From Octopus vulgaris (lineage: Eukaryota), in assembly GCA_951406725.2 (NCBI GenBank), contig OX597816.1, forward strand, positions 96,100,001 through 96,164,000: a DNA stretch of 64,000 bases, given 5' to 3'. A program made the translations under genes and the position numbers. This document shows positions 1-64,000 of this stretch, piece after piece; position 1 is the stretch's first letter; each line of letters starts with the position of its first letter. Under the pieces are notes generated by a model. It did no database searches. It saw only the letters and a list, made by a program, of their open reading frames with translations, and had not been told where the DNA came from.

Positions 1-268
1 TTACACATAAACGTGGCGAAAATTTCTGAGTCCGTAGTAACCAAAGATGCTGCGCATGCACACAAGGAGGAGAAGGAGATACGAGAAAGATAATCTACTA
101 TAATAATACTCTTGTGTTTTTCTCTGTCACAACATATGAATGGGAAAGGAAGGGATGATAGATGAATAAGGAAGGAAGGGGTGATGGCAAACTTTTAGTG
201 GGAGCGTTTCAACTTTGTATGAGTGTATGTGTGTGTATGTAAAAGGGAGGTATGTGAATGTTTGTGTG

Positions 269-311
<43 letters not shown>

Positions 312-959
312 AATGGAAGTGAGATGGTGAAATTCAACGCTGAAAAGAGAAATCAAACAGTGTTTCAACTCTGTGTGCTTAACATTGAAGAATTGATCAA
401 GATCCAAACTCGCTGCCAGCATGTTGTTCTCTATACCTCTTCTAACTTCCTAACCGGTCCCCCTCCATTCTATATTCCTCAAGCACTTTTTGTTTATTAA
501 ACGCTACCGACTCTACTCTAGTAGCCCTTTTCAGGGCCAGACATATGTCTTTTAATAGGATATACATTCAATACAGTTCAGATCCTTTAGCAGCCGTTAC
601 TGCGAATGTATTGCAGTCGTTCTTGTTGTTGATGTTGTTATTGCTATTCACGTTGGAAACATTGCTGCCATGTGTGTTACCGAGACTACGGAATTACAAC
701 CGTGTTTCGTGGTCTGCTGCCACAACAGCTCCTTCATAGGATCCAGTTAGCTCAAGACATCATCAGGAGGAACCACGTCCGGTTTCGGCCCCTACTTCTC
801 TACCGTTTTGACGTGGCGGGGCCCCTCTTTCGGAAGTGTCTTCAGCTCTGGTGTTGCGTGCATGTCTTCTTTCTTCTTCTTTCTTCTGTTCCCTGGCCTC
901 TTCGATGTATCGTCAGCGAGAGTCCGCCGGTGACTGACTGACTTGTCAAATTTTCCCCT

Positions 960-1860
960 TTAAATACCTGCCGACACGCTCCAGTAGTCAGCCACAGCAA
1001 TTTGTCACGTGACACTGTCTCACCTTAACTGACTAGTGAAGGCGCGTAGTTTTAGCCCGTGCATTCTCTAAACGATCGTCACCTGTCAGTCAGCGAAGCT
1101 GATTCAGTGTCAGCTTGTCTCACCTAGTGATGTTATTTCCCGCTGGCATGTTATGACTTTCAAGCCATTTTCGGTTTTCCCGTTTCAGCTATATATATAG
1201 AAGCTGGCTTTTTCGACCGCCTCCTGTACTCTCCTTATTAGTTTTCGCAGCTCGGAGCTAGAAAAAGCAAATCTTCTTTTGAAAAGCGTTGTCATTTTCC
1301 TTTCAATGAAGCTTCTAACCCCCACTGCCAGGTGATAATATTCGACATTCCATCCCTGTTCTCTGCATTCTTCGATTAGCTTTTCGCACCTCTTCTCCTT
1401 TCGTTCCTCTGCATTACCGATGTTCTCTTCCCAAGGTACTGTCACTTCTAGTAAAATTCCTATTCTCCGGTCTCTGTTCCATAGGACTAAATCTGGTCTT
1501 TTTGTTGTTTTTATTAGTGGAAATATTACTTGTCTTTCCAAGTCCGTGGCCAACTCCCAGTATCCCTTCCATCTTTCGTCTATCTCGTATACTTTACTTG
1601 TAGGCCTGGTTTTATATCCTTTTCCCTCCTTGTGGAAGTATACTTTCCTGCGCTTTTCTAGTTTTGTTGTTATTTTTTCCTTCTATCATTTTTTGTTGTT
1701 GCAGTGGGAAAGGTGATGGAGTTTGGGAAGGCTGCGTGGTCGTATTGTTAACCTTGTTGGTTGATGTTTGTGGTATTGTCACTTTCATTAGGGCGGAAGT
1801 AAATTTTAGAGTTGGAATTAAATTCCGTGCTGTGTTATTGTTGTTGCTGCTGGTGCTGTG
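960..1860 (-). mobile_element. 3' fragment of RLE-type non-LTR retrotransposon (Hero/NeSL-like)
   Basis: ORF 1185-1553(-) reads RPDLVLW...ILLEVTVPWEENIGNAEERKEKR, the PD-(D/E)xK restriction-like endonuclease motif. Boundaries approximate. Confidence 0.8.
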
Positions 1861-2209
1861 AATCGTCTAAGCAGTAGCACGATCCACTAGACTTTGAACT
1901 TGATGCGTGTTTGCCTCCCTTCCATTTGAGGGTTAAAGGCGGAGGACTCTGAAATGTATTGCAACCCACTATCAAAGCTACCTCTGACTTCTCTCTCCAT
2001 GTTTCTACGCACAAAGGACATCGCCCACCAAAAAGGGAAAATTTTCTTTTGGAATTTGATTCCTCAAAAGACCAGAAATAAACAAACCCACCAGACCTCT
2101 GCAGTGCTAATGGTTTTAACAAACGTTTTGTAGCGGAAATTAAACAATTAACAACTTTCAAGGACTCAAATAAACAGATAAATTACGAGCAATGCGACAC
2201 GCATCGACC

Positions 2210-2495
<286 letters not shown>

Positions 2496-2499
2496 ATAA

Positions 2500-4090
2500 T
2501 AAAAATTATTGCAGTTCAAATCTAAGTATGAACGAGACCAACCACCGTCCACACGTTGATGGAATGCCATCATCAGTTTTTAAGTTTCAATTTTATAACA
2601 GGCGAAAAGGAAAAGACAGAAAAAAGGAGGAAAGAAAAAGAAAAAGAATATTTAATCAACCAGCTTTGTGCTAATTTGAGGATATTCTCCGATCATTTTA
2701 TTCATTCCTCCAGGGCGTGATGTTAATAATCTGCAAACATGTTTCCCCTCATGCATTTTGAGAAATAAGTGAAGTAGATTCAGAATATTTTCTGAGAATA
2801 TGTACTTTCAAGTCTTTTCCAAAATTGCAGCCGTTTGAAGCAAAATGTTCAGCAAGTTCTTTCAAACTACTGTTATTGTACCTGACATCATATCTGTGCC
2901 CATTAGGTCTTTTGCATAATTGTTCTGTTGTACAAACAGCATAGATTAACTCGAGTTTCGCGCATTCTACCGCGTACACCAAATGGGAATCTCTACATGT
3001 CCCACCTTCTTTATAAATCATAACATTTCTGTTATGATTCCTGATGGAATTCACTTGACTCATATTGTTGCACAATGAACAGGGCTTACCTCCCTTGCGG
3101 CTGTTTTACAAGGTACAGCATGCAGATACTCCAATGCTGCTTTTTTTTTTAGTCAGAAATAGAGCTCAATAATTCTGTTATATTCTTATTCCGCCTATTG
3201 GCTACAAGAATCGGCTGAGGGAATATCTGTTTGAAACGAGGATGTTTTTCGCCACATGCTGGTAGCTTTTATGCGACACTTTTAGGTGCCAGTTGATCGC
3301 TTAATGCATTCTGTGATCTATTGTATTGCATTTGCTAAAATTATGCGTGAAGGTTTGACTATCCTTGCTAATCTTAGCTATTTCATTAGCTATTTCCTTT
3401 AATCACTGTAACCGCGATTGACATAATGACGTACAAAAACATTTGCATGTTTTCAGTAATTCACTATGTCAGTACAAATCCGTTTTATCCTTAGGATTTC
3501 GGATTTGACTGAATTATGTGATGTGGATGATCCGAGCGGCGGTGGAGGTAAATATGCGATGACATGGGGTTGCAAAATAACTCTGTAACTATTCTGCCTC
3601 CAGAAAACTTAACTTTTGTTACGGTTTATAGATGATGGCTTTCTTGTCTGAGAAGGATCATAGGATAGTTTAATGGACTTCTTGCATTTCTGCGACTGTT
3701 ATACTAAAAACTATGGCTTTAAGTACAACCTAAAATTTACGTCTAGTTTTTCAAAAACTAACGTTGAATTTTTGGACACAAAAGTTTTTTTTTGTTTTTT
3801 TTTTGTAACCAAGGATGTTTCTTCCTCATATTTCAATATTGACCACGATTAAGGGATGGATACATGGTTGCCTTCGAAAAGCAGCAGTCAAACAAAAGTA
3901 TTCCATCAGATTTTCTCTGAAGGTTATTGAGGTTTGTGTTACAATGTAACACAATGAAGTTTGGATAAAAATTTTACCACCGGACAAGGGTTTGCCCCAT
4001 GGGTACCCCGATGGCAGATAATTTCGCTAACGTCTTCATGAAGAAATTCGAGACGCAGTTATTGAAGAGATTCAAATCCTTACATGGCAA
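2500..4090. mobile_element. Decayed, rearranged Penelope-like element (GIY-YIG + RT remnants)
   Basis: Minus ORF 2749-3075 LVYAVECAKLELIYAVCTTEQLCKRPNGHRYDV is GIY-YIG-like. Plus-strand RT remnants: (F)IDDGF near 3630 and MADNFANVFMKKFE near 4010. Half HHR (CTGATGA, minus) at ~2570. Confidence 0.7.
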
Positions 4091-4891
4091 AAAATAAAAA
4101 AACAAAACAAAAAACAGTTTTCGACATGGCTTCGGTGCTTAAAAAAGTTGTTGATTTTAGACACAAAATCAAAAATATCCCGAATATAGGAACTTGATCT
4201 TTTTGCGACAGGAAGTAGAAAGCCATGAAGCCATTCCGAAATCTTGGCGTTTTAATTCAACTGATCAGCTAGACACATGTCTTTCTGAAGTAAATGTTCC
4301 AAGCTTTTCGTCGCTGTTGCAGCGAATGTATTGTTGATATTGTTGTCCTTTATAACTACAACGATGTTATTCGTTGTAGTGGTGGTGTTGGTGGTGGAGT
4401 CGGTTGTTGTCGTGATGCAATTACTACGTGCTGTCTTGGTGATGTCGGAATCGGTTGTGGTCGTGATACTGCTGTATGCAGGGAATTCAGCTTCGTAGTC
4501 TATGATGTTGCTGTATTTGCTGCTGCTTCTATTGGTTGATGTCTTGGCAATTTCGTGCACGAGAATTTGAACCTGCTATGTGCTCCCCTTCTATTTATGG
4601 GTAGTAGGCGGAAGGCACTACGGCGCCTTGACCCTCTCTATCTGATGCACCGCTAATCTCTTCTTCTATGTCCTTCACCATATTTGTTTTATTTTTTTAA
4701 TTAATTTTTGAAGCAATTATCTTGAGATTACAGCATCCAATGGGGCACTAACAACTCAAAACAACCAACATATGCAAAAGTGGTGCTTTGGATAAACGTT
4801 TAGTAACAAAATAAGTGCTTAACAACTTTTGGGAACAAAACTTAGGGCGAAAATCTTACGAGCGTACATATACGTTCATTCCGTCAGGGCG

Positions 4892-5075
<184 letters not shown>

Positions 5076-5499
5076 AGGTTTAACATGTGAAAGCGATAAA
5101 ACACTGCTCCGAAAGCTATCCAAGACCATCGGGAATAATGACATCATATGGAGCCAAAAATAACTGACAGAATGTTGGACTATATCCAAATAATACTCAT
5201 TCAAATTTATTTCTATTTTCCAAAGAAAATGATTTATTTTAACTGGATATCATCTTCAGTACTCGCACAGCACATGTACACATGCTCACCACATTACGAT
5301 CCAATCAACACCAGACCATCTCCGTCTCCAAACGCCATGCACAAAAATTTTTTTTAAATAAAATGAATAATACCGTTATTATTGAACTCAAGAATAACAA
5401 TCGGGAAGTAGTACTTTAACCTTGGTTCCCTTTTTTCTTTTATCTACCACAGCAACGTGTGGTCTTAGACAATCGATTAGGGAGTCATAATGGATTGTA

Positions 5500-6125
<626 letters not shown>

Positions 6126-6760
6126 GCATTACGTACAAAAATTTGGAAGAATATTAACCTGCATAATAGATTTTGATAAAGACATGATAGCATACCTAAA
6201 TGAAGTGATACATTCCAAATGGAGAATTTCAAGCGAAGGCTGTTTCACAATCAAAGAATACACTATTCATGCATACACGCACAGAGTCGAAAACACACAC
6301 ATTCATTGACACACATACTCATACACACAAAAACTTACGCATATATACATACTCTAAAATAAGCGGTCACGAATGGAACTTTACAGAAACGGAAATGGCG
6401 TGCTTAAGCTGAAGAAAATCTCGATAATGGAGAAGACAAATTTATTATTCTTGTATGTGTGTGTGCTATTCCATTTTCGCCACCACCCTTTGTTTTCCTG
6501 ATTTTGAAAGAGTTAGTTTTAATGTGGTTACTTCCCTTCTTTAAAAATCACCATAATCAACTTACGTGTGAACTCGCTTGTTAATTTCCATAACAATCTA
6601 TCAATGCTGCCGATTATAACATGAAACCAATCTCAAAAAATAAACTGCTATAACATGAACATACAAGTGGTATTATATAATTGTGTGTTTATGCATGCAT
6701 TATTTATATATGTATGTATATGTGTGTGCGTGCTTGTGCGTGTGTGTTGTAATATATACT

Positions 6761-6990
6761 TACACAGGTACGAGAAACAAGTTAAAAATAATGGTTATTG
6801 CATGATATATTTATTAGAGTAAATTTGTCTTAGCTGTTTCCAGTAGTTTTATAGGTACATTACCGATATGTTTATCAGTAATGTACCAATAATGACAGCA
6901 GGAAACAACGGTAAGCCTAATTTGCTCTGATAAAGGAATTATATGCAAATGACAATTATTTTAAACTTGTTTCTTATATGTCACTCTGTA
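6761..6990. mobile_element. Fold-back MITE-like palindrome
   Basis: Arms ~6772-6868 and 6873-6975 are reverse complements (agaaacaagttaaaaataat...ggtacattaccgata / tatcagtaatgtacc...attattttaaacttgtttct). TA at the ends. Confidence 0.65.
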
Positions 6991-7600
6991 AAAACCAGTT
7001 TATCGGAAGTTCATCCACGGATTTACAATATAGAATGGCGATGAATCCTAACTTGGAACCCTACCAGAAGATTACTTGGGGTTCTTCATTAATGTAATGA
7101 ATACTGTTTGTCTGGTCTGCCAACAGAGAGTTTATGATAATCTCTCACTATTTGTTTATACACACAGATATACACATAAACATCTATGTATACGATGGCT
7201 GTCGACTCGTTAATGGAGTATAACTTTGCTCAATACAATCACTGATAGACTTCGTACACACAGGCACCGAACTAGTTAAAAACCAACAACATGCGAACTC
7301 GAAGGTAATATGGAATTTGAATATTTACAGTTTTAAATCACTAGAGGATGGTTAGAGATAGTCTATGTGCTATTCGACCGGAAATGAATCTTTAGTCCAA
7401 CAAGTGATTTACAAATTTCTTCACACAGAGGACATGAAAGTGTTTGATTTCGTTGTAAAGACTCTTGGAAGTTGTTATTGTGACATTTTATGCCAAAGCA
7501 GGTTATGTGTGTATGTGTATATATACTTAGCTTGGCAGTGCATGTGTTCTCGTAGAAAGGCTAAAGTCACTGTCCCATAATGTTTAATATCATTATTATA

Positions 7601-7803
7601 GGCTCAGACATAGCTGTGTGGTAAGTTGGTTGCTTCTCACCACATGGTCCCAGTTTCAGTCTCTCTGTGTGGCAACTTGGGCAAATGTCTTCTACTATAG
7701 CCTCACCCAGACCAAAGTAATATGAGTGGATTGTAGATGGAAATTGAAAGAAACCCGCCGAATATATATATTCTCTCTCTATATATATATACACCGTCAT
7801 ATT

Positions 7804-7871
<68 letters not shown>

Positions 7872-8125
7872 CATGCGTGTGTGTGTGTACGTGCATGTGT
7901 GTGTGTGTGTTTATATGTGCTTGTACCCCACCACCGCTTGACAATCAGTGATAGGGTGTTTCCGTTCTCGTGACTTAGCAGTTCAGCAAAAGAGATCGAT
8001 AGAACATGTACAGGGCTTAATAATATAAGTCCTGAGGTCGACTTGTTGGACTAAATTCCATGAAGGTAGTGCTCCAGCATGGCCGCAGTCAAATGTTTGA
8101 AGCAAGTATAAGATAAACAAATTAA
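7601..8125 (+). mobile_element. tRNA-derived SINE family A with internal (TA)n(GT)n
   Basis: Head gctgtgtggtaag..., gggcaa(a/g)tgtcttctactatagcctc, tail gctccagcatggccgcagtc. Homologous to 55359-55827 and 61913-62333. Confidence 0.85.
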
Positions 8126-9164
8126 AAATAAAATATATACGTTTGAATAGTTGCCTTCGGGATATGGATGTAAGATGAAAAAAGTTTTAGACCGCAGTGG
8201 TATCATTTAGACGAAAACTAGAATTTGAAATGAATAAATTATACCCCACCCCAACCAAAAAAAAAAAAATTTTGAAATGCTGAAGAGCATGCGAAATTCT
8301 TCTTAAGTTCACAAATGTAAAGGTTCCTTGCAATTATCAAATGTCGAAGATCGGAAAAGTAATTAGAGTTTTCAGTAATCCATCATTATTTGAAAATATA
8401 TGGGGATATCTCATAAAACTGGGATGTTATAAAACAGGTCGATAGGTGTATACTTACTTATAAAGTTATTCATACATACTTTCAAAAGACTGATATAAAT
8501 AAGAGCAGGGGGTAGGTCAATATTATATTTTAGTTATAATAAAGAATAGAACGGTACTCATTAATTAAACAACTAATTAATTAATTAAGTAATTAATTAA
8601 TTACTCATTAAAAAGCATGCTAGGATTTCTATTAACCATTGTTTCTTTCGGAAAGGAATTATATAAGATATTTCCTATCTGTAGGATAACAAGATCATAA
8701 TTTATATCCTTTAGAAGTTTTTTATTTTATGCTATGAGACACATAGAAGGATTAATAAGCGTTATTTATTAGACGTTGCTATTATATATCATTCGGTTTT
8801 GAAATAGATGAGAGTAAATAGAAATTCTAGCTTGCTTTCTAATACGTAATTAGCAAATTAATTAATTTCTACCTTTTTATCTCTTCCCTATAGAATACAA
8901 CATTTTCCGCTATTGTTTATTTATCCCTGCCGCCTTTTGACGACTACTAGAATTATCAACATTTTATGAAGTACAACTTTTACACCTTTCAAAATATTTG
9001 ATATCCTCACAATACTTTTTGACGATAATCAGTTTAATTAATCAATAAATTAATCAGTGTTGTTTATTACCGGTAGATACCTATACACTAGCCTCGCCAT
9101 TATTTTCGATTCTTTACAATCTTCAAAGTCCACCCGTCACCACTACTTCAAATAATTTAATAAT

Positions 9165-9897
9165 ATGGTTTCAAAAATGCGGAGCACTTTTTGAAGTGAG
9201 TGGGGAATCGATTAAATTGACGCCAGTACTTAACTGGTACTTATTTTATCAACTCCGGAAGGATGAAAGGCAAAGTTGACTGCGGTGGAATTTGAATTCA
9301 GAACGTAAAGACGAAAGAAATGTCGCTAAGTATCTTGCCCGACATGCTAATGACTCTGCCAGCTTGCCGCCTTTGACCACTTAAAATACATTCCTGTGTC
9401 TTATTGATATGAGCGCAATTTAGTTGCAAATCCGATATGCATCTAAAAGAAATACTAGTTTTAAATTTTGGCACAAGACCAGCAATTACGGGGGAAGGGG
9501 TAAGTCGATTAGATCAATCCAATGTTCAGCTGGTACTTATTTTATCTACCCTTAAAGGGTAAAAGGTACAGTCGATCCCAGCAGTATTTGAACTCAGGAG
9601 TAAAATCGGAAGAAATATCGCTATACATTTTGTCCAGTGCACGAACGTCTCTGCCACCTCATCCACTTTACATTTAAAAGAAACTGATTTCAAATTTTGG
9701 CACAAGGCCAGCAATTTACGAGGAGAGAGTAAGTCGATTACATCGAGCCCAGTGTTCAACTGGTACGAATTTTATCGACCTCGAAAAGATACAAGAAACG
9801 AAACGATGACCCTGGCGAAATTTGAACGTGAAGACGGACGAAATGCCGCCAAGCATTTTGCTCAGTATGCTAACGCTCCTGCCAGCTCGCGGCCTCG
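9165..9897 (-). mobile_element. Three tandem copies of SINE family B
   Basis: Copies ~9165-9373, 9458-9665 and 9685-9897. gcatctaaaagaaata is repeated at 9439-9454 and 9897-9912. Confidence 0.85.
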
Positions 9898-10347
9898 CAT
9901 CTAAAAGAAATATCAATAACGATCTATGCTTACTGGAATTCCCATATAAGCACCGACCGATTTTCGATTCAATAAAACTGTAACTTTAGGCAACTTATCT
10001 ACATCGAAAACATTTCGTGTCTTTCTCACAGTGTCTCGGTAACTTTAAATTAAATATTAAGGAGCAGTGACTCCTGAATTTCTATGAAACGACTTCTTTG
10101 TGAATTCACTTCAAACCTTTTTATGCATTTGTGTAACTTTTAGTTTACTTTCTTATAATTTTCTTTTGGTATGCTGTTTAGCTTTTGTTATTTTGCGGAG
10201 CTTTAACTTATGTACCGGGGCTGTGTAAATTTTGTTACGGCATTATGAGTAACATAACAAGAAAATAAATGCACTGTACTTGATAAAATGTATTGAATAC
10301 TTTTTCAAATCCTGACCTCCCCCAGGCCGACTTGAATATCCAACACA

Positions 10348-10393
<46 letters not shown>

Positions 10394-10642
10394 CACAAGT
10401 TTGCAGACATTCATACAAATATATATATATATGGTTTCAAAATGGCCGAGCACTTTTTGAAGTGAATGGGGAATCGATTACATCGACCCATAGTTGAAGG
10501 CTAAATCCACAAGATTTTTTATTCTCTTTCTGTTTGTTTTCTCTTATTCCTGCATGTCTCTTGAAAAGCGTAGGCTCCAAAACAGTAAAGTCAGTCACCA
10601 CATCAAAGTGGGTGTTGAATGTTACTACTGGCATGTAGGGGC

Positions 10643-10691
10643 TCGCGACTGCGGAGGAGCCAAATAGATCGAAACTGAGTTAGTCTTGCGA
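10643..10691 (+). ncRNA. Type-I hammerhead ribozyme motif (A6>C core change)
   Basis: tcgcga CTGCGGA g gagc caaata gatc GAAAC tgagtta GTC ttgcga. Stem I 6 bp with one G-U; near-palindromic stem III. Confidence 0.6.
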
Positions 10692-11993
10692 TCCTGTTAG
10701 GTGCTAGAGGTGGTAGGGGTTCGCTCCCCCTGTTGGCAATGTTTTGTATATAAAGGATGCAGTGTGTCACACCGATTACCAGCTGGCGGTGAATCTGCCA
10801 TGGGTTAAACTAGTAGCAATATTCCACAGCCACTTTGATGTGGCTACTGACTTTACTGTTTATATATATATATACATATTCGTCAATTGTAAATAATGTA
10901 AATAATTCCTCATCTCTTAAATATAGAACGGAACTTAATCTATGTTCTCAAATGTGGAGGGTGTGGTGGGGACTACATAGGTCAAACTAGCTTAACTTTG
11001 AGGCATAGACTTACGGTGCACAGGCAACAAATAGGGGACCCCACCACTGGGAAAATTCCCTTAAGCAAGCACCTAAATCAATGCCCCATAGATATAAACG
11101 CTAAATACCAAATCTTCCCTCTGTAACAATGCACTGGAAACACTTCAACCCAATTCCGTTTAATAAGGAAAACATACTGATTAATAAATATAAACCACAG
11201 CTGAATATCCTTTAAAAAGAAGAAAAAGAAGTTAAAAAAACGACTAAATTTCAACACAAAAAAAACCCAACCAGGAACAATAAACATTCTTTTAAAAAAT
11301 TTAGTAACAATCTTTCACCCGGATTCCGAAACTGCAACTCCAAATCACTATACAATCACCAGTTGCCGATGTCACCTACATCTTGTTCAATGAAATTTTA
11401 CTAACACCAGTTGCTGACGACACCTAACTCCAGACTAATCAAAACCGAACTTCAGTAAATACAACGAAATGATCCTTTAAGAGGAACAACCAGCCGAAAA
11501 GTCTTATGACCATCTCCACAGGGAAACCAACCAAGCAGAACGACAAGCTTGACCACTGGAAAAAAATGTCACCAGTAAATATGAATCAAAAATCAGATCC
11601 GCTTGCGGAAAAAAAATATTAATACATCTGATCTCAAAACATACCACTACAAGCGAAAGCCTCTACAGAAAGAGGATCAGAGAAACTGTAAACCAAATTC
11701 CTTTTTTTACGATTTTTATTTCTCCCTTGTTTTTTTCAGTATGTCTTGTTGACCACCTTTAAAATTAATGAATTTTGTACATTCAAACAAATTGATATAC
11801 AGTTTTAATATTATTGACTGCTATGAATATTCAAACTTACACCTGTCCTCCTAATTCATAATGCAAAATTTATCTGTTTTCGACATGTTAGTTTGTCAAC
11901 ACTGAAACTGCTAAAGATGTTTTTCTAATTCATAATTATAACTTTTACCATTAATAAACAAAGATGTTTTTCTCATTCACAACTTTAAACTTT

Positions 11994-12035
11994 TACCATT
12001 GATAAACTAAAAATATTGTTGAAACTAGTTTGGTA
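11994..12035 (+). ncRNA. Degenerate minimal hammerhead motif near 3' end of a Penelope-like remnant (~11050-12125)
   Basis: tacca TTGATAA actaaaaatattgtt GAAAC TA GTT tggta. Stem I tacca/tggta, palindromic ACTAGT stem III, core U3...A8. Confidence 0.5.
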
Positions 12036-12122
12036 TACATGTATATAAATATATTTTAAACATTTACGAGCTTTTGAAATCTAAGTGCATTTTCAACAAC
12101 ACATTTTCCTAAATATCAAAAT

Positions 12123-12168
<46 letters not shown>

Positions 12169-12328
12169 ATATATATATATATATGAGCTATCTCTTTCTC
12201 GAGAGAAGAAAGAGATGAGCGCTTCAATTCTATGCTGCTGCCGCATTATGTCGTACGGGAATGAGAGGATTTGCATCCCCAACCAAGAATTTTTGATGTA
12301 ACACATGTCCTTGCGGAAGCTGTTGTGC

Positions 12329-12406
12329 GCGGCTGAAGAAGGCCACAGACATACATTATGCATTGTTATAAATCTGTCTAATAAAGGCCCGAAACATACG
12401 TACCGC
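12329..12406 (+). ncRNA. Type-I hammerhead ribozyme motif, intact core
   Basis: gcgg CTGAAGA a ggcc...ggcc c GAAAC atac GTA ccgc. Lies in a 334-bp unit (12184-12517) flanked on both sides by (TA)n. Confidence 0.75.
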
Positions 12407-12513
12407 TGAATCCTTCGCATCATGTTTTTATTTTATTTTGATCAATTTACTCCACCACCTACACCACCAAACGGTATACACAGGTGCTTATAATTATCAA
12501 GTACTCACCCCGA

Positions 12514-12550
<37 letters not shown>

Positions 12551-12670
12551 TATATGAAGTATGCATGTATGTATATAATTTGCGTTTCAGTGTGTTTGTA
12601 CGTATGTATGCAATCTAAGTTTATGTATATATATATGTGTATGTATAAACGTAAGTGCATATGTGTGTGC

Positions 12671-12739
<69 letters not shown>

Positions 12740-12909
12740 TGTATAGTATGCCTTGCTGCGTTCAACTGTTAGGTATATCTATCAATGTGAGTGTGTTTTT
12801 GTGGAATTTGAAACGAAGAATATATTTCAATGATATCACACTTCGAAATCCATGTATATTGGCAACAACAGTTTCAACAAAACCACCAATAACTACATCA
12901 AATGAATAT

Positions 12910-13025
12910 AGGTTTCAAATTTTGTCAGAGGGCCAGCAATTTTAGTGGTGAGTGTAAGTCGATTACATCGACCCCAATATTCAACTGGCACGTATCGACC
13001 CCAAAGGGATGAAAGGCAAATTCGA
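12910..13025 (-). mobile_element. SINE family B fragment
   Basis: ggtttcaaattttg...aagtcgattacatcgacccc...gatgaaaggcaaa. Confidence 0.7.
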
Positions 13026-13293
13026 TGGCTAAACAACAAATTATTTTGTTCTGTCTGTTTAATCTAAGAGTTATATGCACAGAATGAAGTGTTATGATAG
13101 CTCATAGTAGGTCGGTAGTTTATAATGTCATCACCCATAGGATCGGGTGAGTAGGAGAAGAGGTAGAATAGTCAATTAAAAATAACGGTCAACAACTGCT
13201 GTATATTGTTTTCATCCAACTCTACCAACACACCATTCCTTGTTCAGTGATCTATTCCTCTTTCTCCCACTTCCTTCTTTATTCCTCTTTCCA

Positions 13294-13324
<31 letters not shown>

Positions 13325-13944
13325 CTCTCCCGATTACTGCTGGCTGTTAACAATGCACTCTAATTAAGATATCACAATAGGTATGTGTTAAACTTATTGT
13401 TTTCCAAGGAAAGATTAAAAGTTAAACCAAGTATAATTAAAGGAGAGATAAAAGTACACTGACAGCCTCCATCCATTTAATCGTTTCACAGCAGCTGTAA
13501 ATCAAACACATTGAAGACACAAAACTTTCCGAACGTCATTTACAAATAACACTTTTTTGTTTTTATTTTATTTTTTTGCTTTCGTTTTACTGTAATTTAT
13601 TTCATTTCATTCAAAATACGCAATCAGTGTAATTTTAGCTTTTTCTTTTCTTATATTCTATAGATTTAATTGCATTTACATATCAGCATTTTCTGTTTAC
13701 TTACATGGTTGTATATCTTCTGAGTACTTTCTTTTCACAATTGTTGTCGATAATGTATGAGGATCTCCTGCCTAAAATCTAGTATCATCTACATATACCA
13801 AACCCCACACTGGTAGGCTTAATTGCATACTTTTTGTGCACAAATAACGTTTCCTTAGACAAATATATCATCGTGTCTTTTATAAGCACAGTAAGAGGTA
13901 ATATTTATACCCACTGAATCGTGAATGTTCTCTTCGAACAAAGC

Positions 13945-14550
13945 AGTAGTTACCATGAGAGATGTTCTCATATTGGTTTTTGCTGCAAAATGCAGGAAGA
14001 CAAATCCCCGCCACCTCCAACACCGAGACCACCAGACCACCTGATAATGACCTTACTTGGTCTTGTCAATGATGGACGCTCGACCACTAGAGATAACAGC
14101 GACCCATCCACTCGACACAGAATAACAGTGTCAGAACAGGTGCTGGTATCGCGATTAGCCAGCGAGCTTGTTAAAGAATATATATTAGCGACAGGAGCAG
14201 AGCTAATAATGAGAGATAATATTTCTTGCCGCTGAAATGTGGATGTTCAGTTAGAAAAACTATAATGAGATAGTTACCATGAGAGAAACCCTCATATTGG
14301 TTTTTGGTGCAAACTGCACTCTTGTTTATATTGGTAGCGAGGAGACTCAACCTTACTTGGTCTTGTCAATGATGGATGCTCGAACGCTAGAGATAGCAGC
14401 GATTCATCTCTCCACCGGCAATATATAGAATAACAGTGCCAGAACAGGTACTGTTATCGGTTAGAACAAACTATACTTGTCAATGGTGGAAGCTCGACCG
14501 CTAGAGGTAGCAGCGATTTACTTCCGCGGCAGTAATATATAAAATAGAAT
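13945..14550 (+). repeat. Diverged tandem repeat (2 near-full units + 1 partial)
   Basis: tagttaccatgagag...ccttacttggtcttgtcaatgatgga...agaataacagtg at ~13945 and ~14271; partial unit at ~14473. Confidence 0.8.
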
Positions 14551-15109
14551 GGAATACGCATATTGTACGTAAACTTTATCTGTCACATTCTTCAGAAGCC
14601 GTTTGGACTGGTCCTTATTCTAAGTTTCCCCGCTTTTCAGTAAGAGAAATTCAGCACTCAATACAGGGTGAAAGTCTAATAAACTTACAAATTTTGGCTT
14701 TTTGAACGACCTTGTTCTTGGATTTTAGAGACCGGTTGTTTTTATTGTTGCTATGACTGTTGTCGTTATTGTTTAACATTAGGTCAGCCTTCGTCGAGAA
14801 GACTTATGACCAAAAGGATCCCATCCTCAACCCTTTTGTCTTTTTAATGATAATATTATGCAATGCCTCCTTCATTTTTTATAATCAGTAATAATTTTAT
14901 TTCAAGTGTATTTGTTTGTTATTTCTAGGAATTCGACCTCCAAAATAGAGGATTCCTTCGGATTGGGATTCCAGGGCCATCTTCTACATTTTATTTTTAC
15001 TAGGCAAACACCCAGAAGGAGTTGATTTCAGCATCACCGATTAACGAAAATTCATTATTTACTTAATTTGCGTTGGATGGTTATGTGTTCTCATCTTGTT
15101 TGTTGTTAC

Positions 15110-15151
15110 CACAACGTTTCGGCTGATTTACTCTCCAGCTTTCATCAGTTG
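15110..15151 (-). ncRNA. Minimal hammerhead motif
   Basis: caa CTGATGA a agctgg agagtaaa tcagcc GAAAC GTT gtg. Confidence 0.65.
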
Positions 15152-15214
15152 TCCTGGTAGAATTTTGAACCCAACCCTGGATTCTCATTCCTAAGGTACT
15201 TTTTGTTTTGCTGA

Positions 15215-15271
<57 letters not shown>

Positions 15272-15321
15272 CATCATCATCATCATCATTATTATTATTA
15301 TTATCATTATTATTATTATTA

Positions 15322-15361
<40 letters not shown>

Positions 15362-15372
15362 CATTTATTCAA

Positions 15373-15443
15373 GGCACTGGCTGGAATTGAACTCGCAATC
15401 TTGGGGTTAGTAACCCGCGCTCTAAACCATTACGCTGTATGCC
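15373..15443 (-). pseudogene. tRNA-derived head (Pol III A/B boxes)
   Basis: GGCATACAGCGTAATGGTTTAGAGCGCGGGTTACTAACCCCAAGATTGCGAGTTCAATTCCAGCCAGTGCC: A box, B box GTTCAATTCC, GGCAT/GTGCC acceptor pairing, imperfect anticodon stem. Confidence 0.75.
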
Positions 15444-15578
15444 TACTAACCACAAGATTGCGAGTTCAATTGCAGGCAGTGACTTGAATAAATAATAATA
15501 ATAATAATAATATCATCAGCAAAAGAAAAAATACCTTTGGAATGAGAACCCAGGGTTGGATTCAAAATTCTAACAGGA

Positions 15579-15620
15579 CACCTGAAGAAGGCTGGAAAGT
15601 AAATCAGCCGAAACGTTGTG
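15579..15620 (+). ncRNA. Minimal hammerhead motif
   Basis: cac CTGAAGA a ggctgg aaagtaaa tcagcc GAAAC GTT gtg. Palindromic AACGTT stem III. Confidence 0.75.
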
Positions 15621-16491
15621 ATAACAACAAACAAGAAGAGGACACATATCCATTCAATGTAAATAATGTAGTTAAATACGTTTTCTCAAAAATATAGAAC
15701 AGTATAAATTCGTTAAATATTCAGCAATAACAATAATAAGCCAGTGGATTAAACTTTAGGCCAAGAAGAAGAAGAGAAATCTAAATTTTTGGACACTCGT
15801 CCTTCTCTCCTTTTCCTCCTCCTTCTTCTTTTCCTTCTCCTCCTCTTTCTTTTTAGAGAGAACGATGGAGAAAGAAAAATTATACCAGTCATGTCCTTCA
15901 GGTTCAATAGTAATAATTAGGAAACAAATATTATTGAAGGGTTATGTGGGGAGGTTTGTGTGGAAAAGAAAGAAAGAGGGATAGAGAGAGGGGTGTGGGA
16001 GAGAGAGAGGAGGGAGAGAGAGGAAGAAAAAGATGGTGTGAATAATGTGTGCTGTATCACTGAAGTGGAAATAAAAGGTGTCAGAGTGGTGGTAAAACAT
16101 GTGAGGGCCAAATCATACGAAGTGTCAAGTGACATTAACAAAAGTAAAATACTCAGCCTTGACTGATAAATTATACCATCCCAGAAGCTACAACCATTCC
16201 ATATAACCTTGAGTGAAATATTAGAAATATTGGTTGTTACCAAAGAGGAAAATAGATTTGCTTCAATTAGCAGAGTTCAATATGTGCAATTAAACAAAAC
16301 ACTCGAAAACTTACCGATCCATCGTATGATTTGGGAGCAACATCGCATCCACAGAAAAGTTAGGACAATCCGTCACGGACTCAGTGTTACCAGCACGCAT
16401 GCATACATACATATATGCATATATACGTGCAAATAACAGGCAAACGCACAAATGCATACTCTACGCTTTTCTTTCTACCCTTGTCTTTGTT

Positions 16492-16556
<65 letters not shown>

Positions 16557-17414
16557 TTAGAGAGAGTGAGAAAAAGGTGGAAGAGATGATTGGAGAAATT
16601 TGCAAAATGCTGCAAAAATCGATCGATTAAAATGTGCAAGAGCAAAAAAGAAAATGTTTTAAAAAATAGTTTAATTTTTGCCAAGTGAATAATAAAGACA
16701 AAATATTCTTTTGTAATTACGAGTCGGAAATTATAACACCCACCAAAAGTATAATGAGTAAAGAGCGGTGGCCATCTAAATTTGATTAGACACATTTCTT
16801 CATTATCGTTTTTAATTTTTCGATGAATTTTATTCGCAGAAGACTAGGAAGTCCTTTGTTAATAAACAAATGCAAACGATTTTTTTCTGTTGTCTTTTTG
16901 AAATGAATCGCGCGCACGAACGCACATTTTTAGATTCGATTAAAAAGTATGTAAACGGCAGCGGTACCAGCGGTGGCGGCGGCAGCGGTGGATGAGTCAA
17001 GAAGTCGTGTGCGTGTAATTTATGTGCGTGTAATTAAAGTTGACGTGTAAAGTAATCAACTGAAATGATATGTTAAATTTGGTTTTGAGAGGACAAACAA
17101 TCCAGTCTATAGAAAACACTAATATTCCTCATTTGCAGTTTGACAAATTCTATTATGAAGAATGAGTAATAGCATAAGCACCATAAACTATATATCTCCG
17201 TAGGAAGAGAAGAGGCGATTAAATTAATTGCACTACTTCAAAGGAATACTATTTTATGAAAACTTTAAAGATGAGAGTGGAAGTTGACCACGCTGAAGTT
17301 TGAACTCAAAACATAATGAGAAGTAAATAAATACCGCCATGCAGCAAATAATATTATCCGATCCAGTCCCTACTACTCAACTATCTATAATAGAATTGTA
17401 TAGATAGATGGATG

Positions 17415-18508
17415 ATGGCCGTCTACTCGTAACCGAGGAAGACCAATACTGGCACCAAGAACATTGTGCACTCTAGGACCAACTTATATTTGGCATTTGC
17501 GGCTCCGTTGGGGGCTAATAAGCCCTGCTCTTGACAAGCATACACAACTGCAAACTGCAGCACGCTTAAATTCTTCAGGCAGAATACGTGCTCTCTCAAA
17601 AATGTCGACACCCTCCTTAACCTGCTTCCTCCATCTGTGGCGATGATAGGCATTTCTCTCCTAGTCAGTCTCCTGCATATCACAGGCCTTTAATGAACAC
17701 TTGACCCAGTCCTTAAAACGTAGCCTTGGTTTCTGCCGGACTCTCATTCCATTCACAATTTCCCCATATAGCATTTGCTTAGGGATCCTGCCATCCTTCA
17801 TTCTAAGGTGTTCAGTCCAACATAACCGTTGCCTGTGCACCATCGCTTCCATACTCAAGATATCAGCTATCCCCAGGGCTTGTGTGTCTGGAGTTTTTAA
17901 GCTCCAGTCAACATTCAGAATGTGTCTGAGACATTTCTGATGAAAGCGTCCAAGGACCCTCACATGACGTTTGTAAAGGGTCCATGTCTCACATGAGTAA
18001 AGGAGCGATGTCAGTACACAATGTTTGTTTGCTTTGTGATGCCATGCTGGGACCAGACACGAGACTGAAATAACGGAAGGAATCAGTTGCTCTGTGCAGT
18101 TGCTCTGTTGCTCCAGGGAGCAAGAATGCCTGAGTGTGCTGCCCAGGTAGACAAACTTATCTACCACTTTCAGAATTGTTCCTTTAATCAAGATAGCTGT
18201 TTCTACGTATGGATTTCCTGGTGCAGGCAGGACATTACAGCAGTCTTGTCCAGGCTAATGCTGAGTCCGGATGCCTTGCAAGAAGCAAAAATACGATTCA
18301 TATGTTCACTGTATGAGTGACTAGGTCACAGTTATCTGCATAAAGGAGGTCAGGAATAAGAGACTGGAAAACTTTTATATTATCCGCAAATCGACGCAAA
18401 TACTTTACATATATTCCCAGAGAACTAACCTTAGCAAAAGCATGAGTAAAAGCAGTAGCAAAGTACAAAGAAAAGGGAGTTGGGGCTAGGATCTCACCCT
18501 GCTTGTGA
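17415..18508 (-). mobile_element. RTE-clade LINE, 5'-truncated RT pseudogene
   Basis: KQGEILAPTPFSLY, LLYADNCDL, VVDKFVYLGS, LLYSCETWTLYKRH...RFHQKCLRHIL, RIPKQMLYGE across frameshifts. Confidence 0.9.
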
Positions 18509-18586
18509 TACATACATACATACATACATATATACATACATGCATACATACATACATACATACATTTGTATATTCGAATATATGTG

Positions 18587-18626
<40 letters not shown>

Positions 18627-18811
18627 CATACGTGTGTGTGTGTGTCTTGTTTTCCGTTTGTTTCGTTGTTCGCAAAAAAGTTCGTACTCCATGTTGTCGT
18701 ATTTCATGTTGTTTTCGTATTTTATGTTCATTTTATGTTGTCTGCGTTCCGTAGTGTCCTGTGCCCATATACGCATGTATATGCAAATATATGTATGCAC
18801 ATATAAATATG

Positions 18812-18865
<54 letters not shown>

Positions 18866-19181
18866 TAGCAGTTAATTGGCCAAAGTCAACTTGTTGTTGA
18901 AATATATAAATATATGGAATCATGTAACTACACTATATTTTAAATATACATCTTTAAAATTATACTGAGTATCTTAAGTTGGTTTATTCTCCCTGAAAAG
19001 TTGCATCCACGTATTTCAGATGGTTGAAAATGAGCTTCATAAAGATTTGTAGTCACATACACTATCATAAAACATATAAAATCCCTTTGCATCTGATCTG
19101 TTTATTAAAGCGTTGCATTTATTTTGACCTTTAAGGAAAAGATTAGGAGAGAGTTGATATAAATACAAACATTAATATATA

Positions 19182-20232
19182 CCGGGGCTGGACAAAATAA
19201 TGGAAACCCCTTAAAATTTCAAACAAATTTATTTTAGTATGGCAGTGATTTAATTTGGCAGTAATTACAGCTTGAATTCTGTGATTTATGGACTCGTACA
19301 AAGTTTGAATTGTTTTCAAAGGAACTTTTGACCATTATTCAGCTAAAACAGACTCTAGTTCTTCTAAAATGCACCATAAATGTTCAACAATATTGAGATC
19401 TGGGGACTGTGGTAGCCAGATAAGATGTTCAACTTCACTAGAATGTCCTTTGTGCTATTCAGTAACACCATTAGCTGTGTGATTTGGTGCATTATCATCC
19501 TGAAAGATTGAGTTTCCCTCCGGAAACAGTTCCGCAACCATAGGATCAATTCGATCAGATAAAATGCTTAAATAATCTTCACTATTACTTCTGCCATGAA
19601 GGGAAAACATTGGACGGCGGATTTCCAAGATATAGCCCCCTAGATCATGACAGATTCTCCTCCATGTTTAACAGATGGAAGAAGGTAGTCTGGGTCAGAT
19701 GCTTCTTTTGGCTGTCTCCACACGTATACTTGACCGGTGATCAGAAATAAGGTAAAGGATTACTCGTCCGAGAAAATAACATTCTTCGACTGCTCTAGGG
19801 ACCAATCCTGTAGGTTTTTACTCTACTCTAAACGCTTTGCAACGTTTGTTTTGAAAGTAGTGGTTTTATGATTGCAGCTCCCAGCGAACAGTTTTTGTGG
19901 AAACTGGGTTCTCGAGGTGGTCATTAAGCTCTGCAGTAATTTTGGGAGCTGTACTTTTGTGATCCTTTCTAACAATTCGCATAAGAGTCTGACGGTCCCT
20001 ATCTGAAAGTTTTGGTTTTCTTCTGGAGTTTTGTTTCTTCTGGAGTTTTGAATTTTAATTACCTTTTTCTGATGATATCTGAAAGGAAACAGCAATTTTA
20101 GCAAAGCATATTAAGCAACACTAATAGTAAATAAAAAAAAGCATAAAGGTAAACTAGCTTTTGCCGGTTTTATAGATATTTCAAAATTATGATGCTATGA
20201 TGGTAGGTGTTTCTATTAATTTGTCCAACCCT
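19182..20232 (-). mobile_element. Tc1-like DNA transposon, decayed
   Basis: TIRs ggggctggacaaaataatggaaac / gtttctattaatttgtccaaccc. Minus-strand VIFSDE, IFQDDNAPNH, WLPQSPDLNIVEHLW. Confidence 0.9.
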
Positions 20233-20529
20233 TTAATGTATATATATACATAAGCACACGTACACACACACACATACATTGTCATATTTTTGTGGAAGAC
20301 ATCCTACGTGTTTAGCAGCAGTCCAAAAGTGTAATCAATGCCGTTTTTATGTGACGCGACGTTGACGAAACAACGTATACAATGTCATTCCGAAGATCAA
20401 CAAAAATAATACTGTTTGACCTTTCCCACTAAAACACCTGTCAAGTGTACACATAAAGACCGGATATTGTTGTTTGAGGCGGGCAAGAAAATGTATGTAC
20501 TGTCATAGAAGTCATATCCTACTGATATG

Positions 20530-20860
20530 AATATATTTTTGAAAATCGAAAAGAAAAGGATAACTATGGAAAATTGCTTCGAAACCTCCAGTTTTTATAT
20601 CCAGATTATAAGTTCACTTTTATACAAATGTCTAATTGACAATTTGGATAGCCCAGGGTTTTCAGAAACAGAAATCAGCCATCTAACACGCACATGACAA
20701 ATACAATCTGTAAATGCAACATAAAATATATGCAAGATTTTTCTCATTGTTTTTGTATTCGGCGAAGCTCCACCGATGGAGATTTGTATCGTTTGAAACC
20801 AGCTCCTTCTCCAGAGGAAGAACTCAAATAATTGAAAACAGAAGGGCACATATATACATA
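20530..20860 (+). mobile_element. Degenerate RLE-LINE 3' end
   Basis: Homologous to 34490-34760 and 34790-35530 (...taaaaatatgcaagactttct...). Confidence 0.65.
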
Positions 20861-21349
20861 TAATCAATAGCTGAGTGCAGTGAAATTTAAACTTCTGTAT
20901 ATAAAAGAAACTTGTTTACTTGCTTATTCAACACAAACCATTTAAGATTTCAAGTAAACTTAATTTTGGATTAAGTAATTAAATTCTTCATATAAAACTT
21001 ATTAAGAAATAAAGAATTTAATTGTGTCATCGTATTATGTTTTATTCGAATCAATGAACAAGACAAGATACTTTTGTTTCCTTTCAAAACCGATATAAAA
21101 CAGAGACGTTTCTTCTAGAAATTTGCAAACAAGTTCGTTTGTGTTCGTACAGTAACCAAATGGAAATTTTGGTATAGCAAAATATAATTTAATTATACTA
21201 TCTCAACTATTATCTAACTATAGAATAACAATGGAATTCTGTTGTCGAATTTGCTATCTAAACACGAAAAGAAAAAGAAAAACCTCTCCTTTTACTTGAT
21301 TATTCTTACCTCTTCAATATAAGCAAATATATACTTTTGAATACCCTCC

Positions 21350-21357
21350 AGTATATA

Positions 21358-21393
<36 letters not shown>

Positions 21394-21406
21394 TGTGTGT
21401 GAGTGT

Positions 21407-21454
<48 letters not shown>

Positions 21455-21795
21455 GTGTGTGTGTGCGTATGTGTGTACATATATATATATATATATACAC
21501 ACGTATATATGCATATATATATATATTTATATATATGTATGTATATTTATATATGTTTAAAGATATATATGCACACACACAGCCATACATAAATACAAAC
21601 ACACACACACATATATGCACATTATATATACACATGTACATATATGCAAACACATGAATATACGTACTTGAGTATGGGTGTTCGTGTTAGTATACATGTA
21701 TACATAAAGGTGATGTATTGCATACGAAAATGTACATTAAGATATAAGGATATAAAGTACTGTATCATTGCGTGTCTATGTGTGTGTAATTTTAC

Positions 21796-21845
<50 letters not shown>

Positions 21846-22070
21846 TTATATATAAATAATATACATATATACATACGTATATATATATATGCATATGTAA
21901 AATACATATATGTATGTGTATATATGTATATATGTACATATATATGTATGTATATATATATATGTATATATATATATGTATGTATATATGTATTTGTACA
22001 TATATGGATATATAGATGCACAAATACATATGTGTGCGTGTGTGTGTGTGTGTGTGTGTGGAGGGAGAGA
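21350..22070. repeat. Compound (TA)/(CA)/(TG) microsatellite field
   Basis: Direct inspection. Similar fields at 25945-26142, 29610-29920, 43140-45990 and 60020-61700. Confidence 0.95.
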
Positions 22071-23565
22071 GGGAATCACTCTTTGATATAACTATAAAGA
22101 TATGTAATTTTGAAAATTCAAATATATATATTTGCTTCAATCTTTTTATTTCAGAAAATCTTTTAAGACGGTAACAATATATTAAATATTTTCTCTTTAT
22201 TAGTTAAATTGTACTGATATAGATATTTAATGTTTGTATAAATAATTCCCGTTATAATGATATTAGTCTACATTTGTATCATATCACCATTATTGCATTA
22301 CCTCTTTTGTCTAGATAATGGTAAGTACAGACTAAAGCCTTTATATAGTGTGTCTATTAAACAATCCTATTGCTGTAATTAAGCTTCCAGTGGTCTAGTT
22401 AACCAGAATTTTGATCAAAGATGCATCAACCACGTCCATCAAGATGTTTGCTCGGGTGTTGCGTAAATAAAAAGCGTTGCTCAGTGTCTTAACTATTATC
22501 AACACTGTAATATATTATTTGAGGAGGATTTGTCTATCATTTCTAATATGTCAATTGACTGGATAGAGATTTCCTCGCTGGCTCGAGATGGATTTGTTCT
22601 TGCGAATTTAACCCCAAATTAGCTGTGATTGAGCAGACGTATAAACAAAACTTACCAAATTGTAATGTTTTCGTCGCTTTAATGGTGTTGCATAGAACTG
22701 AATTATACAATATCTTCTTTATTTATTTTAGATGGTTGAGTGTCAACTGAAAAAGACTTGATGACTATTTCTATTAGTTCAAGCAACCACCTAGAAACTC
22801 TGTTTCATTCGTTTAATTCGGGTTACTCGCTGTGTATTTCCATGATAGAAAGTCTAAGTATATATTTTATCTAAGTTTATTTCTGTTGTGACTCTCCAGT
22901 GTCGTCTCGAAATGGAAGGAATGTATAATATATAAATGGCTATACATTATAAAAAAGCAACTTCCTATTTTGCGTTAGATTGCATAAACTACAAATGATT
23001 CTATGTTTAGTATTTTATTGTAGGAACAGAATGGCTTGTTGACATGGTGCAGCAAAATAATTCTTGTGATATAGAGCCCCTACTTATTGTCTCCTTACTG
23101 TCTAATGACAGTAACTTTTGTAAGCACAAGCTCCATCTTGTCTTTTCAAATTTTTTAAGAGCAAACATGATAATAGAATCAACTTGACTTTTAACTTTAT
23201 GTTCTACTGTATATAGAAATTGCATTCAGTAAACTGTTCAGTGCAGTAATTACTCAAAAAGTGCCGAATTTTCAATTTCAATCATAACACATTTGTCAGT
23301 ATAGTTGACACAAGAGTTTCAATTAAATGCACGTATTCTAGCACAGAACCTAACGTCTTCATTATATGACATAACATTCTTGATTGAAGATTTACAACAT
23401 GTAGTCTTCATTTAAAAACGTTAATTGTTTCAGTGGGGGAAAGATTATGCTTTCTTGAAACTTTCTTATACGTACAAACGTACTACGCACAACTAAACAC
23501 ACTCTCTATCGCACTCATAAATATTCACACACTCAAAGATTGTGACACACGCAAACACAAACACA

Positions 23566-23616
<51 letters not shown>

Positions 23617-25963
23617 CACGCAGACATGCTCCGCTGTCCTATTTCTGATGCTGTAAACTTTGCGTTGTAAAGGTAGTCATTAGAAAAGGTACCAACGATG
23701 AAAGTTTTGAAAAATATTAATGTTATTATTGTTGACAATGTGTGGCAGGAGAGAAGCCGTGCAGTAAATTGAGGATAAGGCTGTTGAAGCTATCGCTACA
23801 TATGCTTTGTAACTTTCCTGTTACGCACTTTGAATACTACATTCCCAGTATAGATAATTGCATTGCATAACCATTTGCCGTTAAGTGGATTGATTTCATT
23901 AGTCCGGCAATTAACTCTTGCAAATATGACATCCCAAGTGTGCTGTATGAAAATAAAATGTGGTATTGTTTAGTGCAAGCACATTTTCAGAGGCCGTTTT
24001 CTGAACCATAAGTCCACAATGACGATTGAAGAAAAAAAATAAACAAACAAAAAAGAAAAAAAACAGCACGGCATTGTTCATTTAGGGTTGGAAATTGAAA
24101 GATCATATTGATAACGACTAGTCAATCATATCATATATAAACAGGCAAGGAAATAGCAATGCTATACTGCAAATCGACACATTAAATAAAAGGACCAAAA
24201 TATTTAAATGGCGTTACAAGAGTAAATTTTATCTCGAGAATTACAATCGCTCAACATACCATAATTTAGTTATAGAATATAAAATCAAGACCCCTGACGT
24301 ACACCAACAGGAACTTTACTAAACTTGCTCTTCCATCAGCACAAATACATGTATTTTGAAAATTGTTTTTCATATAGTCTGATGATTGATGGCTGATGAC
24401 TATTTTCAGGTTTAAAACATGAAGTCATGAAAGAATAATCCCTCATTTTCCCATCTCCCTCTCTCCTCCTCTTTTTGTATGTATGAACCGGTTTCTAACA
24501 TAGATCCAAGACTCCTTCATCAACAACAGAGTATGTATGTATGTATGTATGTATGTATGTATGTATGTATGTATGTATGTATGTATGTATGTATGTATCT
24601 ATCTATCTATGTATGTCTTATCTGTCTGTCTGTATACGTTTATGAATTTGTATTGCAAGATTCCTGAGGTGAAATCGTGTGTTGAAAAAATATTGTTATA
24701 AATCGGGATTGTCATATTTTTTTGCCAAATAAGCACATGCACTATATATTCGTTATTCAGTCATTTATAATTGTTCTTATTTCATCTTATGCTCATTGTC
24801 TGGAATTCTTTCTTCACACATCTGTGACCTTTTCAGCGATCTTTCCACCTCACGTGTATCTTCGTGTTCTATTTAGTCCATACTCTAATGGCATCGGCTA
24901 TAACTATGGAAACCTTAGGAAGGCGGAATTTACATGAGTGAGGAACAGGATCAAATGCCACTTTATAGTCTAGTCAGACAGTCAACAGATTTCGGCAATG
25001 TTGCTTCACTTCTTTCAGATCTGTTCTTGTTGGAGAGGAACTGCTTGGTTTGAAACAGTCACTGACCACTTCTTAATTCCCACTCATAAATCATCCCGTC
25101 ATTTGTTTTACAGTGAACCTGTACGAATATATTCCAGTAACATGTGTATAGCTAATATGTACACAGAAACATGCTGTGGTTTCTTGGTTTCTAGCTACAA
25201 GTACTGAACGTGCTACTGTTAGCAAGTCACTTACTTTGTGTATGGCGTCTATTATCCGTCTCAAGAAGTTGTCGAAGGTTACCATGTGAAAGATCATCTT
25301 TCCATAACTGTCTAGAAGGTGTCTTCACCGGGATTTTTCTGTTCGGTAGCTTTACAATAACAGTCACGAGATTTTAACTGGCGGTATACGATTGATGCAT
25401 GTTTTGGGAGATAAGTTTACTCAGTACCTACGCTGTAACTCATTTCCCCACAATGACTCACGTTTGCGCTAATAATTTACATTCCAGATCCCTGCTGGCA
25501 ATAACTCTAGAGCATTCTAGAGATGAGCTTTAACGACACTAAGGATATAACCTTTCATGCTGCAATTCGTTGCTTGAGAGTTTAATGCAAATTTGGTATT
25601 TGATAGTCCTACTTTCTAGAAATTTGTTGCGACAGTGATTTACCTCTCGTGCTTCAGAGTAATTAACTAGCTTACCCGTGCGTGTCTTAAGTCGGTAGTT
25701 CCCATAGAGCTTTAGTATTCAATTACAATTTGTAACTGATAATTGATGAATGTATGGTTCCGTTTGGATTTAACAATACTATGCAATCGTTCAGTATCTT
25801 TCCTGCACCTGTTGGTATTTTATGGAGACAGGTCACTTTGGGTGTTTTGGCTGTTTTCTTATTACGATCGATGACCGTTACTCCCATCTTTTGGTGAATG
25901 GCAAATGCAAAACAGATTCAGATAGCTTGCAAATTTTGCTTAAGTGTATACACACACACACAC

Positions 25964-26061
<98 letters not shown>

Positions 26062-26078
26062 GTGTGTGTATATATATG

Positions 26079-26146
<68 letters not shown>

Positions 26147-26984
26147 CGCGCCTTTGTGTTTGTGTTTGTATACAGCTACCGTTTGACAACTAGTGTTGGT
26201 TTGTTTACCTCCCTGTAATTTAGTGTTTCAGCAAAAGAAACCGATGGATTAAGTACCAGATTTTAAAAATGTACTTCAGCGATTTGCTCGACTTAACCAT
26301 TCAAGGCGGTGATGTAGTACGGCCCAAGTTCAATGGCTGAAACAAGTAATAGATTATATATATATGTATGCGCGCGCGCGTGTGTTCATGTATGTGTGCG
26401 CGTGCATGTATGTATGTATGTAGGTAGGTAGGTATCTCTCTGTCTTTCTGTCTGTCTAACTAACCAAGTAACAATCTACCATTAATGTATTTTTCTATTT
26501 TCTATGGCTCCATTAAGATATTGTACAGTAAATCTATGATGGAGCACGCCCCATTTGCGCCTTTTACTTGGAGCATTTTGCATATAATATGTCACATGTT
26601 TACAAAATGAATATATAAGGATATGCTGAATGACGATAGCAGAAAATTTCTTTAAAAAAGTAAATTTTCTTTCTAATCAAAGAAATATACCCCAAATATA
26701 GCACCACCTGTTAGCAACTAATAACTAAATGGGGAGATAACTTTAGCAGATTTAGGATTAACTAAGGTGACCTAATATCCATGTTTAAATAGAAACCTGT
26801 CCATTCGTATTTAGGACGGTTATAGCAACGGATATGGTTTTGGTAATATTGAGCCAACCTCATCGGTGGCCAAATTTATTCACTTTATCAGTAAGATTCT
26901 ATAAAACATAAAAATATAGCCTTGTGAGAGGTAGGGGGAAACTGAAAAAAGCCCGTCTTGTACACACATAATACGTAATATATA

Positions 26985-27260
26985 TAATTACAGCGTGGAA
27001 GGTGTTTATAAGCCATTTAAGAAACATACAAAAGCCGTTAGATTCACTTCAACATTTTAATTGATGCAGCACGGAATTTTGTCAGTGAACAGGTCGCGGT
27101 CTCAAAGCGACGAAAACATTTTGACAAATTAAATTTAAATGTTGAAGTGAATCTTTTTGTGTGTTTCTTAAATGGCTTATAAACACCTTCCATGCTGCAA
27201 TTGTTTTCGTTCCAGTACACCATCTCAGATCAGGTCACTTGCTATGCAAGTACATCTCCG

Positions 27261-27265
<5 letters not shown>
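26985..27265 (+). mobile_element. Short pseudo-LTR-like unit with inverted 3' copy, ending in (TA)n
   Basis: 26985-27060 is the reverse complement of ~27132-27203; about 60 nt of extra tail then (TA)n. Confidence 0.75.
27078..27128 (+). ncRNA. Hammerhead motif with G3-C8 swapped core
   Basis: tttgtca GTGAACA g gtcgc ggtctcaaa gcgac GAAA acat T T tgacaaa. Stem I 7 bp, stem II 5 bp. Confidence 0.7.
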
Positions 27266-27312
<47 letters not shown>

Positions 27313-27339
27313 TATATATATACCAATACTTATAACGAT

Positions 27340-28600
27340 GTCCCCATATTCTCTATCGTTATAGTTATTGCTAATATAAACTGCAGATAACATTACCATC
27401 CAGTGAAGTGAACACAGAATCACCCATCGGAGGAATTTACAGCATGAGGGCCAACACCAAGTAGTAATAGACAGTAAATACTAATCGATGTGGTTAGCCA
27501 TAACCTGGAACATATGGAACATAATTGAGAGCCCAGATAATATATGTTAGGGTTTTGGTCCACCCGAAATTACAGATAGGACTTGCTTTCTATATTGTGT
27601 CCTCATAAAAGCTTTTTATCTCTCTATACTTTTTACTTATATTTCTTATATATTTTTATATAATTTTCTTACATATTTATAGAGATATTGTTTTATAATT
27701 TTATTGCTCATATATTTTTTTACCCATAATTTTTCTGTATTCTACCTTCCACCCTGCATTTTCCTGTGCGTATATAGACGTGTATATGGATTTTTTGTGC
27801 GCGCGTGTGAGTGTGCATATGTGCTGGTATGTACGTGTATAGACGTGTGTGTGTGAGTGTGTGTGTGTGTGTGTGCATGCGAGTATGTGCGTATATAGAC
27901 ATGTTTTACTCTTATTGCTTATTTTTTTTACCTTTTTTACATATTTTTCTATATTTTGCCTTTTGCCCTGTTTTTTTTTGTACATGTTCCTATAGAGACG
28001 TGTATTGCTCATATTGCTTTTTTTTTTACACTTTTTATTACACATGTTTCCGTATTTTGCCTTTAGCCCTGTTTTTCTTGTGCATGTGCGTATATAGACA
28101 TGTGTATGAACCTTTTTTGTGGGCGTGTGAGTGTGCGAGCGTGTATGTGGGTATGTATATATTTTTTGGCGAATGTGTGGGTGAGCATGTGTGTGTTTCA
28201 ATTGTGGGTGGATGAGTATATACATATAGGCGCATGTACGAGGGTGTGCAGGTGCGCAGGTGTATATAGGGACATGTGCGCTTAACTCGATTAGTATGAA
28301 CATTTTTACTCCCTTACCTTTACCCGCCCCCCTTACTTAGTGGTCATTCTATTAGCTCTTTTGTCTTAATAACTGTCAATCACACAGTAATTTCCCATTG
28401 TTTTAACGGTCATTTTCATACCATTTTTTGTCGATGGCCAGATAACTGAAGAGATGCCGGCGTGGGTTTCCGCCCCGACATCCGAAAATCGGAGTTTTAT
28501 CATGTCTACCGAATAATTGTCACATATATTTATAGCTAAATTCTTCTATTTGCATAACATCGAGGTCTCTTTCATTATTTTGTTGTCTTGCCATTTCTAT

Positions 28601-28605
<5 letters not shown>
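27340..28605 (+). mobile_element. Penelope-like 3' remnant/pLTR ending in (TA)n
   Basis: Contains the HHR at 28441-28501 and terminates tttctatcaa(TA)n. 5' boundary uncertain. Confidence 0.5.
28441..28501 (+). ncRNA. Type-I hammerhead motif
   Basis: gataa CTGAAGA gatgccgg...ccgacatc c GAAA atc g gag T T ttatc. Confidence 0.7.
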
Positions 28606-28635
<30 letters not shown>

Positions 28636-29180
28636 ATATCTGTATGAGTCTGTGTGTGTGTGTGTGTTTGTTTGTCTGTTTGTCTGCCACTACCTCTTGA
28701 CAAATGGTATGATGTCTTTATATCCTGTAACTTGGCGATTTGGCAAAGGACATCAATGGAATAAGCAACAGGCTTAATACAATAAGATTCATTCGACTAA
28801 AAAATTCTCCAACGTGGTACCCACCACGTCCGCAATCTAACAGCTTATATATATATATATATATATATATGTGTGCTGGCGTGTGTCTCTGTGCCTTCTT
28901 TTATCTTTTACTTGTTTCAGCTGTTAGATTGCGGACGTGGAGGATTTTTTAGTCGAATGAATCTTATTGTATTAAGCCTGTTGCTTATTCCATTGATGTC
29001 CTTTGCCAAATCACCAAGTTACAGGATATAAAGACATCATACCATTTGTCAAGAGGTAGTGGCAGACAAACAGACAAATAAACACACACACACACACATA
29101 TATTATATATATATATATATATATTGATAGAAATATATATATGTATATATTGATAGAAATATATATATTGATACAGAAAT
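28594..29180. repeat. Local inverted duplication of a decayed SINE A segment
   Basis: 28640-28846 and 28919-29097 are near-identical reverse complements. Confidence 0.9.
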
Positions 29181-29736
29181 ATATATATGTATATATATAT
29201 ATAATTATGCTGCATTTATTTCTAAATGCTGTATTTGTTTTCCGTGAGAGTTTGGCGCGCTGTTGGTTGGGGCATTTGAATTATAACGTCCGATGTAATC
29301 AATTGAACCGCACGCGTATTTATCGTTATGGTAAAATCTGGCGTGTGATTGAGTGGATTTCATCCAGATAGTCTTGGCTGAAGAGCTACAAATGGATTAT
29401 TGTAAGTAATATTACATTTAATTCATTAATAGCGAAACAATTGTCCCAAAATAATCTGTATTTTTGTTATTTTTTATTTGCCCTGTCCGTGTGAGCTAAC
29501 AGTCGTACTGGCTTTCATGGGAAACATGTATTTTTCGTGGTTGAAACCTTTTGGATTAACTGGTGCTAGAGTGATCAATATAGTGACCACTCTCTTATAT
29601 TTATTTTATATATATACATATATACTTATACATATATACATATACACATACACACACATATATATATATACATCCATATATATACATATATGCATATATA
29701 TATATATATATATATACATATTTATATATACATTCA

Positions 29737-29780
<44 letters not shown>

Positions 29781-29843
29781 TACGTACATATTTATATATA
29801 CATATACATATTTTATGTATTCATACACACATACACACACACG

Positions 29844-29876
<33 letters not shown>

Positions 29877-30547
29877 GTTTATTTATGTACACAAACATAC
29901 ATATACACACATACATACAATAATTTATATTTTAACTGTTAACTTTGTAGCCCTCAGATATTATGTTATAGAATTCCAGTTTCCTTTGGGTTCATTCCCA
30001 TTTCCAAAGGCGTTTAATTGGAATTATAACATTAAGCATTCATTGGAATGCATACAAGTTCTCAACTGACTCTGGGTAAAGTTATAGGAGTAGAATAACT
30101 CAGGGACACGGTTATTCGGTGTTTTCATCGATGTTCATGATCTTTAAGAGTTCAAACATTTTCTGTCTGTCCTCAATATTTGAAATAACTTAAGATAGGT
30201 CTGGAAATGTAGAGCTTGGCTTCATATGCGCTTCGAGTCGAGACGTGTGATCTAAACGGCAACGCTCTCCAACGAAAGCTGCTCTTGTACTATTCGGCTG
30301 AAAAGTGTTAGGAATGTATATGTGACTGGTAAATGTTAATCCAATAATGAACGAGCCTTTCTATGCTAGATTTTACATTCTAACCAAATATGTATTTTTT
30401 ATAGACATGCGTACATATTAACATATTGGAGACTTTTAGAAGAGAGAAGTTCTTTGGTGTAAGAATAGATATATGTATGTATGTATGTATGATTGTAAGT
30501 ATGTATGTATGTATTTATAAATATACGTATATGTATATATATATATA

Positions 30548-30605
<58 letters not shown>

Positions 30606-30611
<6 letters not shown>

Positions 30612-31041
30612 ATTGAAATGGATAAATGAATTATCTTGTTACGGATTATTCAAAATTTAACCGATACCTGGGTAGCAAAAATCACAACAGAAAAAACACG
30701 GTTGAGGTTACGACCATGGGGTGTCGCAACCGTGCATTAGCGCGGATAATTGAAGTTTTATATATTTAGTGAAGGGAAGAAATGGAGCTGAACGAAGATT
30801 CTACAAAATTCCTTTTTATTATTTTCTACACATGTTTCAAAGGCTGCAAATTTCCAAATTCGGATTGAATAAGGAGACCATTTTGCAGCTTTCTCCTCAG
30901 GAAAAACCAGGAATTTAAATCTCCAAACAAATGCGCAGCAAGCTATTCGAATTTGGAAATTTGCAGCCTTTGAAACATGTGTAGAAAATGATAAAAAGGA
31001 ATTTTATAGAATCTTCGTTCAGCTCCATTTCTTCCCTTCAC

Positions 31042-31046
<5 letters not shown>
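30606..31046 (-). mobile_element. pLTR-like HHR unit with inverted partial copy, between (TA)n tracts
   Basis: 30760-30863 is the reverse complement of ~30947-31046. The minus unit continues to the (TA)n at ~30605. Confidence 0.75.
30822..30905 (-). ncRNA. Type-I hammerhead motif, intact core
   Basis: ttttc CTGAGGA g aaagctgcaaa...tttgcagccttt GAAAC atgt GTA gaaaa. Confidence 0.8.
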
Positions 31047-31079
<33 letters not shown>

Positions 31080-31325
31080 TAAATAAAACATATGCATATA
31101 TACATACATATATGTACGTACCTACCTCTACATGTATATATACATGCATATATGGGTACAGGACACCAAAAAAAAAAAACGTCGAACACAATGAGAAACG
31201 AAAACATAAACACAAAACCGAGGAAATGGACATTTTTTTAAACAACGAAAAAATAGAGTACAGGACATACAAACAAGGAAAATTCCCCTTCTTCAGTCGC
31301 CTTAATTTCATCTACTCCACGTCTC
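31080..31325 (-). mobile_element. Short (TA)n-embedded repeat family (copy at 58507-58800 +, related 18640-18790)
   Basis: Shared gtgttcgacg...ggtgtcctgtacc(c/t)atatatgcatgta. Confidence 0.75.
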
Positions 31326-31470
31326 GATATATATATATATATATATATGTAATATTTGTTCTTACAAGCTATTTTTTTAATCTGTTATGATAAAATGAAT
31401 TTTACATTTATCTGATGGGTTACTCTATACTTTTGTACAGTACAAATTTATTATTCTTAAACACTATTTA

Positions 31471-31540
31471 CAGTGACTTCGAAGTTTCGCCCACTCAAAC
31501 CTACATACCCAAAGTAGATTTTAACTCATCAGAGACCTAT
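31471..31540 (-). ncRNA. Degenerate hammerhead motif (stem I lost)
   Basis: CTGATGA gttaaaatctac...gtaggtttgagtgggc GAAAC TTCGAA GTC. Perfect palindromic stem III; inverted echo at 31594-31612. Confidence 0.45.
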
Positions 31541-32732
31541 ATAAAGCCAGACTTAACTACGATACATCATGGCCCGATTATGGTTCACCTGGCCGAGACT
31601 TCGAAGTTACTGATCTTGAAATGCTTGTTTAAGAATTTCGAGGTCTGATGAGTAAGTATCCAGACTGTTACCATAGTAACGAAGCTAAAGCACGCAGAGT
31701 AAAGCCGCTTGGCAAAGATTGACCTTGAACTCTGCTGTGCAGGCGTACTTAAGTTTTAACGTTTTAGCTCATTTCCGCTGTTTACAGCAGTGCTTCGAAG
31801 GGAGGTGTGAAGCGTGTGATCGTCGCATTGACGTAAAAAGATATGACATAAAAATAATAGAATTGATTATGTCGTATTGTTACAATTGTTTCATTATAGG
31901 TGTTTCTTTTGATGTAAATTGGTTATAGTCGGGTATGCAGTAAATACAGCATCCATACGATTACGCAATATGTTACGCAACTCTTAAATCATCAGGCTAC
32001 TAAATAAACAAGAGGGGATATGCTGGTTAATGAACAGATCATCGCCAAGGGAACTTTCACAGAATTACCAAAATTTAAAAAATCTAAAGCGGGTGGGCCC
32101 ACAACCTATCGATCACAGAGAGTGGATAGTTGACTGTTCTTTAACTATTCTTTAATTTACATCGTAAATTAAAGAATAATTAAAGGCACTTATATTCCAA
32201 TAGTGTCCTTAAACTTAGCAATCTCATTCATCAAGAATAGTAGTGACAGAACATGCTTGATTGCCGGAGGATAGCAGGCACAGAACTTGACATTTGATTC
32301 TTTCAAAACATATCCAAAGAACAGCAGACGACTCTATTTATAAAAGAACCGTTTACCTTGCTATGTTGCTTGAAGTTATCTACATTGACAATTGGCCTGG
32401 TTAATAACATCTAACGTTACTGATTCACTCTCATAATTGATTAATCTTAATAGAAGTACTTCGTTTAATTATTAGAAAACTAATAGAATATCAGCTTTAA
32501 TCAACGGAGAATAAGCTTGTAATTCAAAGAGAATAACTTAATGAAATACATAGTTTAGAGATCTTCCCTCCAAAATTCAGTGGAATGAAAAAAAAAAAAG
32601 GATATAGAGGTAAAAAGAAAAGAAAAAGGGATAGAGAAGAGGATAAATCAAATAGAGAGAACGGTTAACATATTGACAGGAAAGTGGTTTGGGCATGAAC
32701 GAATAATTATGCACCCTAGACTAATGAATGTA

Positions 32733-33320
32733 TTGTGTTTAGTCAAAAGTTTTGCAATATTTTGATAATTTGTTTGCTTTATTTGTCAAGTTACAACAAA
32801 AGCAGCTTAGCATTCAAAGCAGAGGTCACAGTGTTGCACCGTCTGAAGTCACCTTTTTGGCACTTCTTAGATCCCACGCTGATATTAGTTCTTATCGTTC
32901 AAGGCGAAGAACTTCCTCACTCCTCCTCTTCCATCTCCTCTTGGTTGATGAATCGTCGCAAGCTCAGGAAGCGAACCATAGACTGAAACTAATAATCTGT
33001 GGGAGCAACGTCCGGACTATATGCTGGTTGTGGCATGAGTTCGATTCTTTCAAGTTCTTGGAGTTTATTGCGGATCGTTTGAGCGGTATGAGGTCTTGTG
33101 TTGTCTCGCTTTCTGTTAACCAATGCCGGGTATTTTTGCCACACAATAACATACATTTGTTCAAGCTGTTCGGAATACAGGTTGGCATCGATGGTTCGAG
33201 CGTCCGAAACGAACTTGTAGTGAATTACCCTCTCAAAATTCCAACAGACGCCAAGCATCATCTTACTTTCGATACACGCATATTTGGTGAGAGGTTCCGG
33301 ATGCTGAACCTTGGTTAGTA
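32733..33320 (-). mobile_element. Mariner transposase remnant
   Basis: KMMLGVCWNFERVIHY...DNTRPHTA...QPAYSPDVAPTDY. Confidence 0.85.
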
Positions 33321-33382
33321 ATTTCTTATGGACATTAGGATTGCGGACGAACATTACCTTCGGATTATTACTTGCATGCAAA

Positions 33383-33780
33383 GGCGGCGAGCTGGCAGAA
33401 ATGTTAGCACGCCGGGCGAAATGCGTAGCCGTATTTTGTCTGCCGTTACGTACTGAGTTCAAATTCTGCCGAGGTCGACTTTGCCTTTCATCCTTTCGAG
33501 GTCGATAAATTAAGTACCAGTTACGCACTGGGGTCGATGTAATCGACTTAATCCGTTTGTCTGTCTTTATTTTCCCCCTCTATGTTTAGCCCCTTGTGGG
33601 TAATAAAGAAACAGGTATTTCGCCTGTCTTTATTTGCTGAGTTCAAATTCCGCCGAGGTTGACTTTGCCTTTCATCCTTTCGGGGTCGATAAATTAAGTA
33701 CCAGTTGCGTACTGTAGTCAATCTAATCGACTGGCCCCCTTCCCCAAAATTTCGGGCCCATGTGCCTAGAATAGAAAAAA
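33383..33780 (+). mobile_element. Dimeric SINE family B with target-site duplication
   Basis: tRNA-like head ggcggcgagctggcagaa...gagttcaaattc; MetaSINE-like core gactttgcctttcatcctttcggggtcgataaattaagtaccag twice. TSD ttattacttgcatg(c/t)aaa at 33365-33382 and 33781-33798. Confidence 0.9.
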
Positions 33781-34489
33781 TTATTACTTGCATGTAAATT
33801 TCTTCCGATAATTACATAATGTAGCTAATATCGAGATGGGAATTTTATATATTGCTTAATTAACATGTCACACACTTGTAACCTGAGGAGTTGAGAGTTG
33901 CGCAATATACCACGTAATCTTATGGAAATTGTGTATACTGCATGCGTGAAAGCACAGTGCTTGCGTCACGACTTTTAATGAACCAATTGTAGCAATATCA
34001 GATAACCCATTTGTCTGTTTGTATAGCATGTATGTATCTGTAAATAAATAAATAAATGACCTGCGAGGGAAGAAATATGAAACCATGAATGTAACACTTG
34101 CCAGGGAAGAAGACACCAGCAATAATGACCCTACCACCACCAATGTGTACAACCAAAGAGATGAAAGGGTTAAAAAGTAAATGAATGAAAAAAAAGAAAA
34201 ACCACCGAAAACAAACAGGACCAAAACGATGATGATGACACAAATAAAAAAAAAGAAGAAAAAAACAAAAAAATAGCTCATTAGACGAAGGAAATAAATA
34301 AGTTAGACTACTCATAAGCGAAGGTACAAATACCTAAAAAGAAAACAAACCCTGAGACAAGGAAGACTTCAGACTACAAATATAGAAGGGTGAAAGAGCA
34401 CGCACAAGTGTTAACTGCGCAGTGTCTGCTGGCATGGAGACGTCGATGCAAACTGTTGTTTCGTACCCTCAAATATTTACATGTATACT

Positions 34490-35530
34490 AATAATAATTG
34501 GAGCACTTGGTTAAATAAAGGTTTAACTGTCAGTCTGGATAAGTTTGGATTTTCGGAAAAAGAAATCAATCAAATGATTCGCACTTTCGAAATGCAACCT
34601 GTAAGCGGAGCACTAAAGCTTTGCAAGACATTTCTCGGGTTTAAAATGTGACCTTGTTTTCCTTATCTACATTCTAACAATGGAGCTTTGTATCTTTGTT
34701 GTTTGCAGCCAGCTCCTTCTTCCTCCGAAGAATTTAAATAAGGAAGAACATAAAAGAACATACATACAAACATACATTTATACATGCATGCATGCAGATA
34801 TAAATATTTCTTTGAAAATCAAAGAAAAAGAGGATATATATGGAGAACTACATCGAAACCTCCAGCTTCTATATCCAGATTATGAATTCATATTAATACC
34901 AATGATAATTGTGGAGGTGCAATGGCCCAGTGGTTAGGGCAGCGGACTCACCGTCGTAGGATCGTGGTTTCTATTCCCAGACCGGGCATTGTGAATGTTT
35001 CTTGAGCGAAAACACCTAAAGCTCCACGATCTCCAGCAGCGGGTGGTAGCGAACCCTGTTGTACTCTTTCACCACAACTTTCTCTCACTCTTTCCTCCTG
35101 TTTCTGTTGTACCTGTATTTCAAAGGGCCAGCCTTGTCACACTCTGTGTCACGCTGACTCTCCCCGAGAACTACATTAAGGGTACATGTGTCTGTAGAGT
35201 GCTCAGCCACTTGCACGTTAATTTAATGTGCAGGCTGTTCCGTTTGATCAACCCTTGTCATCGCAACCGACGGAGTGCTACGAGGTATTATTGGAGCGCT
35301 AGGTTTTGTTAGTAAATGCTTAATGGAGAATCTGGATAATCCGAGATTTTCAGAAAAAGAAATCGACCGGCTAATTTGTACAGTACAAGTGTAGTCTGTG
35401 AGTGGGACAGTAAAAATATGCAAGACTTTTCTCAAATTCCAAATGTGTTAACTACATCCCAAAGATAGAGCCTTGTATCTTTGTTGGAAACCGGTTCCCA
35501 CCTCGGCGGAAGATTTATAATAATTAAAAT
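34490..35530 (+). mobile_element. Two degenerate RLE-LINE 3' ends; second interrupted by a SINE
   Basis: ISLKIKEKEDIYGELHRNLQLLYPDYEFILIPMI[SINE]IGALGFVSKCL...VKICKTFLKF. Confidence 0.7.
34912..35283 (+). mobile_element. tRNA-derived SINE (family C)
   Basis: A box tggcccagtggttagggc, degenerate B box, cttgagcgaaaacacc core. Related head at 47105-47360. Confidence 0.75.
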
Positions 35531-36119
35531 ATAGAAGAGACATACATACATACACGTATGACTTCGATTTTTATTTATTTATCAAGATTCTTCCTAGAGG
35601 TTATGATGGGGCCGGGGAACCGGATTCTAACAGCTTCGCGCGCAGCCACATGGTTTTGTGTTTACTTCATAGCACGGAAAAATCGCTGAGTAGTTAACTT
35701 AAGTGATCTACTTTTAAAAATATATAATAACCATCTTTTTTAAAGAGATGGAGAAGTGAAATGAGAGAGGTGGGGGATAGCAATATAAACATACACACAC
35801 GTGTTTATATATATGTATATTCCTATCAGGAACATATATATATATATATATATTTATTTATATTTATATTTACTATGACTAATATTTAACAATAGCGGAA
35901 TTGAATTGATATAAACAAGTTATGGTACAACTGGTTAGGAAGTGAATTAGCTTAAATGAGAGGCAATTTAGGCTTTGCCAGGTCGGGGCAATACAAATGG
36001 TGACCGGTCACAGGAAAAAAAATGTCACAATTAATCTATGGGATCCGGAAAACCATCCCCCCAACAAAACCCCCTCAGAAACCCCTCCTCCTACCGTACA
36101 AAACCCCTGTGACTTTTTT

Positions 36120-36248
36120 AACATTGTTTACATTATTTACATTTGATGCAGATTTGTCCTCATCTTGTTTGTTGTTAACACATTTCGGCTGATATACCCT
36201 CCAGCCTTCATCAGGTGACTTGGGGAAATTTCGAACCTGGGTTCTCAT
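36120..36248 (-). mobile_element. Fragment of the 15-kb HHR-SINE family (3-nt deletion in HHR stem III)
   Basis: cacCTGATGAaggctggagggtatatcagccGAAAtgtgttaacaacaaacaagatgagg. The same family's 3' end also appears at 10878-10930. Confidence 0.8.
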
Positions 36249-36287
36249 GTACCACCGGGCATACAGACACAAGTGTGTTCCTATCGA

Positions 36288-36505
36288 TTTTGTTTCTTCA
36301 TAATTTTCAGTGCGTGTCTTTTCATTTTTTGTGTTAGCGTTTTATCTGCCATGAGGGAACTGAGAAATCTTTTACAGACACCAGTTGGCATGTCCGTACA
36401 GTTTTGCCCTCCTCCCTACTGACTTTGTTTCCTCACAATTTTCACTGCGTGTCTTTTCATTTTTTGTGTTAGCGTTTTATCTGCCATGAGGGAACTAAAA
36501 GAAAT
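36288..36505 (+). repeat. ~75-bp direct duplication
   Basis: gtgtcttttcattttttgtgttagcgttttatctgccatgagggaact occurs twice. Confidence 0.9.
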
Positions 36506-36574
36506 AAGAAACCTTTCAATAGGTTTGAAGAGAGTATTATACGGATGATTAAGTCTCTACAGATACCCCTCGCA

Positions 36575-37407
36575 CACTAGAGTAGCTAAGGGGGCTGTAG
36601 GGGTTAGGGTTGGGGCACTTTTGGAGGGGCGGCACTTTTCATCTTGTTGTAGCCTATAAACCAGAATAGATTATATTGAAATAATACGGTATGCGATAAT
36701 TACCGATATTATATATAATATATATATATATATAAAATACTGGAAATGCACGACTTCTGAATCTGCTATAGGCAATAAGTGTTTTTTGTGGGGCCTGGGG
36801 TGGGGTGGAGGGTCAAACGGAAAGGCCTCTCCGGGCGGCGAAATCTTTTTTCTCCAGAACTCTCTGGACCCAGTTATGAACTCATTTACATACAGCCAAT
36901 CAATGCCCGACTATCAAACTAATTTATGAGCGCACAACAAGTGATGGGCGATAAGATAAGGTCACTTGGTTAAGGGATGACACGGCTTCTTTCCTCTTCT
37001 AAAAATGCTTGTTGTTCTTGTTCTTGTTTCAACCATGGCTACCTCTGCGTAGTTATTTGTGTTGTTCCTTACTTTGTAAAACAGTTAGGGGTGAGGGTTG
37101 CTAACACATCACTCTCTACCTACATTTTCCCAGCCATATATGGGGCCCTAACAAAATCCGATAACAGATATAGATGCAAATCTATCTAATTACTTGTCTC
37201 CCTCTGAAATCAGGCATAACTTGGCGATCGGTCGACTTACGACACCGTTCTTCGTTTTGAGTTTATTTGGTAGCGTGTTTGTTAACTTGACAAGGTTAAG
37301 GCAAGCTCCGATTGGCTGTATGCAGATGAATTCATAACTGGGGGGCCAGAACTCTCGTGGGAAAAATTTCGCCGCCGGGTGGCACACACTTTAGCCATGC
37401 ACTCTGT
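36575..37407. mobile_element. Degenerate hAT-like MITE with internal inverted repeat
   Basis: Ends ...gtagctaag / cttagccatgc... Internal 36830-36905 is inverted at 37310-37380. No TSD seen. Confidence 0.4.
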
Positions 37408-37924
37408 ATATGAACCGCCGTTGCTGTTACTGTCAACATCACCGCCACCCCAAGGCAGCTTTGATCCGATACACATACGACCAAAGACATTCCAGCCTTG
37501 ACCATCTCGAAATTTTTATATATCAGGGACTTCGTTTGAGACAGTTGGGTGTTGGTGATTTGAAGAGGGAGATTTGACTGGTATTTCTAGAAGGTCGAAT
37601 AACTATGAAGAGGCTCTCTCGCTGGTTCACGTGTGAACTGCATTCAGTGAATTGTGAACTTGTCTCATCGTTGTTTGGAGATTTGCCGATGCAATACGGG
37701 TTTTGTTAATGTTATATTTGGATTGCGGTGTCATCAGCCATGTTGGACCAATGCTAGATCTAGCAGTCCCAAGACTTTGGCTGAGGACTGATCTTAGACT
37801 TTGCTGCTGTTTAAGATACCGATGGTAATGATTATGACGACGATGATGATGCCGATAAGGACCTTGATGGGGAAGATGCTGGTGGTGGTGGTGGTGGCGG
37901 TGGCGGTGACGGCGGTTGTGGTGG

Positions 37925-37955
<31 letters not shown>

Positions 37956-38844
37956 AATGCAGATGACGGCGATGCCGACGACAACGACAATGACGATGAC
38001 TAGACCATTACCAAATCTAACTTTCTTTAAAACGTCTGAAGATTTTAGTTGAGGACCGACCATGGGGCTATTTATGATGCCGAAGACGACGATGATGATG
38101 ACGACGACAATCACGACGATCACGGCGACAACGACCACGATGGCCACCACGATGACGACCACCACGAAGATGATGATAATGATGATAGAGGTGTTAGTTG
38201 GAGTGGTGATAACTTACGTATTTGTGTGTATATGTGTATGAGTGTTTGTATATGTGTGTGTGTATGTTGCATGTGTCTGTCTGTCTGCACGTAAATGCTG
38301 AGAGAGATCAACATTAGAAATGTGTTTGTAGCCACTTATTTGTGTGTCTAATGATTAAGTGTTACATCAAATGACAATATACGAGGATAAGTACATGTGT
38401 GCACGTGTGCGTGTGTGTGTGTGTGTGTATGCGCGCGTGTGTGTGTGTACGCACGCATGTGGGATATGGGAACAGGTGCCTCTTGCTACTCTCGCCAGCG
38501 TCACCACTCCCTTCCAATCCGCCGATCTATGAGAACTTCACATTAAAATCTATAGGAGTCTATCGCCACACCGGACAAATAGATAAGTAGAACAAAGTGT
38601 TAGAATGAAGATAAGGTGTATTCCTCTACTGGAGAAATACATCCTGTACACCATGGTAGACGTAGACACAAAAGGTCAATGTACAAGAACACTGTCATCG
38701 ATGTGCACTCATAAGAGCTCTCATGTTGACAGTTGAACAGAAGGAGATTTCCTTAAGGACTTGTCAACGTCTGATGTTGTTTTCTAGGTGTTTTGAGTGT
38801 GAGCGTCGTTGATAGGTGTGTGTGTGTGAGTGTGTGTGTGTGTT

Positions 38845-38903
<59 letters not shown>

Positions 38904-39340
38904 TTGTATATATATATATATGCTTGGATGCGCTCGACGTGTGACAGTTAAACTGCTTGCGTTTCAGTCCCAATGTTAATCGCGTTAAACTTCCGCTGTC
39001 GATTGTGCACACAAACCGTCCGTATCTGAAAGCAGACTATGATGTAATACAAACAGTGCACCAATAGTTACAGAGAAAACATGGGCATTGATTTGATACT
39101 CCTGTATTTTAACTGATACATGTTTCAATATTCAGCAACACATGACGGTCATAATATAGATTAAATCAGTAGATGCACCCTGTAGAACCAGTATGGTGAG
39201 CAAAAGCTCTACATCATGTTGATATCACCAAGGCACTTAGAGACATCTTTCAATATAATGCTTTCGTCTGTCGGCGTAGCTAACAAGGTAGGCTATCATA
39301 AAAATGAGAACATTAAAACAGAAATAGATTCGAATAGAAA

Positions 39341-41051
39341 TCTATATACATAAATGGCAATTTCTGTCTGATTGTAGCGGTGTGTGTGTGTGTGAATTTG
39401 TTACTTTAACTCCGAAACTATCCAACCGATCTTGATGAAACTTGACAGGTGTGTGGGACTTATGCTCATGCGGTCACTTACGCACTTGGAATTTTAAAAT
39501 TAAATCGATAATTTCTAATCGGCATCATTTTTTCAAAAACTAATTGTACATTTCAGTGCAAATTCTCAAATGAATGTTATTTTCTGCTATAACTTTTAAA
39601 GTTTTCAACCGATTTTCTTCAAATTTTATACACTGATGGAATATGTAAGGAAGGGTTGAGAAAAATTTTAATTTTTTTACACACATGCACAAAAATGACA
39701 ATGACACAGGTTCGCTACCAGACTGGTCAATTTTTTTTCGTCAAGTTGGTCTTACTCATTAATATAGATTTGAATTTGACAAAAAATGCCGAAATTCGAC
39801 GAAAAATATTTCACGGGTATAAACAGATATCTTATTAACGGTAATCTCATTAGCATTTGCTAGTTCTGCATGTGAATCGTTCTCATTTGTTAAAACTTAT
39901 TATTTTAATTCGTTGATTTAATTCCCCAGCGTTTCAGGTTTTAAATAAGTGCCTTTTATTTCTCAAGCATTTTCTATTCAGTATTCTTATGCATAACCAT
40001 AGATATATTGACGATCAAACTACATTTATACAAACTTCTACTTATATACAGGGTTTAACTTATCACTATACCCCCTCTTGCGAATACTTTTGGAGTTCAG
40101 ATTTGCGTTAAGTTACTACATGAACCTTAACTCTTATAGAAGGTTCAGGATCTTATATCAGTTTTTTAAGGAGGTATTTTCGTAAGAGCCTCAATTTACT
40201 TAAGAAATTCAGGACTTCTCATCCACCACTGGGTGTGTATGTGTGTTTGTGAATTTGTTACTTTAACTCCTCCAAAACTATCCAACCGTTCTTGATGAAA
40301 CTCGACAGATGTATGCGGTCACTTACGCACTTGGAATTTTTTTTTAAATCTATAATTTTTTATCAGCGTCGATTTTTAAAAAATCAATAGGACATTTCAA
40401 TCCAAATTCTCATATGAATGTTATTTTATGCCATAACTTTTAAAGTTTTCAACCGATTTTCTTGAAATTTTATACACAGATGGAATATGCGCTAAGGAAG
40501 GGTTGAGACGAATAAATTTTTACCTAGGCCACTCAAGCATTCTCAAGTTACTGTAACATATAATTTCTTAACACCTGCACTTAAAATTATCGATTCTAAA
40601 CATTGCAACGTTGTGTGCTAAAACATCTAACATGTATTTTCTTAACACTTAAAATTGTCGGTTCTGACTGTTGCAATCAATATCCGATTCTCACGATCAG
40701 TGAAACTATACCCATGAAACACAGTCGTCAAATTAAGTGCCTTTTCTCTAAATAAATTTTTGTTTACTTTTCAAACTTTCATGTTCTTTTTTTTCATAGC
40801 ACTCTTTTACAATTCCCTTCTTGATGTTTCCATTGGTTATATATTTGCAGCTTTCCACTCATCTTACCAAACGATTGTCGTTTTCCAGTTCGATACGTAT
40901 TTATTTCTATTATTGTTTTGTGAATGAATTTCCTTACGCCTTGTATTATCTGTCCTATGTCTTGATTTCATTTTTCGTCTGAGAAAAATTAGACATTGTA
41001 ATTGGTACTGGGAATATCCGCACTGTCGATATTACCGGGTACCTCAGCTAG
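39341..41051 (+). mobile_element. Non-autonomous Helitron
   Basis: Inserted A|T; starts TCTATATA, ends ccgggtacctcagCTAG. Internal ~300-bp duplication (39380-39680 / 40232-40520). Confidence 0.8.
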
Positions 41052-42552
41052 TAGCATATAAATAGAAATACAGTTCCTTGCAGTAAATTGTTCGGGATTG
41101 CGAGAATTTAGAGGGGTAATTTAAGTTGTGTTATTGAATAAGTACTGTTTCCTCAACCGTAATGGTCTCATGTATCTTATGGTAAACAACAAAGAACAAA
41201 AGTAAAAGTGTAAATATATGAGAATATATCACTTATCAGAATGATTTCCACACAGTTTGATTTTAAGCTAGGAAACCATTAGATCATGCTGAATTTATAC
41301 TGAACATATTTGCAAGAGAAAGATCTTTCTTTACATCAAGGCTTATTCATGGTTGCCACTTCCCTATGCAATGTTGAAGAAATAAAATCATTCATGTGTA
41401 TCTAATATGTACAGGTGGGGCTGCGAAAATATTGCTCAATTAAGTTTTTTTTCTTTTTTCTTTATACCGGACAATAAACGCCACAGCAGAAGTCGGATAA
41501 CAACGAAATCAACTCCAGTCTTTACGAAATAATACAAATGCTAGAAACAAAAAAGTAAGAAAATTGAGCACCAAACTTACAATATAAAACCTCTTTGAAG
41601 AATAGAAAATATTTCATTGTGTAAAGGACTTAGTTAGGAAGTCAGCGAATGTTATAAATGTAATACAAATATTCAGTACTTATTTGGGGAATTGATGTGT
41701 ACCAAACCCAGCAACTGAAATATATTCATCACTAAAAATAGGAACTATCGCTACATATATCAATTAATACATGCGAAAGCTTTCTTAAGGTCCTTAATAC
41801 GTAGTCAAGTCGTGATGTAAACATAGAAGGAACGTCAAATTTATGCGTATACCGTCATCTGGGAACTAAAAGAAAGAGACGTTAGAGGGGATTCTGTGTT
41901 TGTATATGATACGCTAAGAATAAAGAGAACATACGATAGAAACCAGAAAAGGTAAAATATGCCACAGACTCTTTCGTTTGTGGAACATAAACTATATATA
42001 TATATATATTTTAATTTTAGCTTACATTCGTAAATCTCTTTTGGAAATAGAGAGAGATTGAATAAGATTTTGCAGTCTACAGGCAACAATTGCCACAGCA
42101 TTTTCTTCTGATGAGCAGAAATAAAGGTGAAATCCTTCGAGTTCGGTATTGAGAACTTTACATGACGAAGTATTTTCAGTAATCTAAAGAGATTTCATTT
42201 CAGTATTATTAAAATCACATTGGAGCACCTGCACACACACGCAGACACACACACACACACACACAGACACACAGACACAGACACAGACACACACACACGA
42301 ACACATGCGCACACATAATACATGCGTGGGCACACAGGCACAAACGAATGTTCATGAAGTGAAAGGAAGAGACAGAGACAGACTAACAGACAAGCAGGCA
42401 GGCAGGCAGGTAGAGAGGGCACCTAGACAAACGTGAGACAGAGAAGCAGCAAAGCGGTGAGATGGAAGAATATGTAAATAGATTCAAACAAAATAAACAG
42501 TAAAAAGAGACAAAATAAATAGCTTGCTAGCTAGTTAGCTTGATAGATAGAT

Positions 42553-42714
42553 AAGTTTCTTTATTGGCCACACAGGGCTGCACACAGATGGGACAAGTTA
42601 CAAGGTAGAGTTTTTCTTTTGGGGGATGAAAAAAAAAGGGGGGGGTGTAGGTTTTCGATCAAGAGGGATCGTAAAAGGGAAGAAAAGAACAAAAAAGGGG
42701 AGGATTTAAAAAAA

Positions 42715-42715
<1 letters not shown>
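42553..42715 (-). mobile_element. LINE 3' end in (GATA)n tract
   Basis: Minus strand ends ...agccctgtgtggccAATAAAgaaacttatctatc; (GATA)n on both sides. Confidence 0.75.
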
Positions 42716-42782
<67 letters not shown>

Positions 42783-43215
42783 GTGGATGGATGGATGGAT
42801 GGATGGATGGACGGGCGGATGGTTGGCTGGTTGGCTGGCTGATTAAAGAGGTAAAGGGCTAGATAAGTCAGAAATATTCTAATGATGCGAAATATAATTA
42901 CATTATGTTCGTATGAAAATGTTTGACAAAATTATATAGATATATGTATATCTCCAATTTTTCGAAGTTTCCATGATACAAATTATTTAAATTGGTATAT
43001 GGAAAAGTTAGTGACGGTTTAATGAATACAAATTTGTATTTTTGGACGTTATGCGAGAATTATATGCATGAATGAATGTATATATGTATAAATGTGTAAA
43101 TGTACGTGGGATAATTCATGTTTATATCAAAGTAACTATATTTATGTATGTATGTATGTATGTATGTATGTATGTATGTATGTATCTATCTATCTATCTA
43201 TCTATATATCTATCT

Positions 43216-43541
<326 letters not shown>

Positions 43542-44126
43542 ATCTATCTATCTCTTCCTATATATATATATATATATATATTAACATAGATAGATAGATA
43601 GTGAGATAGATAGACATATAGATAGAAAGAAAGAGTGAGAGGGGGATTTGAACACGCATGTATATATATAATTGTTCATATGTGTGTATACGAAAGTATA
43701 CATTATATATGAAGCGTATAAGAGAATATTAAAGGCCTAATAACTTTTATACGCATGCATACGTGTATTATGTATATATCTATGGAGTATGCCTGTATAC
43801 ACACCAATATCTAAATTGATTCATCTGCACATTGTTGTATACAGACAGTTAGATATACATATTTGTGCGTACATATACGGCCATCAATATATGTAGATGA
43901 AATGTACATATCATCATGTGTATAAGTATGAATGCATGTATGTATATGTATGTATGTAGGCATGTGTGGGTGTATATATATATATATATATATATATACG
44001 AATATATATTACATACATGCACACTACCTAATTACATGTATATACATTTACATTATATATCTACCATATCTACCAACATGTATATACACGTGTATATATA
44101 TATATATGTGTGTGTGTACATGTATG

Positions 44127-44183
<57 letters not shown>

Positions 44184-44286
44184 ATACGTATATGCACACG
44201 TACAGATATATATACATGCATACATACATGCATACATGCATGTACATACATACATACATACATACATACATACATACATACATACA

Positions 44287-44320
<34 letters not shown>

Positions 44321-44819
44321 CATACATACATACATACTCTGATACATACGCACGTACATACATACACACATTCGCAAACTACTAAATAGAGAGCAACTTG
44401 TAAATTAAATCATGTTAGAAATCTATCTGAGACTACAATGTAATAGCGGAGCAAGACATGCAGCCGTTTCAGGCAGAAATTGTGAGTGAAATGTCTTATT
44501 AGATCGTTCCCCATGAGAAATACAGTATATATGAAGCTGAAGTGTGTGCCTAAGGCTTGAAGTGTCAACCTAGCAAACAAACTTCGCTTAATTCATAACA
44601 ATTTCGTTGGTTCCAGCTCTTAAGCAGTTCCGATACATGTATGAATGTGCGCATGTATGTGTGCGTAATACTTTATGTGTACATTCAAACGCATAGTGCA
44701 TACGTACAAAAATATCTTATACAAAATTACACCAACATACACACACATATGCATATATGCGTGCATCCTTGCACACACACTAACATATATATCTTCATAC
44801 ATACATACATATATATATC

Positions 44820-44875
<56 letters not shown>

Positions 44876-45023
44876 ATTAATGCATATATACACACAGTAT
44901 ATATGTACATATGTATATGTATATACGTGAGTGTGTGTTTGAGTGCGTGTACGTATATGTGTGTATCTATCTACCTATTATGTATCAGACCCCCTACACG
45001 CACACAAACACACACATGCATAC

Positions 45024-45062
<39 letters not shown>

Positions 45063-45109
45063 TATATGGACATACATATATATATATAGGGACATACATA
45101 TATATATGC

Positions 45110-45140
<31 letters not shown>

Positions 45141-45603
45141 GATATATTTGTATGTGTATATATGTGCGAATCCATACGTACACATACATATACATACATG
45201 CATGCATAGAAAGAATGAGAAAGAGAGAGAGAGAGAGAGGAATATAGTGACAGAGATATATTTATATGATTATGCTATTTCGTGAGAGTATACTGTAAAG
45301 TCCTTAAATTCTTATTCCACATAGACCCTTTGCGTTTACATATAATTCTGTCTTCAAACGCATGCGTGCACAATCACGTACATGCAGAAATATATATATA
45401 TATGTACATACAGATATATACACAAAGATACGCACCTATATGTTTATATATATGCATCTATGAACGTGTATGTGAAAGTGTGTGGATGTGTATGATAGTA
45501 TGTGCGGGCGTATAGTTGTGTGTGTAAAATATGCGTATATATACTCGTATATTCTTTGCGTGCTCTATCTATGTAAGGCAGAAATACACATAGCTAAATA
45601 GCC

Positions 45604-45676
<73 letters not shown>

Positions 45677-45689
45677 TAGACAGATAGAC

Positions 45690-45824
<135 letters not shown>

Positions 45825-46509
45825 CAGAGAGACAGACATACATACAGACAGACAGATAGATAGAGAGGTAGAAAGATATACATACGTGCGTGTGTCTGTA
45901 TGTGTGTGTGTGTGTGTACGTGACTGTATGTACGTATGTATGTATGTACGTATGTATGTGTGTATTTATATATGTGTATGTATATATATGTATGAATATC
46001 CATTCCTCCATCCATCTATCTATCTATCCACCTATCTGTCTGTCTGTGTGTGACTATGTGTGTGTGAGGATACAACCTATATATATATATATGTGTGTGT
46101 GTGTGGGGGGGTTTATATCAACAAGGGAAATATGCGAAGAAAGGCACAAAGCAAAAACCACAATAGTATTGACAACACAATCCCACCAAAAGCAATTGGA
46201 ACCGCACTAGTACAAGGAGACATAATTGTAACGAATTTATCGACAAAACAGTATGTAAATCTCAAACGTTCAACTTCAACATCGATTATAAACAATAAAT
46301 TGAGAAAGAAAATATTGAACGTTTGTGCGTGTGTGTGTGTGTGATATTTATGCTAATTGTAATATCGCAACATATCTCAAAGTGCATGATATATTTGCTG
46401 TCGCATCTAAGTGAGTGGTACATTATTATTCGAAAAAAAATAAATAAATGAAAGCAACTTTGCGTAAGGAAACGTGTGGTGCAAGTTAAATAACTTCTTA
46501 TAAGTGATA

Positions 46510-46765
46510 TGCGTGGTTGCGGTTATGTGGTAAGAAACTTGCTTTCCAACCACGGGGTTCCGGATTCAGTTCCACTACGCGGCGTCTTGGTCAAATGCTC
46601 TTCTACTATATCTTTGGGTCAACCAAATCCATGTGAGTGTATTTGTTAGAAGAAAACTAAAAAAAAAACTCTGTCGGATATATATACGCGCGTATGTGTA
46701 TGTGTTTGTTTGTGTGTTTATTAATCACCATCATTTGGCGGCTTGTGTTGGTAAGTTTATGTCTC
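46510..46765 (+). mobile_element. SINE family A, partial
   Basis: gtggtaagaaacttgc...ttctactatatctttgggtcaaccaaa. Confidence 0.7.
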
Positions 46766-47104
46766 CATGTGTGTGTGTGTGTGTGGGCGTGTGTGGGCGT
46801 GTGCATTTCACAATGAGATCCTGAGTTCGATGTTGCATAAGATTTATGTAGCAAACATACAAGGCCGTCGCAAAGCCCCCGCAACCCCTGCGGTCGCAGA
46901 GGGCCACCGCGGTTGAGAGGCCTCATGTTAAGATCAAAGTACATAGATGAGTCATCTATTTACTTTGGTTAAGATGTTGAACAATAATTAAACTCATTTG
47001 ACAAAACCTTCTTCCAGCCAGTCTGACGACTGGAACAAGTACGAGACAAAATATATCATAAGATAATATATTATGATGTAAAATAATATAATACAATATA
47101 TGCA

Positions 47105-47360
47105 TACGCACGTGACCTAGCGGTTAGGCTGTTGCACTCACGATCTAGCGATCGTGGGTTCGATTCCCAGAGCGGTTGTGTTCTTGAGCAAAACACTTCA
47201 TTTCACGTTGCTCCAGTCCTCATTCGATCAATGGTAAGTGTTGGCCTTCTCGCCTAATCAGCAGAGTGGCGTCGTTTGATGGCTAAAACAATGCAACGCA
47301 CATTGTGATCAGCGATGTGTAACAACATCTGAGAGTCTGGTCGGTCACGTGGTCACGTCA
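47105..47360 (+). mobile_element. tRNA-derived SINE
   Basis: tgacctagcggttagg A box; gggttcgattccc B box; cttgagcaaaacacttc. Confidence 0.75.
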
Positions 47361-47674
47361 TATATATATATATATACACATACACACGCATATGCACACA
47401 CACACACGTATAGTTTTATATAAACCGTGACATAATGCAATAATACATACATATATACATACATACAAACATACATACATACATACATACATACAGATTG
47501 ATAGACAAATAGATAAATAGATAAATAGATATGCATAAGTATATGTGTTTAGATATATTTGAAATCATTAGTAGACCTTGATATTGTTTGACTAATTGTA
47601 GCATAGATTACTTGTTAGGTTGCATTTTTGTGTATGTGCTCTATGTTTAACTCTATATTCAAGTTTTAAGTTTG

Positions 47675-48271
47675 CAGCTCCGTCGTGTGACTTTTAGAGG
47701 CCCTCTACAACTTTTCGTTTCGCGACCCTATCCCTTCAATCAAAATTCATAATCTACGCACCTTTTATTCATAGTTATATTTTATTTTATTCTACCTGAA
47801 TTTCAATATTTCACGTTAACCTAAAAAAACATTCTTAAAGTACAAGTTAAATTTATTTAGGTCAATTATAAAGTGGGCAATAAAGAAATAAATAAAACTT
47901 CCAAATATGAATAAAGGAGCAACTTTTAAAGACAAACACGGCGCACTTTTCGCTTCGCGAAATCCTCGATCAGTTCAGAATAATCAAGCTGAGAGCTAAT
48001 TTGTGTTCAATAGATATCACAGACAATCCACTACGGCCGGTTCTCGTTCGTGATACAATGTAATATTTTATACAACAACTTTTTCAAGTACAATGCATTA
48101 TCCTTTTATTTCTTGAAATTTCCTGTTAACATAGATAGTTTAATTATTGTTCAACATCTTAACCAAAGTAAATAGATGACTCATCTATGTACTTTGATCT
48201 TAACATGAGGCCTCTCAACCGCGGTGGGCCTCTGCGACCGCAGGGGTTGCGGGGGCTTTGCGACGGCCTTG
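47675..48271. mobile_element. hAT-type MITE
   Basis: Imperfect TIRs cagctccgtcg / cgacggccttg; 8-bp TSD taagtttg / tatgtttg. Confidence 0.65.
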
Positions 48272-48391
48272 TATGTTTGCTACATAAAATGCTGCTGTCA
48301 ATTTGTTGAAAGCCAAATTACGTTTCTGAAGTCGATTCCTACTTCATGTATACATGAATATTTGTATAGGTATCTATGTGTGTGTGTGTGT

Positions 48392-48468
<77 letters not shown>

Positions 48469-50854
48469 CGTATGCATTTCACAATGAGATCCTGAGTTTG
48501 ATGTTGCATAAGATTTCCTGGGCAAGCGCCTTATGACAAATACTTTCCATTGGCACATTGTTTCCCTTGTTTGTAACAAAAACTTTAGAAAACACTCCCT
48601 TTGAGTCTGAAACTATACTTTTTGGGTTCTTTCAATCACAACAACAATATCATCATCATCCTCATCATCATCATCATTATTATTTTATTTTCAGACATCA
48701 TCATCATCATCATTATTATTTTATTTTCAGACATCATCATCATTATCATTATTATTTTATTTTCAGACACACTTATAATAGTAGTCGCAGAAAAATGTCC
48801 AATTTGTCACCGAGGAAAACATCTTTTGTTAAGGAACGCATTAGATGCAAGAAGATTCAAATATAACATGCAGATATAATCTCTCGTTATCCAATGCTAA
48901 AAAGGAGACGTGGAACTATCATCAGATTCAAACCTTTTTCCTTAAATGCTTCATTTAATGTTATATATACAAAAATAAAAACTTCCTTATAAAATAAATA
49001 TTTCCTAGTCAACCATTACTATAGACATCTATTTAACATTTTACATTTTACATTTAAGCTGTCTTCAGCTTACAGTAATAAATCAAACTCCAAATTCATA
49101 TTAAATGTAAACCACCTAAGAATAGAAATGCAAATGCATGCTACTTCAACTAGTAGTGTAACCTGAACATAGTTATATACAAAGTATAAGACATATTCTC
49201 AGAAACCGATCTTTAATATAACCTCCATGCAGGTGAAAGGTGGATTTAAACAATCATATTGCTTCCTTCCTATAAATGTAGACGAAATGAATACAACATT
49301 TTAGTGGCATCTGGAATTTGAAAATCTTTATTGGCTTTAATATCAACCTTGACCGATGTATATCATATAGAAATATAATGAAAATTTGCAGGTTATGCAT
49401 CGCAAGAAAGAGCCTCATACCCAGAAGCTTTAACAAATCTGCTGGTAATCTAAATCTAAGATCAGAGAGCTATACGAAATAAATACCCTCTAAAGAATTA
49501 GAAGTTCAAAGCACAATATCATTAATGGAACAATGGTTAATTCTCTTTCGAATATTTCAAACATGTTATCCTTCCACAAAACTGTGAATTAGTACATCTC
49601 ATTATCCATTTCTATTTGATATTCATGAAATCAATATACTTAAGAAATTCACTGAACTTCCATACAAATACCTAAATTTCCATTATTTTAGCCTAACATT
49701 TCTATTTATTGAATTTCATATTCTTGCATTTTTTATTATTTGTATATATTATTGTTTTTTTTTTTCATGTATAATTTTTTTATTGTTTTACTACATCTCT
49801 AAGTGTCCCAAACAAATACGTCACATCTACTTATCTGTAATGAATTATGCCCGAGGCAAACATTTATACAGACTCCCAGTCGGAGATTTTTTATAATTGA
49901 CCTTATTCTTGTATTCTTAGATTCTGTACTACTCGTGGACTTGTATTCAAGAAGTATTATTTTCAATGGTCGATATCAAATTATTTTCTCCTCACCATCC
50001 CTTTTTTTTAACCCATTACTGTATGTAACCTTTTTGATAATGTTCTTTTCAGCCAAAGACAAATAAAAGAAAAGAATCGTTAGAGTGACGGCAAAAAAAG
50101 ACTTACGTTTGTTATCAACGTTCTCAGTTCAAATCCAGTTAAATTAGCATTATCTTTCATCTGTTCAGAATCCTTTAACATAAAGTAGCAGTCAAATACT
50201 AGGATCAACGGTATCAGCTAACTTCCTCTCCTCAAATCTGCTTGCCTTGAGCCTAAATGATTGCAGCAGTGTGCTGGTACTATCGATAGAGCGACGGGAA
50301 AGTGCTTTACAATATTACTTATGGTTAATTAAGTTCTGAATCCAGACAATAAAACAAAGCATCAGACTGGTCTTAGGCGTCGGCGGTATTGACTAACACC
50401 ACTCACAAAAAAATACTGACCTTGTGCCTAAGACAGAAATGTTAATATTATTATTATATTCTTCCCATTTTATATAAAGTAGATCACTTTTCCTTTAAAG
50501 CTGCTCCCTAAACATGCTTAACTTTGCTGAAAATGTACAAAAATTGATGAGCAAGTGGTATGAAAAAAAAAATGGAGAAATACACTGTATTTCCAACTCT
50601 CTTCTGTAGCCTTTCCATGATCACTCTGGTTTCAATCTCTTCCTCTTCAAAACAACTGATCAAGCAGCATATTGGAGCAAAGTCTCGCTACTGTTTACTA
50701 TAGAAAAATCTGGCGTTTTTCTTCTTACGGGACTACATTTTGGCACATTAATCTATACCTTGCAGCGGTTCTCACTCTATGTACAAGCGGGTTACATTTG
50801 CTTTTAGATGGCAAAATTTGAAATTTGTATAAGGCTTTGGTGGTATTCCTCATC

Positions 50855-52705
50855 GACGCCCAGGTTCGTCCCGAGATCGTAGTCGTACCTCCCCTCCACT
50901 ATAGAATGCTTTGGTTGTGTTGAAGTCGCTCAAGGTCAACCTGGGACGGCATAGTTGCTTGAGAGCAACGCGACACTCGCGGTGTCATTCACCCTTCCTC
51001 GGCCTCTTTTTGATCCATGACTGCAGTTCGGTCTTGGAGACGAGCTGCAGGAAAGTCCTTGTCACAAACAGCGACCACACCTAGTCGCAGTCTCAGCGCG
51101 TATCTGTGCATCATCAACCACGACATGCCCAGCCCTCCTTTTAATGGGTATTGGCAGCAAACGGATCGCCTGACGGAATGCATCCTTTCCACAAGAAGCG
51201 AAATAGAATGCGTTCTAGTATGGAGATGGTAGGGTCGGAACAAAGCACGACGGTCAGGCGGCAGTAGATGACGGACGCAATGTACGTGTTCGCCACCTCA
51301 GCCCGACCTTTTAGTGACAGCTTCCTCTCGGCCCATTGCTGGGCGAAAGTGACCACCCTACTCATTATCTTGTCCCAGTCCCAGTTCTTCTCCGTTTGGA
51401 GCAATGCGACCGGGCCGTCGGTCCAGCGTCCCACGACGGAGGCGCTGGTGGACGGCATGGGCATGCTGACTTTTCCCGGTTGATTTTCGCACCTGTTACC
51501 GCTTCATAGTCTTTCAGTGTCTCACCGACCAGCTCGATGTGCTTCTGGCTAGACACTATGACGGTGACGTCGCCCGCGTAAGCAGACATGCTCGTCTCGC
51601 ATCCCAATTCTCGCGGGATGGCCCTCAGCGTCGCCAGCTTCCGCAGTAGTGACTCGAGATTCAATACATATAGAAGCGACGAGAGAGGGCATCCTTGACG
51701 GACCGAACGTGCAATGTCGAAAGGTCTCGACAGATGTGCCTCTGTACAAAGCAGCTATCCAACCGCGGAAGACGGGACCGAAACCAGCCTCTATGAGGAC
51801 AGCCTCTAACTATCGATGGTCTACCCTACTGAAAGCTTTGAATTGATCCAAGTTGATCAGGGCCCCACTCATGCCAAGTTCCTTAACTACCCTGTTTATG
51901 ATGTAAAGCATAAGATAGAGGTTGCCATGCATGCTCCGGCCCGGCACGGCGCACGTTTGCGCCTTGTCAACCAGTTTCTCGATGACAAGCGCCAACCTCT
52001 TGATTAGCAGCTTGGCCAAAATTTTCAAGTCTGCATTAAGCAGACTGATGGGCCTAAAGTTATCTATTACGTCCCCCTTGTTTGGATCTTTCTTCAGCAG
52101 CGTTACAGCTCCCCGGTTCACAAAACCGGGTATGATCCCGTCTTGCTGCCAGTTGCAGTACACTGCTGCCTAGACGTCTCCAAACAAATCAGGCATACAA
52201 CTGTAAAGCTCGTAGGGTAGACCATCCAAACCTGGCGATTTGTCCCTCGCGCATTCTGCCATCGCGGCCCGCACTTCCGTCGCCGTGATGGTACCTTCGT
52301 AGCACTCTATCTCTCTTGTCGAGAGTCGTGGCAGGCTGTGCAGGTAGGAACTGAAGTCCATCCTGCGTTCTCGCTTGCCATTCCCGAACAGTCGGGCAAA
52401 ATACTGTTGAAAGGCCTCGCACATTTTACTTGGCTCGAGTAATTCGCGCTCTTGTTCATCTACCAGAGACCGAATGATAGCTTTGTTGCACTGTTGCACC
52501 TCCGCCACCCGGGCCACCTTCGTTCCTTAGAGTACGTATCCTAGCTCTGACAACACACTCTTCGTGTTTGGCGTTGAAGTGTTGGTCGAGGGCCAACCTC
52601 GCCGCCAAAACGTCAGATATGATGCCACTTCTAATCGCTTCTTCTAGCTTCTTAACAAGGTCACCCTCTACTCTGTTTCTATCTATGGCTAGGAAGACGC
52701 TGCTC
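50855..52705 (-). mobile_element. L1/Tx1-clade LINE ORF2 (RT) pseudogene
   Basis: KSPGLDGLPYELY, FRPISLLNADLKILAK, LDQFKAFSRVDH, SAYAGDVTV, WAERKLSLKGRA; several frameshifts. Confidence 0.9.
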
Positions 52706-53249
52706 GTATATGTCTGTGTAAATACTTGTAAGCTTATGTTACAGGATAACGGTGTTGAAGATAGCAGTAGGTATAATTTTTTAACTTAAACTTGAATTGA
52801 TCTCTTTTACATGTTTAACCAAAAGTTAAATTCATTATTTTTATTTTGCTCGACTTCAGCCTGTGTTTTTGGAATCTTTTAAGGTCGTGTTGGCGTTATT
52901 TGGTGTCTACTTTCAGCGCGTGGAGAGGCATAATGCCAATCCCTTGCTATAATTATGTATATAGTTATTATATTTGTGTACACACACACACACACACGCA
53001 CACACACACACATACACACACACACACACACATTAATAATTAAGGGTGCTCCAAGTGGGTCCAGCACGCTAAAAATAGCAACCTGACGAAAGTCACATAT
53101 CCGAAGTTTGAGACTTTTCAGATGTAGATTTTCGTCCGATTTACTCTGGTGAGATTCTCATCAAAATATTTCTATAATAGGAATTTTTATAAATTTGATG
53201 TTGGTTATTGGGTTTGAATCGAAACAATCGTAGAGATTATATTTATTTT

Positions 53250-53313
<64 letters not shown>

Positions 53314-53315
<2 letters not shown>

Positions 53316-53800
53316 GGTCACAGAAAACGAGAAAGCAACCATACTCTGGGATATGCCGATACACACAGATAGAGAAATTAAGGCCAACAGACCAGATATA
53401 GTTGTCAGAGATCATGAAGAAAAAAAATGCTTTCTAATTGATGTATCAATACCGGCAGATGACAACGTGTCTGTAAAAGAAATGGAGAAACTTTCAAAAT
53501 ACAAAGACCTGGAAATAGAGGTAACCAGAATGTGGAATCTAAGAACAGAAACAATTCCTATCATAGTAAGTGCATTAGGCATGATAAAAAAATATTCAGA
53601 CAAATACATAACAAAAACACCAGGACTTACAAACACATATAACATACAGAAAATTGCACTACTAGGCACTGCACACATCCTACGCAGAACACTTTCCATA
53701 CAATAACCATCAGAGCATCACAACAAATCACAGCACATACCCAAGGCACACAGAGCTGCGCTCGGTAGTGAAGTGAAAGCACACTATAAAAATAAAACTA

Positions 53801-53803
<3 letters not shown>
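53314..53803 (+). mobile_element. R4/Dong-like LINE 3' end inserted in (TAA)n
   Basis: NRPDIVVRDHEEKKCFLIDVSIP...EKLSKYKDLEIEV RLE motif; (TAA)n on both sides. Confidence 0.9.
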
Positions 53804-53852
<49 letters not shown>

Positions 53853-54185
53853 TAATATGTTAATAAATTTGCATATGCCAGTTTAAACTCTCCATTTTCC
53901 TTTTATTATTGCATATTGTGTATGTATATACCTATTTGTATTGGAGAAAACTTTTTCCTACTACATTGGGTATTAAACACGTAAGCATTTAACCAGTGAA
54001 AATTGAATGTTTTACATCCTTATAAGAGGATATATATATATAATATGTCTATATATATAACCACACACATATATATATATATTATATAACGGGAAGTTTT
54101 ACGAAAATAAACAAAAGACGAAGGCAGGTGGAATACAAACAAACAAATGTATTAGTATGGCGCTCAGGAATAGAAATAGAACAAG

Positions 54186-54223
54186 TCTTTTACGTTTCGA
54201 GCCTACGCTCTTCGACAGAAAGA
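54186..54223 (-). ncRNA. Minimal hammerhead motif (A6>U) in a 200-bp (TA)n-flanked unit 54089-54290
   Basis: tcttt CTGTCGA a gagc gtag gctc GAAAC GTA aaaga. Decayed relative at ~10520-10580. Confidence 0.6.
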
Positions 54224-54412
54224 TACACAGAAAAGAAACAAGGAGAGAAACAAGGAGAGAAAAAATGCGTGTAGGAGCTAACGGTCTATCATATATATAT
54301 GTATGTAAATATATCCCTTTACTTTTTACACCTTTACTAGTTTCTGTCATTGGACTGTGGTCATGCTGGAGCATCACCTTATATATATGCATGTATATGC
54401 GTATATACATGA

Positions 54413-54467
<55 letters not shown>

Positions 54468-54696
54468 CGTGTGTGTGTGTGCGTGTGTCTGTGTGCGCGT
54501 GTGTGTATATGTCTGTGTGTCTGTGTGTGTAGTATGTATGCATTTCTACAGTTTTCAACCGATTCTCTCCCTTTTCCCTTTCTGTTTATTTCTCTCTTCT
54601 CTCGCTTCTTCTTATTCTCTGTTCCCCTTCCTTATGCATATTCTCTCTCACTCTCTATAACAGTTCCTCTCTTTTAGCCTATGTCTGTTTCTTTCA

Positions 54697-54745
<49 letters not shown>

Positions 54746-55358
54746 ACTCTCTTTAAGTTATACACTTACTAACTTCTGTCTACAAACTGGCTTCCTTGTA
54801 TTTCAATTAGTTGCGCTTAAAAATCGCTGTTGTTACAGATTTTGTACGTTCTCCCTAAAAAGTAATTTAGCTATTTTAATTTTTGTTCACCGGTGTGTTT
54901 AAATTTAGTTTTTCCACACCTGCCTAAAATTGACTTCGGTGTATTTCAATTTTGTCGTACGTAAATCTGTTTGTGATTACGGTACATTCTCCCTGCAGCA
55001 TTGCTTATTTAAAATTTTTTGCACTCCGTCTATTTAAATACACTATTTACATTTCTCCCTCTATCGCAAAACTTTGTGAGTGTGATTGTGCATGCGCACG
55101 TATGACTGCTATGAGCCACATATAGGAGATAAAGCTTTATTACTAACAAATAAGATTTCTACCACGCCACTGAGCGGCCATGCGTTAGAAAAAACTATCC
55201 TAAAGCGGCTCAGGTTTTTACCCTCAAGATATTTTCTTCTAGAGCTTTATACATTCAAACGGGGTTTATAAGTTCTGCCTACAATTTGACTTCTCTGTCT
55301 ATATAAAATTATGTAAAATATATATATAACATATATATTATATATAATATATATGTAT

Positions 55359-55524
55359 AGGCGCAGGAGTGGCTGTGTGGTAAGTAGCTTGCTAACCAAC
55401 CACATGGTTCCGGATTCAGTCCCACTGCGTGGCATCTTGGGCAAGTGTCTTCTGCTATAGCCTCGGGCCGACCAATGCCATGTGAGTGGATTTGGCAGAC
55501 GGAAACTGAAAGAAGCCTGTCGTA

Positions 55525-55622
<98 letters not shown>

Positions 55623-55827
55623 TGTGTCTGTGGTTGTCCCCCTAGCATTGCTTGACAACCGATGCTAGTGTGTTACGTCCCCGTCACTTAGCGGTTCGGC
55701 AAAAGAGACCGATAGAATAAGTACTGGGCTTACAAAGAATAAGTTCCGGGGGCGATTTGCTCGACTAAAGGCGGTGCTCCAGCATGGCCGCAGTCAAGTG
55801 ACTGAAACAAGTAAAAGAGTAAAGAGT
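55359..55827 (+). mobile_element. SINE family A, full length
   Basis: ggcgcaggagtggctgtgtggtaag...gactgaaacaagtaaaagagtaaagagt. Confidence 0.9.
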
Positions 55828-55870
55828 ATATATATTACATATATATGTGTATATATATATATTACATATA

Positions 55871-55929
<59 letters not shown>

Positions 55930-55930
<1 letters not shown>

Positions 55931-57249
55931 TATATATAACATTCTTTGTCTGTTTGTCTGACTCTCTATTTCCTACGCTTTCTCAAACGGTTCGAACAAA
56001 TCAAATCAAATTTTACAAGGTAATAGTTTCAGACCCCGTGATTGACAACGTGTAACTTTTTTTCATTTGGATTAAAGCAACATAAGATTGGCACTGGTTC
56101 AGTATTATGTGTCAAAAGTGAAAGAATATGATCTATATTGTAATGTCATATAATATTGTTTCACTTTTATTCTTTGGCTTTGTATTCTAAGCCTATGATA
56201 TTGTTACACTTTTATTCTTTCACTTTTATTTCTACTGTGATAAATAAATGAATAATTTATATCCTAATGTGAACAACATTACACATCGGCAACTTTCCGT
56301 GTTTACCGCTATAACCGCGGAATGGTGTGCCAGTATATGTGTGTTGACTGTCAAAACGAACAGCTGGATATGAAACCTTTGACAAAAAACAATTAGGACA
56401 GAGGTCCAAGGTATATAAAAATACACATTTACTATTCAATTAACAGTTCATAGTCATCATATCAGTTGCAAGGTTGAAAGGTATTTACAATAACATATTT
56501 ACCCTCACACTAATGGAGTCTCAAGATGAAACTTTCCCAAGATCAGCTATTTCTTTACTGCTCACAAGGGGCTAAACACAGAAGGGACAAACAAGGACAG
56601 GCATAGGTATTAAGTCGATTACATCGACCCCAGTGCGTAACTGGTACTTAATTTATCGACCCCGAAAGAATGAAAGGCAAAGTGGACCTCGGCGGAATTT
56701 GAACCCAGAACGTAACGGCAGACGAAATACGGCTACGCATTTCGCCCGGTGTGCTAACGGTTCTGCCAGCTTGCCGCCTTATTAAAAATTACGAAGATCA
56801 GCAAACGCATGCTGTAGCACATCAAGTGGAGTCTCAAGAGAGAAGGGAGATAGAACTTTCCCAAGATCAGCAAAAGCATGCCACAGCACATCAAATGAAG
56901 TCTCACGACTGAAGCGAGATGTAACTTTCTGACGATCAGCAAAGGCATGCTGCAGCATGCCAGATGGAGTCTGAACAGAAAATTGAGATGAGACTTTCTA
57001 AAGATCAACAAAGACATGCACATACACCCCACCCCCAACAATTTTCCATGACAGGTTAGTGCCTGGAATACTCCAAACGGACGCATGACATGTCGCTTAG
57101 TCAAATTAGTTCATTATTTACTCCTGAAATGTTTATTCATCAACGCTGCACTTTCCCGTATCACCTGTTTCAACTTAACTATTATATATATATATATATA
57201 TACAAACTATGCCATTTTAATCCCGAACAATGCTAAGTATCTCTGCTAG
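55930..57249 (+). mobile_element. Helitron remnant with STPR-like 69-bp repeats and nested SINE B (56548-56779, -)
   Basis: 5' tatatataacattctttgtctgtttgtctg...aaacggttcgaac; 3' cccgaacaatgctaagtatctctgCTAG|T; 23-aa repeat relic at 56793-57025. Confidence 0.7.
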
Positions 57250-57271
57250 TGTACACACGCACACGCGCACA

Positions 57272-57319
<48 letters not shown>

Positions 57320-58819
57320 TATATACATATTTGTTTGTTAAGCATCATTTATTTATGAACGGGAAATTTCTTGAACATGTGTATTATTTGTTATCTCTCC
57401 TATATTGATTTATGAACAAATAGATTATAGATAAAATAATTGATTCGATATGTTAAATTTTTAATTTTAACTTTTTCTTATTTAATTTCAATTAACTATA
57501 CTGAATAGCTAAAACCTAAATACGTGTATTTCCTACACTATCGTAAACTACTATAAATATTATCCTCATGCGTATAAACACGATTTTTAAGCAGAAAATG
57601 ATTTTAACACATAGATATATTTTTCTTACTTAAGTATTGCTACTATATTGTTCATATTCAAATTACAAGAATTTAACTATAAATTATTTTATATTTTTAC
57701 TGTAATTTAATAATAGTATTGATTATTAATTATTACATATAAGAACAGAATAAACTATAGATTTTTTCGTCTCTTTGTTTAAAAACAATGAAATAGAGAT
57801 AATATGTATATATATTCTGATAGATGACAGTAAATTTAAATTCAACATTGAAATAAGATGTAGATCCTTATTTGGTATTATATATACGTAAATATACGTG
57901 CATTTCTTTTTGACTACTAAGTTAGGGATAAAGGATGGAGATTATTATTTACTTATTGTGGGGAGGGAGCTAAGAGCAATCAAATAGACATTGTGGAAAT
58001 ACAATAGTTACGATTTTAGTTTGAAACAGAAATAGTATACTATGTGTAAAACAATGTGTAGCAAACGAATATGAAGAAAAAATTGCGCCGACGAACGGGA
58101 AGTGGTGAGAGGACTTGGAACACTCCCGATGTGAATTTACCGAGTCACTTCCCGTCCTCTCCCGTTCGCCCGCGCGCATTTGTTTTTTCATGTTCATTTA
58201 CTACATGTTGTATTTACACTTATTGCACTATTTAAAAAAAAAATTGCTCGAGTCAAACACTGGAGGTTAACCACGTACTTTGGAGATTTCGAAACCTAGG
58301 TCCTAGGTTATCGACGTCTGGGACGTATATGTATCTAATGTTCTTCATACAGGTAAAATAAAACAGTTTATGCTCGCCGGCCGCAAACATCTTTGTCAGT
58401 ATATACACAGTGAAGCTTTACTATCACATCATATATTATCGACTGCTGTTTCCAGTAAATATTGGTGCATTGTTTTACCACTATTCTGTATATATATATA
58501 TATATACCTTCGAAACACGGAGTAGACGAAGCAGGGCAGCTGAGGAGGGGAATATTCCTTGTGTTGTATATCTTGTACTCTGTTTTTCGTTGGTTGAAAA
58601 ACTCCGTTTCCATGGTCTTGTTTTTATGTTTTCGTTTCTCATTGTGTTCGACGTTTGTTGGTGTCCTGTACCTATATATGCATGTATATCTACATATAGA
58701 TGTAAGTATGTACATATATGTATGTATATATGCATATGTTCTATTTATTATTTTTGTTATTATATGATCGAACGCCACGCATCCACTTCCAAGCAAGTTT
58801 TATCTTATGTATATATATA

Positions 58820-60021
58820 CAGGTGCAGGGGTACTGTGTGGTAAGAAGTTTGATTCCCAACCGCATGGTTCCGAGTCCCACTTCGCGGTACCTTGGTCAA
58901 CTGTCTTCTATTTGGTTGGCAACTAAGTTCCCGCCCTCTTTTTTAAATTTTAGAATTTATTGCGTTTTTAAATGTTGGAATCTATTTTTTTTTCGAGAAT
59001 TCTATTTTTGAATCATTTCGGAATCTTTTTTTTTTCTTGTTAATTTTAGTTAATTGTTTTTATATATTTTCAGATCATTAAAATGAAATGTCAAGTTAAG
59101 AAAAACGATCATTTTCGACACCTCCTTCTTTTTGCCTTTAATCAAGGTTCTAAGGCCGCAAAAGCTGCTCGCGAAAGAACCGCTCGTGATTGGTATGCCA
59201 AGTTCAAAAATAGAAATTTTGATCTCAAAGATGCACCTCATTCTGGCCATCCAGTTTAGTTCGATGAAGAGCAATTAAACCAACTTCTCGTCAATCGACA
59301 AGAGAATTGGTAGAGAAAACGGAATGCTCCCACACTGCTGTAGAGAAGCATCATCACTCGATGGGAACGGATAAGAAGCATGGAGAATGGGTTCCGCATG
59401 CTCCAAGTGACAACAACAAAGATCGTCGAGTCACAATCTCCGCTGGTTTGCTTGCTCGTCACATTCAACTCATGGACACAAGCAACGATTTCTTTACCGA
59501 ATCGTTACTGGCGACGAAAAATGGTGCCTGTACATTAATATGAAGCAGCGTAAGGAATGGCTTAGCCCCGGTAAACAAGCGACACCGCAAGTGAAACAAG
59601 ATCTTCATCTGCGTTAAACGATGTTGTGGGTATGACCAAGGAAGCCATTCGAATGCATGGCTGGGAAGTGCTCCCACACCCACCGTACTCTCCTGATTTG
59701 GCACCAACGGATTTCCGCCTCTTTCGATCTCTTTCAAATGCTATGCGCGGAGTTTTGTTCAATACTGATGCAGAATTGAGAGCTTGGTTGGATCATTTTT
59801 TCCAGTCGAAAATACCGAAGCGGTATTGAAAATCTCGTTGAACGTTGGGAAGAAATTGTTACAAGGGTGAATACATTATTGATTAATTAGTTGTTCTGTT
59901 TTATTAAACCTTTTAAATTTAAAAAATGGCGGGAACTTCGTTGCCAACCCAATACTGTAGCCACGGCCCGACCGAAGTCTTGCGAATAAAATTGGTAGAC
60001 GTAAACTAAAAGAAGCCCGTC

Positions 60022-60061
<40 letters not shown>

Positions 60062-60312
60062 GTGTGTGTGTGTGTGTGAGTATTTATGTGAAGGTGTCTT
60101 TGTTTCTGTGTTTATCCCTCCACCATCGCTTGACAATTGATGTTGATGCATTTACGTCCTCTTAACGTAGCGGTTTGGCAGAAAGGACCGATAGAATAAG
60201 TACCTAGTTTACAAAGAATATGTCCTGGTGTCGATATATTTGACTAAACCATTTAAGGCGGTGCTGCAGCATGGCCGCAGTCGGGTGACTGAAACAGGTA
60301 AAAGAATAGAAG
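58820..60312 (+). mobile_element. SINE family A split by a mariner
   Basis: ...ctgtcttcTA | mariner | TActgtagccacggcccgacc... Confidence 0.85.
58911..59952 (+). mobile_element. Mariner element, internally deleted
   Basis: TIRs tttggttggcaactaagttcccgcc / ggcgggaacttcgttgccaacccaa; TA TSD; IVTGDEKW and HPPYSPDLAPTDF. Confidence 0.92.
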
Positions 60313-60532
60313 AAAACTATATACTTACGTACATACATACATACATACATACATACACACATATATACATATATATATACATATATAAAGTTAATCCAAA
60401 CATGCAAACACAACGAGAAAACACAACAACGCGGGATATGCACATAAACATATATACACACATATACATACATATAGATAGATACATACATACATGCATA
60501 TATATTCACATAAAGCTATAGACATACTCACA

Positions 60533-60576
<44 letters not shown>

Positions 60577-60837
60577 GATGAATTTCTCAATGTATATTTG
60601 TGTTTATAATCGTGTGATCTATAAAGCGGTGCTATTTTTTGCTCGCAATAACCGATTGTTTTGGTCAAACTATCGTATCTCCAGGTGTTTCAGATGCCGA
60701 GATATGAAAATTGCCTAAGTGTAGTACAACGGTTTTTGTTATGGAATGGTGAGACTATTTTTTCATTTTCTGTAAAACAAAGAAAAAAAAAAAAAAACAA
60801 CGTTTTGGACTTGCGACACTTTTTCATAATAGCAACT

Positions 60838-60929
<92 letters not shown>

Positions 60930-61604
60930 AGACAGACAGATATACTGATATATATATATATATATCAGTATATTTATGTTTATACATGCATTTGCTCTGT
61001 CTATATGTACACATGGTTTACAGATATGTATTCATGCACGCACATATATTCATAAACAGACATGTGTGTGTGTATACACGCGCACTTACCCAAGCACAAA
61101 CACACCCATCCACACTCACCCATCCATATATATCTATATATATGTATGTGTGTGTGTGTATGTGTTTGCGTATGTATAGCAACATAGTTAACTCTGATTA
61201 AGCGATAGTCTAGTACATATTCACACGTGATATGGAAGCCACGTTAATAATGAACTTGACTTGATTTTGATATTCTAAACGCCTGCCAAGATGTGCACAC
61301 ATGAACACATACAAACGCGCACATATATATCTCCTATCTTTCAGACATGAAAAAAAATCATAAAAATAGAAAGTCAATGTCACCACCCACACGCCTCCTT
61401 TCACTTTTGCCCTTCCGCTTCTTAGTAAGGCAATCAGATTCTTAGATTGTTCGTTTACTAAATATGTATATATATATAAATAAACAAATGTTCTTGTGTG
61501 TATGTATACATACATAAATAAATACATACAAGCACACATTCATACATACATACATACATACATACATACATACATACATACATACATACATACATACATA
61601 ATAC

Positions 61605-61663
<59 letters not shown>

Positions 61664-61912
61664 CAAATATATATATGCGTGTGTGTGTATTATATATATA
61701 TTTATATGAATAAATCTACATATATCAATGGTCGTTTTGCTTCATGTTTAGAGCTCTCAGCCGGTATCTGATGGGTACGAGGTTCGACTTTCCATAGTCT
61801 CTGGTTGGGAACATTTTTTTTTCTGTCTTCTAAGGGTAAATGCCCAATCTTTCTCTGCTGCTTTCACAGCTATACTGCGTTCGAAATTAATTTTCTTATT
61901 TGTAATATGCAT

Positions 61913-62333
61913 AGGCGTAGGAGTGGCTGTGTGGTAAGTAGTTTGCTTACGAACCACATGGTTCCGGGTACAGTCCCACTGCGTGGCACCCTGGGCAAGT
62001 CTCTTCTACTATAGCCTCGAGCAGACCAAAGCCTTGTGAGTGGATTTGATTGACGGAAACTGAAAGAAGCCCGTCATATATATGCATATATATGTATATG
62101 TATGTGTGTGTATATGTTTGTGTGCCTGTGTTTGTCTCCCCAACATCGCTTGACAACTGATGCTGGTGTGTTTACGTCCCCGTTACTGAGCGGTTAGGCA
62201 AAAGAGCCCGATAGAATAAGTACTAGGCGTACAAAGAATAAGTCCTGGGGTCGATTTGCTCGACTAAAGGCGTTGCTCCAGCATGGCCACAGTCAAATGA
62301 CTGAAACAAGTAAAATAGTAAAGAGTAAAGAGT
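61913..62333 (+). mobile_element. SINE family A, full length
   Basis: Same head, core and tail as 55359-55827. Confidence 0.9.
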
Positions 62334-62413
<80 letters not shown>

Positions 62414-62587
62414 GTAAGAATGATTGTCGTCATTTCTTTCTCTTTTGCCTGCGTTGTTTGCTTTTTAAGTGCTGTGGTTTTACTGGGATCTCCCTTTTAA
62501 GTAGAAAGAATAGACAAAACTCTTTGACTGCTATTTCTAAATTCGGTGTGTGGTGAGGCAAATCGTTGCTAAACCCTTAATTACTTA

Positions 62588-62645
<58 letters not shown>

Positions 62646-62674
62646 ACATATATACATACAAACACACACAGACA

Positions 62675-63567
62675 CAGGGTGGTGAAAAGTAAGTAGGTAT
62701 TAAATATTGGTCATAAAATCCGTATCCTTTTTTAAAATTTATTGAAACAAATTAAATGGTACATGTTCTTTATTACATGGAAAAACAAATGAAAGTAAAT
62801 CTTCATATTTCAACCAGTTTTCTCAAACGGCGAGGGATGGAATGAACAACCTTCTGAAGGACGTTGTCTGAGATATTATTGAGAACCTCCTGAATCCGTG
62901 TCTCCGAGTCCTCCAGTGTGCGACGTTTTGTCTTGTAAACCCCCTCTTCTGTCCAACACCACAGCTAAAATTGCAATGGAGTGAGATCTGGACTTCTCGG
63001 ATTTCTGGTCTTCTGGACTTCTGCGGTCACTGTCTTCAGGTTTTAGCACTTGCACGTAATGGGATTGACACGGACGGAAATTCAATTCTTTATGCAACAC
63101 TGTACGTATTGTGCGTTTTGTTAGTTCACTTTCACGAGATGCTTGACGTGTTAATTTTTGTGGGCTGCGATTAAACATTTCCTGCCCTGTTCCCACGTTC
63201 TCCGCTGATCGGGATATGGTTGGACGGCCACTTCTTGCAACGTTCACAGAGCCTATGATCATCAGCTTTGCATGACAACCTTTTATTGTCTCCGGATGTA
63301 GTGTTGCATGTTTAACTTTCCATGGAGGACACCATCTCTGAACCAAATCAATGGAATTCGACACTTCATAGCGTGCTGCTATCTTAGCTTGCTCCCGAAC
63401 AGTCAAGAGACCGGCCATCTGGATAATAAGAAATAAGAAATAAGACAATAAGAAATAAGAAATCCCCATTAGTGTTATCTGTTTAAAAAATGTTTTCGTC
63501 ATGACATCAGTGATACTAAAAATTCTGCAAGCAATTTCAAATGCCTAGTTACTTTCCACCCACCCTG
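62675..63567 (-). mobile_element. Tc1/mariner-superfamily element (rosa/maT-like), deleted
   Basis: TIRs cagggtggtgaaaagtaagtagg / cctagttactttccacccaccctg. ORF with HTH region, RSGRP, and out-of-frame RSPDLTPL. Confidence 0.85.
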
Positions 63568-63835
63568 TATATATATATATATATATATACATACACATAC
63601 AAGTGCGGTATTTGTGTAGGTCATTTTATGTATTTATATACGTATAAATATAAATTGATGACTACCAGTAGTATTAGAACATCTAATATTTCTCAGAATT
63701 ATATTATGAGCATAAAAAATAACATCTTTTTCATTACTAGGATAAATTTGAATTAGCTGGAAGCTCTTAGAATGCTTCAATTGTGCTCATGCGGGATTAA
63801 ATATATGTCCGACTGTGTGCATGCGTATGAGTAAG

Positions 63836-63955
<120 letters not shown>

Positions 63956-64000
63956 TCACTTATACAAATGCACTTTCACGCATACTTATATATACATGTA

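Follow-up and report, generated by a model that had tools for sequence, protein, structure and literature searches.

Minimal hammerheads from end repeats of metazoan Penelope-like elements (PLEs) share the consensus core CUGANGAH, with U3-A8 as the sole variant at positions 3 and 8 in the available part of that source (PMC4209133). Hammerheads with U3-A8 are known in nature (Perreault et al., 2011; PMC3088659), and a full pairwise scan found the G:C swap to be the only rescuing double change in its motif (PMC9901934). In Poseidon_Ac (PAc), from the green anole, two internal sites serve as starts of reverse transcription, mutating the hammerhead leaves insertion in vitro unaffected and insertion draws mainly on uncut RNA; cleavage requires the element protein and is partly rescued by the double change C3G/G8C (Frangieh et al., 2024; PMC11167929). 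The swap chemistry is already known from mutants: a sequence-only reading of the octopus locus described below stated that a double swap restores activity, and in PAc the rescue is partial (PMC11167929). Naiad PLEs spread without hammerheads (10.1101/2021.04.23.441226), the internal TATA-less promoter of Penelope carries Inr and DPE elements (PMC2377424), and PLE end repeats are the proposed source of retrozymes (10.64898/2026.07.22.740005). What hammerheads do for PLEs is puzzling: insertion in vitro needs no cleavage, and the motif is nonetheless retained. The part of the hammerhead literature whose text we searched gave no precedent for a natural G3-C8 hammerhead.

Such a motif lies in the window, that is, the whole 64,000-nt stretch of Octopus vulgaris DNA analysed here, within an insertion whose parts are listed below together with those of the motif.

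26986..27062, minus strand: second arm of the insertion, inverted and truncated at its 5' end, equivalent to element positions 70-146, with no hammerhead core (self-alignment, 48 nt at 94% and 23 nt at 96%)
27063..27263, plus strand: forward copy of a ~207-nt element, assigned as the pLTR (3' end repeat) of a Penelope-like retrotransposon
27203..27263, plus strand: 'tail' bounded by the family's two preferred 3' ends (element ~144-152 and ~198-207)
27265..27322, no strand: (TA)n microsatellite at the insertion end, an AT-rich target (sequence reading)
27078..27128, plus strand: type I minimal hammerhead motif (direct reading, descriptor scan, family comparison)
27078-27084 pairing with 27122-27128, plus strand: stem I, 7 bp (direct reading)
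27085..27091, plus strand: core G3 U4 G5 A6 A7 C8 A9, with the swapped pair G3 (27085) and C8 (27090)
27092, plus strand: extra G between A9 and G10.1 (direct reading; the same G occurs in the C3-G8 sister families)
27093..27111, plus strand: stem II, 5 bp (27093-27097 with 27107-27111) and a 9-nt loop, with G10.1-C11.1
27112-27114, plus strand: G12 A13 A14 (direct reading)
27115..27120, plus strand: stem III strand AACATT, a near-palindrome here and the predicted dimer interface
27121..27122, plus strand: predicted cleavage site, after U17 (27121) of a UUU triplet (hammerhead numbering)

The inverted arm (26986-27062) aligns against 27132-27202, and the forward copy lacks 6 nt after 27154 that both the family and the inverted arm retain. 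The architecture proposed in the sequence-only reading, an inverted 3' copy, a tail (to 27263) and (TA)n (27265-27322), is borne out. The window copy is ~94% identical to its closest scored relatives (40 scored among 1,599 candidates) and is one decayed, ordinary member of family debris. Elsewhere in the window, frame fragments at 17661-18254, 32989-33579, 51141-51754, 53314-53706 and 62876-63544 resemble, by eye, LINE/mariner-type transposon proteins.

Stems I and II flank the core and the motif ends in stem I, as expected of type I. U4, G5, A6, A9, G12, A13, A14, A15.1 and U16.1, the G10.1-C11.1 pair and an NUH site are all present, with U as N17; the canonical C3 and G8 are absent from 27078-27128, and the G3 and C8 found instead are able to form a Watson-Crick pair. 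We take the cut to fall after U17 (27121), a predicted position assigned from general hammerhead numbering. Stems I and II, GAAA, the core GUGAACA and the UUU site had been correctly described from the sequence alone, with the extra G at 27092 overlooked; the near-palindrome AACATT had also been given with the right letters but is a change private to this copy, the family strand being the perfect palindrome AATATT in 58 of 62 copies with intact flanks. A descriptor scan of the window returned two loose matches, of which 27078-27128 was the sole strict one (7-bp stem I, 5-bp stem II, paired 3-8), while each of 20 dinucleotide shuffles gave zero to four loose matches and no strict one. A loose U3-A8 match with 4-bp stems, at 18191 on the minus strand, is at chance level. 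Rfam gave nothing at gathering score across the 64,000-nt window and, at E<=10 in 27000-27200, 19 matches of which none was to a hammerhead family; the prediction that standard CUGANGA searches would miss the motif proved right, and extends to Rfam. A search of solved structures came back empty.

In stem III the window copy departs from its family: the self-duplex of AAUAUU is worth -0.2 kcal/mol in the family versus +2.8 kcal/mol for AACAUU in the window copy, and in the lowest-energy fold of the latter G3-U4-G5 mispairs with the stem III strand, which the palindrome-breaking change permits. For the family motif, U17 and an all-A/U stem III predict slow cleavage; the window copy, owing to its disrupted stem III palindrome, is likely to be a weak or inactive ribozyme.

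The swap is nevertheless not peculiar to this copy. Across the genome (2.8 Gb, 227 contigs), exact 20-mer patterns for the family counted at least 6,460 G3-C8 matches, 401 with G3 and another base at position 8 and 218 without G3, reversed controls giving none; G3/C8 is the family consensus. In a sample unselected for the core, G3 accounted for 75 of 77 letters and C8 for 78 of 84, and long copies carried G3-C8 in 19 of 22 cases and G3-G8 in two (30 loci examined, eight without a hammerhead within 900 nt). Judged by the census, the core-unselected sample and the long copies, G3-C8 is the inherited source state of the family.

Once inserted, copies appear simply to decay. A sample of 130 arms from 90 loci on contig C1, picked by a downstream motif (first 100 of 6,959 matches) and holding seven arm pairs that duplicate one insertion, differed from the majority in 25 of 988 core cells (2.5%), and, with subfamily-variable sites excluded, divergence outside the core came to 2.7% for the downstream part and 2.4% for the tail, rising to 6.0% and 6.3% when such sites are included. 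By this measure inserted copies decay neutrally, with the core at background rate. One inverted-pair insertion was re-amplified, its junction unchanged, seven times or more (L280, L331, L332, L335, L336, L339, L357), and L035, L072 and L074 match it, shared flanks included. In family A, the sites that change at subfamily level lie in loop II, in the flanks and at a wobble-compatible stem I site, and none lies in the core. Positions 3 and 8 change singly and independently among family copies: by eye count, the first 100 listed of 236 G8 matches include 93 with G3 and no C3-G8, and all 11 C3 matches among the first 100 of the 218 non-G3 ones keep C8. The sequence-only reading had named independent variation as a sign against its case, and formally that sign is seen; copy-level independence is, however, no fair test of the source elements, because dead insertions behave in this way. 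At position 8, C-to-G is about as common as the C-to-T transition and far above G-to-C at position 3; G8 (35 of the first 100 G3/non-C8 matches, by eye count) is commoner than a transversion would predict and occurs on several subfamily backgrounds. A single G3-G8 subfamily was ruled out, 28 G8 copies lying on several backgrounds and being older (median 4.7% vs 2.5%).

These counts also bear on whether the window copy might itself be selected as a host ribozyme, which we regard as highly improbable. In favour are an intact core, intact stems I and II and the inverted arm, which encloses the hammerhead in a long hairpin; against are ~94% identity to the closest scored relatives, a broken palindrome that also lets G3-U4-G5 mispair, and decay of the family's cores at background rate. 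The two transversions had been read as suggesting selection on catalysis; they neither arose in this copy nor acted on it, having been inherited from an old source lineage, with a single origin on the tree described next.

Homologous families with other states at positions 3 and 8 occur in the same genome. Canonical hammerheads gave 5,154 matches (control 693), and relatives that have a short loop and share the stem II ends numbered 1,988 non-G3 and 124 G3 (controls 3 and 3). The first 100 non-G3 short-loop matches, read by eye, were 76 C3-G8, 14 U3-G8, four C3-A8, two U3-A8, two A3-G8, one U3-U8 and one A3-C8, with no C3-C8; the first 100 G3 ones had C8 in 61, G8 in 29, A8 in seven and U8 in three. 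Those 61 comprise 40 short variants of the window family and 21 older G3-C8 motifs outside family A, and the 29 are single mutants on C3-G8 backgrounds. Older G3-C8 families align end to end with the window element. A downstream-only profile, which contains no hammerhead, scored above zero in 10 of 22 B, two of nine C and four of seven D copies (best 16.8 bits), that is, in 16 of 38 C3-G8-family copies vs none of 38 reversed controls; on this similarity outside the ribozyme, the C3-G8 sister families are homologous to the window element.

With columns 3 and 8 removed, a tree still sets the G-C families apart from the C-G ones, its basal branches being weakly supported and the old copies decayed, and we infer that the swap arose once, in the ancestor of the G-C families. 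Among 30 hand-picked copies the 3-8 pair is intact in 29 (GC 15, CG 10, UA 3, UG 1), and one pair of stem II covaries (GC 14, AU 9); kin share states in such counts, and G-C has one origin and counts as one event rather than as repeated covariation. Searches for the older G-C and sister families fixed most core letters, which makes core conservation in them circular except at position 8. A third lineage is small: three loci, L311-L313 (C3:61874259, C4:98837224 and C4:114272107), form a U3-A8 family with its own six-base G/C stem III palindrome, and their type makes up four of the first 100 matches listed in one pattern search. Most other U3-A8 matches of that search were dismissed as double-transition decay of C3-G8 families. 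L256 and three similar matches, an old short-loop family, have U3 with G8, possibly a U-G wobble source state or else C3-G8 decay. Read with G-C as one origin, the comparison supports compensation of the pair between lineages, and selection on the 3-8 pair between lineages seems likely.

The element to which the repeat belongs was reached through upstream extensions of family copies. Some copies continue upstream via a microsatellite-rich stretch, followed by an end resembling a branch point, pyrimidine tract and AG (493 candidates), and the longest run on into a frame whose C-terminal part encodes a GIY-YIG domain (PF01541). This domain scores E 1.7e-4 and 22.2 bits, just under the 22.6 cut-off, in L425:6628-7767, and E 2.6e-4, again just below the cut-off, in L374. 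The L425 hammerhead, ~1 kb downstream of the stop and contiguous with the GIY-YIG frame, is G3-C8. Reverse transcriptase (RT) pieces of L374 are frameshifted, and their motif B region matches a Pfam-positive PLE protein at E 1e-6. The RT motifs SLYP, GAIG..G and YVDD were read by eye; three RT pieces had no match in Pfam, and the YVDD/thumb (motif C) piece gave no significant alignment to PLE RT (E 0.17). A Cys-rich linker, also read by eye, suggests the Neptune/Nematis clade. Because long copies adjoin the RT/GIY-YIG frame, arms terminate at either of two sites, as is typical of a Penelope tail, and many family loci carry inverted arms, we assign the window element, from its sequence context, to the 3' end repeat of an endonuclease-bearing (EN+) PLE.

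Several other candidates for the parent were rejected: the tandem repeats on C23 (12.5 kb) and C6 (4 kb), neither of them full-length, and the best GIY-YIG matches in the genome, which are young 781-aa PLEs with no link to the window element. The C23 array (L410-L416, 13.06-13.11 Mb) consists of tandem ~12.5-kb units with part of the parent upstream region and a fragment of another PLE. L181-L183 represent a young PLE family with many intact 781-aa frames and, in two of the three, an upstream frame of 359-378 aa; the descriptor found no hammerhead in their 6-7 kb. The window also holds a GIY-YIG fragment of a different Penelope-like element, at 10929-11177 (tblastn E 9e-15).

The ends of the copies indicate what was inserted. 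Of 130 arms, 55 end at 144-152, 74 at 198-207 and one elsewhere, so that both the two-3'-end tail (129/130 arms) and the inverted 5'-truncated arm, features of EN+ PLEs, are present. As for the 5' starts of the same arms, 64 lie at positions 1-8 and two at the cut site (position 60). Because only these two begin at the cut site, the inserted template is, as read from the arms, mostly uncut RNA, and mobilisation would not need cutting. Among 52 copies whose 5' edge is plain, 44 are preceded by G and 22 have G at -3, where the parent reads C; a capped transcript from an initiator-like site would account for this, the alternative being splicing to a short exon, and no splice donor giving a GAG leader was found in 1 kb of parent sequence. 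The 5' edge itself, at window 27060-27066 and family-wide, fits both a parent 3' splice site and an initiator-like start with a cap-derived G. A 22-codon frame begins at the element 5' edge, and an open frame spans some variants. When three raw RNA-seq runs (~6 in 100 of the reads of each) and one contig set were mapped to a family copy, depth was smooth in either orientation, with no pile-up of molecule starts or ends; fragmented libraries of this kind show ribozyme cuts poorly, and we give the result no weight. A search of sequencing runs listed matches under five organism labels, with no match on record as RNA, and the mapped data come from one of these labels.

The same data speak to the idea that the unit is a non-LTR retrozyme replicating as a small self-cleaved RNA circle. 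A type I hammerhead in a short non-coding repeat, together with the proposed origin of retrozymes from PLE end repeats (10.64898/2026.07.22.740005), would suit it, as would one locus (L023) with six direct copies at ~426-nt spacing; but this is the sole such array, head-to-tail hammerhead monomers being found at one of 120 loci, starts do not fall at the cut site and long copies are continuous with the coding PLE, which leaves a retrozyme very unlikely.

We consider it probable that the window copy is a decayed PLE end-repeat copy, whose inherited G3-C8 was likely selected in source elements that preserved the 3-8 pair, with weak cutting predicted, as a dimer or with an element protein. A G-C ancestor would have swapped the pair once, and source elements would keep the swap because pairing is preserved. 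Transcripts would start at the element 5' edge, or be spliced to it; the element protein would nick AT-rich DNA and start reverse transcription at either of two internal sites; and the RNA would be copied into DNA mostly uncut, any cleavage serving another step, the processing of tandem transcripts. Slow cutting by the family motif, as a dimer joined at its palindrome, is fairly likely, and the window copy is probably less efficient, if it cuts at all.

A different view is that the hammerhead shape is kept for a role other than cutting, such as an internal promoter, splice signal or protein-binding site, or by drift in a few source elements, with cleavage lost. The core lies ~20-35 nt from the sharp 5' edge of the element, like the Penelope Inr/DPE promoter (PMC2377424), insertion in vitro is unaffected by hammerhead mutants (PMC11167929), Naiad PLEs do without hammerheads altogether (10.1101/2021.04.23.441226), G3-G8 copies are frequent and copies come mostly from uncut RNA. 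Yet both changes hit exactly the 3-8 pair, a third lineage (L311-L313) has U3-A8, stem II covaries (GC 14, AU 9) while stem III remains self-complementary, and subfamily changes in family A avoid the core. A non-cutting role, for the reasons on this second side, strikes us as unlikely, although it deserves more weight than the retrozyme or host-ribozyme readings. Under the preferred reading, a selected and weakly cutting ribozyme in the source elements, selection on catalysis would still be deduced indirectly, integrated copies deriving mostly from uncut RNA. It is conceivable, though we lean somewhat against it, that the old, amplified natural G3-C8 lineage is an active ribozyme tuned to slow or protein-dependent cutting, leaving uncut RNA for insertion.

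The motif is a real, inherited and old variant of a known hammerhead class, with self-cleavage predicted. A lineage that swaps its 3-8 pair and keeps the swap suggests selection on the catalytic fold among source elements. In one genome, upwards of 6,000 motifs escape CUGANGA descriptors and Rfam; if the G3-C8 lineage is indeed an active, tuned ribozyme, (i) censuses based on CUGANGA overlook whole families and (ii) one genome with homologous C-G, G-C, U-A and perhaps U-G families offers a natural series on why PLEs keep hammerheads, with C3-G8, G3-C8 and U3-A8 as matched natural constructs for assay.

Compared with known systems, the octopus motif resembles the minimal PLE hammerheads of Cervera and de la Pena (2014), which are likewise type I, with an extra nucleotide between 9 and 10.1, G10.1-C11.1, a palindromic stem III (matched by the octopus family but broken in the window copy), a pLTR location and thousands of dispersed solo copies; it departs from their consensus in G3-C8, in G as the extra base (H in the published one), in a 7-bp stem I and in U as N17 (PMC4209133). 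Metazoan non-LTR retrozymes share the short non-coding repeat, the type I hammerhead and kinship with PLE end repeats (10.64898/2026.07.22.740005; PMC7229834), whereas octopus copies are not head-to-tail monomers and are continuous with a coding element. Like the U3-A8 hammerheads of Perreault et al. (2011), the octopus G3-C8 is a natural compensated 3-8 change, but theirs takes two transitions and retains the pyrimidine-purine order, while G3-C8 takes two transversions and reverses it (PMC3088659). PAc and the octopus element have in common two internal 3' ends that define a tail, AT-rich targets and insertion of uncut RNA; in PAc G3-C8 was engineered, the tail is 30-40 nt and the hammerhead overlaps the start codon (PMC11167929), whereas in the octopus element G3-C8 is natural, the tail is ~58 nt and no frame start is seen at stem II.
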